Assembly: GCA_964636545.1 (NCBI GenBank)
Contig: CAZWSR010000004.1
Span: forward strand, 1-64,000
Origin: Candidatus Undinarchaeota archaeon
Lineage (GTDB): Archaea; Undinarchaeota; Undinarchaeia; Undinarchaeales; UBA543
DNA: 64,000 nucleotides
Direction: 5' to 3'
The notes under the pieces were generated by a model. The model was not told the origin of the DNA. It made no database searches and was given only the letters and a program-made list of their open reading frames with translations. Shown in pieces: positions 1 through 64,000 of the stretch. Position 1 is the stretch's first letter. Each line of letters starts with the position of its first letter. A program made the translations under genes and the position numbers.

Positions 1-284
1 TTACTTCAGAAACTTTAGATGATGTTGTTAAAACTACTTTGTTTAATCTTCTTAAGGGAAAATCAAAAATAAGAGAAAGTGTAAAGATTTTAAAAGATAT
101 TCCAGAAAACGAAGTTGAACTTTATGCTAAATTGAATAAGTTTGAATTTATTAAATTAAAAAAACCAGTGAAAACCGCATTAATGAAAGCAATTGAAGAT
201 AATTTATTTAAAATAGAAAAGAAGCACCCTGGAACAAAGTTTGCAATGAATAAGAGTTTTAAGAATTTGGAGAAAGTATTGTAA
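1..284 (+). CDS. Hypothetical protein, probably 5'-truncated by the window edge
   Basis: Open frame ending TAA at 284; no recognisable motif. Confidence 0.5.
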   Translation, partial: TSETLDDVVKTTLFNLLKGKSKIRESVKILKDIPENEVELYAKLNKFEFIKLKKPVKTALMKAIEDNLFKIEKKHPGTKFAMNKSFKNLEKVL

Positions 285-287
285 AAA

Positions 288-566
288 GAGTGACACAGCA
301 GTCTTCAATGGACTAACCAGAAAAATGTTGCTTAACCTTGCTCAAGAGCTCCACACCACGATCTGCAAGCATCAAAAATTCCTGTTAATGGCTGCTTCCT
401 TCCGGATCTGACCAGGTTCGCAGGAACATCGATCCCACAGGGCAATGCTTCGACGCCCAAGTGCAAGACAACATCCCGCTGGCAAGCCTCTCAAAGTGTT
501 CAGCTCCGCCATAAAGCCCATTTGCGGTAACAAGGTAGGGCTAATTCCCCAGCCTAGCTGTGCCGC
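288..566 (-). ncRNA. ffs: Archaeal SRP RNA (7S)
   Basis: Minus strand has the helix-8 motif GAACCTGGTCAGATCCGGAAGGAAGCAGCC; ends GGCACAGC/GCTGTGTC pair; about 280 nt. Confidence 0.93.
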
Positions 567-603
567 TATAATCGTTAATTACCTCGTTTATAATTGTTAC
601 TAT

Positions 604-1047
604 CTAACAAATCGCTGCTGGAGCACCGCAGTTTCCACTATAACATGCTACACCTGGTGCGTAAAAGTCACAATATTCATCACAATCTCCAAATTGGCTG
701 TATAATGGATCTGTCATATCATAGCAAGCAATCATTGGTTCTGCTGTTTGCCAAACACAGTTTTTGCTTAAATCAAGACAGTCACCACATGCGTCAGGGC
801 CAGTTGCCATATCTGTACAAGATCTACAACATCCTTCAGAATCAAGATAAGTTGGTTCACCTGTTTCAAGTGGCAAGCACTTTCCATTTTGGTATAAATA
901 AGCAGTATCGCAAATACTTGAATCAAGCTGTGCTTTTTTGTAATATTGTCCCACAGTTGCGACTCCAGTGCTTGACATGAGGAATGCTCCACCAATAACT
1001 AGCACTAGAAAAACTATTCCAATAATTGTAATTGTTTTGGTTTCCAT
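604..1047 (-). CDS. Membrane-anchored or exported Cys-rich protein (147 aa, 14 Cys)
   Basis: Start moved to ATG 1047 (METKTITIIGIVFLV...) because the longer ORF overlaps tRNA-Val; N-terminal hydrophobic helix. Confidence 0.75.
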   Translation of the reverse strand: METKTITIIGIVFLVLVIGGAFLMSSTGVATVGQYYKKAQLDSSICDTAYLYQNGKCLPLETGEPTYLDSEGCCRSCTDMATGPDACGDCLDLSKNCVWQTAEPMIACYDMTDPLYSQFGDCDEYCDFYAPGVACYSGNCGAPAAIC

Positions 1048-1086
1048 ATTATTATCTTGTATACTATTGTATATAAACGTAATGAA

Positions 1087-1159
1087 TGGGCCCAACAGGA
1101 GTTGAACCTGTGACCTTCTCCGTGTAAAGGAGACGTCATAGCCACTAGACCATGGGCCC
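1087..1159 (-). tRNA. tRNA-Val(TAC)
   Basis: GGGCCCA acceptor; anticodon arm TCTCC-TTTACAC-GGAGA; GTTCAAC T-loop. Confidence 0.96.
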
Positions 1160-1167
1160 ATTTTTAT

Positions 1168-1254
1168 TGGCGCGGGGGGAGGGATTTGAACCCCCAAATC
1201 CTTGCGGAAACAGAGTTAGCAACCCTGCGCAGTACCAGATTGTGCCACCCCCGC
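1168..1254 (-). tRNA. tRNA-Ser(GCT), CCA encoded
   Basis: Anticodon arm CAGGG-TTGCTAA-CTCTG; long variable arm; G discriminator followed by CCA. Confidence 0.95.
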
Positions 1255-1300
1255 AGTTTGTAGAACTATTTGGTGTGTTTTAGTATTATAAGTCTTGCTA

Positions 1301-1993
1301 TTAATCTTCTGCAAGCTCTTCTTTTATTTTATTTATCAAATCTCTTGGTTTATCATCTATGATTTGAATTCTGTCTAAAGGAAGTTTATGTGTTAAAAGT
1401 TGTTTTGTAAAGTACCTTTTGTAGTCATGAAGAGGATATGAGGTTACAAGTAGGTTCAATGGAATAATTATTTTGTAAGGGAATTTCTCTTCCATTTTCA
1501 AAAAATAGAGTAGTGTGCTTGTTATACACCCAGCAATCGTTCCGCCTGAAAGAATTAGTGATTTAATTTTTAATGGTGGTTTTGCAAGTATATCAATTAT
1601 TTCAGATCTAACCTGCGCATTATATCTCATTCTTTCAATATGATTATCGTACCATTGTTTTTTTCTATCGGATAATTGTATTCTAGCTTCACTAATGTCT
1701 CTTTTCTTTTTCTTAATATTTTTAATAGTATGTCGAAATAACTTATTTGTCTCAAATAGTTCTTTTGTTCGCGTAACTACAAAGTTTTTATGAGAAATTG
1801 AAATAAAATTTCTTAACAAGTAATTTGAATAAGTAAGTGAAAAAGTTGGAACATCCATATTGTAAAGTGCTCTAGTAAATTTTGCAATATCGCTATATCT
1901 TTGTTTATTTATAGGTTCATAAAAAAGGCCAGTCCATGGATTTATTACATAATGTGCATACGTCATTTTTCTGTTTGTGAATACATCCGCCAT
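1301..1993 (-). CDS. Hypothetical protein, weak resemblance to cysteine hydrolase/isochorismatase fold
   Basis: 230-aa ORF; LILSGGTIAGCITST resembles the G...C.ST motif. Confidence 0.55.
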   Translation of the reverse strand: MADVFTNRKMTYAHYVINPWTGLFYEPINKQRYSDIAKFTRALYNMDVPTFSLTYSNYLLRNFISISHKNFVVTRTKELFETNKLFRHTIKNIKKKKRDISEARIQLSDRKKQWYDNHIERMRYNAQVRSEIIDILAKPPLKIKSLILSGGTIAGCITSTLLYFLKMEEKFPYKIIIPLNLLVTSYPLHDYKRYFTKQLLTHKLPLDRIQIIDDKPRDLINKIKEELAED

Positions 1994-2082
1994 AATAATT
2001 AATAGGCAATTAGAGTATTAATATATTATTATGGAATTGGCAGCGCATTAAAGTTATATACTTCGTTTTCCATATCATTATT

Positions 2083-2292
2083 ATGTTTGGAAAGCGTGGT
2101 AAAATAAATAGGCTCCGTAGAATGCGAGAGAAGTATGTTGAAGGACGGGATTCAGAACAACATAAATTAGAAACTAGTGGACGGTTTATGAAATTTATGG
2201 CTAATTATGATAAAGGTGTTGAGGGATATCAAGGTGAGATTGATAAAATTGATAAGAAATTAAAAGAACTTGAAGGGAAAAAGAAGGATTAG
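2083..2292 (+). CDS. Small coiled-coil hypothetical protein
   Basis: 69-aa ORF with a TATA-like TTATATA upstream. Confidence 0.6.
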   Translation: MFGKRGKINRLRRMREKYVEGRDSEQHKLETSGRFMKFMANYDKGVEGYQGEIDKIDKKLKELEGKKKD

Positions 2293-2300
2293 TTATTGGT

Positions 2301-2325
2301 GACGCGTCCAAATTGTGGACGCGTC
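2301..2325. terminator. Perfect 10-bp hairpin between convergent genes
   Basis: GACGCGTCCA-aattg-TGGACGCGTC. Confidence 0.55.
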
Positions 2326-2342
2326 TTGGTGGGTCACTTCAC

Positions 2343-2522
2343 TTACTCGTCACTTCCGTTTGGAACAAGTAGGAAGCTGTATTTACCTCTAGCAGGTACT
2401 GGTGCAAAATCAAGTGCAATGGATACGTTGCCCTTGTCTTTTATCCAAGCAGCTCCGATGTTTGACCATCGTTTTTCACCGACTTTTGTAACAGCCCTAA
2501 AATCTGGTTTGTTTCCAGTCAT
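2343..2522 (-). CDS. Small IGAAW-motif protein (DUF736/PC4-like, putative ssDNA-binding)
   Basis: GGAGGT SD before ATG 2522; KPDF...WSNIGAAW...SIALD pattern. Confidence 0.65.
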   Translation of the reverse strand: MTGNKPDFRAVTKVGEKRWSNIGAAWIKDKGNVSIALDFAPVPARGKYSFLLVPNGSDE

Positions 2523-2774
2523 TTTTTTACCTCCGTGTTTTAGCTCACGACAAAAAAGCATCATCTTGAAGCGTATTTAAGTATTAGCCAACTGTGGTGA
2601 GTTTATTGAGTTGGTGAAATTTTTTAAACAGAATTTTGGTTGTGGTTTTTATGAGAATCGCAAAATCGAGAGGCATTACATATGTAACTGGAAAAAGCAT
2701 ATATATTTCCCCGGTCACGCCAATCAGTAATCAGGGGAATTTTCCTGCCATAGGGGGTTTTTGGGAGAAATGGC

Positions 2775-4895
2775 ATGGAAAGTGAAAGACTGTTAATATT
2801 AGTATTGTTGATAATGACAATTCTTGTTCCAGTAGTCAGTGCTGCTGAGCAAGTTAATAATTTATTGGATATTGAAAATCCATTTGTGTATTTTTCTGAA
2901 GAAAATAATACTTCAATTTATTTTGATTTTAATAATAGTCATACCTTATCTTTTTCAATTCCAAATGGTGCTCAAATTGATTCTGCGATTATTTCTTTAA
3001 CAGCTTTGGATAAGGTATTTTCGTTATTTAATTGTTCAAAAACTTGCATTGATTCTTCTTGTGAAGCACCAAACAATGTCTCAAATTTTTCATGCAACTA
3101 CAAAGTTTCAATGTCAATTCCGGAGCTACCTGTTCCTGAGTGCGAAACTCCTGGAATTATGATTGGTAGTCATTATTATGGAAAAGCAGTGGCAGGCGAC
3201 TCTTCTTGTGAAATTGATTCTGGCTGTACTTGTATTGGGTTTGGGCCAAAAAGTTGTTCAGGCGACAGCAAATCTTGCAATGCTGGCGATACTATAACTT
3301 CCAGTTGGTTTTTTGATAGTGAAATTGGAGTTTCTCGTTCTCCTGGAATTTATATTGCTCTGTGGAGATGGCGCAATAAGTGGCAGTGTTATGATCCCGG
3401 ACTTGGTCGAGAACCAACTACTCGTTTTAATGGCAATAATTCTGTTGAAATGAATTATTCCTATATTGCTGATTCTTGCCCAGAGGGATATAATTCTACT
3501 AGTCTAATAAATAATCAACAAGTTTCTCCAGAATTAACTCTTGGAAACAATACTTTATGGTCACCTGGCGTGCAAGAAAATGAGACAGAACATGTTTTGA
3601 ATCTAACTCAAGAAATTCAAGAATCTTTAGAAAATTGCTCTGAATCCATTTGTGAAATTCCACTTGTTTTTAATTCAAGTACTGGTGGTGCATTAACTAT
3701 TGATAATAGTTCTTTGAATTATTCAATTACATTAAATTATTTTGAAACCAATACTACTCGTATTGGCAATTACACAAATCTTTTTGTTGGAGAAAATTTA
3801 ACTTATCAGAAAAATGTCACGCTTGTTAATGATTTTTTTATTGATATGAATCTTACTCTTAATGAAATTAATCAAACAGTTATATTGGTGGAAAATTCAA
3901 CTTGGTTTTATTCTCTAAACATCACGCAACAAGGTGCTTATTGGTCTTATCAAAATTTAACTTTTGAAAATAATACAACTTATTTTTATGATAGCCTCAT
4001 TGTTATTCCATTTGATTTTCCAGGAGATGTCCAGGTTAATGCTAATTTGAGTTTAATGGATTTGCCTGAATTTAATAATAGTGGCAGTTTCAATATAACA
4101 TTAAATGAAAAAGAAGTTAATTATACAATTGTAAATGAGTCAATTCTTTTTATTCTTGAAGAGGACTTTCAGAAATTAGTTGTAAATGCTTTTGAAGATT
4201 CTAAATACTTTTTGAAAATTGTATATGATGTCCCTAAAGAACAAGAAGGTTTTCAACAAGCAAGTCCAGAAGAACCCACAAGTTCTGGTGGAGGAGGTGG
4301 TGGGGGCGGCAGTTTTTCAGGATCTGTTAGGCAAAAACCAATTAAAAAAGAAGTTGAGTTAAATCAAGAAGTTTTAGACTCACAAGAAATCTACGTTCCT
4401 GTTTCAGTTGAAACACCAGAACCAGTTAATGATGTAATTGAGCAAACATCTAAAGCAACTGGTTATTTGCATTTAGTTCCCCTGTCCTCCAAAAGTCGGA
4501 TTTTTGTTGCAATTGTATGCAGTTTATTACTTTCATTTATTATTGGAACTAGGATAACCAATTTCAAATTACCTAAACCAAAATTACAACTTTCTAAATC
4601 TAAATTAAAACACATTACTCCAAAACCACAATCCGTTGTCCTAAAACCTGAAATTTTCAATAATCATATGAAAACAATTCTAAAAGGTTTAAGTGAACGA
4701 GAGCAAGAAATTCTCAAAATTTTAATGGAATACAAAGGACAAACTACTCAAGCTAGAATTTACCATGCAACTGGCATTCCAACAACTTCTTTATCTCGCT
4801 GGATGGATTCTTTAGAGCGAAAAGGACTAATTGAATCAAACAGACGAGGCAAACTCCGAGATCTAAAAATAACTACAAAATTCAGAGGAGAATAG
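2775..4895 (+). CDS. Membrane protein: signal peptide, Cys/Asn-rich extracellular region, Gly linker, TM helix, C-terminal winged-HTH
   Basis: Signal ...VVSA-AE; poly-G linker; TM IFVAIVCSLLLSFII; LSEREQEILKIL...TSLSRWMDSLERKGLI. Confidence 0.85.
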   Translation: MESERLLILVLLIMTILVPVVSAAEQVNNLLDIENPFVYFSEENNTSIYFDFNNSHTLSFSIPNGAQIDSAIISLTALDKVFSLFNCSKTCIDSSCEAPNNVSNFSCNYKVSMSIPELPVPECETPGIMIGSHYYGKAVAGDSSCEIDSGCTCIGFGPKSCSGDSKSCNAGDTITSSWFFDSEIGVSRSPGIYIALWRWRNKWQCYDPGLGREPTTRFNGNNSVEMNYSYIADSCPEGYNSTSLINNQQVSPELTLGNNTLWSPGVQENETEHVLNLTQEIQESLENCSESICEIPLVFNSSTGGALTIDNSSLNYSITLNYFETNTTRIGNYTNLFVGENLTYQKNVTLVNDFFIDMNLTLNEINQTVILVENSTWFYSLNITQQGAYWSYQNLTFENNTTYFYDSLIVIPFDFPGDVQVNANLSLMDLPEFNNSGSFNITLNEKEVNYTIVNESILFILEEDFQKLVVNAFEDSKYFLKIVYDVPKEQEGFQQASPEEPTSSGGGGGGGGSFSGSVRQKPIKKEVELNQEVLDSQEIYVPVSVETPEPVNDVIEQTSKATGYLHLVPLSSKSRIFVAIVCSLLLSFIIGTRITNFKLPKPKLQLSKSKLKHITPKPQSVVLKPEIFNNHMKTILKGLSEREQEILKILMEYKGQTTQARIYHATGIPTTSLSRWMDSLERKGLIESNRRGKLRDLKITTKFRGE

Positions 4896-4936
4896 GTATT
4901 GTTATATATTAATAAACGAATAAGTATCTGAGTATT

Positions 4937-5797
4937 TTGAAAAAAGAAGAAGTACCTTTAACATGGTCAGAAGAGTATCTTAATCATCTTGACAAATTAA
5001 ATTCTCATACCCAGTATCGTAATTACCGAAAAAAATTAGGAGTACAACTTGAACAATTAGCAAGCAAGGGGCTGATTGAGCTCATGAAAAGAATTAATGA
5101 AGTCGTTATAGAAGCTTTTGATGATGATACTGAGTATTTTTTGAAAGGGGCTTTTATAGATTTAATAGCTAGTTTTTTGGATTTGGATATTAAAAAACCA
5201 AAATATTTGAAACAGTCACGATTCCAAAAATTTTTAGATCCCAATTTTGAACAGAAGTTTACATTAATGACTTCTCATAAAATATTTTTAATTAAAAAAA
5301 TTACAATCTATACATTACAAAAAAAACTTACACAAATTGTATATTTATTATACGACGAAAAACCAGCTTTTAAAAAAGATCATCCTAAGTTTTTTATCAA
5401 TATGAAAAAGAGTTGGATAACTCCTGAATTAAAAAAAGCTAAAAAAAATATTATGGGTCTAAACCCGCTTCTGGCCATTCCAGTTGAAAAAGGTTCAGAA
5501 AAAGCTGTAGATAAAGACGCGATTTTATTAGAGACTTTTGTTGAAAAATCTAATCTCCTTAAGCAAGCATTAGCACCAATCATTAATGATCTTGAAACTC
5601 AAGGTAAGTTTTATAGTAAATGTAATAAGTTGTTTGAAGCTTACAAAAGCAAATATCTAGCAATGAATGAGCATGATAAATTAAAAAAAGAACATCAAGA
5701 ACGTGGTCTTAATAATCTATACAAAGAAATGGTAACTGATTTAGAAAATGGTATTAGTGAAATAGGTATCCTTGAAGAACTCGATGAGCTCGAGTAA
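4937..5797 (+). CDS. Hypothetical helical protein
   Basis: 286-aa ORF, TTG start, no motif recognised. Confidence 0.6.
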   Translation: MKKEEVPLTWSEEYLNHLDKLNSHTQYRNYRKKLGVQLEQLASKGLIELMKRINEVVIEAFDDDTEYFLKGAFIDLIASFLDLDIKKPKYLKQSRFQKFLDPNFEQKFTLMTSHKIFLIKKITIYTLQKKLTQIVYLLYDEKPAFKKDHPKFFINMKKSWITPELKKAKKNIMGLNPLLAIPVEKGSEKAVDKDAILLETFVEKSNLLKQALAPIINDLETQGKFYSKCNKLFEAYKSKYLAMNEHDKLKKEHQERGLNNLYKEMVTDLENGISEIGILEELDELE

Positions 5798-5805
5798 TCT
5801 CGCAT

Positions 5806-5823
5806 AGCAAACTATTTATATGC
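5806..5823 (+). promoter_or_regulatory. BRE/TATA promoter of the ribosomal protein operon
   Basis: AGCAAACTATTTATATGC upstream of the rpl3 leader. Confidence 0.55.
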
Positions 5824-5867
5824 AAAATCTCGTGTATAACAGCACCATTAGGGGTATTTTGCCCTCT

Positions 5868-5960
5868 GGCATAGCAACGATATACGGCCAAGGCATAGAA
5901 CCAACACTAGTTCTATGTCATATTATGTCGCTTGCTGCCGCTTATTTGAGGTGATAGCGG
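5868..5960 (+). promoter_or_regulatory. Structured 5' leader of rpl3
   Basis: Nested stems 5868-5884/5924-5939 and 5892-5901/5910-5919, plus a CCGCT/AGCGG hairpin. Confidence 0.55.
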
Positions 5961-5976
5961 ACACTAAAACAAACCA

Positions 5977-6945
5977 ATGCCTTCAGTACACGCACCAAGA
6001 CATGGATCTATGCAATACAGTCCAAGGAAAAGGGCTCAGCGAATTTATCCTAGAGTGAGATCTTGGCCTGAATTATCTGAACCAAAACTTCTCGGTTTTG
6101 CTGGCTACAAGGCTGGCATGACGCACGCTTTTGTTAAAGATCATCGCAAAGACACACCAACAACAAATAAAGAGGTTTTCACACCTTTGACAATTATCGA
6201 GTGTCCCCCGCTCATGGTTCTTGGCATTCGAGCCTACAAAAAAACTCCATATGGCCTTAAGGCAAATGGCGAACTTCAAATGCCAAAACCTTCAAAAGAT
6301 CTTTCTCGCAAGATAACACTTGCAAAAACTCCTTCTCCTTCTTCAAAAAACCTTTCTGGTGATTTTCTCACCCTCATTCTTCATTCTCAACCAAAAACTG
6401 CAACCGGTAAAAAAAAGCCGGAAATTTTTGAATGCCGTGTTGGCGGTGACACTTTTGAACAGCAATATTCATATGCAAAAGATTTACTTGGTAAGGAAGT
6501 CGGTGTTTCTGATCTTTTCAACCCAGGTGATTTTATTGATGTTATAGCTGTTACAAAAGGAAAAGGTGTTCAGGGACCAGTAAAAAGGTTTGGTGTTCAC
6601 ATTCAACCTCGTGTTAAAAACAAGAAGAAACGGCATATTGGTACACTTGGGGGCAGAGGAACTGCAACTCGATGGACTGTGCCACAAGCTGGTCAGCTTG
6701 GTTATTTTACTAGAACTGAATACAACAAACGCATCCTAAAGATTGGAGAAAAAGGTAGAGAAATTACTCCAAAAGGTGGGTTTGTTAATTATGGTAAAGT
6801 ATCTGGTAATTATATTGCAATTAAAGGATCAGTACCTGGGCCTACAAAAAGATTAATTCGGTTCAGGCCAGCAATGAGGAATCACCCAGATTCAGCCGAT
6901 CCTCAAATCGCATACTTAAGCACAGAATCAAAGCAGGGAGTCTAA
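5977..6945 (+). CDS. rpl3: 50S ribosomal protein uL3
   Basis: PRHGSM..PRKRA, GYKAGMTH, TKGKG.QGPVKRFG. Confidence 0.98.
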   Translation: MPSVHAPRHGSMQYSPRKRAQRIYPRVRSWPELSEPKLLGFAGYKAGMTHAFVKDHRKDTPTTNKEVFTPLTIIECPPLMVLGIRAYKKTPYGLKANGELQMPKPSKDLSRKITLAKTPSPSSKNLSGDFLTLILHSQPKTATGKKKPEIFECRVGGDTFEQQYSYAKDLLGKEVGVSDLFNPGDFIDVIAVTKGKGVQGPVKRFGVHIQPRVKNKKKRHIGTLGGRGTATRWTVPQAGQLGYFTRTEYNKRILKIGEKGREITPKGGFVNYGKVSGNYIAIKGSVPGPTKRLIRFRPAMRNHPDSADPQIAYLSTESKQGV

Positions 6946-6946
6946 A

Positions 6947-7777
6947 ATGAAGGCAAATATCTTAGATATACAAGGAAAAGCAAAAGGTAGCATGGAACTA
7001 CCTGATATGTTTAGCCATGAGTATCGTCCAGATATTATCAAACAAGCTTTCTTGTCATATACAAGTTATAATTATCAGCCAAAAGGTGCATTCAGATTTG
7101 CAGGTCAGCAAACAACTGCTGTTTCTTGGCAAACAGGTGCAGGACGTTCAATTATGCCTAGAGTAAAAGTTGGACCGCACAGAGGCGGACGGAATGCTAA
7201 AGGTCACAGATACCGAAGTAAAGGGCGATGGTTCCCAATGGCAGGTCGTTATTTGATTGCTCCAGGAACTGTTGGTGGAAGACAGGCACATCCTCCAAAA
7301 GCACAGAAAAATCTCATTCGAAAAGTTAACAACAAGGAAATGGATGTTGCACTTGCTTCAGCAGTGTCTGCAACTATGAATCCATTCCTTGTGAAAAACC
7401 GTGGTCATGCAATTAATGAAAAAATGGAGCTACCACTTATTGTTGAAGATTCAATTATCTCATTAACCAAAACAAAAGACGCAATTGCTGCGTTGGTTGC
7501 ACTTGGTCTTGCAAAAGATTTGGAACGATGTGCAGAACCAAAAGTCAGAAATGGCAGAGGAAAAACTCGTGGAAGAAAATACAAAAGAAAAGTTGGACCT
7601 CTTGTAGTTATTGCTGATGAAAAAGGAATTGAAATTGCTGCAAGGAATATTGGTGGCGTTGATGTTTCAACAGTTGATGAGCTAAATATTGAGTTGCTTG
7701 CTCCTGGTTCAAATGCAGGTCGATTAACTGTTTGGACTAAAGGCGCAGTTGAACAAATAGCTGGAGGTCAAAAATGA
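6947..7777 (+). CDS. rpl4: 50S ribosomal protein uL4
   Basis: YRPDII, GGRQAHPPK, LLAPG..AGRLTVWT. Confidence 0.98.
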   Translation: MKANILDIQGKAKGSMELPDMFSHEYRPDIIKQAFLSYTSYNYQPKGAFRFAGQQTTAVSWQTGAGRSIMPRVKVGPHRGGRNAKGHRYRSKGRWFPMAGRYLIAPGTVGGRQAHPPKAQKNLIRKVNNKEMDVALASAVSATMNPFLVKNRGHAINEKMELPLIVEDSIISLTKTKDAIAALVALGLAKDLERCAEPKVRNGRGKTRGRKYKRKVGPLVVIADEKGIEIAARNIGGVDVSTVDELNIELLAPGSNAGRLTVWTKGAVEQIAGGQK

Positions 7778-8031
7778 AAAGAATAACTATCATGCACGCA
7801 CTCATGACAGAAAAATGTATGGCTATTTCAGAAAATGAGAACAAGCTCGTATTTCGCGTTCACATTGATTCAAACAAAAATGAAATCAGAGAAGCAGTTA
7901 CAAAACAATTCAAGGTGAAAGTTGTATCAGTGCAAACAATGATCACGCCTCTTGGTGCAAAAAGAGCTTTTGTCAAACTGGCAAAAGAACACAACGCAGG
8001 CGACATTGTTGCTAACATGGGAGTACTATAA
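7774..8031 (+). CDS. rpl23: 50S ribosomal protein uL23
   Basis: TEK..., NKLVF.V...NK.EI, KRAFVKL; synteny. Confidence 0.96.
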   Translation: MKRITIMHALMTEKCMAISENENKLVFRVHIDSNKNEIREAVTKQFKVKVVSVQTMITPLGAKRAFVKLAKEHNAGDIVANMGVL

Positions 8032-8750
8032 TGGGAAAAGTAATTCGTGCACAAAGAATTGGAAAGGCAAAAAGAAGGATGTCTCTTAGCCACCGTGCCA
8101 AAGGAAAACCAAAACATGTTAGCTTAAAAGTTTCACGCGAAAAACTTGTAACTGGCAAAGTTACTGATATTTCACATGTTCCAGGACGAAATACTCCTGT
8201 TGCACGAGTTCAATATCCAAACAAGGAAAAAGGGTTGTTAATCGCACCTTTAGGCCTTGCAGTTGGAGATGAAATCACTCATGGTGCAAAAGCAACAATC
8301 TCAAAAGGATCCTGTGTATTCGTTTCACAAATTCCAGAGGGGACACAAGTGTACAATGTAGAATCTTTCCCTGGTGATGGTGGAAAAATCGGAAGATCTG
8401 CTGGAAATACAGTTCGAATCGTATCTCATGATGTTAAAGGAACAGTTATACAGCTTCCTTCAGGCGCATTTAAAACAGTAAATAATCAGTGCAGAGCAAA
8501 TATTGGAGTTGCTGCTGGTGGCGGACAACATGAAAAACCATTTGTTCGTGCAGGAGCAAAACGCTATTCAAGATATGCAAAAGGCAAATTACATTCAATT
8601 GTTTGTGGTGTTAACATGAACCCACGTGACCATCCATTTGGTGGTGGACGACACCCTCACACTGGAAAAGGAATATCTGTTTCAAGACACGCACCTCCTG
8701 GAAGAAAGGTTGGTGCAATCGCGTCCAAGAGGACAGGTAAGAAGAGGTAA
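8031..8750 (+). CDS. rpl2: 50S ribosomal protein uL2
   Basis: MGK.I.AQR.G, MNP.DHPFGGG, APPGRKVG. Confidence 0.98.
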   Translation: MGKVIRAQRIGKAKRRMSLSHRAKGKPKHVSLKVSREKLVTGKVTDISHVPGRNTPVARVQYPNKEKGLLIAPLGLAVGDEITHGAKATISKGSCVFVSQIPEGTQVYNVESFPGDGGKIGRSAGNTVRIVSHDVKGTVIQLPSGAFKTVNNQCRANIGVAAGGGQHEKPFVRAGAKRYSRYAKGKLHSIVCGVNMNPRDHPFGGGRHPHTGKGISVSRHAPPGRKVGAIASKRTGKKR

Positions 8751-8752
8751 AA

Positions 8753-9139
8753 ATGGTAAAAAAAGAATTTACATATCGCGGATACAAGTTGGAAGACCTT
8801 CAAAAAATGAAACTTGAAGAGTTTGCAAAGCTTGTCAAGGCCAGAGAAAGGCGTTCACTTACTCGTGGTTTTATTAAACAACACGAAAAATTAATAGAGA
8901 GGTCACGAAAAATCCAAGGAAAACCAATAAGGACCCACTGCCGTGACATGATCATACTCCCAGAATTCGTTGGAAAAATATTCGCAATACACAATGGGAA
9001 GGAATTTGTCAGAACTGACATTACTCCTGAAATGATTGGACACTATCTTGGCGAATTTGTATTAACCAGAAGGCGTGTTATGCACTCTTCACCTGGTGTT
9101 GGTGCAACTCGTGCAAGTAAATTCGTGTCACTCAAGTAA
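8753..9139 (+). CDS. rps19: 30S ribosomal protein uS19
   Basis: RTHCRDMIILPE, MIGHYLGEF. Confidence 0.98.
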   Translation: MVKKEFTYRGYKLEDLQKMKLEEFAKLVKARERRSLTRGFIKQHEKLIERSRKIQGKPIRTHCRDMIILPEFVGKIFAIHNGKEFVRTDITPEMIGHYLGEFVLTRRRVMHSSPGVGATRASKFVSLK

Positions 9140-9141
9140 AG

Positions 9142-9726
9142 ATGAGCAATACAAAATACTCATATCAAGGTGAGAAAGAAGGAACAGCTAGTGTGTTTGC
9201 TCGCGGTGTTAGGATTTCATTTAAAGAATCATATGAAATTGCAAATGAATTACGTGGAAAAACAGTTGCTAAAGCACAAAAATTCCTTTCAGATGTACTT
9301 GAATTAAAAGCTGCAGTTCCATATAGGCGTTATAATCATGGCGTTCCTCATCGTACAGGAATCGGTCCAGGAAGATTTCCAAAAAACGCATCTGAGCGCT
9401 TCCTAAAAGCAGTAAATGAAGTTGAGGCAAATGCTGAAGCTAAAGGATTGAACACAAGTAATTTACGGTTAATTCACGTTTCTGCTCATAAAGCAAGACC
9501 ACTCAGGGGTAATTTCAAAGGATCTCCTCAAATGCATCCAATGGTTCATATTGAACTTGTTGCAAAAGAGGAAGCAGTTGAAGTTAAATCAGATAAAAAA
9601 GAGGGAAAAACTCCAGAAAAGGAACCAAAAACAGAGAAGAAAGAAGTTTCTAAAACTGAAGAAAAAAAACCAGAAGAAAAGAAAGAACAGAAACCCAAAA
9701 CCCCAACTAAGGAGGATAAATCATAA
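9142..9726 (+). CDS. rpl22: 50S ribosomal protein uL22 with K/E-rich tail
   Basis: ISFK.S.EI, VPYRRYN, GRFPK; synteny. Confidence 0.97.
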   Translation: MSNTKYSYQGEKEGTASVFARGVRISFKESYEIANELRGKTVAKAQKFLSDVLELKAAVPYRRYNHGVPHRTGIGPGRFPKNASERFLKAVNEVEANAEAKGLNTSNLRLIHVSAHKARPLRGNFKGSPQMHPMVHIELVAKEEAVEVKSDKKEGKTPEKEPKTEKKEVSKTEEKKPEEKKEQKPKTPTKEDKS

Positions 9727-10502
9727 TGGCAATTGAAAGAAAATTCATTCACGAGCAAATAAAGAAGCTCAGGATAGATCGGTATATCCACAAAGAACTA
9801 GAAAGGGTTGGTTGTGGAGATGTTGAAGTTAAAAGAACTCCATTAGGAAACCGTGTAATAATCCACAGTACTAAACCGGGTCTTGTGATTGGAAGAAAGG
9901 GCAAAAATATTGAAATGCTTACAAATGTGCTAAAAAAACGATTCAAAATGGATAATCCTCAAATTGAGGTTCAAGAAATTACTAAATCTGAATTTGACCC
10001 TGATATAATGGCAAAACAACTTGCAGGGTCACTTGAACGTGGTTTCCACTTCCGAAGATCGTCTTACAGTTTGCTAAGGCAGATCATGAAAGCTGGCGCA
10101 CTTGGTTGCGAGATTGGAATCTGCGGAAAAGTAAGTGGTGGACGATCACGAACTGAAAAATTCAAAGAAGGTTACATTAAACACTGCGGAGACACTGCAG
10201 ACAAATATGTTAAAGAATCTGTAACTCAGGCAACACTTAAAGCAGGTGTTCTTGGCATTAGGGTCAAGATTACACCACCAATGGAAGGGTTGTTTAATGA
10301 GCTTCGGTTAACTGAGCCAAAACCAAAAGCAGAAGACAAAAAACCAGAAAAAATCGATGAAAAAGCTGATAAAGAGAGAGAAATGCAAGAAAAGGCTGGT
10401 AAAGGAAATAAGAAACCAGAAAAAAAAGAAGACTCCAAAAAAGAAGCTTCTGAATCTAAAGATCACAAATCCAAACCTGAAAAGAAGGAGGATAAGAAAT
10501 AA
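9726..10502 (+). CDS. rps3: 30S ribosomal protein uS3 with K/E-rich tail
   Basis: KH domain PGLVIGRKG; GVLGIRVKI. Confidence 0.98.
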   Translation: MAIERKFIHEQIKKLRIDRYIHKELERVGCGDVEVKRTPLGNRVIIHSTKPGLVIGRKGKNIEMLTNVLKKRFKMDNPQIEVQEITKSEFDPDIMAKQLAGSLERGFHFRRSSYSLLRQIMKAGALGCEIGICGKVSGGRSRTEKFKEGYIKHCGDTADKYVKESVTQATLKAGVLGIRVKITPPMEGLFNELRLTEPKPKAEDKKPEKIDEKADKEREMQEKAGKGNKKPEKKEDSKKEASESKDHKSKPEKKEDKK

Positions 10503-10714
10503 TGGCCGTGATACGAACCAATGATCTAAGGACTCTTAGTGAAAAAGAACTTGATAAGAAATTGGTTGAAATGAGAAAAGAAATCACAAGCCAACGTGCC
10601 AAAATCGCAGCCGGCGGTACACCTGACAATCCTGGTAAACTCGCTGAAATGAAAAAGCTAGTTGCTAGAATAAAAACAATTGCAAAGGAGAAAAAATACA
10701 AAATAGATGAGTGA
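10502..10714 (+). CDS. rpl29: 50S ribosomal protein uL29
   Basis: NPGKL...KK.VARIKT. Confidence 0.96.
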   Translation: MAVIRTNDLRTLSEKELDKKLVEMRKEITSQRAKIAAGGTPDNPGKLAEMKKLVARIKTIAKEKKYKIDE

Positions 10715-11009
10715 AATTTGCAACATATGTGGATTACCCAAAGAAATTTGCGGATGCAAAGAACGAGCATTAGAAACACAAGGCGGAATCAACGTCTTTA
10801 CAGATAAGAAGCGTTACGGAAAAATCGTAACTTTCATATCTGGAATAGATCCTGATTCAGTTGGAGGCGGCCTAAAGGGATTCCTGAAGCAGCTGAAAAC
10901 CAGTTGTGCTTGCGGCGGTGCCATCAAACCAGAAGGCCTCATGCTGCAAGGCGACCACAAAAAACGAATCGAAGAAAAGCTCCGTACAATGGGTTTCACC
11001 ATAGGATAG
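10707..11009 (+). CDS. Translation initiation factor aIF1 (SUI1)
   Basis: C.ICGLPKE.C.C, RYGK.VT, ACGG, LQGDH. Confidence 0.95.
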   Translation: MSEICNICGLPKEICGCKERALETQGGINVFTDKKRYGKIVTFISGIDPDSVGGGLKGFLKQLKTSCACGGAIKPEGLMLQGDHKKRIEEKLRTMGFTIG

Positions 11010-11017
11010 GACAGATA

Positions 11018-11296
11018 ATGGTAATAACACCTGAAACTCTGCCCAAACACGAGCTAATAGGCCTGACACTCGAGGTTGTGCAAAGCACAGACCCTGGCCA
11101 AATTGGTATCAAAGGGCAAATCATTGGCGAAACAAAGAACACATTGGAAATTCAAACATCTGAAAACGTAAAAATGGTGCAGAAAAAAGGCACAGTTTTC
11201 AGAATCATGCTCAATGGCAAAAAAGTGGATATCGATGGCGATATCTTACTCAAAAGTCCTGAGGAACGAACAAAAACACTGGTAAAAAAATGGTAA
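11018..11296 (+). CDS. rnp1: RNase P protein component 1 (Rpp29)
   Basis: HELIGL..EVV.S, GI.G.II.ETKNT, PEER; start corrected to ATG 11018. Confidence 0.94.
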   Translation: MVITPETLPKHELIGLTLEVVQSTDPGQIGIKGQIIGETKNTLEIQTSENVKMVQKKGTVFRIMLNGKKVDIDGDILLKSPEERTKTLVKKW

Positions 11297-11595
11297 GTAA
11301 ACAAGAATGCACAGACAAGAACTGCCCCTTGCACGGTAAAATAAGCAAGAGAGGATTTAAGCTAGAGGGAACTCTAGTTTCAGATCGCATGAAAAACAGT
11401 GCAGTTGTTGAAGTGTTAAGAGTTAGAAAAATACAGAAATATAAAAGGTATGAGAAAAGACGAACCAAAATACACGCACATAACTCTGCTTGTATTGGTG
11501 CTAAAACAGGAGATTCCGTTATTGTACAGGAATGTGCACCAATAAGCAAAACCAAATCATTTGTCATAATTAAAAAAACAGGAGCAACTGAATAA
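11290..11595 (+). CDS. rps17: 30S ribosomal protein uS17
   Basis: C.D.NCP.HG, KYKRYEKR, EC.PISKTK.F. Confidence 0.97.
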   Translation: MVSKQECTDKNCPLHGKISKRGFKLEGTLVSDRMKNSAVVEVLRVRKIQKYKRYEKRRTKIHAHNSACIGAKTGDSVIVQECAPISKTKSFVIIKKTGATE

Positions 11596-12023
11596 TGGGA
11601 AAAGTAAGGAAGAAACTAAAAGTTCACGTAAAAGTGAAAGGGAATCTGTCAAGGCCCCTTACAGCGAAGTCCAGATTGACTTGTGCTGACAACACTGGTG
11701 CAAAAATCCTTGAAATAATCACAGTTAAAGTTCACAAACGCAGAAAAAGACAGATGGCAAAAGCAGGCATAGGCGACATGGTAATGTGCTCTGTAAAAGA
11801 AGGTTCACCAGATATCAAAAAGCAGGTTGTTCCTGCAGTCATAATCAGGCAAAGAAAGGAAATATTCCGTGCAGATGGTACTCGAATGAAATTTGATGAC
11901 AATGCTGCAGTTATTGTAACGCCTGAAGGTGAATCAAAAGGTAGTGAAATTAGAGGTCCTGTAGCTAGAGAAGCTGTCCAGAAATGGTCTGGAATAGCTA
12001 GTGCAGCGAAATTGGTGGTATAA
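11595..12023 (+). CDS. rpl14: 50S ribosomal protein uL14
   Basis: CADNTGAK, FDDNAAV, GPVAREA. Confidence 0.98.
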   Translation: MGKVRKKLKVHVKVKGNLSRPLTAKSRLTCADNTGAKILEIITVKVHKRRKRQMAKAGIGDMVMCSVKEGSPDIKKQVVPAVIIRQRKEIFRADGTRMKFDDNAAVIVTPEGESKGSEIRGPVAREAVQKWSGIASAAKLVV

Positions 12024-12025
12024 AA

Positions 12026-12535
12026 ATGAAAACAAACTGGTCAAACACTTGGAAAAAATCTGTTCAACCAAGAAGACAGAGGAAATACCTAATCAAAGCA
12101 CCATTGCACGTAAGGCATAAATTACTTTCAGTTCATGTTGACAAAACTCTCAGAGAAAAAATAAAGAAACGCGCAATTCCTGTTCGAAAAGGTGATGAAG
12201 TCAAGGTTATGCGCGGAAAAAGAAAAGGGATGAAAGCAAAAGTTGTATCAATAAATACAAAAAAGAAATTTGTTTTCCTAGAAGGTCAGACACGTGAAAA
12301 TATTCGAGGCACAAAAGTGCTTATCCCATTCAGTCCATCAAACCTGCTTTTGATTACTATGAAAGATGACAAAAGAAGAAACAGGCAGGGAAAAAAGGTT
12401 GTGAAAACAAAACCAGTGCCAAAAACTGAAAAGAAAGTTGAGAAAAAACCAGAAAAAAAAGAAGAAAAAGTTAAGAAGAAGGAAGAGAAAAAGAAAGAAG
12501 CCCCAAAAACCCCAACTAAAGAGGTAAAAAAATGA
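12026..12535 (+). CDS. rpl24: 50S ribosomal protein uL24 with K/E-rich tail
   Basis: S.QPR.QRK...APLH, VRKGD.VKVMRG. Confidence 0.97.
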   Translation: MKTNWSNTWKKSVQPRRQRKYLIKAPLHVRHKLLSVHVDKTLREKIKKRAIPVRKGDEVKVMRGKRKGMKAKVVSINTKKKFVFLEGQTRENIRGTKVLIPFSPSNLLLITMKDDKRRNRQGKKVVKTKPVPKTEKKVEKKPEKKEEKVKKKEEKKKEAPKTPTKEVKK

Positions 12536-13203
12536 GCCACTTAAAAAGATTAGCAGCACCAAAAACATGGAATATCTCTAGAAAAGATAACACTTTCATA
12601 GTTACACCTAACCCAGGACCTCACAAAAAAGAACACTCAATACCATTAGTTGTTCTAATTCGTGATATGATTGGAATAGTAGACAATGCAAAAGAATGCA
12701 AAAATATCCTCCATACTGGACAGGTCTTAATTAATGGAAGAAAAAGACGAGAAAATAACTATCCAGTTGGTTTAATGGATATTATTGAATTACCGCTTAC
12801 AAAGAAATCATACAAGCTTATGATCAGCACCAAAGGAAAACTATTTGCGAAAGAACTTGAAAAATCTGAAGACAGAATGTGCAGAATTGAAGGAAAAACA
12901 ATTCTTGCAAACAAGAAAGTACAGCTTAACTTGTTTGGTGGCGAAAACATAATCATTGATAAAGATGAATACAAAGTTGGAGATACAATAAAACTCGATG
13001 TCAAAGATAGAAAAGTAAAAGGGAGTGTTGTGCTCAGCAAAGGTGTACCTGCATTAATTATTGGTGGAAGCCACGTTGGCGAAATCGCAGTAATTAAAGG
13101 TATTGACAAGAGTATTGCACCAACTGAAATCATATTGGAGGATGAGAGCCAAAAAGAGATACGCACACGCTTGTACAATGTGTATCCAATTGAACAAAAA
13201 TGA
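12532..13203 (+). CDS. rps4e: 30S ribosomal protein eS4
   Basis: HLKRLAAP..W, PGPH, PVGLMD. Confidence 0.97.
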   Translation: MSHLKRLAAPKTWNISRKDNTFIVTPNPGPHKKEHSIPLVVLIRDMIGIVDNAKECKNILHTGQVLINGRKRRENNYPVGLMDIIELPLTKKSYKLMISTKGKLFAKELEKSEDRMCRIEGKTILANKKVQLNLFGGENIIIDKDEYKVGDTIKLDVKDRKVKGSVVLSKGVPALIIGGSHVGEIAVIKGIDKSIAPTEIILEDESQKEIRTRLYNVYPIEQK

Positions 13204-13697
13204 AAGAAGTAAAAATCGCAAAAGTTACAGCAAATATTGGAGTTGGTGAATCTGGTGACAAGCTTCAAAGAGCAGAGAAGCTTCTAGAGGAACTTACAGG
13301 TCAGAAACCGGCAAGAGGGGTTGCAATGGCAACACATCCTGAATTCGGTGTTAAACGGTACTCTCCAATTGGTACAAAAGTTACACTCAGAAAGAAAATC
13401 GCAGTTGATTTTCTAAAAAAAGCACTTGAAGCTGTTGAAAACAAGGTGCAAAGAAAACAATATGATATGCACGGAAATCTCTCATTCGGAATACACGAAT
13501 ATATTGAAATGCCTGGTGCAAAATATGATCCAGATATTGGTATGTTTGGATTAGATGTTTCAGTTAATCTTGAAAGACCAGGATACAGAATCTCTCGCAG
13601 AAAAAAACATCCTGCCAAAATCCCAGCACGATCACGCATAACAAAAGAAGAATCAGTAGAATTCTTCAAGAAAAACTTTGGAGTTGAAACAGAATAA
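13200..13697 (+). CDS. rpl5: 50S ribosomal protein uL5
   Basis: NIGVGESG, PIG.KVTLR, YDP.IG.FGLD. Confidence 0.98.
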   Translation: MKEVKIAKVTANIGVGESGDKLQRAEKLLEELTGQKPARGVAMATHPEFGVKRYSPIGTKVTLRKKIAVDFLKKALEAVENKVQRKQYDMHGNLSFGIHEYIEMPGAKYDPDIGMFGLDVSVNLERPGYRISRRKKHPAKIPARSRITKEESVEFFKKNFGVETE

Positions 13698-13843
13698 TGA
13701 CAAACAGAAAACACGGAAAAGCAACAAAAAAATGCAGGCTCTGCAACAGCCACGATCGCGTGATACGAAAATACAATCTGTATGTTTGCGGAAGATGTTT
13801 CCGTGAAGTAGCACCAAAAATGGGCTTTAAAAAATATTCCTAG
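13697..13843 (+). CDS. rps14: 30S ribosomal protein uS14 (zinc-binding), not in the ORF track
   Basis: My translation: MTNRKHGKATKKCRLCNSHDRVIRKYNLYVCGRCFREVAPKMGFKKYS. Confidence 0.97.
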   Translation: MTNRKHGKATKKCRLCNSHDRVIRKYNLYVCGRCFREVAPKMGFKKYS

Positions 13844-13854
13844 GAGATAAAAAA

Positions 13855-14244
13855 ATGTTACACGATCCACTTGCAAACGCACTCAACAACCTGAAGCTGT
13901 ATGAAAAAACAGGAAAGAACGACTGTGTTATTACTGTAGGGTCTAAATTAATAGAACACACCCTCACAGCAATGAAAGACAGCGGTTACATTGGAAGTTT
14001 TGAAAAGACAATGGAAGGAACAATTAAACAATTCAAAGTAAAACTCATTGGAAAAATCAATAATTGCGGCGTTATAAAGCCACGATACCCAGTAAAAACA
14101 GGCGAAATAGAGGAATATGAAAAACAATACTTGCCTGCAAAAAACTTTGGAATCCTACTCATCAGCACACCACAAGGTATAATGACTCATACAGCTGCAC
14201 GAGAAAATAAAACAGGGGGCATATTGTTAGCTTACGTTTACTAA
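13855..14244 (+). CDS. rps8: 30S ribosomal protein uS8
   Basis: DPLANAL, IN.CGVIKPR, STPQG.MTH. Confidence 0.98.
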   Translation: MLHDPLANALNNLKLYEKTGKNDCVITVGSKLIEHTLTAMKDSGYIGSFEKTMEGTIKQFKVKLIGKINNCGVIKPRYPVKTGEIEEYEKQYLPAKNFGILLISTPQGIMTHTAARENKTGGILLAYVY

Positions 14245-14245
14245 A

Positions 14246-14776
14246 ATGGCAAGTAAAAACATCAGAACAATGGAAGTCCAAGAAGGAGTGGATATCACTT
14301 TAGATGGGTCTATTGTTAAAGCAAAAGGTGCAAAAGGCGAGCTTTCAAAGCTGCTTCATTACCCTGGTGTTACAATCAAAAAAGATGGAAATACAATTAC
14401 AATTGCTTCAAAATACACAGGAAAAAAACCAAATTCAGTTGTTGGAACATTTGAATCACATATCAAAAACCTAATGCAGGGTGTTACAGAGGGCTACGTT
14501 GCAGAACTTAAAGCAGTATTTGCTCACTTCCCAATCACAATAAAACAAAATGAAAATGTGATAGAAATCCAAAATTTCCTTGGTGAAAAAGTGCCAAGAA
14601 AAGGAAAAATCCATGGCGATGCTCAAGTAAAAATACAGAAAGACATTGTCACAATTGAAGGCATAAACAAGGAAGATGTTGGACAAACAGCTGCAAATAT
14701 TGAGCTGGCAACTCGTGTGAAAAACCGAGATATTAGGGTATTCCAAGATGGTGTATATATCACCAAGAAACCATGA
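14246..14776 (+). CDS. rpl6: 50S ribosomal protein uL6
   Basis: HFPI, NFLGEK, VGQTAANIE, RVFQDG.YI. Confidence 0.98.
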   Translation: MASKNIRTMEVQEGVDITLDGSIVKAKGAKGELSKLLHYPGVTIKKDGNTITIASKYTGKKPNSVVGTFESHIKNLMQGVTEGYVAELKAVFAHFPITIKQNENVIEIQNFLGEKVPRKGKIHGDAQVKIQKDIVTIEGINKEDVGQTAANIELATRVKNRDIRVFQDGVYITKKP

Positions 14777-15162
14777 CTGAAAACAAAGAAAATATTATCA
14801 AAGTGAGAAAAGAGCTTTTGTCTAAACTGAAAAAGAAAAACGTCACGTTCAGAAGGCAGAACTTCTGGAGATTTAAACGTTTAAAGAAAACATGGAGAAA
14901 GCCAAGAGGCCGAACTGGAAAAGTAAGGCTTAAAAAAGGTGGAAGAGTTCCATCACCAGGCCCAGGATACGGCAATCCATCTATTATTAAACACTTACAT
15001 CCTAGCGGTTATGAAGAAGTATATGTTTCATGTTCAAAAGATATGGCAGAAATTGATGCAAAAACACAAGCAATTAGATTCAATGGTACACTTGGAAAGA
15101 AAAAGAAAGAAGTGTTGTTAAAAGATGCTGAAAAAGCAGGAATAAAGGTACTAAATCCATGA
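14773..15162 (+). CDS. rpl32e: 50S ribosomal protein eL32
   Basis: F.RQ, WRKPRG, HPSG. Confidence 0.97.
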   Translation: MTENKENIIKVRKELLSKLKKKNVTFRRQNFWRFKRLKKTWRKPRGRTGKVRLKKGGRVPSPGPGYGNPSIIKHLHPSGYEEVYVSCSKDMAEIDAKTQAIRFNGTLGKKKKEVLLKDAEKAGIKVLNP

Positions 15163-15593
15163 AGACACAGAAAAGACTAGCTGCAAAGATCTTGAAAATT
15201 GGAAAAAGCAAGGTCTGGATTGATCCTGAAGCAAAGGAAGAAGTAGCTGGTGCAATGACTCGTGGTGATATTAGGAAATACATTGGTCTTAAAATGATAA
15301 AGGCTAAACCAAAAGTTGGAAATTCAAGAAGTCGAATTCGAAAACGAGCTATTCAGAAAAAGAAAGGAAGACAGCGCGGTCATGGCCGAAGAAGAGGAAG
15401 TGCAAATTCACGGGAAGCAAAAAAAGACAAGTGGATGATGAAAATTCGTGCACAAAGATCAATACTTAAGAAATTAAGAGATGAAGAAAAAATAACTACT
15501 AGCGTTTACAGGAAAACATATCGTCTTGCAAAAGCAGGAACATTCAAGAGCAGGGCGCATATTTTAACCTATCTTAAGGAAAATACAGAATGA
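15159..15593 (+). CDS. rpl19e: 50S ribosomal protein eL19
   Basis: QKRLAA.IL..G...VWIDP. Confidence 0.98.
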   Translation: MKTQKRLAAKILKIGKSKVWIDPEAKEEVAGAMTRGDIRKYIGLKMIKAKPKVGNSRSRIRKRAIQKKKGRQRGHGRRRGSANSREAKKDKWMMKIRAQRSILKKLRDEEKITTSVYRKTYRLAKAGTFKSRAHILTYLKENTE

Positions 15594-16105
15594 AATCAAA
15601 AAGACCAAAATCTTTCAAACGGAGAAAACAAAGTAAAACAAACTACAAGCGAAGGCTAGGTTTACTGAAATCACGCAAACCAAGATTAATTGTTAGAAAA
15701 AGTTTGAATAATATTCGTGTTCAGATTGCTGAATATTTAACAGATGGAGATAAAATAGTTGCAAGTGCAATTTCCAGTGATTTAAAGAAAGAAGGTTGGA
15801 AATATAACTGTGCAAATCTTCCAGCAGCATATTTAACTGGGATGCTTTGTGGTTCCCGCGCAATAAAAGCTGGAATAAAAGAAGCAGTGCTTGATATTGG
15901 TTTAAATGAGCCAATAAATGGTTGCAAGATATATGCAGCACTCAAAGGGGCAATTGACGCAGGATTACAAATTCCACATAGCTCAGACGCATTTCCAAAA
16001 GAAGAGCGTTTAAATGGGGCTCATCTTCAAAATCAAAAAGCAGACGAAGTAGCTAAAGCTATTGAGCAAATCAAAAGCAAATTAGCAGGAAGTAAGAAAG
16101 AATGA
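15590..16105 (+). CDS. rpl18: 50S ribosomal protein uL18
   Basis: KTNY..RL.LL, NLPAAYLTG, LDIGL. Confidence 0.97.
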   Translation: MKSKRPKSFKRRKQSKTNYKRRLGLLKSRKPRLIVRKSLNNIRVQIAEYLTDGDKIVASAISSDLKKEGWKYNCANLPAAYLTGMLCGSRAIKAGIKEAVLDIGLNEPINGCKIYAALKGAIDAGLQIPHSSDAFPKEERLNGAHLQNQKADEVAKAIEQIKSKLAGSKKE

Positions 16106-16896
16106 GACAAAAAAGACCAAGACGACAGAGGCGTGAGGAAGCACCAAAAATATGGAATCCAATTACTGAACTTGGTAAATCTATTAAATCAGAGAAAATT
16201 GATAGTATTGATACAATCTGGGCACGCGGACAAGTTATAAAAGAGCCAGAAATTATTGATTTTTTCCTTCCAGGAATTGAAGAGCGCATACTCAAAATCG
16301 GAAAAGGTAAAAGGCCATTCAGATGGGTTCAGAGAATGACTGATTCTGGTCGAAGAAGCAAATACGTTGTTGCTGCAGCTGTTGGAAACAAAGATGGTTA
16401 TGTTGGTGCAGGCGTTGGTCGTGCAAAAGATTACGGAACAGCAATCAGCAGTGCAATAAGAAAAGCAAAACTCAATATCATTCGTGTTGATCGTGGCTGT
16501 GGTTCTTGGGACTGCGGTTGTAATGAAGAACACTCAATTGCAACAGAAGTAGATGGAAAATGCGGAAGTGTTTTAATTAAATTAAAACCAGCACCACAAG
16601 GAACTGGATTAGCTGTTAGTGATACTTCAAAAGATCTATTAGAACTTGCTGGAATTTCTGATGTTTGGTCAATGTCTCGCGGACACACTGCAACAAGAAC
16701 AAATACAGCTCTTGCAACATTTGATGCTCTTAAAAATCTTTCACAAGTTAAACTCTTAAAGGAAAGAAAAAGGAAAAAGAGAGTTGCTCCAAAGGTTGAG
16801 GCAAAATCAGAAAAATCAACTGGGGCAAAAGAAGAAAAAACTGAGAAAAAGTCAGAAACAAAACCAACAACTCCTGTAAAAGAGGTTAAGAAATGA
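16102..16896 (+). CDS. rps5: 30S ribosomal protein uS5 with K/E-rich tail
   Basis: W.P.T.LG, QRMTDSGRR, RGCGSW.C, PAP.G.GL. Confidence 0.98.
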   Translation: MRQKRPRRQRREEAPKIWNPITELGKSIKSEKIDSIDTIWARGQVIKEPEIIDFFLPGIEERILKIGKGKRPFRWVQRMTDSGRRSKYVVAAAVGNKDGYVGAGVGRAKDYGTAISSAIRKAKLNIIRVDRGCGSWDCGCNEEHSIATEVDGKCGSVLIKLKPAPQGTGLAVSDTSKDLLELAGISDVWSMSRGHTATRTNTALATFDALKNLSQVKLLKERKRKKRVAPKVEAKSEKSTGAKEEKTEKKSETKPTTPVKEVKK

Positions 16897-17249
16897 AATT
16901 AGCAGCAATTAGAATCAGAGGAGAGGTAAGGAAAACCCCTGATCTAGTTGAGACACTAAAAAGTTTGAAGCTTTTACACAAAAATCACTGTGTTATTGTT
17001 GAAGATATTCCACAGACTATGGGAATGTTAAGGCGTGCAAGTGGTTACATTACTTGGGGCCCAATTAAGGAAGACTTGCTTAAAGAACTTGTTGAAAAAC
17101 GAGGAACTGAAAAAGATCAAACACATTTCAAACTCAGTCCACCAAAAGGCGGTTTTGACCGTGCAGGAATTAGAAAATACAGAAAAATGAGGGGAGCTTG
17201 CGGACACAGAGGCGAAGACATTGAAAAGCTTTTGCGGAGGATGATTTAA
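16893..17249 (+). CDS. rpl30: 50S ribosomal protein uL30
   Basis: AAIRIRG, YITWG, L.PP.GG. Confidence 0.95.
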   Translation: MKLAAIRIRGEVRKTPDLVETLKSLKLLHKNHCVIVEDIPQTMGMLRRASGYITWGPIKEDLLKELVEKRGTEKDQTHFKLSPPKGGFDRAGIRKYRKMRGACGHRGEDIEKLLRRMI

Positions 17250-17250
17250 A

Positions 17251-17706
17251 ATGGCATATTCAAAAATTAGACAGCACCGTGGCAGAAAGAACTGTGGAGG
17301 ACACAAGAAAAAGCGCAGGGGTGCAGGAAACCGTGGAGGTCGTGGAAATGCTGGAATGAGCAAGCATAAATGGACTTGGGTTACAAAAAATAATCCAAAA
17401 TACTTTTGCAAGCCTAGTATGAAGCCAAAAATGGACAAGCCACCAGTGCTTAACTTAACTTACATCAGCAAATTAATACTCTCAGAAGATAAAAACGAGT
17501 TTGATCTTAGCAAATATAAGATTCTAGGCAAAGGCAGCATTACCAAAGCAGTTACAGTCAAAGCTCTAAGCTTTTCAAAGCTAGCTGAAGAGAAGATAAA
17601 GAAAGCCGGGGGAAAAACAGAAACTTTATATGCCCCTAAAACAGAACCTGAGGGAGAGGAAAGGGATCAGGCAGCAGGCAACGGGGATCAGGATAACAAA
17701 AGCTGA
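17251..17706 (+). CDS. rpl15: 50S ribosomal protein uL15 with repeat-derived C-terminal extension
   Basis: RGAGNRGGRGNAG, KILGKG, KI..AGG. Confidence 0.97.
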   Translation: MAYSKIRQHRGRKNCGGHKKKRRGAGNRGGRGNAGMSKHKWTWVTKNNPKYFCKPSMKPKMDKPPVLNLTYISKLILSEDKNEFDLSKYKILGKGSITKAVTVKALSFSKLAEEKIKKAGGKTETLYAPKTEPEGEERDQAAGNGDQDNKS

Positions 17707-17731
17707 TACCCGAAACCCGATACCAGATACC
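17663..17731. repeat. Heptad imperfect palindrome, family 2 (GGnnnCA/TGnnnCC)
   Basis: gggatca ggcagca ggcaacg gggatca ... tgatacc cgaaacc cgatacc agatacc. Confidence 0.8.
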
Positions 17732-17749
17732 TGGAATAGGTGTTGCTAA

Positions 17750-19159
17750 ATGTCATTTAAGTCTATACTACAGTCACTACCAAGCGTTGCTAAGCCAAGC
17801 AAGACTCTCGGTTTTAAAGATAAAATTAAATGGACTACAATAACACTTGTTACATTTTTTATTCTTGGAGAAATTGCACTTTTTGGAATTGAAAGCGGCG
17901 CAACTGGTGATATTTTTGGTGAATTACGAGTCATTATGGCTAGTAAGTTTGGTACCATCATAACTCTTGGAATTGGTCCAATTGTTATGGCATCCATTAT
18001 CTTGCAGTTACTTTCTGGAGCTGGCGTATTCAAATTTGATATGTCTACACCGGATGGAAAAGCAACTTATCAAGGTGCTCAGAAACTTCTTGCAATTGCG
18101 TTCACAATATTTGAGGGTGGAATTCTTGTAATATCTGGACAAATAGCGCCCTCGTCAGCATTTGTCAGTTCTGCGGGAGCACTCATTGCGAATTTAGTAA
18201 TAATGCTCCAGATACTAACCGGAGGTATTATTCTATTATATTTAGATGAAATTGTTTCAAAGTGGGGTTTTGGTTCAGGAATCGGGCTCTTTATTGCATC
18301 TGGTGTTTCTTATGAAATTATATTAAGGGCAGTTGATCCAATGCGTTTGGGTGTTGGACAACCAATTAATGGTGCAATTCCCGCATTTATTTCCTCATTT
18401 GCTAGCGGTTCTATTCAATTTTTAAGACAATATCCAAATGATATGTTGGCCCTGTTTGCTACAATTTTGGTATTTATGGTAACTATGTATGCTCAAAGTA
18501 TCAAAGTTGAAGTGCCGATTTCATATGGTCGAGTCAGAGGTTTATCAAGACGCTATCCACTTCCATTAATTTATGCTTCAAATATGCCAGTTATTTTCAT
18601 TGCAGCATTGCTTGCAAACTTCAGGTTCTGGGTTGCGATTTTGCAAAAAATGGGCATTAAATTCTTCGGATACTTTGATCCTAGTGGAGGTGCACATGGT
18701 GCAATTTCATATATTTTACCATACAACCGCTTTGTCAAAGATATTTTCTTCCAAGCAGTTGGTGGCCGTGAGCTATTGCATGCAGGCGTTTATATCACTG
18801 TGATGATTTTCGGTTCAATTTTATTCTCAAAACTCTGGGTTTCTGTATCTGGAATGACTTCAAAAGATTTGTCGCAAAAACTTGTGAATTCAGGAATGCA
18901 AATACCCGGTTTCAGAAGCGACACTAGAGTTATTGAAAAAGTACTTCAAAGATATGTTCCTTATTTGACTGTTCTTGGTGGAGCATTTGTTGGTTTGCTG
19001 GCTGCAGGAGCTGAAATGACAGGCGCTCTTGGTGGTGGTACAGGTGTACTGCTTACTGTCGGTATTATCTATCAGCTTTATCAACAAATTGCATCTGAAC
19101 AGCTTATGGAAATGCATCCAGCAATAAGGAGCTTTATGGGAGAAGGGGGAATAATATAA
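17750..19159 (+). CDS. secY: Preprotein translocase SecY
   Basis: LGIGPIV.ASIILQLL, SKWG.GSG, Y.SNMPVI, GTG.LL.V.I. Confidence 0.98.
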   Translation: MSFKSILQSLPSVAKPSKTLGFKDKIKWTTITLVTFFILGEIALFGIESGATGDIFGELRVIMASKFGTIITLGIGPIVMASIILQLLSGAGVFKFDMSTPDGKATYQGAQKLLAIAFTIFEGGILVISGQIAPSSAFVSSAGALIANLVIMLQILTGGIILLYLDEIVSKWGFGSGIGLFIASGVSYEIILRAVDPMRLGVGQPINGAIPAFISSFASGSIQFLRQYPNDMLALFATILVFMVTMYAQSIKVEVPISYGRVRGLSRRYPLPLIYASNMPVIFIAALLANFRFWVAILQKMGIKFFGYFDPSGGAHGAISYILPYNRFVKDIFFQAVGGRELLHAGVYITVMIFGSILFSKLWVSVSGMTSKDLSQKLVNSGMQIPGFRSDTRVIEKVLQRYVPYLTVLGGAFVGLLAAGAEMTGALGGGTGVLLTVGIIYQLYQQIASEQLMEMHPAIRSFMGEGGII

Positions 19160-19614
19160 TGGGACTATTAGCACATCCAATTTTGTTTATAACCATAGTT
19201 TCAGTGGTTCTTTCACTGATTCTAACACTTGTTAACAAGGTAATTGTTGACCAGGGCCGCATGAAAGAGATTCAGAAAAAAGTTTCTGGTTTTAATAAAG
19301 AAATTATGCGCGCTACTAAAGCAAAAGACACAGCAAAAGTTGCTGAATTAAACAAGGACAAGCCGCAGATTATGCAAATGCAACAGGAAATGATGAAAAT
19401 GCAGATGCCAATGTTCATGTCAATGGTTCCGTTTATTCTTGTGTTTATGGGTTTGAAAAGACTTGCAGTTTCAATGGACTGGGGTGTAATAATTCAATTA
19501 CCATTTAATTTACCGATTTTAGGAATAAATAATTCATTTACTTGGCTTGGCTGGTACATACTTTGTTCTTTACCTTTCACTGCATTGTTTAGGAAAGTTT
19601 TAGGCGTCCGATGA
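19159..19614 (+). CDS. EMC3/TMCO1 (DUF106) family membrane insertase
   Basis: TM-coiled coil-TM, WLGWYILCS; follows secY. Confidence 0.92.
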   Translation: MGLLAHPILFITIVSVVLSLILTLVNKVIVDQGRMKEIQKKVSGFNKEIMRATKAKDTAKVAELNKDKPQIMQMQQEMMKMQMPMFMSMVPFILVFMGLKRLAVSMDWGVIIQLPFNLPILGINNSFTWLGWYILCSLPFTALFRKVLGVR

Positions 19615-20219
19615 ATGAAGATTTCGTAGTAACTATTGGTGGACTGCACGGTTCTGGTAAAAGCACTATTGCAAAAGCAATTGCTGAGCATTATGGAATG
19701 ACTCGATTTTCACCAGGAAAAGTTTTTAGGACTATAGCTAAGGAGAAAGGCATTCCTGTGCTTGAACTTAATAAAAATGCTCAAAAAGAAGTTGATTTGG
19801 AAGTAGATAGACAAAGCAAGGAAGCAGGTTTGAAAGGTAATGTAGTGATTGAAGGAGATCTTGCTGCTTGGGTTAATAAAGAAGTTCCAAATAAAACCGT
19901 AATCCGGATTTGGTTTAGTGCAAGTGCAGAAGCACGCGGAGAACGAATTTTTAATGATGAAAAAAGCAGAATTAGTGAAAAATATCCAACAATTGCTGAA
20001 GCAACTTCAAGTGTTACTGAAAGAGATACTGCTGATAGGGCACGGTATATAAAATATTATGAAATTGATTGGACTCCAGATACAGATGAAAAAACAGAAA
20101 TAAATCATATTGAATATGATAAAGTTATTGATACTAGTAATTTAGATATTGAAGCAGTTAAAAAAGAAGTTTTTGAGTTTTTGGAAAGTAAAGGATTGAA
20201 ACCAGCAGAAACTATTTAA
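19611..20219 (+). CDS. cmk: Cytidylate kinase
   Basis: P-loop GLHGSGKST, D..RY..YY.ID; synteny. Confidence 0.9.
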   Translation: MNEDFVVTIGGLHGSGKSTIAKAIAEHYGMTRFSPGKVFRTIAKEKGIPVLELNKNAQKEVDLEVDRQSKEAGLKGNVVIEGDLAAWVNKEVPNKTVIRIWFSASAEARGERIFNDEKSRISEKYPTIAEATSSVTERDTADRARYIKYYEIDWTPDTDEKTEINHIEYDKVIDTSNLDIEAVKKEVFEFLESKGLKPAETI

Positions 20220-20243
20220 CCACGCAAACCGCTCTTTTTGTTT

Positions 20244-21233
20244 ATGGGACATCTCCCTTTTGAGAAAAATAGAACAATTATCACTCGGTTTGAAGAAAAG
20301 ACTGACCCTAAATATGGTTGTATGCCTCATAAACAATCAATAAAAGATCTTTTGCAAGGTGGAGTTGTGAATATTGACAAGCCACCTGGGCCAACAACAA
20401 CTCAAGTTTCTGAATATGTTAAAAATATCTTAGGTGCTAGAACTGCGGGTCACACTGGCACTTTAGACCCAAATGTGACAGGATGCGCTGTAATTGCCAT
20501 CAATAACGCCACAAAAGTGACTTCTGCACTACTTCCTGCTGGAAAAGAGTACATTACTCTCATGCATTTGCATGAAAAAATTGATCAAAAAGAGCTTATG
20601 AAGGTGTTCAAGGAATTTACAGGAAAAATTTATCAAAGGCCTCCTGTGAAGTCAGCTGTTAAGCGGGATTTGCGAATGAGAACAGTTTATTATATTGAAT
20701 TAATTGAGTTAAAGAATAAAGATGTTTTATTCAAAATTGGTTGCCAAGCGGGCACATATATCCGCAGAATTTGTTATGATATTGGAGCTGTTCTTGGTTG
20801 CGGAGCGCATATGCAACAACTTAAGAGAAGTAAAACAGCTGCATTTGATATTGGAGATAGTGTGACTTTGCAAAAGTTATCTGATGCTTATTATTTTTAC
20901 AAAGAAAAAAAAGATGAGAAAAGATTAAGAAAATATTTATTGCCAAAAGAAGCAGCACTTTCACATTTGCCAAAGATTTTTGTTTCAGATACTTGTGTTG
21001 ATGCAATTTGTCATGGGGCTCAGTTAGCACTTCCAGGGATTGCTAGATTTGATTCAGGAATTTCTGAAAATGAATTAGTTGCTGTTTATACTTTGAAAGG
21101 AGAAGCAGTGCTTCTTGCTCGCGCTTTAATGACTTCAGAAGAAATGACTAAAAGGAAGAAAGGACTGGTCACAAAAACTGAACGGGTTTTGATGAAGACG
21201 GGGGTTTATCCAAAAAATGAAAGAAAAGATTGA
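20244..21233 (+). CDS. cbf5: H/ACA pseudouridine synthase Cbf5/TruB
   Basis: DKP.GP, GH.GTLDP, QRPP..SAVKR, GTYIR, PUA domain. Confidence 0.97.
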   Translation: MGHLPFEKNRTIITRFEEKTDPKYGCMPHKQSIKDLLQGGVVNIDKPPGPTTTQVSEYVKNILGARTAGHTGTLDPNVTGCAVIAINNATKVTSALLPAGKEYITLMHLHEKIDQKELMKVFKEFTGKIYQRPPVKSAVKRDLRMRTVYYIELIELKNKDVLFKIGCQAGTYIRRICYDIGAVLGCGAHMQQLKRSKTAAFDIGDSVTLQKLSDAYYFYKEKKDEKRLRKYLLPKEAALSHLPKIFVSDTCVDAICHGAQLALPGIARFDSGISENELVAVYTLKGEAVLLARALMTSEEMTKRKKGLVTKTERVLMKTGVYPKNERKD

Positions 21234-21873
21234 AACAGAAATACCTCAAGAGCATTACTTTAATGAAACAACTGAAATCCCATTGCAATTAGGGCTACTT
21301 AGTGGTTTAATTAAAGAAGTCATGTTTGAATTTTACACTTCTCCACCTGTTTTTTCATGGAAATCTTTTGATAAAGGTAGTGTAGTGCTTGCTGAGAAAA
21401 TGAAAATACGTCCTACTGATAAAAAATTACTAGATCTTGGTTGCGGTTATGGCATGATCGGAATTGTTGCTGCTGTTTTGAATCCAACTTTGCATGTAAC
21501 TATGGTTGATAAAAGCAATAGAGCAATTTTGCTTGCATTAAAAAATATTCAAAAATATCGATTGAAAAAACAAGCTGAAGTAGTTCAAGGTGATTTGTAT
21601 GAGAACTTGAAGTTCGTGAACAATAAGCAAAAAGAAGTTTTAAGGAAATTTGATGTAATAGTTTGCAATCCACCGTATTCTGCTGGAAAAGAAGTTGTAA
21701 ATAAAATAATTGAGCAAGCTCCAAATTATTTAAGTGCAAATGGAAACTTACAAATTGTTGGTAGAAAATCAAAAGGTGGAGAAATGTACAAGCAAAAAAT
21801 GATTGAAGTTTTCGGGAACTGTGAGGAGTTTGGAATTGAGAGTGGGTTTAGGATTTACATGAGTAAAGTATAA
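21217..21873 (+). CDS. RsmC-like SAM-dependent methyltransferase
   Basis: HYF, VFS...D.GS, LDLGCGYG, NPPY. Confidence 0.88.
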   Translation: MKEKIETEIPQEHYFNETTEIPLQLGLLSGLIKEVMFEFYTSPPVFSWKSFDKGSVVLAEKMKIRPTDKKLLDLGCGYGMIGIVAAVLNPTLHVTMVDKSNRAILLALKNIQKYRLKKQAEVVQGDLYENLKFVNNKQKEVLRKFDVIVCNPPYSAGKEVVNKIIEQAPNYLSANGNLQIVGRKSKGGEMYKQKMIEVFGNCEEFGIESGFRIYMSKV

Positions 21874-21984
21874 AAAATATTGGCTTCGTTTTGCGAGCCC
21901 AACTCTTTTGCCATGAAAAATTTATTAAAAATAATATGAAGCGAGTTTTCCTGCCCGAGACAAGCCCGAACAGGCCTCGCAAAG

Positions 21985-22068
21985 CGCGGGGAGCCGGATT
22001 TGAACCAGCATATCCGTAAGGAAACTACCTTTCCAGGGTAGCGCAGTACCAGATTGTGCCACCCCCGC
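21985..22068 (-). tRNA. tRNA-Ser(GGA)
   Basis: Anticodon arm CTACC-CTGGAAA-GGTAG; long variable arm; G discriminator. Confidence 0.95.
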
Positions 22069-22108
22069 ATAGCAATTATTAGAATCTTATGATGTTTAAA
22101 AGCTTTAT

Positions 22109-22258
22109 CTAATGACCGCCAGTAGCTCCGACACTCTCAGCACCGCCGAAATTGCCAAAAATACCAAGCAAAATAAGGCCAATAACAACTATTACTGCAA
22201 TTATAATAACATACTCAACCCATCCTTGGCCTTTTTTTGGAAGCAAGAATTGAAACAT
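22109..22258 (-). CDS. Small class III signal peptide (type IV pilin-like) protein
   Basis: KKG|QGWVEYVIIIAVIVVI: Gly cleavage site, Glu at +5, hydrophobic stretch. Confidence 0.8.
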   Translation of the reverse strand: MFQFLLPKKGQGWVEYVIIIAVIVVIGLILLGIFGNFGGAESVGATGGH

Positions 22259-22337
22259 AAATACAAAGAGGTTTGGATGGTTTATAAAGATTCCCACCAA
22301 TTTCTTTAAATACCATTACTTCATATCACTTTTTATT

Positions 22338-23759
22338 ATGAGAGGATGGCTACCATTAATAACAATTATCTTTTTTGCTGTATTAGCTGCAGGAGTTGCT
22401 GCTGATGACACCGCCCCAACAATAGAACTAAATTCCCCTTTGGATGACAGTAGTTTCTTTTTTGGAAATATCGATTTCAAATACACCCCAGATGATGCAG
22501 CAGGAGTCTACAGGTGCACACTTTTCATAAATGAAACACTAGCTCGAACTTCATCTGAAATTTCAAATGATGCTGAAAATACATTCACACATAACATGCT
22601 TGATGGAATTTATGATTGGTCAATTTATTGTGAAGATCCAGATGGGAACAATCACACAACAACAAATCGCACATTGAAAATCTTTTCAGATACCCAAGTG
22701 CCAAATGTGACAGTACAAACTTTTCTGGAAACTGAAAAGAAATCAAGTATTCAATTTAATTACACTGTTGTTGAAAATGGTTCTGGAATAGATAACTGTA
22801 AACTTTTTATTGATAATGCAGAAGTACAAACTAGCACCTCGGTAAATGATAATGAAACTCAACATTTTACTTATTCTGTTGATGAAGGAGATAGTAATTG
22901 GTATGTGAAATGCACTGATGAACACGGCAATTACCAAGATTCTGGAACGTCACAAGTTACTGTAATGCTACCTCCAAAAGTTGTATTACTTTCTCCGGAA
23001 AATAATCATGAAACAGATGCATCTACATTAATCTTTAAATATATCCCAACTTCAACAAGAAATATTGCACGCTGTGACCTGCTTTTCAATAATGTAACTA
23101 ACAAATCGATATTTGTTATAGATAATGGCGTTGAACAAAGTTTCGAAATTACGCGCATTCCAACAAGAGTTATTGATTGGACTGTTGAGTGTAAAGACTC
23201 AGAAGACTTGCTTGGAAGAGCTGATGAGCGCGCACTGATAGTTACAACAACAGATATTCTTGAAAGCGAAGCCCCAGGAGTTCTTCTTGTTCACCCAGTA
23301 GACATTAGTGTTGTAAACGGCTCTAAGTTCTCATTTAAAGCAACATCAGAATTAGTTGACATATCAATTTGTGAATTATATATTGATGATCTCTGGAATG
23401 CAACAGATGCCGAAGTGGAAAGTGGAGTGCAACAAGACTTTGACTTTACTGTTTTTGAGTTAGGTGAATATATCTGGCAAGTTACTTGTATGAATGAGCG
23501 CGGCCAAACTACTGTTTCAGATAATGCAACTTTCATAATTGTTGATGAATTACCAGATGATATTGATGGTGTAAATCCGAAAATAGATGAAGATATTGAT
23601 GATGAAACAATTGCAGAATTAACTGGAAGAAGTAAGCTTAAAGGTGCAATAAAAATGATGTTCTACCTATTGGTTCCGCTTTTGATTGTGGTATGGTTAG
23701 TAAAACGGCAAATGCGTGATCCTTATGGAGCAACCGGGCAATATTCTAGGCGAGGATAA
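22338..23759 (+). CDS. Cell-surface protein with about 4 Ig-like repeats and C-terminal TM anchor
   Basis: Signal peptide; repeated P...L.SP / C.L.I / Y.W...C.D units; C-terminal TM. Confidence 0.85.
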   Translation: MRGWLPLITIIFFAVLAAGVAADDTAPTIELNSPLDDSSFFFGNIDFKYTPDDAAGVYRCTLFINETLARTSSEISNDAENTFTHNMLDGIYDWSIYCEDPDGNNHTTTNRTLKIFSDTQVPNVTVQTFLETEKKSSIQFNYTVVENGSGIDNCKLFIDNAEVQTSTSVNDNETQHFTYSVDEGDSNWYVKCTDEHGNYQDSGTSQVTVMLPPKVVLLSPENNHETDASTLIFKYIPTSTRNIARCDLLFNNVTNKSIFVIDNGVEQSFEITRIPTRVIDWTVECKDSEDLLGRADERALIVTTTDILESEAPGVLLVHPVDISVVNGSKFSFKATSELVDISICELYIDDLWNATDAEVESGVQQDFDFTVFELGEYIWQVTCMNERGQTTVSDNATFIIVDELPDDIDGVNPKIDEDIDDETIAELTGRSKLKGAIKMMFYLLVPLLIVVWLVKRQMRDPYGATGQYSRRG

Positions 23760-24510
23760 GTACAAGTATTCCAAGCGCCCAGCAATAATATGCGAAATAA
23801 TGGAATTTTTGTTTCTTGATAACAAGGTTAATCAATAGTTTTAATGAGAAATAACCAACAACAAGCGCAGTCAAGAACCCAGCAATATATGGGGTGCTAA
23901 TTAGCTCTGCAGTAACATTTCCAATATTCAAAAGAATTGCTCCAACAAATGCTGGAATTGCTATTAAAAATGAAAATCGTACTGCATCTTCTCTTGAAAC
24001 ACCTTGCAAAGTTGCTGTACTAATTGTTGAACCACTTCTAGATATGCCTGGAAACAGTGCAAGTGCTTGAGAAATTCCAATTATAATTGAATTAAATATC
24101 CCAACTTTGGCTGTAATTTTTCTCCAATTTGAAAAGAACAATAAAGTTCCAGTGAACAAGAACGCAATTCCAATGAAAATCATATTTGTAAAGATTGCTT
24201 CAGCGTATGTTCTAAAGAAATAACCAACTAACAGAACTGGGATATTTGCAAGTATTATGTAAAGTCCCCATTTGAATTCCTTGCTCTTTATATCCCATTT
24301 AACAATTGCACGCAGTATTGCGATTATATCTTTTGAAAAAACACCAAGTATAACAATTAATGTTGCAATATGAACTAAAAGATCAAACATTATTGGAGCT
24401 CCAAGTCCAAAGAATTTTTGAGTAATTGCTAAATGGCCTGAACTAGACACCGGTAGCCACTCAGTAATACCTTGAATCACGCCCAACAGAATGCCCTGTA
24501 GTAAATTCAT
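23746..24510 (-). CDS. uppP: Undecaprenyl-diphosphate phosphatase (BacA)
   Basis: QG.TEWLPVSSSGHL, PGISRSG.T, FSFL. Confidence 0.95.
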   Translation of the reverse strand: MNLLQGILLGVIQGITEWLPVSSSGHLAITQKFFGLGAPIMFDLLVHIATLIVILGVFSKDIIAILRAIVKWDIKSKEFKWGLYIILANIPVLLVGYFFRTYAEAIFTNMIFIGIAFLFTGTLLFFSNWRKITAKVGIFNSIIIGISQALALFPGISRSGSTISTATLQGVSREDAVRFSFLIAIPAFVGAILLNIGNVTAELISTPYIAGFLTALVVGYFSLKLLINLVIKKQKFHYFAYYCWALGILVLILA

Positions 24511-24559
24511 GATTTCAGTTTAATAACCTTTAAATAAATACTTTTGGTACCCTTGTACT

Positions 24560-24781
24560 ATGACAAAAAAGCAGGAATTTGAACAATGGTTGCCTGCAAT
24601 TGGAATCGGGCTCTTAGGAGGTGCAACTCTATTTTTTGTTAACATCCTCTTAGCCAAGTTCGTATTCAAGAATCCAGTAGATGTCCAACAAATTCTGTTG
24701 ACTGCTTTCGTTTTTGCAGTGGTTTTTACAATAGTCTCATATCAGTGGGATAAAAAGAAAGTTCAAAAACCTAAGAATTGA
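24560..24781 (+). CDS. Small two-TM membrane protein
   Basis: Two hydrophobic helices in 73 aa. Confidence 0.7.
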   Translation: MTKKQEFEQWLPAIGIGLLGGATLFFVNILLAKFVFKNPVDVQQILLTAFVFAVVFTIVSYQWDKKKVQKPKN

Positions 24782-24797
24782 GGGAGTAAAAAAGATT

Positions 24798-24947
24798 ATG
24801 GTAAAAATAAGATGTCCTGACTGTAAGGAAATTATAGAACCTGAACAAAAAGATGGCAAGAATATTTGTCCTAAATGTAATGCTGTGATTTATGGTGAAT
24901 TGCGACCATCGCCGTGTTCAATGTGTAGTGCTTGTGATGGTTGTTAA
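24798..24947 (+). CDS. Cys-rich microprotein (Zn ribbon plus CxxCxxCxxC), not in the ORF track
   Basis: MVKIRCPDCKEIIEPEQKDGKNICPKCNAVIYGELRPSPCSMCSACDGC; GGGAG upstream. Confidence 0.8.
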   Translation: MVKIRCPDCKEIIEPEQKDGKNICPKCNAVIYGELRPSPCSMCSACDGC

Positions 24948-25032
24948 TAGGGGTTTAATTTATATACTACTTTAATCTACCAACCAGCCTCATTATGGGA
25001 TTGGTTTTCAATAATGGGGAGGAGAATAAAAA

Positions 25033-25395
25033 ATGACAGATGATCAAGAAACTAATGTAGAAGAACAAGCACCTGCAGAAGAAACTACTGAAGCGCCTGC
25101 AGAAGAGACAACTGAGGAAACCTCAGAAGAAACTCCAGCTGAAGAAACAAGTGAAGAGTCAGACGACAATCCTGATGATGACACTGAAGAAGCAAAAGAT
25201 GAGGAAGAAATTGCTAAAGAAGAGTCAACAGAAGAATCATCTGAAGAATCCACAGAAGCCCCAGCTGAAGAGAAATCTGAAGAATCCACAGACGCTCCAG
25301 CAGAAACTGAAGAAGCACCTGCAGAGGAAGCACCAGCAGAAGAATCCACAGAGGAAACTTCTGAAGAAGCACCAGCAGAAGAAACTTCAGAGTAA
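25033..25395 (+). CDS. Highly acidic low-complexity protein (EAPAEE repeats)
   Basis: GGAGG SD; 120 aa, E/T/A/S/P-rich. Confidence 0.8.
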   Translation: MTDDQETNVEEQAPAEETTEAPAEETTEETSEETPAEETSEESDDNPDDDTEEAKDEEEIAKEESTEESSEESTEAPAEEKSEESTDAPAETEEAPAEEAPAEESTEETSEEAPAEETSE

Positions 25396-25524
25396 ATGAC
25401 TGCAACTTGTTCAAAGTGTGGCGAAGTAATGCCAACATGGCCTACTGATGGAAAGTGCACAAAATGCGAGGCTGTTCTTAATAAAGAACAAACTTGCTGT
25501 GGTTGCACTGGATGCCACGCATAA
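25396..25524 (+). CDS. Cys-rich microprotein (Zn ribbon plus CCxCxxC), not in the ORF track
   Basis: MTATCSKCGEVMPTWPTDGKCTKCEAVLNKEQTCCGCTGCHA; ATG directly follows the upstream TAA. Confidence 0.8.
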   Translation: MTATCSKCGEVMPTWPTDGKCTKCEAVLNKEQTCCGCTGCHA

Positions 25525-25608
25525 ATTAATCAAAAACCTACGGGGTAAAATCCGTGGGTAAATTTATTTTTTAGAAATTAATTTAGTTAGATAATTTAAT
25601 TGTTTTAA

Positions 25609-25683
25609 ATGTTGAACCGAAGGTTCATGTTGAACCGAAGGTTCATGTTGAACCGAAGGTTCATGTTGAACTGAAAGTTCAAC
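25609..25683. repeat. Four tandem 18-bp units, each a GAA-loop hairpin
   Basis: ATGTTGAACCGAAGGTTC x3 plus ATGTTGAACTGAAAGTTC. Confidence 0.92.
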
Positions 25684-25765
25684 TTCTGTCTGGTAAACAA
25701 ATTGTACTGTCCAGACAGTGACTTTTGTTTGGTAACCAATTTGTATGCCCAAACAATTAATTAAT

Positions 25766-26242
25766 TTATTCAGAAGGTTTTGCTTCTATTTCAGGAGTTG
25801 GGGCTTCTGGCTTAGGTGCTTCTGCGATTTTCTTTGGTTCAGGAGTCTTAGGAACTTCATCATTTCCAACTAATATAGCATTAATTGTTCCAGTTTGTCC
25901 AGGTCTGCTAACCACCTTTGCTAAACCAGCACTTGTATCAACAATAGCGCCCTTTGTTATGGTGTTTCTTCGCACAAAGTGGGGGTTTGATGGGTTTTCC
26001 TTAACAGTTTTGATCTCTGCTTTTTGGTATTTTCCTGTTTTTTTATCTAGAACATTAGCTTCTTTAACTAAAAGAGCACGAGTTTTTGTAGTTGCTCCTC
26101 GACCACGCATAGTTTTGGTTTTCTTGTCGCCGATCGTAACTTCAAGTAGAGTATGGCCTAGCTGTGCTAATCTTTTACCTTTTAGATGATGGTACTTGCC
26201 ACCAGTTGATTTTCTCTTTGAATAAGCTTGTAGTTTTGCCAT
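25766..26242 (-). CDS. rps8e: 30S ribosomal protein eS8 with Pro/Glu-rich tail
   Basis: SKRK.TGG, NP.N..F.RRN.ITKGA, SRPGQ.G. Confidence 0.97.
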   Translation of the reverse strand: MAKLQAYSKRKSTGGKYHHLKGKRLAQLGHTLLEVTIGDKKTKTMRGRGATTKTRALLVKEANVLDKKTGKYQKAEIKTVKENPSNPHFVRRNTITKGAIVDTSAGLAKVVSRPGQTGTINAILVGNDEVPKTPEPKKIAEAPKPEAPTPEIEAKPSE

Positions 26243-26306
26243 GAGTATCAATTTACACAGAGTTTACAATATATAAAGTTAATGGTGGGTTTTGAAATGT
26301 TAATAG

Positions 26307-26380
26307 TGGGCCCGAAGGGATTTGAACCCTCAACCTAGTGATTAAGAGTCACTCGCTCTACCAGCTTGAGCCACGGGCCC
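26307..26380 (-). tRNA. tRNA-Lys(CTT)
   Basis: Anticodon arm AGTGA-CTCTTAA-TCACT. Confidence 0.96.
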
Positions 26381-26434
26381 TATATTGACTAACAGATTTT
26401 AACTTTTAAAAACTTAACGCCCATTGAAGGGCAA

Positions 26435-26656
26435 TCACTTCTTTACTGCCTTTTTAACATTTCGAATATCACGAGCCATAATTTTCCTCATTTTAACTGC
26501 TCTGCCTTGTCCAGTTCGTCTTTTTGCACTGTTTCCAAAGCCACAGCTAGAACAAATTTTCTTGCTTTTATGATATGCTAATTCGCCGCATCTACGACAC
26601 TTGATATGGGTTTTGCCCTTATTATGTCGTCCACGGCTTGGAGTTCCCTTACTCAT
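26435..26656 (-). CDS. rpl37e: 50S ribosomal protein eL37
   Basis: KGTPS.G, HI.CRRCG..AYH, C..CGFG. Confidence 0.97.
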
Positions 26657-26662
26657 TTTTCC

Positions 26663-26721
26663 TCGTTATTTGTTTTTAGTTGTTCGTTTTTCGTAAACCA
26701 AAAACGAATAACCAACAACGA
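26663..26721. repeat. Heptad imperfect palindrome, family 1 (tNgttNt/aNaacNa)
   Basis: tcgttat ttgtttt tagttgt tcgtttt tcgt-aa-acca aaaacga ataacca acaacga. Confidence 0.85.
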
Positions 26722-26722
26722 A

Positions 26723-26914
26723 TTACTCTTTAAATGTAATGAACAAAATATTATCGCCACGCACCAACATAGTTTCTTCTTTTTCAATGATTAAGTTCAT
26801 ATGTGCGTCAAATGCTTTCAATATTCCAGTTATGTCTTTACCTTCTTTTAATTGAATAACAATTTGTTTATCTATTGAGTTATTCAATGAATCAAAGGGT
26901 CTTTGTTCAGTCAT
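26723..26914 (-). CDS. Sm-like archaeal protein (Lsm/SmAP)
   Basis: RP.D.L, G.L..FD.HMNL, VRGDN; conserved linkage to rpl37e. Confidence 0.95.
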   Translation of the reverse strand: MTEQRPFDSLNNSIDKQIVIQLKEGKDITGILKAFDAHMNLIIEKEETMLVRGDNILFITFKE

Positions 26915-26965
26915 TGTGCGTTTCCTATTCAGTGAGTGCTATATAAAGTTTATCCTGTTGGTTAA

Positions 26966-27012
26966 GGTAGCAGCCCTCGGCTATCAGTTCCTGATGGCTG
27001 ACTGCTGACACC
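26966..27012. repeat. Heptad imperfect palindrome, family 2
   Basis: ggtagca gccctcg gctatca gttcc tgatggc tgactgc tgacacc; reverse complement closely matches 54073-54108. Confidence 0.8.
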
Positions 27013-27016
27013 TAGC

Positions 27017-27571
27017 TTAAACCTTTTTCTTAATGTGAGTAACATCTCTCTTCAAAGTTTGAATGTGTTTTACAGTCTCTTCCATGTGCTTTTTAACATC
27101 ACTCATGTGGCGTTTAACAGATTCTACACCTTTATCTGTCTTAATATTTAGATTGTAATCTTTTTTAACTGTCCTGATCAGTCCTTTAATATCTTCTAAA
27201 TCCTTTTGCATATCTGCAATTTCGTGCTCTGCTTTGCGATTTACAGCAAAATCATATTCAAATCTCTTGCGATCTTTTTCTGATTGCCTGTTTTGGCTCA
27301 TAAGAATTATTGGTGCCTGGAATGCTGCAAGACAAGATAAGAATAAATTAAGTAAGATGAATGGGAATGGGTCAAATGGTTTCCCACCAAGATATCTTGT
27401 TAAATAATAACTGTTTAGCCCAACCCAAACAACCAAAACAATAACGAAACTTAAAATAAACACCCAAGAACCCATTAAAGCAGTCATTCTATCAGCAGCC
27501 CTATCAGCAAAAGATTCTTTGTTTTTTGGAGGACGTTTGTCGTTATGCAGTAAATGGAATTTTTCAGCCAT
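27017..27571 (-). CDS. DUF1003 membrane protein
   Basis: GSW.FI, FDPFPFILLNL.LS..AA.QAP.I.MSQNRQ. Confidence 0.92.
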   Translation of the reverse strand: MAEKFHLLHNDKRPPKNKESFADRAADRMTALMGSWVFILSFVIVLVVWVGLNSYYLTRYLGGKPFDPFPFILLNLFLSCLAAFQAPIILMSQNRQSEKDRKRFEYDFAVNRKAEHEIADMQKDLEDIKGLIRTVKKDYNLNIKTDKGVESVKRHMSDVKKHMEETVKHIQTLKRDVTHIKKKV

Positions 27572-27619
27572 AAAAAGTGATAGAGAATTATGGTTTAAAT
27601 AGTTTTAGCAGAAGAAAAG

Positions 27620-27696
27620 TGGAGCCCCGAGGGAGAGTTGAACTCCCGACCTTTCGCTTACAAGGCGAACGCTCTACCGAGCTGAGCTATCGAGGC
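27620..27696 (-). tRNA. tRNA-Thr(TGT), CCA encoded
   Basis: Anticodon arm TTCGC-CTTGTAA-GCGAA. Confidence 0.96.
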
Positions 27697-27747
27697 ATAG
27701 CTCATATTACAAATTAGACGGAATAAAAAGGTTTTGGTGTCTTAAAA

Positions 27748-28488
27748 TTATGGTTTTTGAACAGAAGCTGAACCTGGATTAAATTTCTGTACAACTTCAT
27801 ACAATAATGGTACCAACTTGGTTTCTGCTTTGCGAATATGCTCTCTTACTGTATTTTCATGTAAATCAGCAAGCTCTGCCATGTCTCTAATAGAAACTTT
27901 TCTAGGATATGTGTAATACCCAAGTTTGTACGCCATATTAAAAATCTCTAATTGTTTTGCACTAAGTTCTCCAGGTAACATATTTGCATCTTTTGAAGAA
28001 ATCAAACATAAAAGATCAGTTGGTTTTGGAGTGCCGATATCTGTTTTCTTTAGTTTTAGAAGTTTAGCTTCTCCAATTTCATTCATTGTGTTATAAAACT
28101 GCATCATACTATCTTTATTTTCAGACATGATTGTAGCAGTTTCCATGCCATCACTATCATGCACTGAGTCAAAGAACAAACATCCAGAGTCTGTTATGCT
28201 TTGAGTTGCGGTTTTATCATACTTTGTCTTTGCCAGTACCCTCATTACATTATTAGATTTGTACAAAACTTTTAAGTCTTTAACAAGATCATGGGACTTG
28301 ACGTATTCAAAAGCAGCATTAAGTTCTGCAGTAGTACCTTTCCAGGTATTGTCTGTAAGAACATATTTCTTTACTGCATCTGTGAAAAACGGTTTGGTCT
28401 CGATATCAAGTTCTGGATATTTTTCAGATAAGTCTACAACCCAACACTTGTGTCTGAACCCCACCTTCGAAATTAATACATCCATCAT
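27748..28488 (-). CDS. Bacterio-opsin-activator-type (HTH_10) transcriptional regulator
   Basis: LS.KQ..I...AY..GYY.YPR......A...T..EH.RKAE.KL. Confidence 0.9.
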   Translation of the reverse strand: MMDVLISKVGFRHKCWVVDLSEKYPELDIETKPFFTDAVKKYVLTDNTWKGTTAELNAAFEYVKSHDLVKDLKVLYKSNNVMRVLAKTKYDKTATQSITDSGCLFFDSVHDSDGMETATIMSENKDSMMQFYNTMNEIGEAKLLKLKKTDIGTPKPTDLLCLISSKDANMLPGELSAKQLEIFNMAYKLGYYTYPRKVSIRDMAELADLHENTVREHIRKAETKLVPLLYEVVQKFNPGSASVQKP

Positions 28489-28533
28489 ATTTCTCCTGAA
28501 CTTTGTTTTATAAAAGGTTTTAGATGTTGAAAT

Positions 28534-28585
28534 AGTATGAGTAAATATGGGGTGTGGTAACCGCTATTTTCAATTTACTCATACT
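28534..28585. promoter_or_regulatory. 13-bp perfect inverted repeat upstream of the HTH_10 gene
   Basis: AGTATGAGTAAAT-N26-ATTTACTCATACT. Confidence 0.55.
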
Positions 28586-28753
28586 CAAGAGTTCCACTTA
28601 ACCATTGGTTACAACTTCCACCTAAATATTTAGAGGACTTGTTTTTGCTTGGTGGTTTGGGTTTCATCTTAAACTAAATTGTCAAAACTAGGTTATTTTA
28701 GTTACACTGTGATATCACAGGGGTTTAAAAGCAAATTAAAAATAATAGAAAAG

Positions 28754-28878
28754 TGCCGACGGCGTGGATTGAACACACGACCTCCAGATTTCTTAGCGCC
28801 GAATAAGTCATTTCCCGCAAGGGGATCAGCACTCATAACGCATATGAGTCTGGCGCTCTACCGCTGAGCTACGTCGGC
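28754..28878 (-). tRNA. Elongator tRNA-Met(CAT) with 53-nt intron (28790-28842) at 37/38
   Basis: CCAGA-CTCATA[intron]A-TCTGG; BHB with one C.A mismatch in the central helix. Confidence 0.92.
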
Positions 28879-28994
28879 ATTGATTTGGAGGAACTCAGCA
28901 GGAGTTTTGGATTAGTTTTGCTGTTTATAACTTTTATTGATAGGAATATTCGCAAAAGCATAAATTAATAACCACTAAATCAGTATTCGATTTA

Positions 28995-29876
28995 ATGAAA
29001 GCCCTAATAATCCAAAATCCAATGTCTGGAAGAAGCAATGAATTTGATACTTCAGTAAAAGATATTTTCAAAAAAGCCAACATCAAAATTGAAATAAAAC
29101 AAACAATAGCAAAAGGAGATGGCACGAATCTTGCAAAATCTGCAATTGGAAAGTATGATATTGTTATTGCTGCTGGCGGCGATGGAACAGTTAATGAAGT
29201 AATTAATGGGATTATTGGAAAAAGCATAAAGCTTGGAATCCTGCCTCTTGGTACTGAAAATTCGGTTTCTAAAGAGCTTGGAATTCCTGAAAACTGTAAA
29301 TCAGCTGCAAGAATTATTGCAAAAGGAAATTCAATTAAATTTGATATTGGTTCACTTGAAAACGAAGCAGGAAAACGTTATTTTGCATTAGTTGCTGGTG
29401 TTGGATTTGATGCAGCAATTGCTTCAGACTTAACTCCTCACTTGAAAAAAATGCTTCATGGTGCAGCATATCTTCTTGAAGGCCTAAAAGAACTAGTAGA
29501 ATACAAAAAACACAAAATGATTGTGGTACTTGATGATAATGAAGAGCTTGAAGGCTATTTTGCAATTATTGGAAATGTGAAATATTATGGAATGGGTTTG
29601 GAAATGACACCAGAAGCAGACCCAACATCAGGCCAACTTGACTTAATCCTTTTCAAAAAAGAGAATGTTTTTGAGATGTTAGAATACGGAGTTCATGCAC
29701 TTTTACATAATATTGACAAATTTAAGGATGTAGAATACAGGAAATTCAAAAAAGCAGTTATTGATTCAGAAGGAGACGTGCTTGTACATGCTGATTGTGA
29801 ACTTTCTGGTGGAACCCCAGCAACTTTCCAAGTGCATGAAAATGCAATTGAAGTATTTTATAAAAAAATACAGTAA
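28995..29876 (+). CDS. Diacylglycerol/lipid kinase family (YegS/DagK)
   Basis: NP.SG, AGGDGTVNEV.NG, LPLGT.N, GVGFDA. Confidence 0.93.
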   Translation: MKALIIQNPMSGRSNEFDTSVKDIFKKANIKIEIKQTIAKGDGTNLAKSAIGKYDIVIAAGGDGTVNEVINGIIGKSIKLGILPLGTENSVSKELGIPENCKSAARIIAKGNSIKFDIGSLENEAGKRYFALVAGVGFDAAIASDLTPHLKKMLHGAAYLLEGLKELVEYKKHKMIVVLDDNEELEGYFAIIGNVKYYGMGLEMTPEADPTSGQLDLILFKKENVFEMLEYGVHALLHNIDKFKDVEYRKFKKAVIDSEGDVLVHADCELSGGTPATFQVHENAIEVFYKKIQ

Positions 29877-29911
29877 GGGTTATTGGTTTTTCGTAGTTAG
29901 TTATTCGTAGA
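29877..29911. repeat. Left heptad arm (family 1) flanking the four-helix-bundle gene
   Basis: gggttat tggtttt tcgtagt tagttat tcgtaga. Confidence 0.85.
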
Positions 29912-29964
29912 TAAACTCACTTGAGTTAACAAAAGTTTATTAACACTTAAGCAATCGAGCACAT

Positions 29965-30318
29965 ATGCAAGATTTTACAAAACTAGAAATTTATCAAGAA
30001 GCACAGACATTAGCATTAGACATCTATACTATTACAAAGAAATTTCCAGGAGATGAACGATTTGGAATGGTTCAACAGTTAAAAAGAGCTAGTACTTCAA
30101 TAGGTGCAAATATTTCAGAAGGTGCAGGACGTTCTAGTAATAAAGATTTTTCTAGATTTTTATTTAATTCAGTTGGTTCTTTAAATGAGCTTCTTCATTT
30201 TTTGATGCTTGCTCATAAATTAAAGTATATAACTACTGGAGAATGGGTTATGATTTCTGAAAAAAGCGATAAATTAGGTAGAAAAATTAACAAATTTCTA
30301 CAATCACTTTCTAGATGA
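29965..30318 (+). CDS. Four-helix-bundle protein (23S rRNA IVS-protein / Avd-like family)
   Basis: F..L.IYQ.A, FP..E.FG...Q..RA..SI.ANI.EG.GR, GS..E. Confidence 0.95.
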   Translation: MQDFTKLEIYQEAQTLALDIYTITKKFPGDERFGMVQQLKRASTSIGANISEGAGRSSNKDFSRFLFNSVGSLNELLHFLMLAHKLKYITTGEWVMISEKSDKLGRKINKFLQSLSR

Positions 30319-30321
30319 TTT

Positions 30322-30363
30322 ATTACGAAAAACGAAAGACAAAAAACCAATAACAAATACTAA
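30322..30363. repeat. Right heptad arm (family 1) flanking the four-helix-bundle gene
   Basis: attacga aaaacga aagacaa aaaacca ataacaa atactaa; contains a perfect 13-bp complement of the left arm. Confidence 0.85.
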
Positions 30364-30395
30364 CCTTTTTAAACACAAAATAACTAACCCAAATC

Positions 30396-31467
30396 ATGTC
30401 AAAATTTAAGAATTGGATAATGAGTGGGTTTGGAGTTTTAGTTCTTGGACTTTTCTTGAATTTCTTGCGTGGTAGTGGTTTTACAGGAGTTTTGAAAAAT
30501 GCTAATTATTATTTAATGATGTGGGTCGTGATTCTAAATCTAGTTGTTGTTGCAATCTGGACCTGGCGATGGGACATTGTTCTTAGGGAAATGGGTTACA
30601 AACTCAATTACTTTTATCTTTATGTTGCTACAATTATTGGAAACTTTGGAGATACAATAAGTCCTGGAGCAAGAATGGGTGGAGAGCCATTCCGTGCATA
30701 TTATGTTGAAAAAAAGCATAAGGAAGTTAAAGTTGATGATCTTGCAGCATCGCTTGTTCTTGAAAAGATGTACAACACCACGGTTTTCTTTGCAATAACT
30801 GCAATTTCAATAATTTACATTCTTTTAAAATACACATTTTCAATAAAACTACATGTGCCCTTGTTAATCATTTTAGTTCTTGGTAGTGGAATGATGGCAG
30901 GAATCTTTTACTTAATGTTTAAAACAAAAAAAGGAATAGCTGCATTTGAGAGATTAATGCATTGGATTTTAGAAAAATTATCACATACTCATTTTTGGAA
31001 ATATTTTGAAAAGAAACATATGAGTAAAAAGAAAGTAGAAGCAATCTTTGACAAACACATTAGAAAATTCTTCCAGGACATTGGAAAATTCAGTAGAGGG
31101 GGTGGTTTGTGGACAAAAGGTGCGTTAAATGCAGTATTGTATTGGATAGCACTTTATTTACAAGCATACTTGTGTTTCCTTGCAATAGGGAGTAACATCA
31201 GTTTTGCAGCAGTTGTTGCTATTATTTCAATTTCAAATATGGCTGGAGCAGTTACTTTATTACCAAGTGGATTGGGAATTGTTGAAATAATCCAAACATC
31301 ACTTTCAATGTTATTCGGTGTTGCACTTGCAGAAGCAGGAGCAGCAATCCTACTTCTAAGAGGAAATTACTACTTGTTTGGAATAATATTTGGATATGTT
31401 GTAATGCTAATTGCAACACAAGGTAGAGGGCATAAAGAAATTAAAAAGCATACGCAAGAAGAATAAA
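30396..31467 (+). CDS. UPF0104 / lysylphosphatidylglycerol-synthase TM (flippase-like) protein
   Basis: RW..., P.AR.GGE..R, P.GLG..E; multiple TM helices. Confidence 0.88.
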
Positions 31468-31469
31468 AG

Positions 31470-31572
31470 TGGTCCCCTCTCCGAGATTTGAACTTGGAAC
31501 CTTCCGGTTTCTATACAAGCAATTGCTTGCATCGTTCTACAGCCGGACACTCTACCGTTGAGCTAAGAGGGG
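31470..31572 (-). tRNA. tRNA-Tyr(GTA) with 28-nt intron (31509-31536), CCA encoded
   Basis: C1-G72; TCCGG-CTGTAG[intron]A-CCGGA; BHB helix CTGT/ATAG. Confidence 0.94.
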
Positions 31573-31620
31573 TATCAAATAAATCAGGATAGGAGATTAT
31601 AAGCTTTTTGATTAAAGTTT

Positions 31621-31686
31621 TTGTAATTCGTTATTGGTTTTTTGTTATTCGTTTACGAACTACAAAGAACAAACAACCAATAACTA
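31621..31686. repeat. Heptad imperfect palindrome, family 1
   Basis: ttgtaat tcgttat tggtttt ttgttat tcgt-tt-acga actacaa agaacaa acaacca ataacta. Confidence 0.85.
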
Positions 31687-31725
31687 AAGATAACATATAA
31701 AAACACCAAATACCTACTGCGATTA

Positions 31726-33450
31726 ATGATTCAGAACGTCTTTGTTGAGCTAAGTATTCTAATCCTAATTGTTGTAGGCATTTCAGCAATCATGCGGATC
31801 CTAAAACAGCCGCTGATTATCGGTTATATCCTAGCAGGAATTGTTGTCAGTCCATCTATTTTTAATATTGTTGGAGCAGCTGACTCAATATCAACTTTTG
31901 CAGAAATTGGGGTTGCGTTCTTGCTTTTCATGGTCGGCCTTAATTTGAACTTAAAAGTAATAAAAGATGTTGGAAAAGTTGCACTTGTAACAGGGTTAGG
32001 ACAAGTTGCAATAACGTCAGTTGTATCATTTGCAATGTGTATGTTCTTTGGTTTTTCAAAAATAACCTCACTTTATGTGGCAATTGGGCTTACGTTCAGC
32101 AGTACAATTATTGTAATGAAAATGCTTACAGATAAAAAAGAAACCGATGCGCTGTACAGCAGAATTGCAATTGGATTCCTTATTGTTCAAGATATTATTG
32201 CGATCTTTTTACTCATCTTCTTATCTTCATTTACAGGACAAGTTGGTTTCTCAAACTTTGTTATAAAAACATTCTTTGGTGGAATGGGTTTACTTTTATC
32301 ACTGTTTTTAGTTGGAAAATACATATTGCCACCAGTAACCAAAGCAATTGCAAAGTCACAAGAATTCCTTCTTCTGTTTTCAATTGGCTGGTGTATGGCA
32401 TTGGCGTCACTGTTTTATTACCTTAATTTTTCAATTGAAGGTGGTGCGCTTCTTGCTGGAATAACACTTTCAATGTCCCCCTACAGATTTGAAATAAGTT
32501 CCAGAATGAAACCATTGCGAGATTTCTTTATTGTGATGTTCTTTGTGCTCCTAGGGACACAAATACAACTTGGAGCAATGACTTCGTACATACTTCCAAT
32601 AGTTTTGTTTTCAATGTTCGTGCTTATTGGCGGTCCAGTAATAATGATGGGAATTATGGGCTTTATGGGATATACAAAACGAAATAGTTTCCTTGTTGGA
32701 ATAACTACGGCGCAGGTTAGTGAATTTTCATTGATTTTGATTGCACTTGGTGTGCGATTGGGTCACTTAACTGGAGAGATTCTTTCATTTATGACAGTAA
32801 TTAGTTTAATAACAATTGCAGGTTCTGCATATTATATCAAATACTCAAAAGGTATGTACAATGAATTTTCACCATTCCTTAAGATTTTTGAGCGTTCAGG
32901 AGAGAAAGTTGATGAGCATAAATATCACAAAGACAAGAAATATGATGTTTTCTTATTTGGATATAATAGAATTGGATATGATATTTTGAATGCAATTGAA
33001 AAAACAAAAAAGAGTTTTCTTATTCTCGATTATAATCCTGAAATAATTGTAAATCTGGCAAAGAAAGGTTATGAATGCCGATATGGAGATGCTAGCGACC
33101 CTGAACTTTTGAATGAACTTGATTTCTGTCAAGCAAAAATGGTAATTTCAACAATACCAGACTTAGAAATAAACTTGATGCTTCTGAAAAGATGTAAAAA
33201 TGAGAAAAAGAATGCAGTTATGATATTTGTTTCACATAGTATTGAAGAAGCAATGAAACTATATGAAGCTGGAGCATCTTATGTTGTAATGCCACACTTC
33301 CTTGGGGGGCATCATGCTTCAGTAATGATTGAAGAACATGGATTAAATTTGAACAAATTTTTAAAAGAAAAAGTCAAACATATCAAAGATCTAGAAACCA
33401 GAAAGAGTATAGATCACGAGCATCCAACAACTGAGAGAACTACAAGTTAG
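31726..33450 (+). CDS. CPA2/Kef-type cation:proton antiporter with TrkA-N domain
   Basis: QP.I.GYI.AG, SST.I..K.L, QD, QVSEFS, G..R.G, YGDA. Confidence 0.93.
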   Translation: MIQNVFVELSILILIVVGISAIMRILKQPLIIGYILAGIVVSPSIFNIVGAADSISTFAEIGVAFLLFMVGLNLNLKVIKDVGKVALVTGLGQVAITSVVSFAMCMFFGFSKITSLYVAIGLTFSSTIIVMKMLTDKKETDALYSRIAIGFLIVQDIIAIFLLIFLSSFTGQVGFSNFVIKTFFGGMGLLLSLFLVGKYILPPVTKAIAKSQEFLLLFSIGWCMALASLFYYLNFSIEGGALLAGITLSMSPYRFEISSRMKPLRDFFIVMFFVLLGTQIQLGAMTSYILPIVLFSMFVLIGGPVIMMGIMGFMGYTKRNSFLVGITTAQVSEFSLILIALGVRLGHLTGEILSFMTVISLITIAGSAYYIKYSKGMYNEFSPFLKIFERSGEKVDEHKYHKDKKYDVFLFGYNRIGYDILNAIEKTKKSFLILDYNPEIIVNLAKKGYECRYGDASDPELLNELDFCQAKMVISTIPDLEINLMLLKRCKNEKKNAVMIFVSHSIEEAMKLYEAGASYVVMPHFLGGHHASVMIEEHGLNLNKFLKEKVKHIKDLETRKSIDHEHPTTERTTS

Positions 33451-34181
33451 ATTTTTCTAGCAAATATTAGAAATGCAGTGTGACCAATAGGTGCAGTTCT
33501 AGGTCTTGACATATCGCCACCAGCTTCCCAAATACGCTCGATTATTTCTCGAACCATAATATTACTGAATTTTGTTAAAGAGTTCTTGAATTTAACAACT
33601 TGTTCAACTGTTGGGCAATAACCAACAATAAAACCACCAGGCTTCAAGGCCTTGTAAGCTCCCGGAACAGCTGATGCAGGTGCACCCATATCAAGCATAA
33701 CAATATCTACTTCTTTTTCTTTAATCCCTTTTGTAACATCTGCATTCTTTAAATCAACATTAGTTACTCCACAGCGATCCAAATTTTTCTTTACAATTTC
33801 ATAAAAATCTTTGCGAATTTCGTAAGTATGTACTTGTTTTACAATTGAACTCATGAAAATAGTCATCGCACCACTGCCACCACCTGCTTCTACAACAACA
33901 TCTGTCTTGCACATACCCGTGTGTGCTGCTATAATTCCAGCGTCCTTGAATGTGATTATTTGAGGTGCGCGCTTAATTTTACGCAGTTTGTCAGGTATTC
34001 GTGGGATAACGATTGTAAATTCCTTACCCATATGTGTTTTTACTTTATCACCAGGCTTCAGCTTGCGCATTGCTTTAAGATCAAAATTGCCATACTCTGT
34101 ACTGAAGGCATCTTCATTTAGATAAATAAGATAATTTTTGTGGCCTATTAATTGTACTTGGTCTGTTTTCTTGAAAGTCAT
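33447..34181 (-). CDS. trmI: tRNA (adenine-N1) methyltransferase TrmI
   Basis: R.PQI...KD...I, EAG.GSG, YE.R.DF, LD...P, HT.FL. Confidence 0.93.
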   Translation of the reverse strand: MTFKKTDQVQLIGHKNYLIYLNEDAFSTEYGNFDLKAMRKLKPGDKVKTHMGKEFTIVIPRIPDKLRKIKRAPQIITFKDAGIIAAHTGMCKTDVVVEAGGGSGAMTIFMSSIVKQVHTYEIRKDFYEIVKKNLDRCGVTNVDLKNADVTKGIKEKEVDIVMLDMGAPASAVPGAYKALKPGGFIVGYCPTVEQVVKFKNSLTKFSNIMVREIIERIWEAGGDMSRPRTAPIGHTAFLIFARKI

Positions 34182-34275
34182 GAGAATTAGATAGAGTACA
34201 CTGTTTATAAGCATTTTCAAGAAAACCATAAAAACCTACTAAAACATATATTTTCAAGTATATGGATAGCCAATG

Positions 34276-34290
34276 GAAAAGCTTAAATAC
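34276..34290 (+). promoter_or_regulatory. BRE/TATA upstream of 5S rRNA
   Basis: GAAAAGCTTAAATAC about 25 nt before the 5S start. Confidence 0.6.
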
Positions 34291-34311
34291 ACAAATTAGC
34301 TCTAAAAGAAG

Positions 34312-34429
34312 GTCTGACGGCCATAGCGGAGGGGTTCCACCCGATCCCATTCCGAACTCGGCAGTTAAGCTCTCCAGCGATTTGTTGATTACTGCGTTTT
34401 GACGTGGGAAAAACAAGACGCTGTCAGGC
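34312..34429 (+). rRNA. rrf: 5S rRNA
   Basis: GGCCATAGC...CCCGATCCCATTCCGAACTCGG.AGTTAAG; terminal helix CTGACGGC/GCTGTCAG. Confidence 0.95.
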
Positions 34430-34595
34430 ACTTTAATCATGTCCACATCCGCGGAAATTCGAGGTTAAGATTGTTGATTCTAAAGAAATCTGACTAAATT
34501 TTAGAAGCATACAAGCAGCCATAGCTATAGACCTTGCTCTCGATTGGTCATGAAGAACACCCAAATGTCAAAACTTTGGATGTATCATAGGAAAT

Positions 34596-34670
34596 GCCCC
34601 GGTAGTGTAGCGGTTATCATACGACCCTGTCACGGTCGTGACGCGGGTTCGAGTCCCGTCTGGGGCGCCA
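34596..34670 (+). tRNA. tRNA-Asp(GTC), CCA encoded
   Basis: Anticodon arm CGACC-CTGTCAC-GGTCG. Confidence 0.96.
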
Positions 34671-34672
34671 AT

Positions 34673-34746
34673 GGACCCGTAGCTCAGGCTGGGAGAGCAC
34701 TTGGCTTTTAACCAAGGGGTCGAGGGTTCAAATCCCTTCGGGTCCG
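34673..34746 (+). tRNA. tRNA-Lys(TTT)
   Basis: Anticodon arm CTTGG-CTTTTAA-CCAAG. Confidence 0.96.
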
Positions 34747-34773
34747 CTCTAATAATCTAAAAAGAGGAGAAAA

Positions 34774-35016
34774 ATGGCAGAAAAGAAAACAACAAAAAAA
34801 CTAGTACATGACCTTGTGCCAAAGCACGAGCTTATGAAAGAGGACGAAGTTGAAAAGATTCTAAAAGTGTATGGGATTGCTAAACAGCAATTACCAAGGA
34901 TATTAAGTAAGGATCCAGCTCTTGAAGGTCTTGATGCAAACAGGGGCGATGTTGTTCGTATTGAAAGAAAAAGCCCAACTGCTATACTAACAAACTATTA
35001 CAGGATAGTTATCTGA
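34774..35016 (+). CDS. rpoH: RNA polymerase subunit H (Rpo5)
   Basis: H.LVPKHE, QLP.I...DP, RKS.TA, YYR.V. Confidence 0.97.
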   Translation: MAEKKTTKKLVHDLVPKHELMKEDEVEKILKVYGIAKQQLPRILSKDPALEGLDANRGDVVRIERKSPTAILTNYYRIVI

Positions 35017-35023
35017 GGTTCAA

Positions 35024-36505
35024 ATGGATTACAAACCACTTATTAAATCATTCATACAAGAAAACGGGCTGGTAACTCACCACATCAACTCGTTTAATGA
35101 TTTTATTGAGAGCGGATTACAAAGCGTTGTCACTGAAATCGGAAATATTAATCCAGAAATGGAAGAATATGAAATTAGATTGGATAAAATAAGTGTAGGT
35201 GTTCCTTGTGTAAAAGAAGCAAATGGGACAATACGAAAAATTTTCCCAAATGAAGCACGACTACGTGACTTAACTTATTCTGCACCACTTCTACTTTCAA
35301 TGACTCCAATACAAAATGGAACAGAGTTGGAGCAAATAGAAACACCTATCGGCGATCTTCCAATAATGCTTAGATCAAAAAAATGTCTTTTACACGGCCT
35401 TACTGCAGAAGAAATCACAAAAACAGGTGAGGATCCTGAAGATCCTGGTGGATATTTTATTGTAAACGGAACTGAGCGAGTACTTGTACTTGTTGAAGAT
35501 TTAGCAGCAAACATGATGAACATGAATCATGTTGCACTAGGAACTACAACAGAGAGTGTTAGAATTTTCTCAGAAAAAGAATGGTACAGACGCAGAAACA
35601 GTATAGACAGGAAAAAAGATGGCAGCCTTATTGTTAACATGCCACCATTCTCAAAACCAATTGAATTTATTGTTTTAATGCGTGCACTTGGAATGGATAG
35701 TGATGAATTAATTGTAAATTCAATATCCTCAAACCCACAAGTTCAAGGGGAACTTTATGTAAGTTTTGAAAGTGCAGCAGAAGCAGTTTCACGAAAAGAT
35801 GCTCTTGACCACCTTGGAAAGAAAATAGCATTTGGACAAGGAAGGCCAGAGAGAATACAAAGAGCAGAACGTATTCTTGACACATTTTTACTACCACATA
35901 TGGGTCTTGATCCAAAAGACAGGTTTGCAAAGGCACATTTCCTTGCAAAAATGACTGACAGGGTTATCAAACTCCATCTTGGCCTAACAGAAATTGACGA
36001 CAAGGATCATTATTCAAACAAGCGATTGCGTCTTGCAGGAAGCTTGTTTAAAGACCTTTTCCATGTAGCTTTCCGTGCTATGATAAACAATACTGTTTAC
36101 ACGCTAGAAAAAGCATATAAGCGAAACAGAAAATTCTCAATACATACTGCAATACGTTCAAATTTCTTAACAGACAGGATACAACATGCAATTGCAACTG
36201 GATCCTGGATTGGAAGCAGACAAGGAATTTCACAACATTTGGACCGCTTGAATTACATATCTGCAGCATCCCATAGGCGTCGTGTGCGTTCGCTTTTGAG
36301 CACAACACAACCGCACTTTGAAGCTCGTGATTTGCATGCAACCCACTGGGGCCGTTTGTGTCCAAGTGAAACACCAGAGGGTTCAAACATTGGTCTTGTG
36401 AAAAACTTATCAATTATGTCAAAAATTTCAACAAAAAAAGATGATGTTTTGATAACTGAAACACTTGAAAAGATGGATGTTAAATTGGAGGGAGCAAAAA
36501 AATGA
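35024..36505 (+). CDS. rpoB2: RNA polymerase subunit B'' (Rpo2 N-terminal part)
   Basis: EARLRDLTY, GGYFIVNG.ERV, DHY.NKRL, CPSETPEG. Confidence 0.97.
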   Translation: MDYKPLIKSFIQENGLVTHHINSFNDFIESGLQSVVTEIGNINPEMEEYEIRLDKISVGVPCVKEANGTIRKIFPNEARLRDLTYSAPLLLSMTPIQNGTELEQIETPIGDLPIMLRSKKCLLHGLTAEEITKTGEDPEDPGGYFIVNGTERVLVLVEDLAANMMNMNHVALGTTTESVRIFSEKEWYRRRNSIDRKKDGSLIVNMPPFSKPIEFIVLMRALGMDSDELIVNSISSNPQVQGELYVSFESAAEAVSRKDALDHLGKKIAFGQGRPERIQRAERILDTFLLPHMGLDPKDRFAKAHFLAKMTDRVIKLHLGLTEIDDKDHYSNKRLRLAGSLFKDLFHVAFRAMINNTVYTLEKAYKRNRKFSIHTAIRSNFLTDRIQHAIATGSWIGSRQGISQHLDRLNYISAASHRRRVRSLLSTTQPHFEARDLHATHWGRLCPSETPEGSNIGLVKNLSIMSKISTKKDDVLITETLEKMDVKLEGAKK

Positions 36506-38337
36506 AAAAACAAATAACAACCTCTGTAAAAAAATATGATGTTTTTCTAAATGGAAAGTTCATTGGAAGTCATGAAAAACCAAATGAACTCGTGGATGAG
36601 CTTAAAAAACTTCGTACACAAGGAATTATCTCTGCTGAAGTCGGAATTGTTTTTGATGCAAAAGATGAAGTTAGAATAGTTTCAGATGCAGGACGACTCC
36701 TTAGACCTTTAATCAAAATTAAAGATGGAAAACCATTACTTACTGAAGACCAGCTTGAAAAAATAGGCAAAGGCGAAATGACTTGGTCAGAACTGGTTAG
36801 CAGAGGACTTATTGAGTATATTGATGCATCAGAAGAAGAAAGTGCATTTATTGCACTTAGAGAAGAAGATATTACAGAAGAGCATACTCATTTAGAAATA
36901 GATCCTTGTACTATTTTCGGAATTTGTGCAGGACTTGTCCCATTTTTGAACCATAACATGGCAACCCGTGTTACACTTGGTGCAAACATGGCAAAACAAG
37001 GAATTGGTGTATATTGTTCAAATTATGGAATCAGAACAGACACACAAAAACATGTTATGGTATATCCACAAAAACCAATGGTTAATACATTAGGAATGGA
37101 TATTGCAAAATTCGATTTACGTCCTTCAGGACAGAATTTTGTTGTTGCAGTTATATCTCATGGTGGTTACAACATGCAGGACGCACTTATCATAAACAAG
37201 GCATCTGTTGAGCGCGGTTTAGGAAGATCTGTTTTCTTTAGGTCATACAAAGCAGGGGAGCGAAAGTACCCTGGTGGACAAGTTGACATGATAGAAGTTC
37301 CAGACAAAGAAGTTCGTGGATACATGTCAGATGAATGCTATCGATATTTGGGAGATGATGGAATAATTGAACCAGAAAGCATAATCAATACAGATGATGT
37401 TCTTATTGGAAAAACTTCACCTCCAAGATTCCTTGAGGTTATTGAAGAATTCGGAATGTCTGTAAAACATCGAAGAGAAAGTTCAGTAACTGTACGAACA
37501 GGTGAAGAAGGAATTGTTGATAAGGTAATTCTTTCAGAATCACTAGACGGCGACAAGATTGTTAAAATTAAAACAAGAGATCCAAGAATACCAACAGTTG
37601 GTGACAAATTTGCATCAAGACACGGACAGAAAGGAGTTATTGGAATGATTCTTCCACAAGAAGATACACCATTTACTGAATCTGGAATAGTGCCAGATCT
37701 TCTTTTGAATCCTCACGCAATTCCATCTCGTATGACTGTGGGACAATTGCTTGAAACAATTGGTGGAAAAGTTGGGTCACTAAATGGAAGAACAGTAGAT
37801 GGCACAGCATTTTCAGGAGAACCAGAAGAAAATATGAGAAAAGAGCTTGAAGCACTTGGATTCAAGAGCAATGGAAAGGAAGTTCTTTATGATGGAATAA
37901 CTGGTGTACGACTTGAAGCTGAAATTTACATTGGTGTTGTTTATTATCAAAAACTAAAACACATGGTAGCTGACAAGATAAGAGCAAGGTCAAGAGGACC
38001 TGTTCAGATTCTTACAAGACAGCCAACAGCAGGAAAAGCACGAGAAGGTGGTCTGCGTCTTGGAGAGATGGAAAAGGACTGTCTTGTTGGACATGGAGCT
38101 GCATTGTTGCTAAAAGAACGGTTGCTTGATGAATCTGATAAAACAACTGTTCCGATTTGTAGTCAGTGTGGGCTTGTTGCTGTTTATGACAAATTCCGAG
38201 ATTACAGTTACTGCACAATCTGCGGTGAGAATGTTGACATAACCTTTGTTGAATTGTCTTATGCATTCAAATTGCTACTTGATGAAATGAAATCAATGTG
38301 TATTTATCCAAAGCTTGTGCTGGGAGAAAAGGGGTGA
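36502..38337 (+). CDS. rpoB1: RNA polymerase subunit B' (Rpo2 C-terminal part)
   Basis: GDKFASRHGQKG, NPHAIPSRMT, GGLRLGEME.D. Confidence 0.97.
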   Translation: MKKQITTSVKKYDVFLNGKFIGSHEKPNELVDELKKLRTQGIISAEVGIVFDAKDEVRIVSDAGRLLRPLIKIKDGKPLLTEDQLEKIGKGEMTWSELVSRGLIEYIDASEEESAFIALREEDITEEHTHLEIDPCTIFGICAGLVPFLNHNMATRVTLGANMAKQGIGVYCSNYGIRTDTQKHVMVYPQKPMVNTLGMDIAKFDLRPSGQNFVVAVISHGGYNMQDALIINKASVERGLGRSVFFRSYKAGERKYPGGQVDMIEVPDKEVRGYMSDECYRYLGDDGIIEPESIINTDDVLIGKTSPPRFLEVIEEFGMSVKHRRESSVTVRTGEEGIVDKVILSESLDGDKIVKIKTRDPRIPTVGDKFASRHGQKGVIGMILPQEDTPFTESGIVPDLLLNPHAIPSRMTVGQLLETIGGKVGSLNGRTVDGTAFSGEPEENMRKELEALGFKSNGKEVLYDGITGVRLEAEIYIGVVYYQKLKHMVADKIRARSRGPVQILTRQPTAGKAREGGLRLGEMEKDCLVGHGAALLLKERLLDESDKTTVPICSQCGLVAVYDKFRDYSYCTICGENVDITFVELSYAFKLLLDEMKSMCIYPKLVLGEKG

Positions 38338-38342
38338 TTAAG

Positions 38343-40907
38343 ATGACAGGAGACTTTATTAGCAAAAAAATAGATTCGATAAAATTCGGCATATTATCAC
38401 CGAAAATGATGAAGAAAATGGCAGTTGTGAAAATCATAACTCCAGATACTCACGACACTGATGGTTATCCAATTAAAAGTGGACTTATGGACCCAAGAAT
38501 GGGCGTTATTGATCCAGGATTGCGTTGCAGGACCTGTAAAAGCAAGATGGGCGACTGTCCAGGCCACTTTGGTTATATTGAGCTTGCAAGGCCAGTAATT
38601 CACTCAGGATATTCAAAAATGGTGAATAACATTCTTAGATCAACTTGTAAGGAATGTTCACGTGTTTTACTACCACAAAAGAAAATTGACGAGTACTTAG
38701 AAAAAATACAAAATGCTATTAGTGCAGAAGAATTTGAAGAAATAGTTGCTGAAGCAATAAAAGATGCAAAAAAGAAAAAGAAATGTCCGCACTGTGGTGA
38801 AACAAAACACAAAGTAAAATTCGACAAACCAACTACTTTTATTGAAAGTAACCAGCGCATTATGCCAACAGAAGTCAGGGAACGTTTGGAAAAAATACCT
38901 GATGATGATATTTTAATATTTGGACTAAACCCAGAGTGGTCACGGCCAGAATGGATGATCCTTACTCTGTTACCAGTACCGCCAGTTACTACAAGACCAT
39001 CAATCACACTTGAAACTGGAGAACGTTCAGAGGATGATTTAACACACAAACTTGTAGATATTATTCGACTTAATCAGCGTCTTAGGGAAAACATAGAAGC
39101 TGGAGCACCTCATTTGATTATTGAGGATCAATGGGAACTTGTACAATACCATGTAACAACTTACCTCGATAATGAAGTTTCAGGAGTTCCAACAGCAAGA
39201 CACAGGTCAGGAAGACCACTTAAGACACTTAAACAAAGACTAAAAGGAAAAGAAGGACGATTTAGAAGTTCTCTTGCAGGAAAACGTGTTGATTTTTCAG
39301 CACGAACAGTTGTTTCACCAGACCCAAACATTAGTATTGACGAAGTTGGAATCCCATATTTAATTGCAAAAGAAATGACAATACCTGAAAGAGTTACGCC
39401 TAGAAACCATGAAATACTAAAAGCTCTTGTAATAAATGGTATAGATACTTATCCAGGTGCAAATTACATTATACGACCAGATGGAAAAAGAAAAAGAGTA
39501 ACAGACGAGAATAAAGAAGAACTTGCTGATGAAATTGATACTGGATATGTTGTTGAAAGACATCTTAGAGACAATGATATTGTGCTATTCAACCGGCAAC
39601 CATCACTTCACAGAATGAGTATAATGGCCCACAGAGTACGTGTTCTTCCATACAACACATTCCGTTTGAACTTATCTGTTTGTGCACCATACAATGCCGA
39701 TTTTGATGGAGATGAAATGAATCTGCATGTTCCGCAAACTGAAGAAGCAAGAACAGAAGCTCGTTTACTAATGAGTGTTCAGACACAAATTCGTTCACCA
39801 AGATTTGCTGGACCAATTATTGGAGCAATTCACGACCACATAACAGGACTTTACTTCCTAACAATAAATGAATTAACAGAAAACCAAGCAGCAGATATGC
39901 TAACAAAAGCTGGTTATACTGGAAAACCAATAAAAGGCAAAGCAGGAAAAGTTCATGGACGAGAAATATTCAGTGCATTTATACCAGAAGGTATTTGGTT
40001 GAAATTCAAAACTAAATCTGGAGACAAAGTTGAAATAAAAAACGGGCAAATGCTAAGCGGATTTGTTGATGACCGAGCGGTTGGTGCAATGAGTGGTAGA
40101 TTACTTGATGAAATTCTCAGAAAACACGGACCAAGAGGAGTAAAAGATTTCTTAGATGGAATTACAAAACTTGGAATCGCATACTTGGATCTTTATGGAT
40201 TTACAACAGGTCTTGATGAAGAAGATCTTCCTGAAAAAGTTAGAGAAAACATAAATAATGCCATTAAAAAATCAGAGAAAAAAGTTGAAGATCTTGCTCA
40301 AGATTACAGAGAAGGAAAGCTAAAACCATCAAAAGGAAAAAGTGTAACAGACACTCTTGAAGAACTTATAATGCTTGAATTAAATAAGGCAAGAAACAGC
40401 GCAGGAGAACTTGCTGAAAAAGATCTTAAGAGCACAAATTTCGCACTTGCCATGGCAAAAACAGGAGCAAGAGGAAGTTTGCTGAACATAACTCAGATGA
40501 GTGCTTGTATTGGACAGCAAGTTGTTCGAGGTAAGAGAATTATGAGAGGTTATGCAAAAAGAACATTGCCACACTTTAGTGAAACAGATCTTGGAGCAAA
40601 AGCTCATGGATTTGTAAGATCTAATTACAAAAGCGGAATGGGACCAATTGAGTTCTTCTTCCACTCAATGGGTGGACGCGAATCATTGACAGATACTGCT
40701 ATGCGAACACCTAAGTCAGGATACCTGCAACGCAGATTAATAAATGCAATGCAGGACGTTGTTGTTGATTACAATGAAACAGTAAAAGATGGTAGGGGGA
40801 TCGTTATCCAGTTCAAATATGGTGATGATGGCGTTGACCCAAGTAAAAGTGACCATGGAAGAGCTGTGAATGTTACTAAGGCAATAAAAGATGTGGTGTA
40901 TAAATAA
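38343..40907 (+). CDS. rpoA1: RNA polymerase subunit A' (Rpo1N)
   Basis: CPGHFG, catalytic NADFDGDEMN; start set at ATG 38343 after the GGGGTGA SD. Confidence 0.98.
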   Translation: MTGDFISKKIDSIKFGILSPKMMKKMAVVKIITPDTHDTDGYPIKSGLMDPRMGVIDPGLRCRTCKSKMGDCPGHFGYIELARPVIHSGYSKMVNNILRSTCKECSRVLLPQKKIDEYLEKIQNAISAEEFEEIVAEAIKDAKKKKKCPHCGETKHKVKFDKPTTFIESNQRIMPTEVRERLEKIPDDDILIFGLNPEWSRPEWMILTLLPVPPVTTRPSITLETGERSEDDLTHKLVDIIRLNQRLRENIEAGAPHLIIEDQWELVQYHVTTYLDNEVSGVPTARHRSGRPLKTLKQRLKGKEGRFRSSLAGKRVDFSARTVVSPDPNISIDEVGIPYLIAKEMTIPERVTPRNHEILKALVINGIDTYPGANYIIRPDGKRKRVTDENKEELADEIDTGYVVERHLRDNDIVLFNRQPSLHRMSIMAHRVRVLPYNTFRLNLSVCAPYNADFDGDEMNLHVPQTEEARTEARLLMSVQTQIRSPRFAGPIIGAIHDHITGLYFLTINELTENQAADMLTKAGYTGKPIKGKAGKVHGREIFSAFIPEGIWLKFKTKSGDKVEIKNGQMLSGFVDDRAVGAMSGRLLDEILRKHGPRGVKDFLDGITKLGIAYLDLYGFTTGLDEEDLPEKVRENINNAIKKSEKKVEDLAQDYREGKLKPSKGKSVTDTLEELIMLELNKARNSAGELAEKDLKSTNFALAMAKTGARGSLLNITQMSACIGQQVVRGKRIMRGYAKRTLPHFSETDLGAKAHGFVRSNYKSGMGPIEFFFHSMGGRESLTDTAMRTPKSGYLQRRLINAMQDVVVDYNETVKDGRGIVIQFKYGDDGVDPSKSDHGRAVNVTKAIKDVVYK

Positions 40908-40920
40908 GGAGGTATGAAAA

Positions 40921-42078
40921 ATGGTAAATGAAATTCAAAAAATTATTGATGACAAAAATATTGAACTGCCACTTATAGTTATAAAAAAACTAGAGAAACG
41001 ACTTAAAGATGGAAAAGTTAAGAAAAAAGATCTTCCAGCTGTTATTGACCACATAAGTGATGTTTATGATAAAGCAAAAATTGAGCCAGGCGAAGGTGTA
41101 GGAGTTCTTGCAGCACAGTCAATTGGAGAACCAGGAACACAGATGATGATGAGAACAAAGCACTATGCTGGAACTGCTATGGACGTTACTCGTGGATTGC
41201 CTAGATTAATTGAACTTGTGGATGCTCGTCGTACTCCAAAAACACCAATGATGAGTGTTTATCTAACGAAAGACTACAATGTTGCTGATAAAGCAGAGAA
41301 ACTTGCATATTCAATTAAAGAAACAACAATAAGACATATTGCAAAATCAATTAAATTAGATTTCTTGAAATATAGAGCAATCATAGATATTGATAAAGAA
41401 GAGATGAGGATGCGTGGCCTAACACCAAAAGCAATGAAAGAGATTCTTGATGAAAAATTCAAGAAACGCGTTTCAATGGAAGGTAGCACAGTGATGATAA
41501 AAGCTCCAAAGAAAGTTGCTTCAGCACTGCAAAAATTAAGAGGAGAAGTAATAAGCACACATCTTTCAGGAATAAAAGGCGTAAGTTATGTTGTTATTCA
41601 AAAAGAAGATCGTGATTATGCAATTTACACAAAAGGCACAAACCTCAAAGATATGCTAGCTATGAAAGGAATTGATACTATAAAGACAAAAACAAATGAT
41701 ATAAGAGAAATTGAAGCTCTTTTTGGAATAGAAGCTGCAAGAAATATTCTTGTTGAAGAAATAACAGATACTTTGAAAGAAGCAGGACTTGTTGTTGATT
41801 CAAGACATGTTAGTTTAGTTTCTGACACTATGTGCTCAGATGGAAAAATAAAAGCAATAGGAAGGCACGGAGTTTCTGGTCAAAAAGCATCAGTTCTTGC
41901 ACGAGCAAGCTTTGAAGAAACAGTAAAACACTTGTTAAAAGCAAGTGCATATGGAGAAGAAGACAAGCTAAAAGGAGTTGTTGAAAATATCATAGTTGGA
42001 CAGATAATAGCACTTGGAACTGGAATACCTGAATTGATCATGAGGAGTACAGAAACACCAAAGAAAAAATCAAAATGA
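40921..42078 (+). CDS. rpoA2: RNA polymerase subunit A'' (Rpo1C)
   Basis: [28 protein letters not shown]. Confidence 0.98.
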
Positions 42079-42494
42079 TAAAACTCAACACAGACACATT
42101 ACTATACATCGCTGCATTGGAAAAAACAAGTGGCACCCGCGTAAAAGATTGTATTGTAACGGATACAGAGATAATATACATAGTTGATGAAGAAAACCTA
42201 GGAAAAGCAATAGGAAAAAACGGACAGCATGCGAACAAGATAAGAAATGCATTGGGAAAACAGGTTAGAATTATTGGATTTAACGCAGATCCACAAAAAT
42301 TCACAAGAAATCTGATTGGGTTAGTTGAACCAAAATCAATAATACTCGAAGAAACAGAGACCGAAAAGCATATAATAGTGGAGTCAGATTACAAAACTCA
42401 CAGTTCCATCCGAGGGAAGCATGGCAAGAAGCTTAAAATAGTAAGAGATTTACTCAAACGCCACCATAATGTCGATGATGTCATATTAAAATGA
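42075..42494 (+). CDS. nusA: Archaeal NusA
   Basis: KH motif GKAIGK.G; position after rpoA2. Confidence 0.93.
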
Positions 42495-42560
42495 ACGTTG
42501 TTCGTCTTTAGTAATTCGTTTTTAGTAAACGAATAACGAACAACCAAAAACAAAAAACGA
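42495..42560. repeat. Heptad imperfect palindrome, family 1
   Basis: acgttgt tcgtctt tagtaat tcgtttt tagt-aa-acga ataacga acaacca aaaacaa aaaacga. Confidence 0.85.
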
Positions 42561-42579
42561 GGATAAATAGGAAAAACAC

Positions 42580-43017
42580 ATGGCAAATAAACCAAGAGGA
42601 CTTTACACTGCAAGAAAACTGAAAAAAATACGAAAACAGTTCAGGTGGAAGGACTCAGATTATAAGAGAAAAGCCCTTAGCTTAGATGTTAAGGCATCAC
42701 CATTAGGTGGAGCACCGCAGGCACGAGGAATTGTACTTGAGAAAGTTGGACTTGAAGCAAAACAACCAAACTCAGCTATTCGAAAGTGTGTCAAGGTACA
42801 GCTCATCCGAAATGGTAAGACAGTTACTGCTTTTGCACCAGGAAACAACGCAATTGGGTTCATTGATGAGCACGATGAAGTTGAAATCGCTGGTATTCAC
42901 GGACCAAAAGGAAAATCTATGGGAGATATCCCCGGAGTTAGGTACAAAGTTATCTCAGTAAGCGGCATGTGTTTGGACCAACTTGTTAGAGGAAAGAAGG
43001 AGAAACCAGTGAGGTAA
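42580..43017 (+). CDS. rps12: 30S ribosomal protein uS12
   Basis: [19 protein letters not shown]. Confidence 0.98.
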
Positions 43018-43019
43018 AG

Positions 43020-43625
43020 ATGAACAAGATGCTACTTTTTGAAAAATGGGACACAAGTGAAGTGATTGTTGCTGATTTAGGACTTAGAAAATATTTGAAA
43101 ATCACTCAAACAATTATGCCAAACAAGTTTGGAAAAGGAGCAAACAAACGCTTTGGAAAAGAAGAAACACACGTTGTTGAGCGCCTTGGAAACAAACTTA
43201 TGGTTACAGGTCATATGAAAGATTCTAGAGTTCACAAAAGAGTTTCTGGACGAGACACAGGGAAAAAACAAACAGTTTACAGAATAATTAAAGGTGCATT
43301 TGAAAGAGTTGAGAAAAAAGCAAAAATGAATCCCGTTCAAGCACTTGTAAAAGCAATTGAAAATGCAGCACCAAGAGAAGAAACAACTAGAATCAGGCAA
43401 GGTGGAATAATTGCTCACAGGGCAGTTGATGTTTCCCCAGCAAGACGTGCAGATATTTCTTTAAGTTTTATAACACATGGAGCAGCGCAGCGTGCATTTA
43501 ACAAAAAACAACCAATGGCAGCTGCACTAGCTGAAGAAATACTAAGTGCAATGAATTATGATACAAAAACGTATTCAATTTCAAAAAGAGAAGAGCTTGA
43601 GCGAGTTGCTCAAAGCGCAAGGTGA
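43020..43625 (+). CDS. rps7: 30S ribosomal protein uS7
   Basis: NP.Q..V.AIEN.APREE, VD.SP.RR.D, ERVA.S.R. Confidence 0.98.
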   Translation: MNKMLLFEKWDTSEVIVADLGLRKYLKITQTIMPNKFGKGANKRFGKEETHVVERLGNKLMVTGHMKDSRVHKRVSGRDTGKKQTVYRIIKGAFERVEKKAKMNPVQALVKAIENAAPREETTRIRQGGIIAHRAVDVSPARRADISLSFITHGAAQRAFNKKQPMAAALAEEILSAMNYDTKTYSISKREELERVAQSAR

Positions 43626-43632
43626 TAAATAA

Positions 43633-45831
43633 ATGGCAAGAAAAGAAGATATTGTTGCAAAAGTTTCAGAATTAATGTGGAAACCAGAACAGATCCGCAA
43701 TATAGGTATTGTGGCTCATATTGATCACGGCAAGACCACTTTGTCAGATAATCTTCTAGCTGGATCAGGTATGCTTTCAGAAGAAATTGCAGGAAAAGCA
43801 TGTGCACTTGATTTTGATGAACAAGAACAGAATAGAGGAATTACAATTAATGCAGCTAATGTTTCACTTTTACACACACATGAGGGAAAAGAACACCTCA
43901 TAAACTTGATTGATACCCCAGGACATGTTGATTTTGGAGGCGATGTTATTAGAGCAATGCGTGCTGTTGACGGAGCAGTTGTTGTTGTATGCGCTGTTGA
44001 AGGTGCAATGCCACAGACAGAAACCGTACTCAGACAAGCAATCAGAGAGCGAGTAAAGCCAATTCTTTTCATAAACAAAGTTGACAGAATGATTCGCGAA
44101 TTAAAACTAACACCAGAAGAAATGCAACAGCGATTCATCAAAGCAATTGCACGAGTAAATGAACTTATTAGTAGAAACCTCCCAGATGAACTTAAAAACG
44201 ACCCAAATTGGAAAGTAAAAGTTGAAGATGGAAGCGTACTTTTCGGTTCTGCGTTTCACAATTGGGCACTTTCATTCCCACACATGCAAAAATTAAATCT
44301 TTCATTCAAAGATATTATTGAAGCATATGCTGATGAAGATTCTTGGAAAACACTTGGAAAGAAAGCTCCATTAAATGGAATTCTTCTTGACATGGTTGTA
44401 AAACATCACCCAAATCCAGTAACTGCACAAAAATACAGAATTCCACAGATTTGGCCTGGTGAAGACAAAGAACTTGAAGCAAAAATGGCTGAATGTAAAC
44501 CAGATGGCCCACTTGCACTTATGGTTACAAAAATGATTTCAGATCCACATGCTGGCGATATTGCAACAGGCAGATTATTCTCAGGAACAATTGAAACAGG
44601 AAAAGAAGTTCATCTTGTAAACCGCAATCAAACACTACGACTTCAGCAAGTTGGAATTTATATGGGTGCTGATCGTTCAAAAATTGAAAAAATTCCAGCA
44701 GGAAACATTGTAGCTCTTGTTGGTGTAAAATCAGCAACTTCAGGAGAAACAATTTGTGATCCTGAAAACATACTTATTCCATTTGAAGCAATTCAAGAAG
44801 CAGAACCAGTTGTTACAGAAGCACTTGAAGCAAAAAACACAGCTGATTTGCCAAAACTTATTGAAGTTCTACGAAGTATTGAAAAAGAAGATCCATCTAT
44901 TCATGTTGAAATTGATGAAGAAACTGGCGAACACAAAATGTCAGGAATGGGTGAATTGCACTTGGAAATTTGGAAATACAGAATTGAAAAAGACAAAAAT
45001 GTTCCAATTAACTCTTCAGATCCTATTGTTGTTTACAGAGAAACTGTTTCAAAACAATCACCAGAAGTTGAAGGAAAATCTCCAAACAAGCATAATAAAT
45101 TTTTCATGATTGCTGAACCACTAGAACAGCCAATTTTTGATGCAATTAAAGAAGGGAAAATCAGGCAAGGAACTGTGAAAAAGAAAGAATACAACAAACT
45201 TTTGCAGGAACTTAACGTGGACAAGCACGAAATCAAGGGATTCACACACGTTTATGGAAATAATGTGTTAATTAACATGGTTAAAGGAGAAGTTCATATT
45301 GGAGAGATAATGGAGCTTGTAAAGGAGGGATTTGATTCTGTTATGAAAAAAGGCCCAATTTCAGATGAAAAATGCTCAGGAATCAAGATAAAACTTATGG
45401 ATACAAAGCTTCACGAAGATGCTATTCACAGAGGCCCAGCACAGGTACTCCCAGCTGTAAGAACCGCTATCAAGGCAGCAATGTTGCTTGGCGGCACTTA
45501 TTTACTTGAACCTAAACAAAACATATATATACGGGTACCGGAGGAATATATGGGTGCAGTTAACCGCGAAATGCAGAGCAGACGCGGTCAAATTCTTGAT
45601 ATGCAACCTGAGGGAGATCAGATGGCAATCACTGCAAAAGCACCTGTAGCATCAATGTTCGGGTTTGCAGGCGAAATACGATCAGCAACTGAAGGCCGTG
45701 TTCTCTGGAGTACAGAAAATGCTGGCTTTGAGAAGCTTCCGCAAGAGCTGCAACCGAAAATCATAAAAGAGATAAGGCAGAGAAAAGGCCTGAAAGAAGA
45801 CCTGCCAACACCACAAGAGCTGTTGGGATAG
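43633..45831 (+). CDS. fusA: Elongation factor EF-2
   Basis: [21 protein letters not shown], diphthamide loop HEDAIHRG. Confidence 0.99.
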
Positions 45832-45868
45832 ATCATAATCATCCATATTTGGAGGATAACAAACTAAA

Positions 45869-47149
45869 ATGGCAAGTAAAAAACCACACATGAATATAGT
45901 ATTCGTCGGCCACGTAGATCACGGAAAGTCTACCTCAGTCGGCAGAATCCTCTTTGACACTGGAAATATTCCAGAGCAAGAGATGAAAAAAATCCAAGAA
46001 GAAGCTAAAAAGCTCGGAAAGGAAACTTTCGGACTAGCTTTTGTAATGGATAGAATGAAAGAAGAACGTGAGCGTGGTCTTACAATTGACGTAGCACACA
46101 AAAAATTCGAGACTGCAAAGTATTACTTTACAATTATCGACGCACCAGGGCACAGAGATTTTGTCAAGAACATGATCACTGGTACTTCTCAAGCTGATGC
46201 AGCTGTCCTAGTGGTTGCTGCAAAAGATGGAATTCAGCCACAAACAAAAGAGCACGCATGGCTTATCAAAACTTTGGGCGTTAATCAGTTGATTATTGAA
46301 GTCAACAAGATGGACGAAGTCAAATATGACGAGAAGAAGTTTGAAGAAGTCAAGAAACAAGTTGGCGAACTTTTGAAACCAATTGGTGTCAAGGTAGAAG
46401 ATGTTGTATTTGTTCCAACAGCTGCTTTTGCAACTGGCGAGAACATGACCAAGAAAGCTGGCGAGAACATGAGCTGGTACAAAGGTCCAATGTTAATTGA
46501 CGCACTTGACAATTTAAAAGCACCTGACAAAATGACTGACAAGCCACTACGTGTGCCAATTCAGGACGTTTACACCATCACTGGTGTTGGAACTGTTCCT
46601 GTTGGTCGTGTTGAAACTGGTCTTCTAAAACCTGGTCAGAAAGTTGTATTTGAACCTTCTGGCGCATCAGGCGAAGTTAAATCAGTTGAGATGCACCACG
46701 AAATGCTTGATCAGGCAGAACCTGGCGACAATGTCGGTTTCAATGTCCGAGGCCTTGCAAAGAATGAAGCAAAACGCGGAGATGTTTGCGGAACAGCTGA
46801 CAGTCCACCAACAGTTGCTGAAGAATTTACAGCACAGATTGTTGTACTACAGCACCCAACAGCAATTACTGTAGGATACACTCCAGTGTTCCACTGCCAC
46901 ACTACGCAGGTTGCATGCACTTTCACAGAACTTGTGAAGAAAATCAACCCAGCAACAGGTGAAGTAATTGCAGAGAACCCAGACATGCTGAAAACAGGCG
47001 ACGCTGCAATTGTCAAACTGAAACCAACAAGGCCACTCTGTATTGAGAAGGCTGCTGACTTCCCACCACTTGGTAGATTCGCTATCAGAGATATGGGAGC
47101 AACAGTTGGCGCAGGTATGGTAACTGACGTTGTACCAAAGAAAAAATAA
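45869..47149 (+). CDS. tuf: Elongation factor EF-1alpha
   Basis: [30 protein letters not shown]. Confidence 0.99.
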
Positions 47150-47156
47150 ATAATCC

Positions 47157-47190
47157 TTGAGCGGGCTTAAACCCCCGTTCAACCCCTTTT
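47157..47190 (+). terminator. Hairpin plus short T-tract after tuf
   Basis: TTGAGCGGG-N8-CCCGTTCAA then CCCCTTTT. Confidence 0.55.
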
Positions 47191-47203
47191 ATATTATATT
47201 CAA

Positions 47204-47515
47204 ATGACACAAAAAGCAAGAATTCGATTGAGTGGCCCAGACATAGGGCAAATTAATGAAATTACTGAACAAATTAAAGGAATCGCAGACCAGAGTAAAA
47301 CTTCTTATTCAGGACCTATCCCATTACCAACAAAAAAACTGAAAATAACTACAAGAAAAAGTCCAGATGGGGAAGGAAAAGCAAGCTGGGAGAGATGGGA
47401 AATGCGTTTGCACAAAAGAGTTATTGATGTTGATCCAAATGAGAGAGCAATGAGACAAGTTATGCGTCTTCAAGTGCCTGATGGCATTAATATTGAGATT
47501 GAAGTTAAAGGATAG
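47204..47515 (+). CDS. rps10: 30S ribosomal protein uS10
   Basis: GPIPLPT, RKSP.GEG, WE.R.HKR. Confidence 0.98.
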   Translation: MTQKARIRLSGPDIGQINEITEQIKGIADQSKTSYSGPIPLPTKKLKITTRKSPDGEGKASWERWEMRLHKRVIDVDPNERAMRQVMRLQVPDGINIEIEVKG

Positions 47516-47556
47516 TTATAACGAAACTTTTTAAAGGAAGATTCTTTATTGTTTTT

Positions 47557-48078
47557 ATGGATAAAAAAGAGTTTAAACAAATATTTCTTACACTTATTTT
47601 ACCAATATCTTTAATTATACTTGGATTAATTGTATTAGTTACAGGAGCAATTAAAAAACATGTTATAATTTTTTCAATTGGATTAATAACAATGCTTGGT
47701 GGCATGATTACGGTTTTCTTAAATAAACAAAAATCTGGATTAAATGTTTGGCACATATTCTCAATGTCTTGGTTGTTTGTTGATGGTCTTTTCCATGCAT
47801 TTGGAGTTGCTGATTTAGTGGAAGGGCGAGCACCTGATGCAGTTATTGCAAGAGGATTACTTGAATTAGATGGTGCTTTGCCAATGTGGATACACAGGAT
47901 TATGGGTGCGTTTTTGATTCTAACTACAACTTATGCATTTTATTTATTGAATCAGAAAAAGAAATTAAGTAAAGCTAAAGCAATTTATGTTAAAGTGTAT
48001 TTCTGGGTAGAAGCTCCAATAACAATTGCAATTATAGCATTTGGAATAATATTGAATTTATTGGGTGTTGGGGTTTAG
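47557..48078 (+). CDS. Hypothetical multi-pass membrane protein
   Basis: About 5 hydrophobic helices. Confidence 0.75.
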   Translation: MDKKEFKQIFLTLILPISLIILGLIVLVTGAIKKHVIIFSIGLITMLGGMITVFLNKQKSGLNVWHIFSMSWLFVDGLFHAFGVADLVEGRAPDAVIARGLLELDGALPMWIHRIMGAFLILTTTYAFYLLNQKKKLSKAKAIYVKVYFWVEAPITIAIIAFGIILNLLGVGV

Positions 48079-48176
48079 TAGAAAACCTTTTTAATAGAGG
48101 AATTTGATTAATTGATAGTTATCTTGAAGGCCTGAGAGCTTGAAATCTTGAAGTCCTAACCAATTTAACCAAATTT

Positions 48177-48263
48177 GCCGAGGTGGCGGAATCCGGTAAC
48201 GCGCTCGCCTTGAGAGCGAGTTCTCGCAAGGGAATGTAGGTTCAAATCCTGCCCTCGGCGCCA
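48177..48263 (+). tRNA. tRNA-Ser(TGA), CCA encoded
   Basis: Anticodon arm CTCGC-CTTGAGA-GCGAG; long variable arm. Confidence 0.95.
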
Positions 48264-48270
48264 ATTTCTA

Positions 48271-48338
48271 AGATTTTAGAGTTTGGAATTTAGAATTTGG
48301 AATCAACTCTAAACTCCAAAATCTAAACTCTAAATTCT
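48271..48338. repeat. Heptad imperfect palindrome, family 3 (RGAnTTT/AAAnTCY)
   Basis: agatttt agagttt ggaattt agaattt ggaatca actct aaactcc aaaatct aaactct aaattct. Confidence 0.85.
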
Positions 48339-48340
48339 AC

Positions 48341-48877
48341 CTATTCCCCAATTTTCCCAAACTCATCAAAAATAATCTTACTAGTATCCTTAGCAACTCC
48401 AGGGTTTTTGAAAAAGTGCGCTATTGTGCCCCTGTATTCTGCTTCAATTTCAAGTTCTTCTGGTGTTTTACTAGCTTCTGGATTGTGTCGTAAGTCAAGC
48501 AAAGATCCAGTGTGCATTATAACAAACAATAATTTCTCAAGCATTTTGCCTTTAGTGCCTTCGGTTTTTCTGCCAAGACCATTTCTTTTAAAAGTATTTA
48601 CAAAAGAATTTGCAAGTGTGCGCAATTTTGCTTCCCGAATTCTTGGAGATTGCTCTGTTTTGTGAAGATGTAATTTGTATTTGACAATTGCAGAATTCAA
48701 ATTAACTTTAGCTGACTCACTTGACTTTTCTAAAACACGAGCAATGTGGTCAGTGATAAGCGGATGCTTGCGCCAATAATTATTACGTTTAACAGCGCCA
48801 GTGTATTGCTTAAGATATTGATTCAGTTCTTTTTTTGCTGGATTTGATATTTGTACTAACCGTCTCACTTTAGGCAC
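48341..48877 (-). CDS. Hypothetical basic protein
   Basis: 178-aa ORF, GTG start, TATA-like upstream. Confidence 0.6.
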   Translation of the reverse strand: MPKVRRLVQISNPAKKELNQYLKQYTGAVKRNNYWRKHPLITDHIARVLEKSSESAKVNLNSAIVKYKLHLHKTEQSPRIREAKLRTLANSFVNTFKRNGLGRKTEGTKGKMLEKLLFVIMHTGSLLDLRHNPEASKTPEELEIEAEYRGTIAHFFKNPGVAKDTSKIIFDEFGKIGE

Positions 48878-48930
48878 CTAAAGTATTTTGTACCTCAAGG
48901 ATTATATACTTTATTGTTGTTTTTCAGAAT

Positions 48931-49686
48931 ATGTTTCAAGTAAAACTTTCGCAAGAACATTCAACATTACCAGTAGCAGAGCTTAATGCAGTTATTGAAA
49001 CCTGCTATCCAGACGAGAATGTTGTGCTAGAATTTAATGAAAATATAGTAAAGATTACTGGATTGAATGATATTTCTGAATTAAAGAACCGATTAGCTTA
49101 TGCAATGGAAATTGATGGCGTGGAACTTGGACAAGGTTTTGATGCAAGGTACTCCAGGAATCGCCCGTTTTCTTATCCAACAACACTTGATCCAAAATTA
49201 GCAAGGTGTATGGTTAATTTAGCACGACCTCAAACCCCCAACCTCAAACCTCCAACCCCAATCTTTGACCCTTTCTGCGGAACAGGCGGAATACTTTTGG
49301 AGGCTGGATTAATGGGTTTCAAGACAATTGGAATTGATATTGATGAAAAAATGATTGCTGGTTGCAAGCAGAATTTAGAACATTATGGAGTTAGTGGTTT
49401 TGATATTTCAGTTGAAGATTTTTTCAAAACAAAAAAACAAGGAATAATTGTAACAGATCCACCATATGGCAAAAACACAATTGTATCTGGACAAACGATT
49501 GAAGAGTTTTACAATCTGATTTTGGAAAGATTATACAAAATAACAACTGGAATAAGCTGTATTGGAAGCCCAAATACAATAAATTTAAGTGAAATGGCAA
49601 GAAACCAAGGATTTAAAATACTTGAAGAACATATTGTTTTTGTTAATAAAGACATGAGTAAAAGGATATTGGTATTGGAGAAATGA
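48931..49686 (+). CDS. tRNA m2G10 methyltransferase (Trm11/TrmG10-like)
   Basis: RPF..P..L.PKLAR.MVNL, DPFCGTGG.L.EA, TDPPYG. Confidence 0.88.
   Translation: MFQVKLSQEHSTLPVAELNAVIETCYPDENVVLEFNENIVKITGLNDISELKNRLAYAMEIDGVELGQGFDARYSRNRPFSYPTTLDPKLARCMVNLARPQTPNLKPPTPIFDPFCGTGGILLEAGLMGFKTIGIDIDEKMIAGCKQNLEHYGVSGFDISVEDFFKTKKQGIIVTDPPYGKNTIVSGQTIEEFYNLILERLYKITTGISCIGSPNTINLSEMARNQGFKILEEHIVFVNKDMSKRILVLEK
49227..49261 (+). repeat. Five in-frame heptads inside the Trm11-like gene
   Basis: acctcaa accccca acctcaa acctcca accccaa. Confidence 0.7.
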
Positions 49687-50273
49687 TTAAAAATTTTTAT
49701 GACCTATTAGATAAAAAATTAGATGAAGTAGCAGACTATGATAAAAAACAGGATTATGATCTTTTTGGAGACTATAGTTTATTTGATAAGATTGTTGGAG
49801 AGGAAATATGTATTTTTAAAAAAGATAGAAAGAAAGAAAAATTTCGAAAAGATTTAACATTAGATGAAATAGACAGACTTCTAGATAAACTACAAAAAGT
49901 AATGAAAAATATTAACATAAAAACTATAAAAAATTCTGAGATAGAAGATAAAATTGATTATTGCTATCAGATATATTCTAAAACATTTTTAAAAGAACCA
50001 ACAAGAAGAGAGCGAAAATGGACACAAAAAGAGATGGTGAAAGCACAGATAAGGGAATTTATACACAAAAGAAAAAGAAAAATGAATAGAGAACTAGTTA
50101 GGCTTGCATATGTACAATGCGCAGTAGAAATTATCAGTAAGCTCTGGAATAAAGCTGATGAACGCGGCGTTAAACTAATTAATTTAGCTGAAATTGAAAA
50201 GAGTAAACATATAACAGTATATTTTAAGGATAATAAAAAATTGAACGCTGAAAAAAGATTAAAAAACACTTGA
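49683..50273 (+). CDS. Hypothetical protein
   Basis: 196-aa K-rich ORF, ATGA-coupled to the upstream gene. Confidence 0.65.
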   Translation: MIKNFYDLLDKKLDEVADYDKKQDYDLFGDYSLFDKIVGEEICIFKKDRKKEKFRKDLTLDEIDRLLDKLQKVMKNINIKTIKNSEIEDKIDYCYQIYSKTFLKEPTRRERKWTQKEMVKAQIREFIHKRKRKMNRELVRLAYVQCAVEIISKLWNKADERGVKLINLAEIEKSKHITVYFKDNKKLNAEKRLKNT

Positions 50274-50328
50274 GAAAAATAAAGTAAAAACATAATTATT
50301 TATAAGTAACTTATTCTTATTCTAAACT

Positions 50329-51231
50329 ATGATTGAATTAATCTTTCTTGGAACAAGCGGAGGAATGCCAACAAAAGAACGCGCGCACTCAGCAATTGCT
50401 CTCCGCTATGGTGGCGAAGTTTTGCTATTTGAGTGTGGTGAGAATGCACAGCGCCAGTTTATGTACACAACCTACTCTCCAATGAAGATTGACAAGATTT
50501 TCATAAGCCATTGGCACGCAGACCACTTTGCAGGACTACCGGGCCTTATTCAAAGCATGTCACTTCAGAACCGTTCACGAGATTTGCACATTTACGGACC
50601 AAAAAGTACTAAGAAATTTATTGACATGATAATGAAAACTGGTCATTTCAAGTGTAAATTCGACGTTATTCCGCATGAAGTAACTACTGGAAAAATGATT
50701 TGTGCTGGAAAAAAGTATAGTGTTTATACAATTCCAACTAATCATAGTGTTGAAACACTCGCATACAAGTTTGAGGAAATGCCAAGACCGGGAAAATTCA
50801 ATGCATCAAAAGCAAAAAAACTTGGAATTCAGGAAAAAGACTTTGGGAAACTGCAAGATGGGAAAAGTATCAAAGTTGGAAAGAAAAAAATAAAACCAGA
50901 CCAAGTTATAGGACCAGACAGACCAGGAAAAACAATTGTTTACAGCGGAGATACTATATTTAATCCAAAGATTATAGAATTCTCTGAAAAAGCTGATTTG
51001 CTAATACATGAAGCAACATTTGGCGATGAGATGAGAGAGTGGGCAGAGAAAGTAGGACACACAACTAATATACAAGCAGCTGAAATTGCAAAAAAAGCAA
51101 AAGTAAAAGAATTGATATTAACTCACCTTAGCCCAAGATACAAAGAAACTAAAACATTTTTAGCTCAAGCAAAAACTAAATTTAAAAATACTAAAATAGC
51201 TAATGACTTCATGGAAATTGTAGTGAAATGA
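50329..51231 (+). CDS. rnz: Ribonuclease Z
   Basis: FLGT....P, SH.H.DH..GL, YSGDT, HEATF, H.S.RY. Confidence 0.96.
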   Translation: MIELIFLGTSGGMPTKERAHSAIALRYGGEVLLFECGENAQRQFMYTTYSPMKIDKIFISHWHADHFAGLPGLIQSMSLQNRSRDLHIYGPKSTKKFIDMIMKTGHFKCKFDVIPHEVTTGKMICAGKKYSVYTIPTNHSVETLAYKFEEMPRPGKFNASKAKKLGIQEKDFGKLQDGKSIKVGKKKIKPDQVIGPDRPGKTIVYSGDTIFNPKIIEFSEKADLLIHEATFGDEMREWAEKVGHTTNIQAAEIAKKAKVKELILTHLSPRYKETKTFLAQAKTKFKNTKIANDFMEIVVK

Positions 51232-52139
51232 TACCACAGAACTTACGCGATCTTCTTGAAAAACAGCAATATCGAATTGTTGGCAACCACAGTGCTGTAA
51301 AAATATGTCATTGGACAAAAGAATCAATGCGAAATCGCGGTTTTTGTTACAAACAACAGTTTTACGGAATTAGTGCACACCGTTGTTTGCAAATGACTCC
51401 TGCTGTTGCTTGGTGCAATCAATCTTGTGTTTACTGCTGGAGACCAATTGAAAAAACACTTGGAGTAAATATGGATAATATTGAACTAGATGAGCCAGCA
51501 GAAATTATTGATGGTTGTATTGAAGCTCAAAGAGCATTGCTTATGGGATTTAAAGGCCGTGAAGGAGTTGATATGAAATTATTTGAAGAAGCAATGGAGC
51601 CAAATCAAGCAGCAATTTCGTTAGCTGGAGAACCGACACTTTATCCAAAGCTTCCTGAACTAATTGAAGAGTTTCATAAAAGAAAATTCACTACTTTTCT
51701 TGTAACAAATGGAACTAACCCAGAAATGTTGGAAAAAATACCTGAACCAACTAATTTGTACATCTCAGTTGATTCTCCAATTAAGGCAGAATACATGAAA
51801 ATGGATAGGCCAATGGTAAGTGGGGCATGGGAAGCCTTAAACAAGAGCCTAAACCTGCTCAAAAACTTCAAATGCAACACTGTTGTACGGGCTACGCTAA
51901 TGCGAAGCAACATGAAAGATCCTGAAACCTTTGGAAAATTCATTGAACAATTCAAACCAACCTATATAGAATGCAAAGCATACATGCATGTTGGCTTTTC
52001 CAAGGACCGAGTTAAGCATGAAGAAATGCCTTTACATGAAGAAATAATGCAGTTCGCTAGGGGAATTGAAAACATTACAGACTATACACTCATAGATGAC
52101 AAATCGGCATCAAGAGTTGCACTTTTGAAGCTAAAATAA
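51228..52139 (+). CDS. taw1: 4-demethylwyosine synthase Taw1 (radical SAM)
   Basis: HSAVK.CHW, CYK..FYGI..HRC.QMTP, CxxxCxxCWR, SL.GEP. Confidence 0.96.
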   Translation: MIPQNLRDLLEKQQYRIVGNHSAVKICHWTKESMRNRGFCYKQQFYGISAHRCLQMTPAVAWCNQSCVYCWRPIEKTLGVNMDNIELDEPAEIIDGCIEAQRALLMGFKGREGVDMKLFEEAMEPNQAAISLAGEPTLYPKLPELIEEFHKRKFTTFLVTNGTNPEMLEKIPEPTNLYISVDSPIKAEYMKMDRPMVSGAWEALNKSLNLLKNFKCNTVVRATLMRSNMKDPETFGKFIEQFKPTYIECKAYMHVGFSKDRVKHEEMPLHEEIMQFARGIENITDYTLIDDKSASRVALLKLK

Positions 52140-52245
52140 CGCTGTATTGTTGCAAAGTAACAAAAAAAGACCTGTATAACAAAGTATATAAAAGGTCAAC
52201 CCAAGTTTTTCAATAGAAAACAATACAACCTTGGTGAATTAAAAT

Positions 52246-53394
52246 ATGCTAGAAAACCCGTTTGCTGATACAGTACCAACGCACTTTGCAATAGCTGCGA
52301 CAGTGTATACAGAATCACTACAACAGCTACAAGCAGAAACAAAAACAAAGCGTTCAAAACTAATTTTTGCAGTAGGTGGTTATGGAAATGGCAAGTCACA
52401 TGCACTTGAACGCCTAAAAAATGACATTAATATTGAACAAAATAAAAAACTAGCTATTTACTCTTCTGCTTTTGCAACAAAAAGTTTGCGAGGAATTTAT
52501 GATCAAGTAACTTCAGAGTTAATGGCAGGCAAATATGACAAACTTGACACAAGTGCAGAAAATCGAGTTATGATGGAAACCAAAGGAATTCCAGAAAAAA
52601 TTGTAAATCTTTTCTTTAACAATACATTATTCAGAACAAAGGAGGAAATGCGACCAATATTAAAATTCGGAAAAACAGTTGCGTCCTCAGTTGATGTTGT
52701 AAATTTCATATGTGCGCTGTCAGTTCTTGTTGAACAATTAATTCTGATGATTGATGATATTGAAGAAGCAGCAACAATGGATAAAAACGAGAGAAAAATG
52801 TTCTTTGGTTATTTGCGTGCACTTTATGACCAGGCAGTTAGAAACAACAATAATATTTTGATTTTACTTACATTTATTCCAAACAAACTTCGCTTACTTC
52901 AAGAAGACAGAGTGGACTTTTATCAGCGAATGGATATTGATGTTAATTTCAATAGACCAACTTTCAAGGAACTGAAATTAATTGTTGACAAGCGTCTGGA
53001 AATAAGTGGTTTAGAGAAATACAAATTTACTGACCGTGCACTAAAACAAATTTATGAAAAAACAGATAGTATTCGAGACATGTTTAATCTTTTAAGAAAA
53101 TCACTTGATTCAGCAGAAGCTAAAGGTGAAAAGAAAATAGACAATATTGAACTTCCAAAAAAGAAAAAAGCACTGGAAGTCCGCGGTTCAAAACCAGCAG
53201 ATGATGCAATATTTTCAGTTCTTAGAAAACAAGAAGGTTTGAAAGCAGATGAAATAGTTAAGAAAACAGAAATGAGTAATCCGTGGATTAGACACCGACT
53301 TGCAGACCTTGTGCGAGAAGGAATACTTACAAAACAGCAAATAGCGCGAAACAAACCAGCAAGATACTACCTTGCAGGAGAAGAGAAAAAGTGA
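52246..53394 (+). CDS. AAA+ ATPase with C-terminal winged-HTH
   Basis: Walker A GGYGNGKS, Walker B LMIDDIE; wHTH WIRHRLADLVREGIL...YY. Confidence 0.85.
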   Translation: MLENPFADTVPTHFAIAATVYTESLQQLQAETKTKRSKLIFAVGGYGNGKSHALERLKNDINIEQNKKLAIYSSAFATKSLRGIYDQVTSELMAGKYDKLDTSAENRVMMETKGIPEKIVNLFFNNTLFRTKEEMRPILKFGKTVASSVDVVNFICALSVLVEQLILMIDDIEEAATMDKNERKMFFGYLRALYDQAVRNNNNILILLTFIPNKLRLLQEDRVDFYQRMDIDVNFNRPTFKELKLIVDKRLEISGLEKYKFTDRALKQIYEKTDSIRDMFNLLRKSLDSAEAKGEKKIDNIELPKKKKALEVRGSKPADDAIFSVLRKQEGLKADEIVKKTEMSNPWIRHRLADLVREGILTKQQIARNKPARYYLAGEEKK

Positions 53395-54059
53395 GAGAAA
53401 CACTGATCATAAAAGGGAAAGCACTGGACAATGCACGATTCTGCACACTTGTAGATGCTCTTACAAAGAAAAAATACAGACCAATAATTGATCCAAGAAA
53501 TTTTGACAATCCAATAACAACAAAAGCAAGATTCAAAACAAAAGAAGAAAAAATACGATTTATTGAAATTTCACCAAATCTTGAAATAGAAATAGAGCAT
53601 ACAGGAAACAAGACAGAAGGGAAAACATTCTTGAATGAAATAAAAATTAATGTTGAAACATCAATACCTGCAGCAATTATTAAACCAGAAGATTTTGAAC
53701 TTGCAACACTTCAAATGATTGCTCGAAAAGAAAGTGTAATAATTCCAAAAAACAGTTCTGAGCGAAAACTTTTCATGAGTTTAGTTGAAAAAAACATTTT
53801 CACTTTAGCAAAAAGAATAGAATGTCCACATTGCAACATCAGTTTCATGTTCCCAAAAGAAAAAACAGTTCTTGGAACCAAATCTTTTTGCAAAGACTGT
53901 GAAAAATGGTTTGAAATAAAAAGAGATACAGAAGCATTTGTATTAAATGAGGATTATATGGAAGTACTTGGCGGAATGTGGGGGAAAATGCAAAAACTAA
54001 TAAAAGATAGCTGGAGAGAAGTGGTCAAAAAAGGCGTTCCAATGATTCCAAAGGTGTAG
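53391..54059 (+). CDS. Hypothetical Zn-ribbon protein
   Basis: CPHC...CKDC; GTGA overlap with the ATPase gene. Confidence 0.75.
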   Translation: MRETLIIKGKALDNARFCTLVDALTKKKYRPIIDPRNFDNPITTKARFKTKEEKIRFIEISPNLEIEIEHTGNKTEGKTFLNEIKINVETSIPAAIIKPEDFELATLQMIARKESVIIPKNSSERKLFMSLVEKNIFTLAKRIECPHCNISFMFPKEKTVLGTKSFCKDCEKWFEIKRDTEAFVLNEDYMEVLGGMWGKMQKLIKDSWREVVKKGVPMIPKV

Positions 54060-54065
54060 AAAATA

Positions 54066-54120
54066 GGTATCAGGTGTCAGCAGTCAGCCCTCAGGTGCTG
54101 AGGGCCGAAAACCTGACGCC
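54066..54120. repeat. Heptad imperfect palindrome, family 2
   Basis: ggtatca ggtgtca gcagtca gccctca ggtgc tgagggc cgaaaac ctgacgcc. Confidence 0.8.
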
Positions 54121-54142
54121 TTAAACAATAGGACAAATAAAA

Positions 54143-54718
54143 ATGGAAGAACAAAAATCAAAATTAAGAAAACAAATGTATGCAAGGCGAGACGCACTTG
54201 ATTTAGGCGATATAATGGAAAAAAGTGAGGTTATTAAGGGAAAACTTTTCACACTTAAAGAAATTCAAGACGCAAACACAATAATGTTTTATTCATCCTG
54301 TAGATCAGAAGTGCGAACACGAGAAATGATTGAAGAAGCACTTGCAATGGGAAAAGATGTTGTGCTACCAATAACAAACATCAAAAAGAAAACAGCAACC
54401 CTTGTGAAAATTAATAGCACAGCAGCACTTATACCAAATGAGGCAGGTATCCCAGAACCAAAACCAGACAACAAAGAGCATGTTAAACCAGAAGAACTTG
54501 ATTTAATTATTGCACCAGGTGTTGCTTTTACAGAAGATGGTAAAAGACTTGGGCAAGGATGGGGCTTTTTTGACCAACTTTTTACAAAAACCAAAGCAAA
54601 ACGAATTGGACTTTGTTTTGACATGCAGCTTATGGAAAGTGTACCAACAGAAGCACATGATCAGGACCTTGATTTACTTGTAACAGAATCTGGCGTATTC
54701 CGGCCAAAACTGATTTGA
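54143..54718 (+). CDS. 5-formyltetrahydrofolate cyclo-ligase
   Basis: K..LR, EV.T, I.EP, PGVAF...G.RLG.G.G.FD, HD. Confidence 0.93.
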
Positions 54719-54765
54719 AAGATTTTTGCACTAATTATTTAAACCGCTCAACGCAAGTTCAAAAT

Positions 54766-56061
54766 ATGGAAAACCTAATCCGCGATTCACTTCAGAAACA
54801 AGACCCAGATGTTGACCAAATGGTTAGAAATGAAGCAGAGCGACAGCAATTTGGGCTAGAACTTATACCTTCTGAGAATTTTTCAAGTCAAGCAGTTCGT
54901 GAAGCAATGGCATCTCCAATGAATGATAAATATGCTGAAGGATATCCAAGAAAACGATATTATGGCGGAAATCAGATTATTGATCAAGTTGAAGAACTAG
55001 CAATTGAACGCGCAAAACAGCTTTTTGGATGCGAGCACGTCAATGTTCAGCCATATTCTGGAAGTCCTGCAAATGCAGCAGCTTATTTTGCTGTTTTAGA
55101 GCCAGGTGATACAATAATGGGAATGTCGCTTGCACATGGAGGTCACTTAACTCATGGACACAAAGTTAATTTTTCAGGAAAACTTTACAAAACAGCACAA
55201 TATGGACTAAGCAAGAAAACTGGTAAAATTGATTATGACGAAATTAGAAAACTTGCAAAAGAACACAAACCAAAAATTATTGTTTCAGGTGCAACCGCTT
55301 ATCCAAGAGAAATTGATTTTAAGCAATTTAGTGAAATTGCTGAAGAAGTTGGTGCTTATTCAATGGCAGATGTTGCACATATTGCTGGTTTAATTGCTGG
55401 CGGAGTTCACCAGAGCCCATTCCCACACACAGATATTGTCACAACTACAACTCACAAAACATTGAGAGGCCCTCGAGGTGCAATGATAATGTGCAAAATT
55501 AAAGACAAACTTAAGGAAAAATATCATGCTGAAAGCAAATACACTCTTGCTCAAAGAATTGACCGTGCAGTTTTCCCAGGATTGCAGGGCGGACCACACG
55601 AACACCAGATTGCTGCTAAAGCAGTTGCTTTTGGAGAAGCACTACAACCAGAATTCAAAGAATATGCTGGACAAGTTGTTAAAAATGCAAAAGCAATGTC
55701 AGAAGTTTTATTGGAAAAGGACTTTAATTTAGTAACTGGTGGAACTGACAACCATTTGATGCTTATTGATTTAACAAATAAAAATATTACTGGTGCTGAA
55801 GCTGAAACTGCTCTTGATAAAGCAGGAATTACAGTAAACAAAAACGCAGTGCCTTATGACATTAGAAAACCATTTGATCCATCTGGCATTCGATTAGGCA
55901 CACCAGCAATCACTACTCGTGGTTTGAAAGAATCAGAATGCAAACAAGTTGCTGAATTTATTAGCAATGTTGTTAATAATCATAAAAATGATGATAAAAT
56001 AAAGGAGATTCGGGAAGAAGTTAAACAATTATGTGAAAAATACCCCTTGTACAACCTATGA
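54766..56061 (+). CDS. glyA: Serine hydroxymethyltransferase (bacterial-type)
   Basis: [35 protein letters not shown]; start ATG 54766. Confidence 0.97.
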
Positions 56062-56873
56062 TTATTGATGGAACAGCAATTGCAGAAAAAATCACTGAAG
56101 ATTTAAAGAAACAAATTTCTGAATTAAAAACCAAACCAGGGCTAGCAGGAATTATTGTTGGAGATGATCCAGGTTCAAAAATTTACATTAATATTAAAGA
56201 GAAAAAATGCAAGGAACTTGGAATTTATTTTGAAAAACATGAACTAGCTGCTGATTCCACTGAAGAGAATGTTATTGAATTGATACAGAAATTAAATACA
56301 AAAAAAGAAATTCATGGAATTTTAGTGCAAATACCATTACCTGAACACATTAACAAGGAAAATGTAATTAACACAATTGCCACTGAAAAAGATGTTGATG
56401 GATTGCATCCAGTAAATATGGGAAAACTTGTTAGGCAGGAGAAAGGAATTGTTCCTTGCACACCAAAAGGATGTATTAAACTTATTGAATCAACTGGAAT
56501 TAAAATTTCTGGAAAAAATGCAGTTGTTGTTGGACGAAGCAACTTAGTAGGAAGGCCAGTTGCGATTCTGCTTCAGCATGCGAATGCAACAGTAACTGTT
56601 TGCCATTCAAAAACTCAGCCACTTATCGATTACACAAAACAAGCAGATATTTTAGTTGTTGCAGTTGGAAAACCTGGATTAATTACTGCAGATATGGTCA
56701 AAGAAGATGCTATTGTGATTGATGTTGGAATTAATAGAACAGAAAATGGCCTAGTTGGAGATGTTGATTTTGAAAATGTTAAGAAGAAAGCAGGTTTTAT
56801 TACTCCAGTGCCCGGAGGTGTTGGGCCAATGACAGTTGCTATGTTGTTGGAAAATGTTGTTGAACGAATTTAA
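56058..56873 (+). CDS. folD: Methylene-THF dehydrogenase/cyclohydrolase
   Basis: [30 protein letters not shown]. Confidence 0.97.
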
Positions 56874-56876
56874 ATT

Positions 56877-58250
56877 TTATTTCCCCATGTCCTGATACTT
56901 AGCTCTCTGATCCATCATTTTTCCGCAAGTTTTATTCCGTTCTGGGCAATTTCCAATAACGCAAGTAGAACCTGCACCTTCAAAAATAAGTGGCGCTTTT
57001 TGTTTTACTTCCTTTAGAATATCATCTGCAAGTTCCTGAATTTCCCACTGAGCTCGATTACAGCAACGCAATCTAAAAAAATGATGCAATTCTCTTGCAT
57101 TTATTGTCATAACAACACTGACAAGATTTCCACATTGATACAAATAACTTAAAACTTCGCGTGGAACACCATCGCCTTTGAATCTCTTGTAAAGTTCATG
57201 GGTTTTATCAATTGTTGCTTTGTAAATTTCAAGTAATTCAGGTTTCCCACTAATTGTTTTTGGAAGTACATTTCCATAGAACATATTTACTTCAGTGAAT
57301 TTTGGAATAGTAAGACTCTGCATACGATGTCTGGTCAAATGAGTAAGCACCGATAATGAAATCTTGTTTATTCGCAAAGTAAAATTAGCATGTTCGAATT
57401 CTCGCTTTCTCTTATTTCTGCAAATAATATTTACAACTCCGGTTTTTTTACCGTGCATTAATTCTTTTGCAGTGTCTGCATCAACTTGTAAATGATTCAT
57501 TGTTGCAATTGTTGCAATTTTATCATCAGGATTTTCAGTGCAATAGAGTAAATCAACTTTTTTCTCAGGTAGTTTTGGTACTGATTTATCAGGGAACAAA
57601 CCGCGAAGCTGTTCCTCTTTTTTACTTTCTTCATGTTCAAACAAATTTATATCATCAAAAATTACTGGCGCAATTTCTTTTGCTTGATCAAGAAGAGCTT
57701 CACCTGCTTTTCTAACTTCACTATAAGGCCGACCATGACCATACATGCACCCGTAAATAAAATGCGCTAGTTCTCGAGCATTAATTGTGCAGATTATGTT
57801 ATCAAAAGTGCAAAATGGAAGAACAAATCGAGCATCTTCAGTAGGTATGCCAGCATCAACAAGCTTTTTGTAGGACTCAGATAAGAATGCAACATGCTCC
57901 TCAAATTCTTTTTCAAGTTGTGGTTTGTACTTGAAAAAGCTAGGCACATAATGACCAACATTCGAATAATTAACATATCGCTTGGAGCGAACAGTATAAC
58001 TTGCAAGTCTATGCTCAATTAAGTATTGATGAAACATTGCTGAAATATTTTCAAACGCAATTGTGAAAATTCCATGCTCAATAACAGAATGGTGCCCCAA
58101 TTTTATAATATTTCCAAGAACTGTTTTTGCTTTTTCAGGAGAAATTTTCTCAAGTAATTCCCCATATCCTTCTTGAGAAACAGACGTAAACCCAGCGATT
58201 CCGCAGAGCTTGTCTGGGTCAGTGTTATAGTTGATTATTTTTACTGTCAT
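56877..58250 (-). CDS. thyX: FAD-dependent thymidylate synthase with two tandem ThyX domains
   Basis: GH.SVIEH...HR.AS....S.RY; second EH...RHR; two TINAREL.HF; LRC..RAQWEI. Confidence 0.9.
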   Translation of the reverse strand: MTVKIINYNTDPDKLCGIAGFTSVSQEGYGELLEKISPEKAKTVLGNIIKLGHHSVIEHGIFTIAFENISAMFHQYLIEHRLASYTVRSKRYVNYSNVGHYVPSFFKYKPQLEKEFEEHVAFLSESYKKLVDAGIPTEDARFVLPFCTFDNIICTINARELAHFIYGCMYGHGRPYSEVRKAGEALLDQAKEIAPVIFDDINLFEHEESKKEEQLRGLFPDKSVPKLPEKKVDLLYCTENPDDKIATIATMNHLQVDADTAKELMHGKKTGVVNIICRNKRKREFEHANFTLRINKISLSVLTHLTRHRMQSLTIPKFTEVNMFYGNVLPKTISGKPELLEIYKATIDKTHELYKRFKGDGVPREVLSYLYQCGNLVSVVMTINARELHHFFRLRCCNRAQWEIQELADDILKEVKQKAPLIFEGAGSTCVIGNCPERNKTCGKMMDQRAKYQDMGK

Positions 58251-58452
58251 TGGTATTCACTTCTATGAATTTTTCAAACGAACGGTCGTATGTTGCTTCT
58301 ATTTCAGATGTAAAACAGCACGCCGGTAGCTCTTTTCTAGAGCGGTGGTACTGAAGACACTCACAGCATTTTCCTCTTCGTGAGCATCCAGGGTAAGTAC
58401 AATTGCACTGCTGTAAGTTCTTGTCAGTATTCGGACACTCCACTTCTCCCAC
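58225..58452 (-). CDS. Cys-rich small protein (DUF6485-like)
   Basis: CNCTY..C.R.GKCCEC..YH....ELPAC.F....E.TYDRS. Confidence 0.8.
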   Translation of the reverse strand: MGEVECPNTDKNLQQCNCTYPGCSRRGKCCECLQYHRSRKELPACCFTSEIEATYDRSFEKFIEVNTNDSKNNQL

Positions 58453-58521
58453 CAGTCTGAGATTGAACCTAATCCCTTATAAGTTTTTATTCAGTTGAGA
58501 GGATAAAAGAAATTTGAGAAA

Positions 58522-58574
58522 GGGATCAGGCAACAGGTATCAGGCCTGATACCCGACCCACGATACCTGATACC
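58522..58574. repeat. Heptad imperfect palindrome, family 2
   Basis: gggatca ggcaaca ggtatca ggcc tgatacc cgaccca cgatacc tgatacc. Confidence 0.85.
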
Positions 58575-58624
58575 TTCGTCATACATAAATTACTTTTATA
58601 AACCACAACTTACTATGTTTCTTG

Positions 58625-59782
58625 ATGAATATCCTACTAACAATTGCCATAGTATTATTTTTTGCAAAAGTAGGTGGATTTATCGCTAAAAGACTAGGAC
58701 AGAGCAGTGATGTTGGAGAGATTATTGTAGGAATGATACTTGGTCCTGGCTTGCTTGGAATATTCACACCAACAGAGTTTTTTCATCATTTTGCAGATAT
58801 TGGCATTGTCCTCCTTATGTTTTTAATGGGTTTAGAATTTGATATGAAAGCTTTTGAAAGGTTTTTGAAAGGTGGAATAATGACTGGGCTCTTTGGTGCA
58901 TTTGTTCCATTTTTCGCAGGAATAATACTGGGTTCTTCAGTTTTTGGCTGGTCAGCAACAACTAGCTTTGTGTTTGGAACAATAATGATGGCAACAAGTG
59001 TTAGTGTTGCAATGACTGTGTTGGAAGAAGTGAAAAAGCTCAGAAGTGAATCAACATATACAATCGTAGATGCTGCAATTGTTGATGATGTTCTTGGTGT
59101 TGGAATGCTCACAATTGTACTTGGGTTAATTTCTAAAAGCACACCTTCTGCATTTACATTTGGTTTGCTTGGTTTAGAAATGATAGCATTCTTTGCATTT
59201 GTTCTGCTCCTTGGTCCAAGAATCTCAGACCTTGTACTTAAATTTGGAAAATATTTAGATCTTAGAGTAAAAGAAGGTCACTTATCAACAATTCTCATAA
59301 TTCTATTTGCAACAACATTTATTGCACATTACATTGGACTTTCAATTATCATTGGAGCATTTTTAGCAGGAACAATTTTCAAGAAAGCACATATTAAAAA
59401 AATACAGCACGAAGTTTACAGTATGACATATGGCCTATTCATACCGATTTTCTTTGTGTTTGTTGGAAGTTTCCTTAACCCAGCTGTTTTAATAGAATAT
59501 TGGTATTTCATATTTTTGATTGTTCTTGTAGCAATGATTAGTAAATTCATAGGATCGTTTTTTGGAGCAATATTATCTGGACTAACAAAGAAAAGCTCAA
59601 TAGCTGTTGGTTTAGGAATGATGGGAAAATGTGAAGTTTCTCTTGTTATTGCAGTGCTTGCACACAATTTAGGAGTATTTCCAGAAAATGTTTACACAGT
59701 AGTAGTAACTTCAGTTGTATTAATCATGATATTAACTCCAATTATTTTTGGACAATATATGAAGAGGGCTCTTCCTAGATGA
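58625..59782 (+). CDS. Cation:proton antiporter (CPA2/NapA-like)
   Basis: GEI..G.ILGP, LMF..GLE, ATS, AA..DD, GAF.AG. Confidence 0.92.
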   Translation: MNILLTIAIVLFFAKVGGFIAKRLGQSSDVGEIIVGMILGPGLLGIFTPTEFFHHFADIGIVLLMFLMGLEFDMKAFERFLKGGIMTGLFGAFVPFFAGIILGSSVFGWSATTSFVFGTIMMATSVSVAMTVLEEVKKLRSESTYTIVDAAIVDDVLGVGMLTIVLGLISKSTPSAFTFGLLGLEMIAFFAFVLLLGPRISDLVLKFGKYLDLRVKEGHLSTILIILFATTFIAHYIGLSIIIGAFLAGTIFKKAHIKKIQHEVYSMTYGLFIPIFFVFVGSFLNPAVLIEYWYFIFLIVLVAMISKFIGSFFGAILSGLTKKSSIAVGLGMMGKCEVSLVIAVLAHNLGVFPENVYTVVVTSVVLIMILTPIIFGQYMKRALPR

Positions 59783-62469
59783 ATTATAAATACTCCTCAA
59801 ATAAGACAGAGCAAGTCTTGGGGAAACTAGAAACAACAAAGAAAGGACTTTCAGAATTTGAGGCAAATAAACGATTTAGAGCACATGGGCCAAATGAATT
59901 AAAAGAAGGTAAAAAAGACACAAAACTCAAGATTTTTTTCAGACAATTCAAAAGCACCTTAGTTGTAATATTAATTTTTGCAGCAATTGTATCAGCGGCA
60001 GTTGGTTTTTACAGTAAAGATCCTGAAGGAATTATTGACACAGGAGTCATTGTTTTAATAATTCTACTTAATTCTATTCTTGGTTTTGTGCAAGAGTACC
60101 GAGCAGAAAAAGCAATGGAAGCACTAAAGAAAATGTCAGCCCCAAAAGCAACTGTAATAAGAAGTAATATACGCAGAAGGATTTCTTCAAGAAGTTTGGT
60201 GCCAGGAGATATTGTAATTCTTGCAACAGGAGACCGAGTTCCTGCAGATATTAGATTAATTGATTGCACTAATCTCACTGTTGATGAATCTGCGCTCACA
60301 GGAGAGTCGGTTCCAGCTCACAAGAACACGCAAACACTTGCAAGAGATGTAACATCAATTGCAGAGCTTAGCAATATTGTGTTTATGAATACAACAGTTG
60401 CAACTGGACGCGCAATAGGTGTTGTGATTGAAACTGGAATGAAAACACAAATGGGCTTAATTGCGAAAATGATTCAGAAAGCACCAGATAAAGAAACCCC
60501 ATTGCAGAAAAAGCTTGGGGAAATTGGAAAATTTCTTGGAATTGCAACTTTGATTATTTGTACATTAGTTTTTGGTGTTGAAATGCTACGAGGTGGTGCA
60601 TTGATTCCAGTATTTATGATAGCAATCAGCTTAGCTGTTGCTGCGGTTCCAGAAGGTTTGCCCGCAGTTGTTACAATAACATTGGCAATGGGTTTGCAGA
60701 AAATGGCTCACAGGAACGCAATTGTAAAGCGGCTTCCAGCTGTAGAAACTCTTGGTTCAACTAATGTTATTTGCACAGACAAAACAGGAACTTTGACAAA
60801 GAATCAGATGACTGTGCGTGAAGCATACTTAAATGGAAACACAGTTGAGATTACTGGAACTGGTTATGAACCAGAAGGAAAAATAAAACTATTAGACAAA
60901 GCAACAAAAAAAGAACAAGAGCATTTGGAATTATTTTTAAAAGCAGGTGTACTTTGTAATGACTCATATTTACAAGAAGTTAAAGGGAAATGGAAAATGC
61001 AAGGAGACCCAACAGAAGGTTGTTTGCTTACACTAGCTGTAAAAGGGGGATTTAATTTATCAAAACTTAATAAAGAATATCCAAGAATACACGAATTTGA
61101 ATTTAATTCAACAAGAAAGCGAATGACTACAATACATGAACATGAGAATAGGCTTGTTGCATTTTCAAAAGGCGCTCCTGAAATGATTTTGAATAGGTGC
61201 TCTTTTTATTATGATGCTGGCAAGAAAAAAAGATTAACTAAGAAGAAAAGAGAGGAAATAATTGAGAATATTAATGGAATGGCAGAGCGCGCATTGCGAG
61301 TTCTTGCACTGGCATATAAAAAACTTCCAAAAAAAACAAAATTCAAAGCAGATAAAATAGAAGACAAATTAATTTTTGTTGGTCTTGCTGGAATGATAGA
61401 CCCCCCTCGTGAAGAAGTAAAAGAAGCAATTAAAACTTGCAAAACAGCGTGCATACGAACAATAATGGTGACTGGTGACCATCATGAAACAGCAATTGCA
61501 ATTGGAAAAGAAATTGGTTTGTTCAAAGAAGGAGAACTTGCAATTGATGGGGAAGAATTGGAGCGAATGAGTGAAAAGAAACTTGGTAAAATAATAGAAA
61601 AAGTCTCAATTTTCTCAAGAGTTTCACCAGAACACAAGGTTAGGATACTCAAAGCATTGCAGGGAAAAGGATATGTGGTTGCAATGACAGGTGATGGTGT
61701 AAATGACGCACCTGCCTTGAAAAACTCAGACATTGGTGTGTCAATGAGCATAACTGGAACTGATGTTGCTAAAGGAGCAGCAGATATGGTTCTAGAAGAT
61801 GATAATTTTGCGACAATTGTGCATGCAGTTGAAGAAGGACGTTCAATATATGACAATATTCGAAAATTCTTGCATTTTCTCTTAATGAGTAATGGAGCAG
61901 AAGTGTTGATAGTATTTATTGCAGCATTGATTGGAATGCCGCTGCCATTGCTCGCAGTTCAATTATTGTGGATAAATTTACTTACTGACGGCTTACCAGC
62001 AGTAGCATTAGCTATGGATCCACCAGCTATTGGGATAATGAAAAGAGACCCACGAAAATCAAAAGAAAATACAATATCTCGTTCAATGATACAAAGTATC
62101 CTATTCGCTTCTGTGCTTATGTGTATTGCAACTCTTGGTTTGTTCAAATGGGTGTTGTATAATGGAATGCCAGAAGCACAAGCAAGAACAGTTGCCTTAG
62201 CTGTATTGATTGTGCTTGAAATGGTTAGTGTGCAGATAGTACGTGGCCGTTATAATGTAAAATGGAATTCCAATAAGTGGGTGTGGCTTGCAATATTACT
62301 GTCACTTGGACTAATGATAGCAATAATATACATGCCAATGTTGCAGACATTGTTCCACACAGTAGCGCTTCCATTGTCAATTTGGCCTTGGATAATTGGA
62401 ATATCCGCAATAGTTTATATAGTGATAATCAGTAAGCAGTTTATTGAAAAAAGAATAAAATGGAAATGA
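59779..62469 (+). CDS. P-type IIA Ca2+-transporting ATPase
   Basis: TGES, PEGLP, DKTGTLT, GDGVNDAP, LWINL.TD. Confidence 0.96.
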   Translation: MNYKYSSNKTEQVLGKLETTKKGLSEFEANKRFRAHGPNELKEGKKDTKLKIFFRQFKSTLVVILIFAAIVSAAVGFYSKDPEGIIDTGVIVLIILLNSILGFVQEYRAEKAMEALKKMSAPKATVIRSNIRRRISSRSLVPGDIVILATGDRVPADIRLIDCTNLTVDESALTGESVPAHKNTQTLARDVTSIAELSNIVFMNTTVATGRAIGVVIETGMKTQMGLIAKMIQKAPDKETPLQKKLGEIGKFLGIATLIICTLVFGVEMLRGGALIPVFMIAISLAVAAVPEGLPAVVTITLAMGLQKMAHRNAIVKRLPAVETLGSTNVICTDKTGTLTKNQMTVREAYLNGNTVEITGTGYEPEGKIKLLDKATKKEQEHLELFLKAGVLCNDSYLQEVKGKWKMQGDPTEGCLLTLAVKGGFNLSKLNKEYPRIHEFEFNSTRKRMTTIHEHENRLVAFSKGAPEMILNRCSFYYDAGKKKRLTKKKREEIIENINGMAERALRVLALAYKKLPKKTKFKADKIEDKLIFVGLAGMIDPPREEVKEAIKTCKTACIRTIMVTGDHHETAIAIGKEIGLFKEGELAIDGEELERMSEKKLGKIIEKVSIFSRVSPEHKVRILKALQGKGYVVAMTGDGVNDAPALKNSDIGVSMSITGTDVAKGAADMVLEDDNFATIVHAVEEGRSIYDNIRKFLHFLLMSNGAEVLIVFIAALIGMPLPLLAVQLLWINLLTDGLPAVALAMDPPAIGIMKRDPRKSKENTISRSMIQSILFASVLMCIATLGLFKWVLYNGMPEAQARTVALAVLIVLEMVSVQIVRGRYNVKWNSNKWVWLAILLSLGLMIAIIYMPMLQTLFHTVALPLSIWPWIIGISAIVYIVIISKQFIEKRIKWK

Positions 62470-63392
62470 TATTGGCTGTGCCACTCTTAATTATTGGATT
62501 TGTTATTTTACTGAAAGGCGCAGATTGGTTTGTTGATAGTGCTGCCACAATTGCAGGGGCACTCGGAGTTAGCAAATTTGTTATTGGATTCACACTTGTT
62601 GCTTTTGGAACATCTTTGCCTGAAATGGCGGTGTCAGTTGTTGCATCTTTTGCTGGAAAGAGCGCAATAGCCGCAGGAAATGTAGTTGGATCAAATATTG
62701 CAAATATCGGACTTGTTATGGGTGCAGCAGCGTTATTTTTTACAATAAAGATTAAGAAAAGTGATTTTAAGAACGGGGCAATAATGTTTCTTGTGTCTGT
62801 TTTGTGTTTTCTGTTGATGTGGGGTGGAGTTGGCAGAGTTGAAGGATTTGTTCTTTTTGCATGTTTAGCAGTTTACATAAAATACTTGATATCAAAAGAA
62901 AAAAGCACAAAACATCATCATTCAAAAAAGCAACTTGGACACAGCATTATGTTTACAGTAATTGGCTTGCTTGGAGTAATAATCGGAAGTAAACTACTTG
63001 TAAATTCTGCAATAACAATAGCTGAATTTTTTGGACTATCAGAAATTGTAATAGGAATGACAATTGTAGCTCTTGGAACATCATTGCCCGAGCTAGTTAC
63101 TTCACTTGTAGCTGCAAAGAAAGGAATGCAAGAGATTGCAATTGGAAACATAATTGGCAGTAATATGTTCAATATCTCTGCAGTTCTTGGTTTATCTGCA
63201 CTTGTTAAGCCAATTGCAGCAATACCGCGCTTGTTTAGAGTAGATATGCCAATAATGCTTGTAATAACTGCAGTAATGCTCACCTTTTTGTGGAAGAGTA
63301 AGAAGATTACTTATTGGCAAGGCGGATTGTTAGTAGCAATGTATGTTGGATTTATACTTTCACAATTTGGTGTTTGGGCACTTATTTTTTAA
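62460..63392 (+). CDS. Ca2+/Na+ antiporter (YrbG/CaCA)
   Basis: Two GTSLPE and GN..GSN alpha repeats. Confidence 0.95.
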   Translation: MEMILAVPLLIIGFVILLKGADWFVDSAATIAGALGVSKFVIGFTLVAFGTSLPEMAVSVVASFAGKSAIAAGNVVGSNIANIGLVMGAAALFFTIKIKKSDFKNGAIMFLVSVLCFLLMWGGVGRVEGFVLFACLAVYIKYLISKEKSTKHHHSKKQLGHSIMFTVIGLLGVIIGSKLLVNSAITIAEFFGLSEIVIGMTIVALGTSLPELVTSLVAAKKGMQEIAIGNIIGSNMFNISAVLGLSALVKPIAAIPRLFRVDMPIMLVITAVMLTFLWKSKKITYWQGGLLVAMYVGFILSQFGVWALIF

Positions 63393-63431
63393 TAGAAAAC
63401 TATTAAATACTCAAAATTCCTTTAAGAAAAC

Positions 63432-64000
63432 ATGAATGGATATTATGTTATATTGATATTGTTGGCAATGGTCATTGGTGGCATGAAATACTTGAAAAAG
63501 AAAAAAGGATTCAAGGTCACAGGTCCGCTTGTACTTTTTAGAACAAAGCATGGCGTCAGGATTATAGGGAAAATTGCAAATGCTTGCCCAAGATTTTGGA
63601 AAGGGTTTTCAACATTCGGAGTGGTATTTTGTTTTGCTGCAATGGGATATATTTTCTATGCGCTTTTGAAGAATACACTTAAATTTTTCTCAACACCAGA
63701 TATGGCGGCAGGAGCTATTCCAGTAATACCAGGAGTTACAATACCATTTTGGGCTGGAGTAATTGGTTTAATCACAGTTTTGGTATTTCATGAATTTTCA
63801 CACGGAATCGTTGCAATTGCAGAGAAAATAAAAGTTAAAAATGTTGGAATTGCATCACTTGGTTTCTTGCCAATTGGAGCTTTTGTTGAGCCAAATGAAA
63901 AGCAATTAAAGAAAAAGAAAACTCATTCGCAACTTCGAATGTATGCAGCAGGCTCATTTATGAATTTCATTATTGGAGGACTGACATTGGTATTACTTTT
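63432..64000 (+). CDS. Site-2 protease (M50), 3'-truncated by the window edge
   Basis: My translation shows PVIPGVT, HEFSHG, GAFVEP and YAAG...N. Confidence 0.9.
   Translation, partial: MNGYYVILILLAMVIGGMKYLKKKKGFKVTGPLVLFRTKHGVRIIGKIANACPRFWKGFSTFGVVFCFAAMGYIFYALLKNTLKFFSTPDMAAGAIPVIPGVTIPFWAGVIGLITVLVFHEFSHGIVAIAEKIKVKNVGIASLGFLPIGAFVEPNEKQLKKKKTHSQLRMYAAGSFMNFIIGGLTLVLL

Follow-up and report, generated by a model that had tools for sequence, protein, structure and literature searches.

Can the intron of a tRNA gene carry the guide for modification of the very tRNA that it interrupts? That question is raised by a tRNA-Met gene of a member of the Candidatus Undinarchaeota (Undinarchaeales, UBA543; GenBank assembly GCA_964636545.1), which lies in the window, i.e. 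the 64,000-nucleotide stretch of contig CAZWSR010000004.1 (positions 1 to 64,000 of the forward strand) that was analysed. A preliminary description of this DNA had proposed that the intron encodes a minimal guide of the box C/D type aimed at the wobble cytidine, C34, and comparison with other archaea supports such a guide as the best-supported reading of the sequences. More specifically, the intron probably encodes in cis a methylation guide of the box C/D type, with a single K-turn, that is directed at C34 of the elongator tRNA-Met in which it lies, and the label of a natural 'half-mer' suits it because it has one K-turn and is without a terminal C/D pair. If this is true, the wobble guide and its target are one transcript, and methylation and splicing would be coupled through two mutually exclusive folds of the same RNA.

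The tRNA-Met gene and the anatomy of its intron

The gene, with a single intron, occupies positions 28754..28878 on the minus strand and was recognized by an Rfam tRNA match of 57.5 bits together with a cloverleaf parsed by hand. Its 5' exon of 36 nt (28843..28878, minus strand; tRNA positions 1-37) ends in the loop word CUCAUA, and its 3' exon, also of 36 nt (28754..28789, minus strand; positions 38-73), is delimited by the sequence and the Rfam match. Between them, at the canonical 37/38 site, lies an intron of 53 nt (minus strand, 28790..28842), which was placed from the sequence, the Rfam match and the fold and which reads UGCGUUAUGAGUGCUGAUCCCCUUGCGGGAAAUGACUUAUUCGGCGCUAAGAA. The gene is assigned to elongator tRNA-Met(CAU) because the only other CAU tRNA in the genome is the initiator, with A1 and three G-C pairs in the anticodon stem (C1:135492-135567), and because AUA is served by a tRNA-Ile(UAU) that was found in the tRNA gene survey; the same survey of the genome turned up no tRNA-Ile2(CAU). 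With its default settings ARAGORN missed the gene, and in intron mode it shifted the intron and reported a tRNA-Ser(cga), a solution that was rejected, the hand parse and the Rfam match being preferred. The locus is thus also relevant to annotation, since a standard tRNA finder missed or mis-assigned it. A search of positions 28700-28930 against Rfam, with E values up to 10, returned the tRNA and two chance matches only, and no described RNA family over the intron.

On the minus strand, the intron opens with a 5' linker, UGCG (28839..28842), whose GCG pairs in the folds with a CGC of the tail as the inner helix of the splice motif. The linker is followed by the guide, UUAUGAGU (28831..28838), the exact complement of A31-A38 in the spliced tRNA; in the precursor the pairing runs from A31 to A37, and the eighth pair, U 28838 with A38, is present in this organism only in the spliced tRNA. 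A spacer of 1 nt, a G at 28830, separates the guide from box 1, CUGA (28826..28829), which is D'-like and would form the non-bulged strand of the K-turn. Then come a hairpin of UCCC, the loop CUUGC and GGGA (28813..28825), identified by the folds and by covariation as the canonical (C) stem, and box 2, AAUGA (28808..28812), which is C'-like and supplies a 3-nt bulge, AAU, followed by the GA of the tandem G-A pairs. The 3' tail (28790..28807) contains ACUUAU, which is able to pair with the guide, CGC and UAAG, which make up the inner and central splice helices in the folds, and AA, which together with A38 forms the 3' bulge. By position count, the wobble cytidine C34, which is the predicted target of methylation, is at 28846, and its partner is G 28834, the fifth nucleotide upstream of CUGA.

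The main claims of the preliminary description concerning this anatomy are therefore borne out, i.e. the location of the intron in a tRNA-Met, the complementarity of the guide to positions 31-38 of the spliced tRNA and the pairing of C34 with the fifth nucleotide upstream of CUGA. The K-turn geometry that it ascribed to CUGA, stem and AAU-GA likewise agrees with the sequence, in which a canonical stem, a 3-nt bulge, tandem G-A/A-G pairs and a non-canonical stem can all be recognized, and the hairpin covaries; the pair after the tandem G-A pairs is C-U here, not U-U. Its caveat that a terminal C/D pair is absent also holds, as RUGAUGA is missing 5' of the guide and the intron ends in CUAA, not CUGA. 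Two other arrangements were considered and rejected. A K-turn of reversed polarity, in which the hairpin would serve as non-canonical stem, needs GA immediately after the hairpin, and this is absent here as well as in the AAUGA and UAUGA forms of the module. A second K-turn, built from the intron ends or from AUGAGU plus a 3' CUGA-like word, is contradicted by ends that are not conserved and by relatives whose shortest introns, at 37 nt in all, are too small to hold it.

Two exclusive folds of the precursor

The precursor has a predicted minimum-energy fold of -44.7 kcal/mol (z = -1.76; 9 of 200 shuffles were as stable). In this fold, the exon-intron borders adopt what is modelled as a relaxed bulge-helix-bulge, with two 3-nt bulges, UAU and AAA, an inner helix of GCG and CGC, and a central 4-bp helix that consists of C32-G, U33-A, C34xA and A35-U and so contains one C-A mismatch; in relatives with UGAG, all four central-helix pairs are formed. 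The 3' word of the relatives varies (CUGAG, CUGGG, CGAG, GUGGG), as is expected of a splice-motif strand that pairs with CUCA. The guide is partly sequestered by pairing with the tail in the minimum-energy fold, and the caveat raised earlier, that the guide can also pair within the intron, is thus sound. When the seven guide:anticodon pairs were forced in cis, the predicted energy was -44.3 kcal/mol, and, given how little this departs from -44.7 kcal/mol, the guide fold and the splice fold would be mutually exclusive and equally accessible.

Conservation of the module across archaea

A DNA search in 61 related genomes recovered the gene and its intron in the same genus, in the same order and further out. 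The introns of these relatives are built alike: the guide is followed by a single spacer base, then by xUGA, by a hairpin whose sequence varies and by (A/G/U)(A/G)UGA. The relation between guide and box 1, which the preliminary description had singled out as worth comparing among relatives, proved to be conserved. Within the phylum itself, 14 of 17 genomes yielded the gene, and of these 12 have the module, one an intronless gene and one an intron without the module. Hadarchaeota-type relatives have a classical K-loop, CUGA-7 nt-GAUGA, and most relatives start the intron with A, which allows eight guide pairs to form already in the precursor.

A broader motif scan, covering one genome per prokaryote species, used a pattern of the 5' exon, the guide and xUGA only and gave at least 120 matches. 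Among the matches listed, the labels are Micrarchaeota (the most frequent, with a complete Micrarchaeum genome among the hits), Aenigmatarchaeota, Woesearchaeota/Nanoarchaeota, Nanohaloarchaea, Hadarchaeota, Marsarchaeota and Methanosarcinales, and the acceptor stems of the genes are Met-like in all cases. Because the hairpin and box 2 were absent from the scan pattern, they provide an independent test of the K-turn. Among the matches listed, box 1 is immediately followed by a stem of 3 bp or more, a 3-nt bulge and GA in 94 of 114 unique introns, compared with 11% of shuffled tails, and the third bulge base is U in 91 of these 94 K-turn introns, a form seen with U in 2.8% of the shuffled tails. 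In the remaining 20 of the 114 introns among the matches listed, the stem is 2 bp long or a K-loop is present (CUGA, about 7 nt, GAUGA).

How often the module occurs was estimated from a sample chosen by the 5' exon alone. With a pattern for that exon only, 401 archaeal genomes yielded 128 genes in 121 genomes, all of which were parsed, and the other 280 genomes had no match to the exon pattern. Of these genes, 111 are Met-like, in 110 genomes and 49 families. Twenty-four of the Met-like genes are intronless (eight families being exclusively so), 47 have the module, four have the module with a deviant box 1 (ACGA, GCGA or AGGA), two are uncertain and 34 have an intron without the module, these last two classes together coming from 19 families. 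The module, counting the 47 genes and the four deviants, is therefore present in 51 of the 87 intron-bearing Met-like genes, in 51 genomes and in 22 of the 49 families, where six of the 47 calls and all four variant calls were assigned by hand, the script having mis-scored K-loops or mismatched stems. The module is not obligatory, as the 34 intron-bearing Met-like genes without it demonstrate. The sample also contains 17 Ile2-like CAU genes, recognized by the GGGCC acceptor that is typical of tRNA-Ile and is found in this genome's own tRNA-Ile, and the module occurs in none of their seven introns despite an identical anticodon loop. Related genomes in these collections are not independent observations.

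Fixed register and covarying hairpin

Across this diversity, what is held fixed is the distance between box 1 and the nucleotide that faces C34. When registers 1 to 12 were all allowed, register 5 was obtained for each K-turn candidate that had five or more guide pairs, barring two kinds of exception: overlapping UGA words, in which the neighbouring word gives register 5, and one gene at register 6 that was scored as uncertain. C34 is at position five in all module-bearing genes of the exon-chosen sample. In 138 unique cores, the spacer is always one base (G in 86, U in 34, A in 18 and C in none), the first letter of box 1 is A, C, U or G in 87, 34, 15 and two cores, respectively, so that AUGA is commoner than CUGA, and the nucleotide after box 2 is U or C in 130. 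The guide duplex measures 7-9 bp, and box 2 is without the second half of the C-box consensus. Other spacings drift, the 5' linker ranging over 4-131 nt, the hairpin over 7-40 nt and the tail over 4-60 nt.

An alignment of 72 cores adds a finer view. The invariant columns are the UGAGU of the guide, which is kept in relatives, and the UGA of each box, the GA being invariant on both strands. Admission to this alignment required a stem of 2 bp or more, so that only pairs 3 and 4 and the shuffled-tail test are free of that bias, and in it the four hairpin pairs adjoining the K-turn are paired in 99.6% of cells, with 87 double-change cells compared with 18.3 in shuffles, none of 500 shuffles being as high. 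Hairpin pairing collapses once the partner column is slid by one.

Modules in the tRNA-Trp and tRNA-Leu(CAA) introns and the protein machinery

The genome has seven intron-bearing tRNA genes, and the module is present in three of them, i.e. those for Met, Trp and Leu-CAA; it is absent from the Tyr, Ile-UAU, Arg-UCU and Ala-CGC introns of the same genome. The intron of the tRNA-Trp gene (contig 5, 26761-26893) contains UGGAGC, one base, UUGA, a hairpin and AAUGA, in the one-K-turn form, and its guide pairs with G31-A36. That of the tRNA-Leu(CAA) gene (contig 13, 1034-1163) contains CUUGAGU, one base, CUGA, a hairpin and GAUGA, and its guide pairs with A31-G37. In each, C34 faces the fifth base upstream of box 1. 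Both modules are kept in relatives, and the Leu guide has undergone a compensatory change, with the guide terminating in U where position 31 is A and in C where it is G. In the available text of one review, C/D guides in Pyrococcus are aimed at the wobble base of four tRNAs, and Met, Trp and Leu(CAA) are among them (PMC7994747).

Nop5 and fibrillarin, two proteins to which the preliminary description had drawn attention, are both encoded in the genome, as is L7Ae (270, 152 and 101 bits for L7Ae, Nop5 and fibrillarin, respectively). The reading frames are open and without stops, and Nop5 and fibrillarin form a gene pair that is intact, as is L7Ae. Fibrillarin is present in 398 of the 401 sampled genomes and no module-bearing genome is without it; being nearly universal, its presence or co-occurrence discriminates little.

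A proposed mechanism and its implications

For this intron, we infer protein binding, methylation, the order of events, action in cis or in trans and the sufficiency of one K-turn from the comparison given above. L7Ae would bind the K-turn of the precursor, made of CUGA, the hairpin and AAUGA, and Nop5-fibrillarin would join afterwards. The guide UUAUGAGU would then pair with A31-A37 of the anticodon arm, which could belong to the same RNA, to a second precursor or to a spliced tRNA, placing C34 opposite the fifth nucleotide upstream of box 1, where fibrillarin would methylate its 2'-OH. The RNA would next refold into the bulge-helix-bulge, using the same loop nucleotides, and splicing would follow. 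The likeliest way for a single K-turn to suffice is through two half-mers bridged by a Nop5 dimer, and the active particle, if the guide reading is true, is probably two precursors bridged by one such dimer.

It is possible, although a more tentative proposition than the one made for this intron, that many DPANN archaea, Hadarchaeota and other archaea use half-mer C/D modules in the introns of the tRNAs that they modify, these being Met, Trp and Leu-CAA in the present genome. Should the guide reading be true, the module would be a minimal and possibly ancestral form of RNA-guided methylation, there would be a selective or functional reason for the persistence of these tRNA introns in very small, reduced genomes, and Cm34 would be predicted in uncultured lineages.

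Alternative explanations

The most sceptical reading is coincidence, in which UGA words occur by accident in an ordinary intron hairpin and there is, as in many tRNA introns, a degree of complementarity to the anticodon loop. The local motif lends itself to this view. The 0.84-Mb genome contains 22 copies of the word RTGAGYNNTGA, compared with 17-25 in shuffles, and 126 matches to the K-turn pattern, compared with 116-136, so the local motif is by itself unremarkable, and the fold z-scores (-1.76 and -1.88) are modest. The weight of the motif comes instead from its conservation and from its location inside the intron of its own target. Conservation over 22 families with a fixed register, covariation of the hairpin, a box 2 in 94 of the 114 introns among the matches listed as against 11% of shuffles, and matching modules in three of the seven introns of one genome together contradict coincidence, which on these comparative sequence data appears extremely improbable. 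The same searches yielded no trans copy of the Met guide elsewhere in the genome: of the 22 guide-plus-box words, only the one in the intron precedes a hairpin and box 2. A strict pattern for the canonical two-motif C/D sRNA had no match in the genome, compared with zero to one in shuffles, so the search furnished no in-genome example of the usual RNP substrate; with both this pattern and the K-turn census at chance level, pattern searches alone cannot find further guides here. A different kind of departure would be a module that guides another modification of C34, e.g. acetylation, or that merely blocks C34 until splicing. Some eukaryotic C/D snoRNAs do guide rRNA acetylation. The register, though, fits the fibrillarin rule, and the documented modification in elongator tRNA-Met of archaea and humans is Cm34, according to the portions available of two articles (PMC4033218, PMC6601510), which leaves this idea very improbable.

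A more substantial rival holds that the K-turn is a structural element, bound by L7Ae and devoid of any role in methylation, which helps the precursor to fold, times or aids splicing or stabilizes the excised (circular) intron, with the complementarity being merely an anticodon-intron helix. Several RNAs that are not guides contain K-turns bound by L7Ae. Within the intron, conservation is confined to the K-turn and the complementary stretch, a second K-turn is absent, and two exclusive conformers of equal predicted energy could constitute a folding switch, all of which such an element would accommodate. It leaves unexplained, however, why, with other spacings drifting, three tRNAs and 22 families should all have C34 at exactly position five, why the module should be restricted to tRNAs that have a known or predicted C/D-guided wobble base elsewhere (Met, Trp and Leu-CAA), and why it should be missing from all seven Ile2-like CAU introns, which have the same loop. 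Many archaeal introns, including those of Tyr and Ile-UAU in this genome, are moreover spliced without any such element, and a purely structural role is accordingly judged unlikely. Closer to the guide reading is the proposal that the RNP chemistry is the same and that activity resides in the excised intron, probably a circle, which would act only in trans, on spliced tRNA-Met and possibly on the initiator, which has the same loop sequence. That the eighth pair, U 28838:A38, exists here only in the spliced tRNA favours this proposal, as do, in the text available for each, the circularization of the Halobacterium salinarum tRNA-Met intron (PMC12558985) and the description of the tRNA-Trp intron guide as trans-acting. 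Yet most relatives have A as the first intron base and so can form eight pairs in the precursor too, a trans guide need not stay in the intron of its target across 22 families, and the cis fold is energetically accessible. Action only in trans is thus distinctly unlikely, and the cis and trans modes are in any case not exclusive. A guide encoded in cis and directed at C34 of its own tRNA remains the preferred reading.

Relation to known guides

Canonical guides provide the first yardstick. The usual box C/D guide duplex is 10-12 bp long, and full activity of reconstituted archaeal C/D RNPs generally depends on the presence of two symmetric motifs. Set against an archaeal box C/D sRNA, the intron has an internal D'/C' K-turn or K-loop and a guide upstream of D/D' with the target at the fifth nucleotide, the duplex being short; it is without the terminal box C (RUGAUGA) and box D (CUGA), and in place of two guides of about 12 nt between two K-turns it has one K-turn and one guide. 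Its departures from canonical guides are therefore the absent terminal C/D pair, the absent second guide, the duplex of 7-9 bp, the frequent AUGA in box 1 and the truncated box 2. Judged from its sequence, the module fails as a standard bipartite C/D sRNA yet would work like one half of such an RNA.

The closest published case is the tRNA-Met intron RNA of Nanoarchaeum equitans. [quoted passage not shown] The place is the same, i.e. an elongator tRNA-Met intron of a DPANN archaeon, as is the combination of box D, box C and hairpin, a likeness that is drawn from the published description. No target or register is named in the parts of that account consulted (PMC3491384), whereas here the guide and the C34 register can be read from the sequence. 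It was also the only report on tRNA-Met intron guides that was found, in a literature whose subscription journals were thinly covered, so that this is not proof of absence.

The better-known precedent is the euryarchaeal tRNA-Trp intron, a box C/D guide for its own tRNA according to the accessible portions of reviews that cover Clouet d'Orval 2001 and Singh 2004 (PMC4090602, PMC6313347, PMC7994747). As these portions have it, the guide is described as trans-acting (PMC7994747, PMC4090602), and a 2014 review calls the intron a 'unique example' (PMC4090602). Like the intron considered here, it has a guide within the 37/38 intron of its own target, reaches C34 by the fifth-nucleotide rule and has exclusive guide and splice conformers. 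It comprises, as described there, a full set of C, D', C' and D with two guides, for C34 and U39, whereas the module in the present intron has one K-turn and one guide, without the full set of boxes or the position-39 guide.

Guides for the same wobble base are known outside introns as well. The haloarchaeal sR-tMet guide reportedly has terminal C/D boxes and operates with L7Ae, Nop5 and fibrillarin. It directs Cm34 of elongator tRNA-Met as a box C/D RNP with a trans guide (Joardar 2011, as summarized in the available text of Hori 2014, PMC4033218), and so has the same target, C34, but is a separate trans gene, whereas the present guide is inside the intron of its target. Pyrococcus, in the portion available of one review, has wobble-base guides for tRNA-Leu(CAA), Leu(UAA), Met and Trp (Breuer 2021, PMC7994747), and the tRNA-Met intron of H. 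salinarum is circularized, according to the accessible text of another article (PMC12558985). In humans, box C/D-guided Cm34 of elongator tRNA-Met involves SNORD97/SCARNA97, as far as the consulted text describes it (Vitali and Kiss 2019, PMC6601510); the guided modification is the same, with full-length, trans-acting eukaryotic snoRNAs there and an intronic guide here, and its occurrence in human tRNA-Met shows that both the modification and its guided mode are ancient.

In the parts consulted, reviews treat the tRNA-Trp intron as the sole self-tRNA guide (PMC4090602, PMC6313347), and here a module in the tRNA-Met intron is found in 22 of 49 sampled families and recurs in the Trp and Leu(CAA) introns. 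The remaining comparison is with the laboratory, where the sufficiency of one K-turn, a mechanistic question of long standing, has so far been addressed only with synthetic half-mers. In reconstitution and crystallography, synthetic 'half-mer' box C/D RNAs consist of one K-turn and one guide, and two copies can be bridged by a Nop5 dimer. Those half-mers are laboratory constructs, whereas the module described here is natural, conserved and embedded in a precursor tRNA, and, if it is the guide that it appears to be, it would provide a natural test of whether one K-turn suffices for an archaeal fibrillarin particle.

RNA genes of the window and introns without the module

The window also encodes an archaeal SRP RNA (292-564, minus strand) and a 5S rRNA (34313-34429, plus strand), and ten tRNA genes lie within it. 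Approximately 1 kb downstream of tRNA-Met is tRNA-Thr(UGU), and the two genes adjoin one another in relatives as well. The tRNA-Tyr(GUA) gene (31473-31572, minus strand), which has a short canonical intron without the K-turn module, served as a negative control inside the window. Elsewhere in the genome, tRNA-Ile(UAU) (contig 13, 7463-7577, minus strand) also bears an intron; given its presence, and since tRNA-Ile2(CAU) was not found in this 83%-complete assembly, AUA codons may be read by a UAU anticodon instead of an agmatidine-modified CAU.

Sequence features and interruptions in relatives

Across the aligned intron cores of relatives (alignment A1), most introns of the Micrarchaeota type contain GUGAUGA, a perfect box C consensus in which the last guide bases are followed by the spacer G and an AUGA box 1. 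None of 138 unique cores from relatives has C as its single spacer base. Some of the relatives' tRNA-Met genes (L008 in genome G004, L223/L224, L229 and L200-L202) seem to be interrupted a second time, within the T arm, since their 3' exon fails to run on as a normal T stem-loop.

Several tRNA introns, both in this genome and in relatives, carry long inserts of about 100-170 nt, including those of tRNA-Arg UCU (contig 1, 98420-98634) and tRNA-Ala CGC (contig 12, 11815-12018) as well as the relatives' Met (L010), Trp (L270 and L272) and Leu (L301) introns. The inserts whose start was inspected, those of Arg-UCU and of the Met, Trp and Leu introns in relatives, open with a similar hairpin (CGGCC...GGCCGGCG or CGAAC...GUUCG) and have G+C-rich repeats within. 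The Met and Trp introns of relatives keep an intact guide module downstream of the insert; the Leu intron of genome G005 (L301) has the insert but not the module. These inserts may represent a mobile element with tRNA introns as its target.

The module in tRNA-Trp and tRNA-Leu(CAA)

Outside the window, the same one-K-turn module as in tRNA-Met is present in the introns of tRNA-Trp (L265; contig 5, 26761-26893, plus strand) and tRNA-Leu(CAA) (L266; contig 13, 1034-1163, minus strand). Each guide fits its own anticodon loop, with C34, the wobble cytidine, at position five in both. Whereas the tRNA-Trp intron of Euryarchaeota contains the full C/D set, i.e. boxes C, D', C' and D plus two guides (for C34 and U39), the tRNA-Trp intron of this genome does not.

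Follow-up and report, generated by a model that had tools for sequence, protein, structure and literature searches.

Intervening sequences (IVSs) that carry an open reading frame are found in the 23S rRNA of Coxiella burnetii, Leptospira and others, with an ORF of the S23p family lying in the loop of a stem that terminal inverted repeats form; in Coxiella a variable number of tandem heptamers (GACAGAT) precedes the ORF, and RNase III cuts at the first repeat (PMC4990558). As summarised there, IVSs are regarded as selfish, Ralph and McClelland proposed that the ORF serves mobility, and the relative of the protein in Xanthomonas is a homopentameric toroid (PMC4990558). A second kind of partnership is the REPIN/RAYT system, in which a low-copy gene is accompanied by its own family of short inverted repeats, present as non-autonomous intergenic copies, and which is described as long-lived and inherited mostly vertically (PMC3337134, 10.1101/2022.05.22.493013). 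Heptamers of the form GGGNATC make up transcribed intergenic tandem arrays in Xanthomonas and Nostoc, with about four units preferred and 70–75 convergent (inverted) pairs per Xanthomonas genome; they are explained as G-quadruplex formers, and the term 'S23' has 0 occurrences in the text (PMC4692102). The family PF05635 is termed Avd-like in PMC10053308, and in the literature found, heptamers together with a PF05635/S23p gene are reported for Coxiella only (PMC4990558). A full-text search, with most subscription journals outside its coverage, returned no paper in which PF05635/S23p genes at large are linked to arms of heptamer repeats.

RAYT clades differ in their REP type, with REPs of the clade's own type, and REPs flank the RAYT gene; Avd is a pentamer that binds nucleic acid, and the STRR sequences of cyanobacteria are also heptamer repeats. 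To our knowledge, no function outside retroelements is known for the very large PF05635 family, and we know of no explanation, over decades, for the short heptamer repeats of prokaryote genomes.

A PF05635 gene within inverted heptad arms

The window that we analysed, a 64,000-nt stretch (contig C4), comes from a small DPANN-type archaeon of marine origin whose genome (G000) is assembled as 840 kb in 39 contigs and is 82.8% complete. Between a gene for a DAGK/YegS-type lipid kinase and one for an LPG-synthase-type membrane protein lies a unit with the following features.

29877..30358, + strand: whole inserted unit, 482 nt, comprising left arm, promoter-like module, PF05635 gene and right arm
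29878..29912, + strand: left arm, five heptads (GGTTATT GGTTTTT CGTAGTT AGTTATT CGTAGAT), from direct sequence reading and the inverted repeat
29912..29929, + strand: small palindrome TAAACTC-ACTT-GAGTTAA, from the alignment of archaeal cassettes
29931..29943, + strand: A-rich stretch and TTTATTAA, a BRE/TATA-like box 22 nt 5' of the ATG, from the cassette alignment
29965..30318, + strand: PF05635/TIGR02436 four-helix-bundle gene, 117 aa, from profile matches
30321..30355, + strand: right arm, five heptads (TATTACG AAAAACG AAAGACA AAAAACC AATAACA), an imperfect complement of the left arm

An inverted-repeat search of the window recovered a 47-nt repeat (29863-29909 / 30324-30370, 74% complementary) that contains a perfect 13-bp core (29879-29891 / 30342-30354), so that the five-heptad left arm and complementary right arm described in the sequence-only reading are confirmed by both the sequence and the search. 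Rfam gives no match at the cassette at gathering score.

The 117-aa protein matches PF05635 along model positions 2-106 of 106 (E 6.4e-33, 113.6 bits against a cut-off of 33.8) and TIGR02436 with 106.3 bits (cut-off 24); by these profile matches it is a member of the PF05635/TIGR02436 four-helix-bundle (23S rRNA IVS protein) family. PF05635 is the only domain found in it by domain search, with no known nuclease or transposase domain, which bears out the description of the unit as transposase-free. Its PDB relative 2gsc (E 2.2e-16) and a further relative, 2rld, each have 5 chains in the entry.

Like the IVSs of 23S rRNA, the unit encloses an S23p/PF05635 ORF between terminal inverted repeats, and as in the Coxiella IVS there are tandem heptamers in the arm. 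Unlike them, it lies between protein genes rather than in a 23S rRNA helix (25 or 45), in an archaeal host in which no RNase III gene was found, and it has its own TATA-like promoter and gene-less copies by the dozen; with about 74% pairing, its arms are imperfect arrays, whereas the IVS has a near-perfect 28-bp stem. The tie between a low-copy PF05635 gene and intergenic inverted-repeat elements resembles REPIN/RAYT, although RAYT is a Y1/HUH tyrosine transposase and the protein here a 117-aa four-helix bundle, and although REPINs are palindromes of 20-25 nt and the elements here consist of tandem 7-nt units with two free positions. One hairpin family of this genome, the GGNATC type, from which the arms of the C23 cassette are likewise built, shares its unit with the GGGNATC repeats; unlike the G-quadruplex heptamers, four of the five families are without runs of three G, the GGGTATC-type having them in part. 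The four-helix-bundle fold is homologous to that of Avd, but unlike the Avd of a diversity-generating retroelement the gene is accompanied by no reverse transcriptase and no template/variable repeats.

Heptad arrays in the genome and among its relatives

The association between four-helix-bundle genes and 7-periodic inverted repeats that had been proposed from this locus holds across the genome. G000 has four PF05635 genes, all of them enclosed by periodic inverted arms (4/4), and the units of the four cassettes all differ (NGTTNTT, GGNATCN, CTAGGGN with mixed 7/8 spacing, and TCAGNNN). When the 343 ORFs of 80-220 aa are ranked by flanking inverted repeats, PF05635 genes take places 1, 2 and 3 (scores 45, 43 and 29), and the top ORF outside the family scores 28. 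An overlong ORF call puts the fourth gene at rank 122; its score is 32 when the HMM match is taken as the anchor. Among 25 archaeal PF05635 loci, 23 have sufficient flank for the arms to be assessed, and in 18 of these the best inverted repeat has a best period of 7. The others include L002 and L022, with a period of 8, L010, with long arms that have no short period, and the locus in this window (L003), which the arm method scores as non-7 with an alignment that overran the heptads; the inverted-repeat method found no arms at L015.

Bacterial relatives were found by a search with the single protein and sampled as its best 80 hits. Arms of the bacterial cassettes also consist of short tandem units, mostly of 8 or 9 nt, with a best period of 7 in 20 of 76 loci. 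Compared with mismatched flanks, only 19 of the 76 real pairs exceed the control's 95th percentile; this control tells little, because a single repeat type is common to many cassettes of the Flavobacteriaceae.

A lag scan of the whole genome found 48 tandem arrays at lag 7, and between 0 and 13 at each other lag from 3 to 12. Hairpins with 28-nt arms, at least 20 pairs and a loop of 0-30 nt number 79, of which 57 show heptad periodicity; a block-shuffled version of the genome has 6. In a genome in which ORFs cover 91% of the DNA, 51 of these 57 are intergenic; of the remainder, 4 overlap with called ORFs and 2 lie at the ends of contigs. They fall into five families (TTTAGAG-type, 15; CGTTATT-type, 13; GGCAGTA-type, 13; GGGTATC-type, 8; TCAGCCC-type, 6) and 2 singletons. 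The cassette's own family is (C/G)GTTNTT, and the membership of gene-less hairpins in the same heptad families as cassette arms is confirmed by family grouping and by comparison of arrays with arms. In the 82.8%-complete assembly the TTTAGAG-type (15) and GGCAGTA-type (13) families are without a cassette of matching arms. Many hairpins lie within a few nt of stop codons. The window contains five gene-less hairpins, none assigned a strand.

26668..26723: CGTTATT-type, 22/28 pairs, loop 0; RNA fold -17.2 kcal/mol, z -4.4
31627..31687: CGTTATT-type, 22/28 pairs, loop 5; fold -17.3 kcal/mol
42496..42559: CGTTATT-type, 21/28 pairs, loop 8; fold -15.6 (+ strand) and -21 (- strand) kcal/mol
48271..48331: TTTAGAG-type, just past a tRNA gene (48177-48260), 23/28 pairs
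17662..17736: GGNATC-type, identified by eye and under the scan threshold; the right arm is a lag-7 array

The sequence-only reading had described the first three as empty copies of the cassette arms joined by a 2-nt centre; all three do belong to one heptad family, at about 26668, 31627 and 42496, but the centres measure 0, 5 and 8 nt rather than a constant 2. Predicted RNA folding of the empty hairpins is moderately stable, at -15.6 to -21 kcal/mol (z from -2.4 to -4.4).

We sampled 26-218 kb of DNA from each of eleven genomes of the same order, with the following counts of lag-7 arrays.

G001, PF05635 carrier: 5 arrays in 100 kb
G002, PF05635 carrier: 0 arrays in 100 kb
G005, PF05635 carrier: 5 arrays in 88 kb
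G007, PF05635 carrier: 1 array in 90 kb
G010, PF05635 carrier: 11 arrays in 129 kb
G003, G004, G006, G009, G011 and G012, PF05635 not found: 0 arrays in 640 kb together

There are thus 22 arrays in 508 kb of the 5 carriers and 0 in 640 kb of the 6 non-carriers, and periods of 5, 6, 8, 9 and 10 give 0-1 arrays per genome in carriers and non-carriers alike. The contrast extends to members of one genus, since G003 (98% complete, without the gene and with 0 arrays in 218 kb) shares its genus with G010, which has 9 PF05635 matches. G002 is an exception, with 2 PF05635 genes and no array within the 100 kb sampled. Among the sampled relatives, heptad arrays are confined to PF05635 carriers, which is a strong hint rather than a test, because the genomes are kin and were sampled in part.

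Within the hairpins, what is kept is the type of unit and not the pairing between arms. Each heptad in the three largest families has five almost fixed positions and two nearly free ones, with left and right arms alike in make-up, a pattern that indicates constraint on the units rather than drift from a master copy. A general rule of two fixed, one free, three fixed and one free positions, true of these three families, fails in the TCAGC-type and was rejected. Arms pair with their own partner no better than with arms of other hairpins of the family: the means for own and cross pairing, of 24 positions, are 20.0/20.9, 18.8/19.5, 18.5/18.7, 18.1/16.4 and 17.8/18.9 in the five families, none of them significant, and there is consequently no sign of maintained pairing at the free positions. 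The perfect 13-bp core pointed out in the sequence-only reading does not exceed the pairing expected from shared units. Arm length, counted for 110 arms, is four units in 52, five in 49, at least six in 3 and at most three in 6; the detection threshold accounts in part for the lower bound but not for the upper.

Arm type tends to track protein relatedness (Spearman 0.36 over 153 non-independent pairs). Pairs with at least 60% protein identity (n=3) have a mean arm likeness of 17.7/21, compared with 12.1/21 for pairs below 45%; L007 and L017, for example, have 80% protein identity and arms alike at 19/21 positions, and L006 and L018, from different families and with no shared flank established, have 58% identity and again 19/21. 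Two clades of a quick tree each have a unit pattern in common when judged by eye, NGT-type in L003/L006/L018 and RG(Y)TNG-type in L012/L016/L019/L009/L013/L020. By windowed identity (profile, or PWM, likeness at 0.80 gave almost no matches), the gene-less arrays that reach at least 17/21 with a cassette arm from the same genome number 4/7 in G001, 3/7 in G005, 9/14 in G010 and 10/69 in G000; arrays of G000 match the arms of foreign cassettes about as often, with 15/69 for G010 and 11/69 for G001 compared with 10/69 for its own.

These observations are best fitted, in our analysis, by a protein-plus-repeat module similar to REPIN/RAYT, a reading that we favour tentatively. Such a module would consist of a PF05635 gene within two inverted arrays of 4-5 tandem units, 7 nt long in this lineage, with many gene-less arm pairs of the same unit types dispersed in intergenic DNA. 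The gene-bearing copy would supply a protein that recognises its own type of heptad array, and the gene-less hairpins would persist or spread only where that protein is made. Constraint on unit sequence and arm length, and not on pairing, is as expected if the protein reads units. It is possible that one subunit of a ring reads one heptad, a natural guess in view of the pentameric relatives and the 4-5-unit arms; as a strict rule, five units for five subunits fails in the Flavobacteriaceae, where the units are 8 or 9 nt long and an arm can hold as many as about 15 of them.

Insertion and states of the site

The flanking genes of the cassette adjoin in the same-genus genomes G001 and G002 with spacers of 32-36 nt, in the place where this window has the 482-nt unit. 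The junction reads cagtaa|ACTAACCTTTTTAAAC in G002 and cagtaa|GGGTTATT...CAAAT|ACTAACCTTTTTAAAC in the window. Because a short spacer separates the same flanks in both relatives, the arms and gene together represent one insertion, and the proposal of an inserted cassette stands with respect to these two genomes. No target-site duplication is visible at the clean junctions compared with relatives. The gene-less hairpin at 31627 is likewise missing from the orthologous place in G001 and G002. As with MITE-like elements, there is orthologous presence and absence together with dispersed gene-less copies that share ends; the transposon hallmarks of a recognisable transposase and target-site duplications do not characterise the unit.

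Mapping the flanks of cassettes in relatives onto G000 yielded five further sites.

C3, ~72286-72354: absent in G000; filled in G001 and G002
C17: absent in G000; filled in G007 and G010
C20, 2173-2244: empty hairpin (TTTRGAR units) in G000; filled in G010 (related GTTWGAR units), with the same start after the same gene, the orthology being given by two upstream genes only
C7, 42888-42948: empty in G000; filled in G001 with a different unit type
C1, 165 kb: filled in G000 with a different paralogue and arm type; filled in G001 and G002

Comparison of orthologous loci in relatives therefore reveals all of the filled, empty and absent states, the first two of which had been predicted from the window. 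Contigs assembled from four marine metagenome runs (X2, X9, X10 and X11; rare variants are dropped in these) include none that joins across 29877-30360, and they bridge both cassette ends and the empty hairpins without difference. A conserved element beside the C7 hairpin has no match in Rfam.

The main alternative explanation, which we consider improbable, is that the heptad hairpins are independent of the gene, as host repeats or a separate selfish family, and that a promoter-plus-ORF module inserts at the hairpin apex, with the empty state ancestral and the filled state derived. Homologous modules do lie between arms of quite different heptad families, C20 and C7 are empty in G000 where a relative (G010 and G001 respectively) is filled, and the C1 site holds a different paralogue and arm family in G000 and in G001/G002, all of which would fit entry of a gene into existing hairpins. 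Such entry is harder to reconcile with the lack of any heptad array in 640 kb of the six PF05635-free genomes of the order, and with the alternative allele at the three clean sites (the window site, G000:C3 and G000:C17), which is 'absent' and not 'empty'. Random capture by existing hairpins would also not be expected to produce the tendency of arm type to follow protein relatedness.

Putative promoter region and readings at the RNA level

Alignment of 22 archaeal cassettes (alignment A2) shows a common order of elements between the left arm and the ATG: a palindrome, an A run and then TTTATAAA about 22-27 nt before the ATG. The consensus over the A-rich stretch and TATA-like box is AAAAAAAnTTTATAAA. 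A TATA-like hexamer lies 40-52 nt before the start of the HMM match in 21 of 24 archaeal loci; by pattern there is none in L003, L005 or L011, with the TTTATTAA of L003 being one base off. We take this conserved block 5' of the ATG to be an archaeal BRE/TATA box that gives a near-leaderless message. With a promoter between left arm and ATG, the gene's own mRNA should lack the left arm. In many Bacteroidota cassettes the left arm abuts the ATG, and there the ORF would be transcribed only through the arm. The palindrome has the form (T/A)TAACT-N6-AGTTAA and the consensus AACTCAnnnGAGTTAA, with A30, G31 and T32 conserved in at least 90% and T33 invariant. With just 4 bp constant and a variable fifth pair, it resembles a putative protein site more than a proven RNA stem.

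These features bear on a reading at the RNA level that we regard as quite unlikely for this genome, in which the unit is an IVS-like element whose arms fold, in read-through transcripts, into a long stem that a double-strand-specific nuclease cuts, so that neighbouring messages are separated or destabilised, the protein being a by-product or an RNA chaperone. Much about the unit invites the comparison: the gene family and the ORF-in-stem-loop layout are those of ORF-bearing IVSs, in the Coxiella IVS tandem heptamers precede the ORF and RNase III cuts at the first of them (PMC4990558), the empty hairpins have the folding energies given above, and many Bacteroidota left arms abut the ATG. However, no match to RNase III (PF14622) was found in G000, which is 82.8% complete, and the assembled parts of its 23S rRNA (C27/C28, model positions 159-2143, contiguous) contain no insertion; in addition, the archaeal cassettes possess a BRE/TATA-like box of their own, inward of the left arm, arm-to-arm covariation is absent, and 13 of the 51 intergenic hairpins lie between divergent genes. 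The sequence-only reading had offered excision from transcripts in the style of an IVS as one possible role; the failure to find an RNase III gene, the position of the promoter inward of the left arm and the lack of arm-to-arm covariation tell against it. On the evidence of this 82.8%-complete genome, the unit in this archaeon is probably not an intervening sequence excised by RNase III, and a role in RNA excision, weakened here, may hold in bacteria.

Hairpins that act as transcription terminators or other host regulatory signals, with the position of the gene incidental, would account for their closeness to stop codons and for T-rich units such as GGTTTTT, which hold oligo-T runs. Oligo-T runs are termination signals in archaea. 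This reading is already disfavoured, and we think it very unlikely to be right. The intergenic hairpins divide into 33 in co-directional, 13 in divergent and 5 in convergent spacers, which amount to 40.0, 21.5 and 8.7 kb of DNA, so their spread over orientations roughly follows spacer length; most families are without a T run, PF05635 genes rank 1-3 of the 343 ORFs for flanking inverted repeats, and no such hairpins occur in the sampled stretches of PF05635-free relatives. That the gene encodes the Avd accessory protein of a diversity-generating retroelement is hardly credible, as its matches to bAvd (23.6 bits) and NF033474 (30 bits) are weak and under the cut-offs of 40 and 80 bits, the 82.8%-complete G000 has 0 matches to reverse transcriptase (PF00078), and the genes on either side encode a lipid kinase and an LPG-synthase-type membrane protein. 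We also considered healing of a break in telomere fashion, with GT-rich units extending each end, since the GT-rich arm is 5' on both strands; no reverse transcriptase was found, and the idea was rejected.

Returning to the module in which a PF05635 protein would act on its own arrays, several components are already in print, namely ORF-bearing IVSs, GGGNATC heptamer arrays and REPIN/RAYT as the nearest working analogy. New here are the archaeal setting, with a putative archaeal-type promoter and no RNase III gene found, the exact insertion boundaries and map of site states, the co-occurrence of gene and arrays across related genomes, the test that finds no arm-to-arm covariation, and the cap at 4-5 units. 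The failure to find an RNase III gene in the 82.8%-complete genome takes away the usual explanation of such stems. The genome is also a clean and small test case, with about 0.84 Mb, four paralogues, five repeat families and 57 gene-less hairpins, and carrier and non-carrier relatives are available for comparison. If the protein does read its own repeats, this would be a new kind of protein-repeat partnership, spanning bacteria and archaea, and a compact, possibly programmable, scaffold for repeat recognition. A more far-reaching version, which we hold to be rather doubtful, is that PF05635 rings are sequence-specific readers of short tandem repeats with one subunit per 7-nt unit and co-evolution of clade and unit, and that the self-perpetuating module crossed from bacteria into DPANN archaea; a single mechanism would then join together the ORF-bearing rRNA IVSs, the heptamers of Xanthomonas and cyanobacteria, and the commonest Avd-like family outside retroelements.

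PF05635 was found in 8 of the 61 archaeal genomes searched, G000 counted; besides G000, these are 2/2 genomes of the same genus, 4/10 others of the order and 1/4 others of the phylum, with 0/44 among archaea beyond the phylum. The nearest non-archaeal relatives among the matches listed, at 37-51% identity, are from Bacteroidota, Saccharibacteria, Peregrinibacteria and one cyanobacterium. In the quick tree (SH-aLRT), for which bacterial rows were drawn from the best 80 hits, 23 of 24 archaeal rows are on one side of a weakly supported branch, beside the CPR and cyanobacterial rows, and the copy from G015 groups with Bacteroidota. That the genome is archaeal is borne out elsewhere in the window by an archaeal SRP RNA at 292-564 (111.4 bits) and two tRNA matches of unusual length, which suggests that these two tRNA genes contain introns.

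Length and type of the arm units

The inverted arms that flank the PF05635 four-helix-bundle genes are built of heptads in most of the archaeal cassettes, but in the Flavobacteriaceae loci (L047–L119) the units are of 8 nt (TTAGATTG-type) or 9 nt (TTAGACTTC-type), with arms reaching about 135 nt at L100; the unit length is therefore lineage-specific and not fixed at 7. Within the studied genome, G000, a GGNATC-type unit is present both in the cassette arms on contig C23 and at window positions 17662–17736. This unit is identical to that of the 'G-quadruplex' heptamer described in Xanthomonas and Nostoc (PMC4692102). The solved PF05635 structure 2gsc also has Xanthomonas as its source organism.

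In alignment A2 of 22 archaeal cassettes (L001–L024), the left half of the small palindrome between the left arm and the ATG is directly duplicated in several cassettes (TTAACTCA ATAAACTCA), and five copies in G010, another PF05635 carrier of the order, have an insert of 12–17 nt within the palindrome.

Hairpin arms and neighbouring sequences

In the same-genus genomes G001 and G002, the upstream gene takes its stop codon from the first heptad (TAGCTCG). At the C20 site, where G010 is filled, the G010 ortholog of the upstream ORF terminates within the left arm of the cassette, in its first heptad. We observed that the ORF upstream of the empty G000 hairpin (L196, G000:C20:2173–2300) runs on through the left arm to a stop in the right arm, and this read-through lengthens the tail of the upstream protein by about 24 codons.

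At the C7 site, empty in G000 and filled in G001, both genomes have in common an element of about 70 nt adjoining the hairpin or cassette (TGGCTCAGCAGCTACC...CATGGCC):

G000 C7, about 42975–43045 (in L195, G000:C7:42200–43700), and the downstream flank of L008; conserved G000–G001 element with C/D-like boxes on the minus strand

The boxes are AUGAUGA and CUGA, which we take to resemble archaeal C/D box sRNA motifs; at an E-value threshold of 0.01, nothing in Rfam matched the element.

RNA genes and occurrence in metagenomes

RNA-gene matches in the window include:

28754–28878, tRNA match, 125 nt
31473–31572, tRNA match, 100 nt
34313–34746, 5S rRNA gene followed by two tRNA genes, separate from the 23S fragments, which are on other contigs

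The first two are probably intron-bearing, because their lengths far exceed that of a plain tRNA, and the intron part of the second varies among G000, G001 and G002. Contigs C27 and C28 of G000 (about 1.95 kb each) are near-identical and both span 23S rRNA model positions 159–2143, so either the genome has two copies of the rRNA or the bin contains variants from different strains.

Many studies of seawater, marine and hydrothermal-vent metagenomes include runs with contigs identical to window positions 26000–32500, at low depth (about 3–6).
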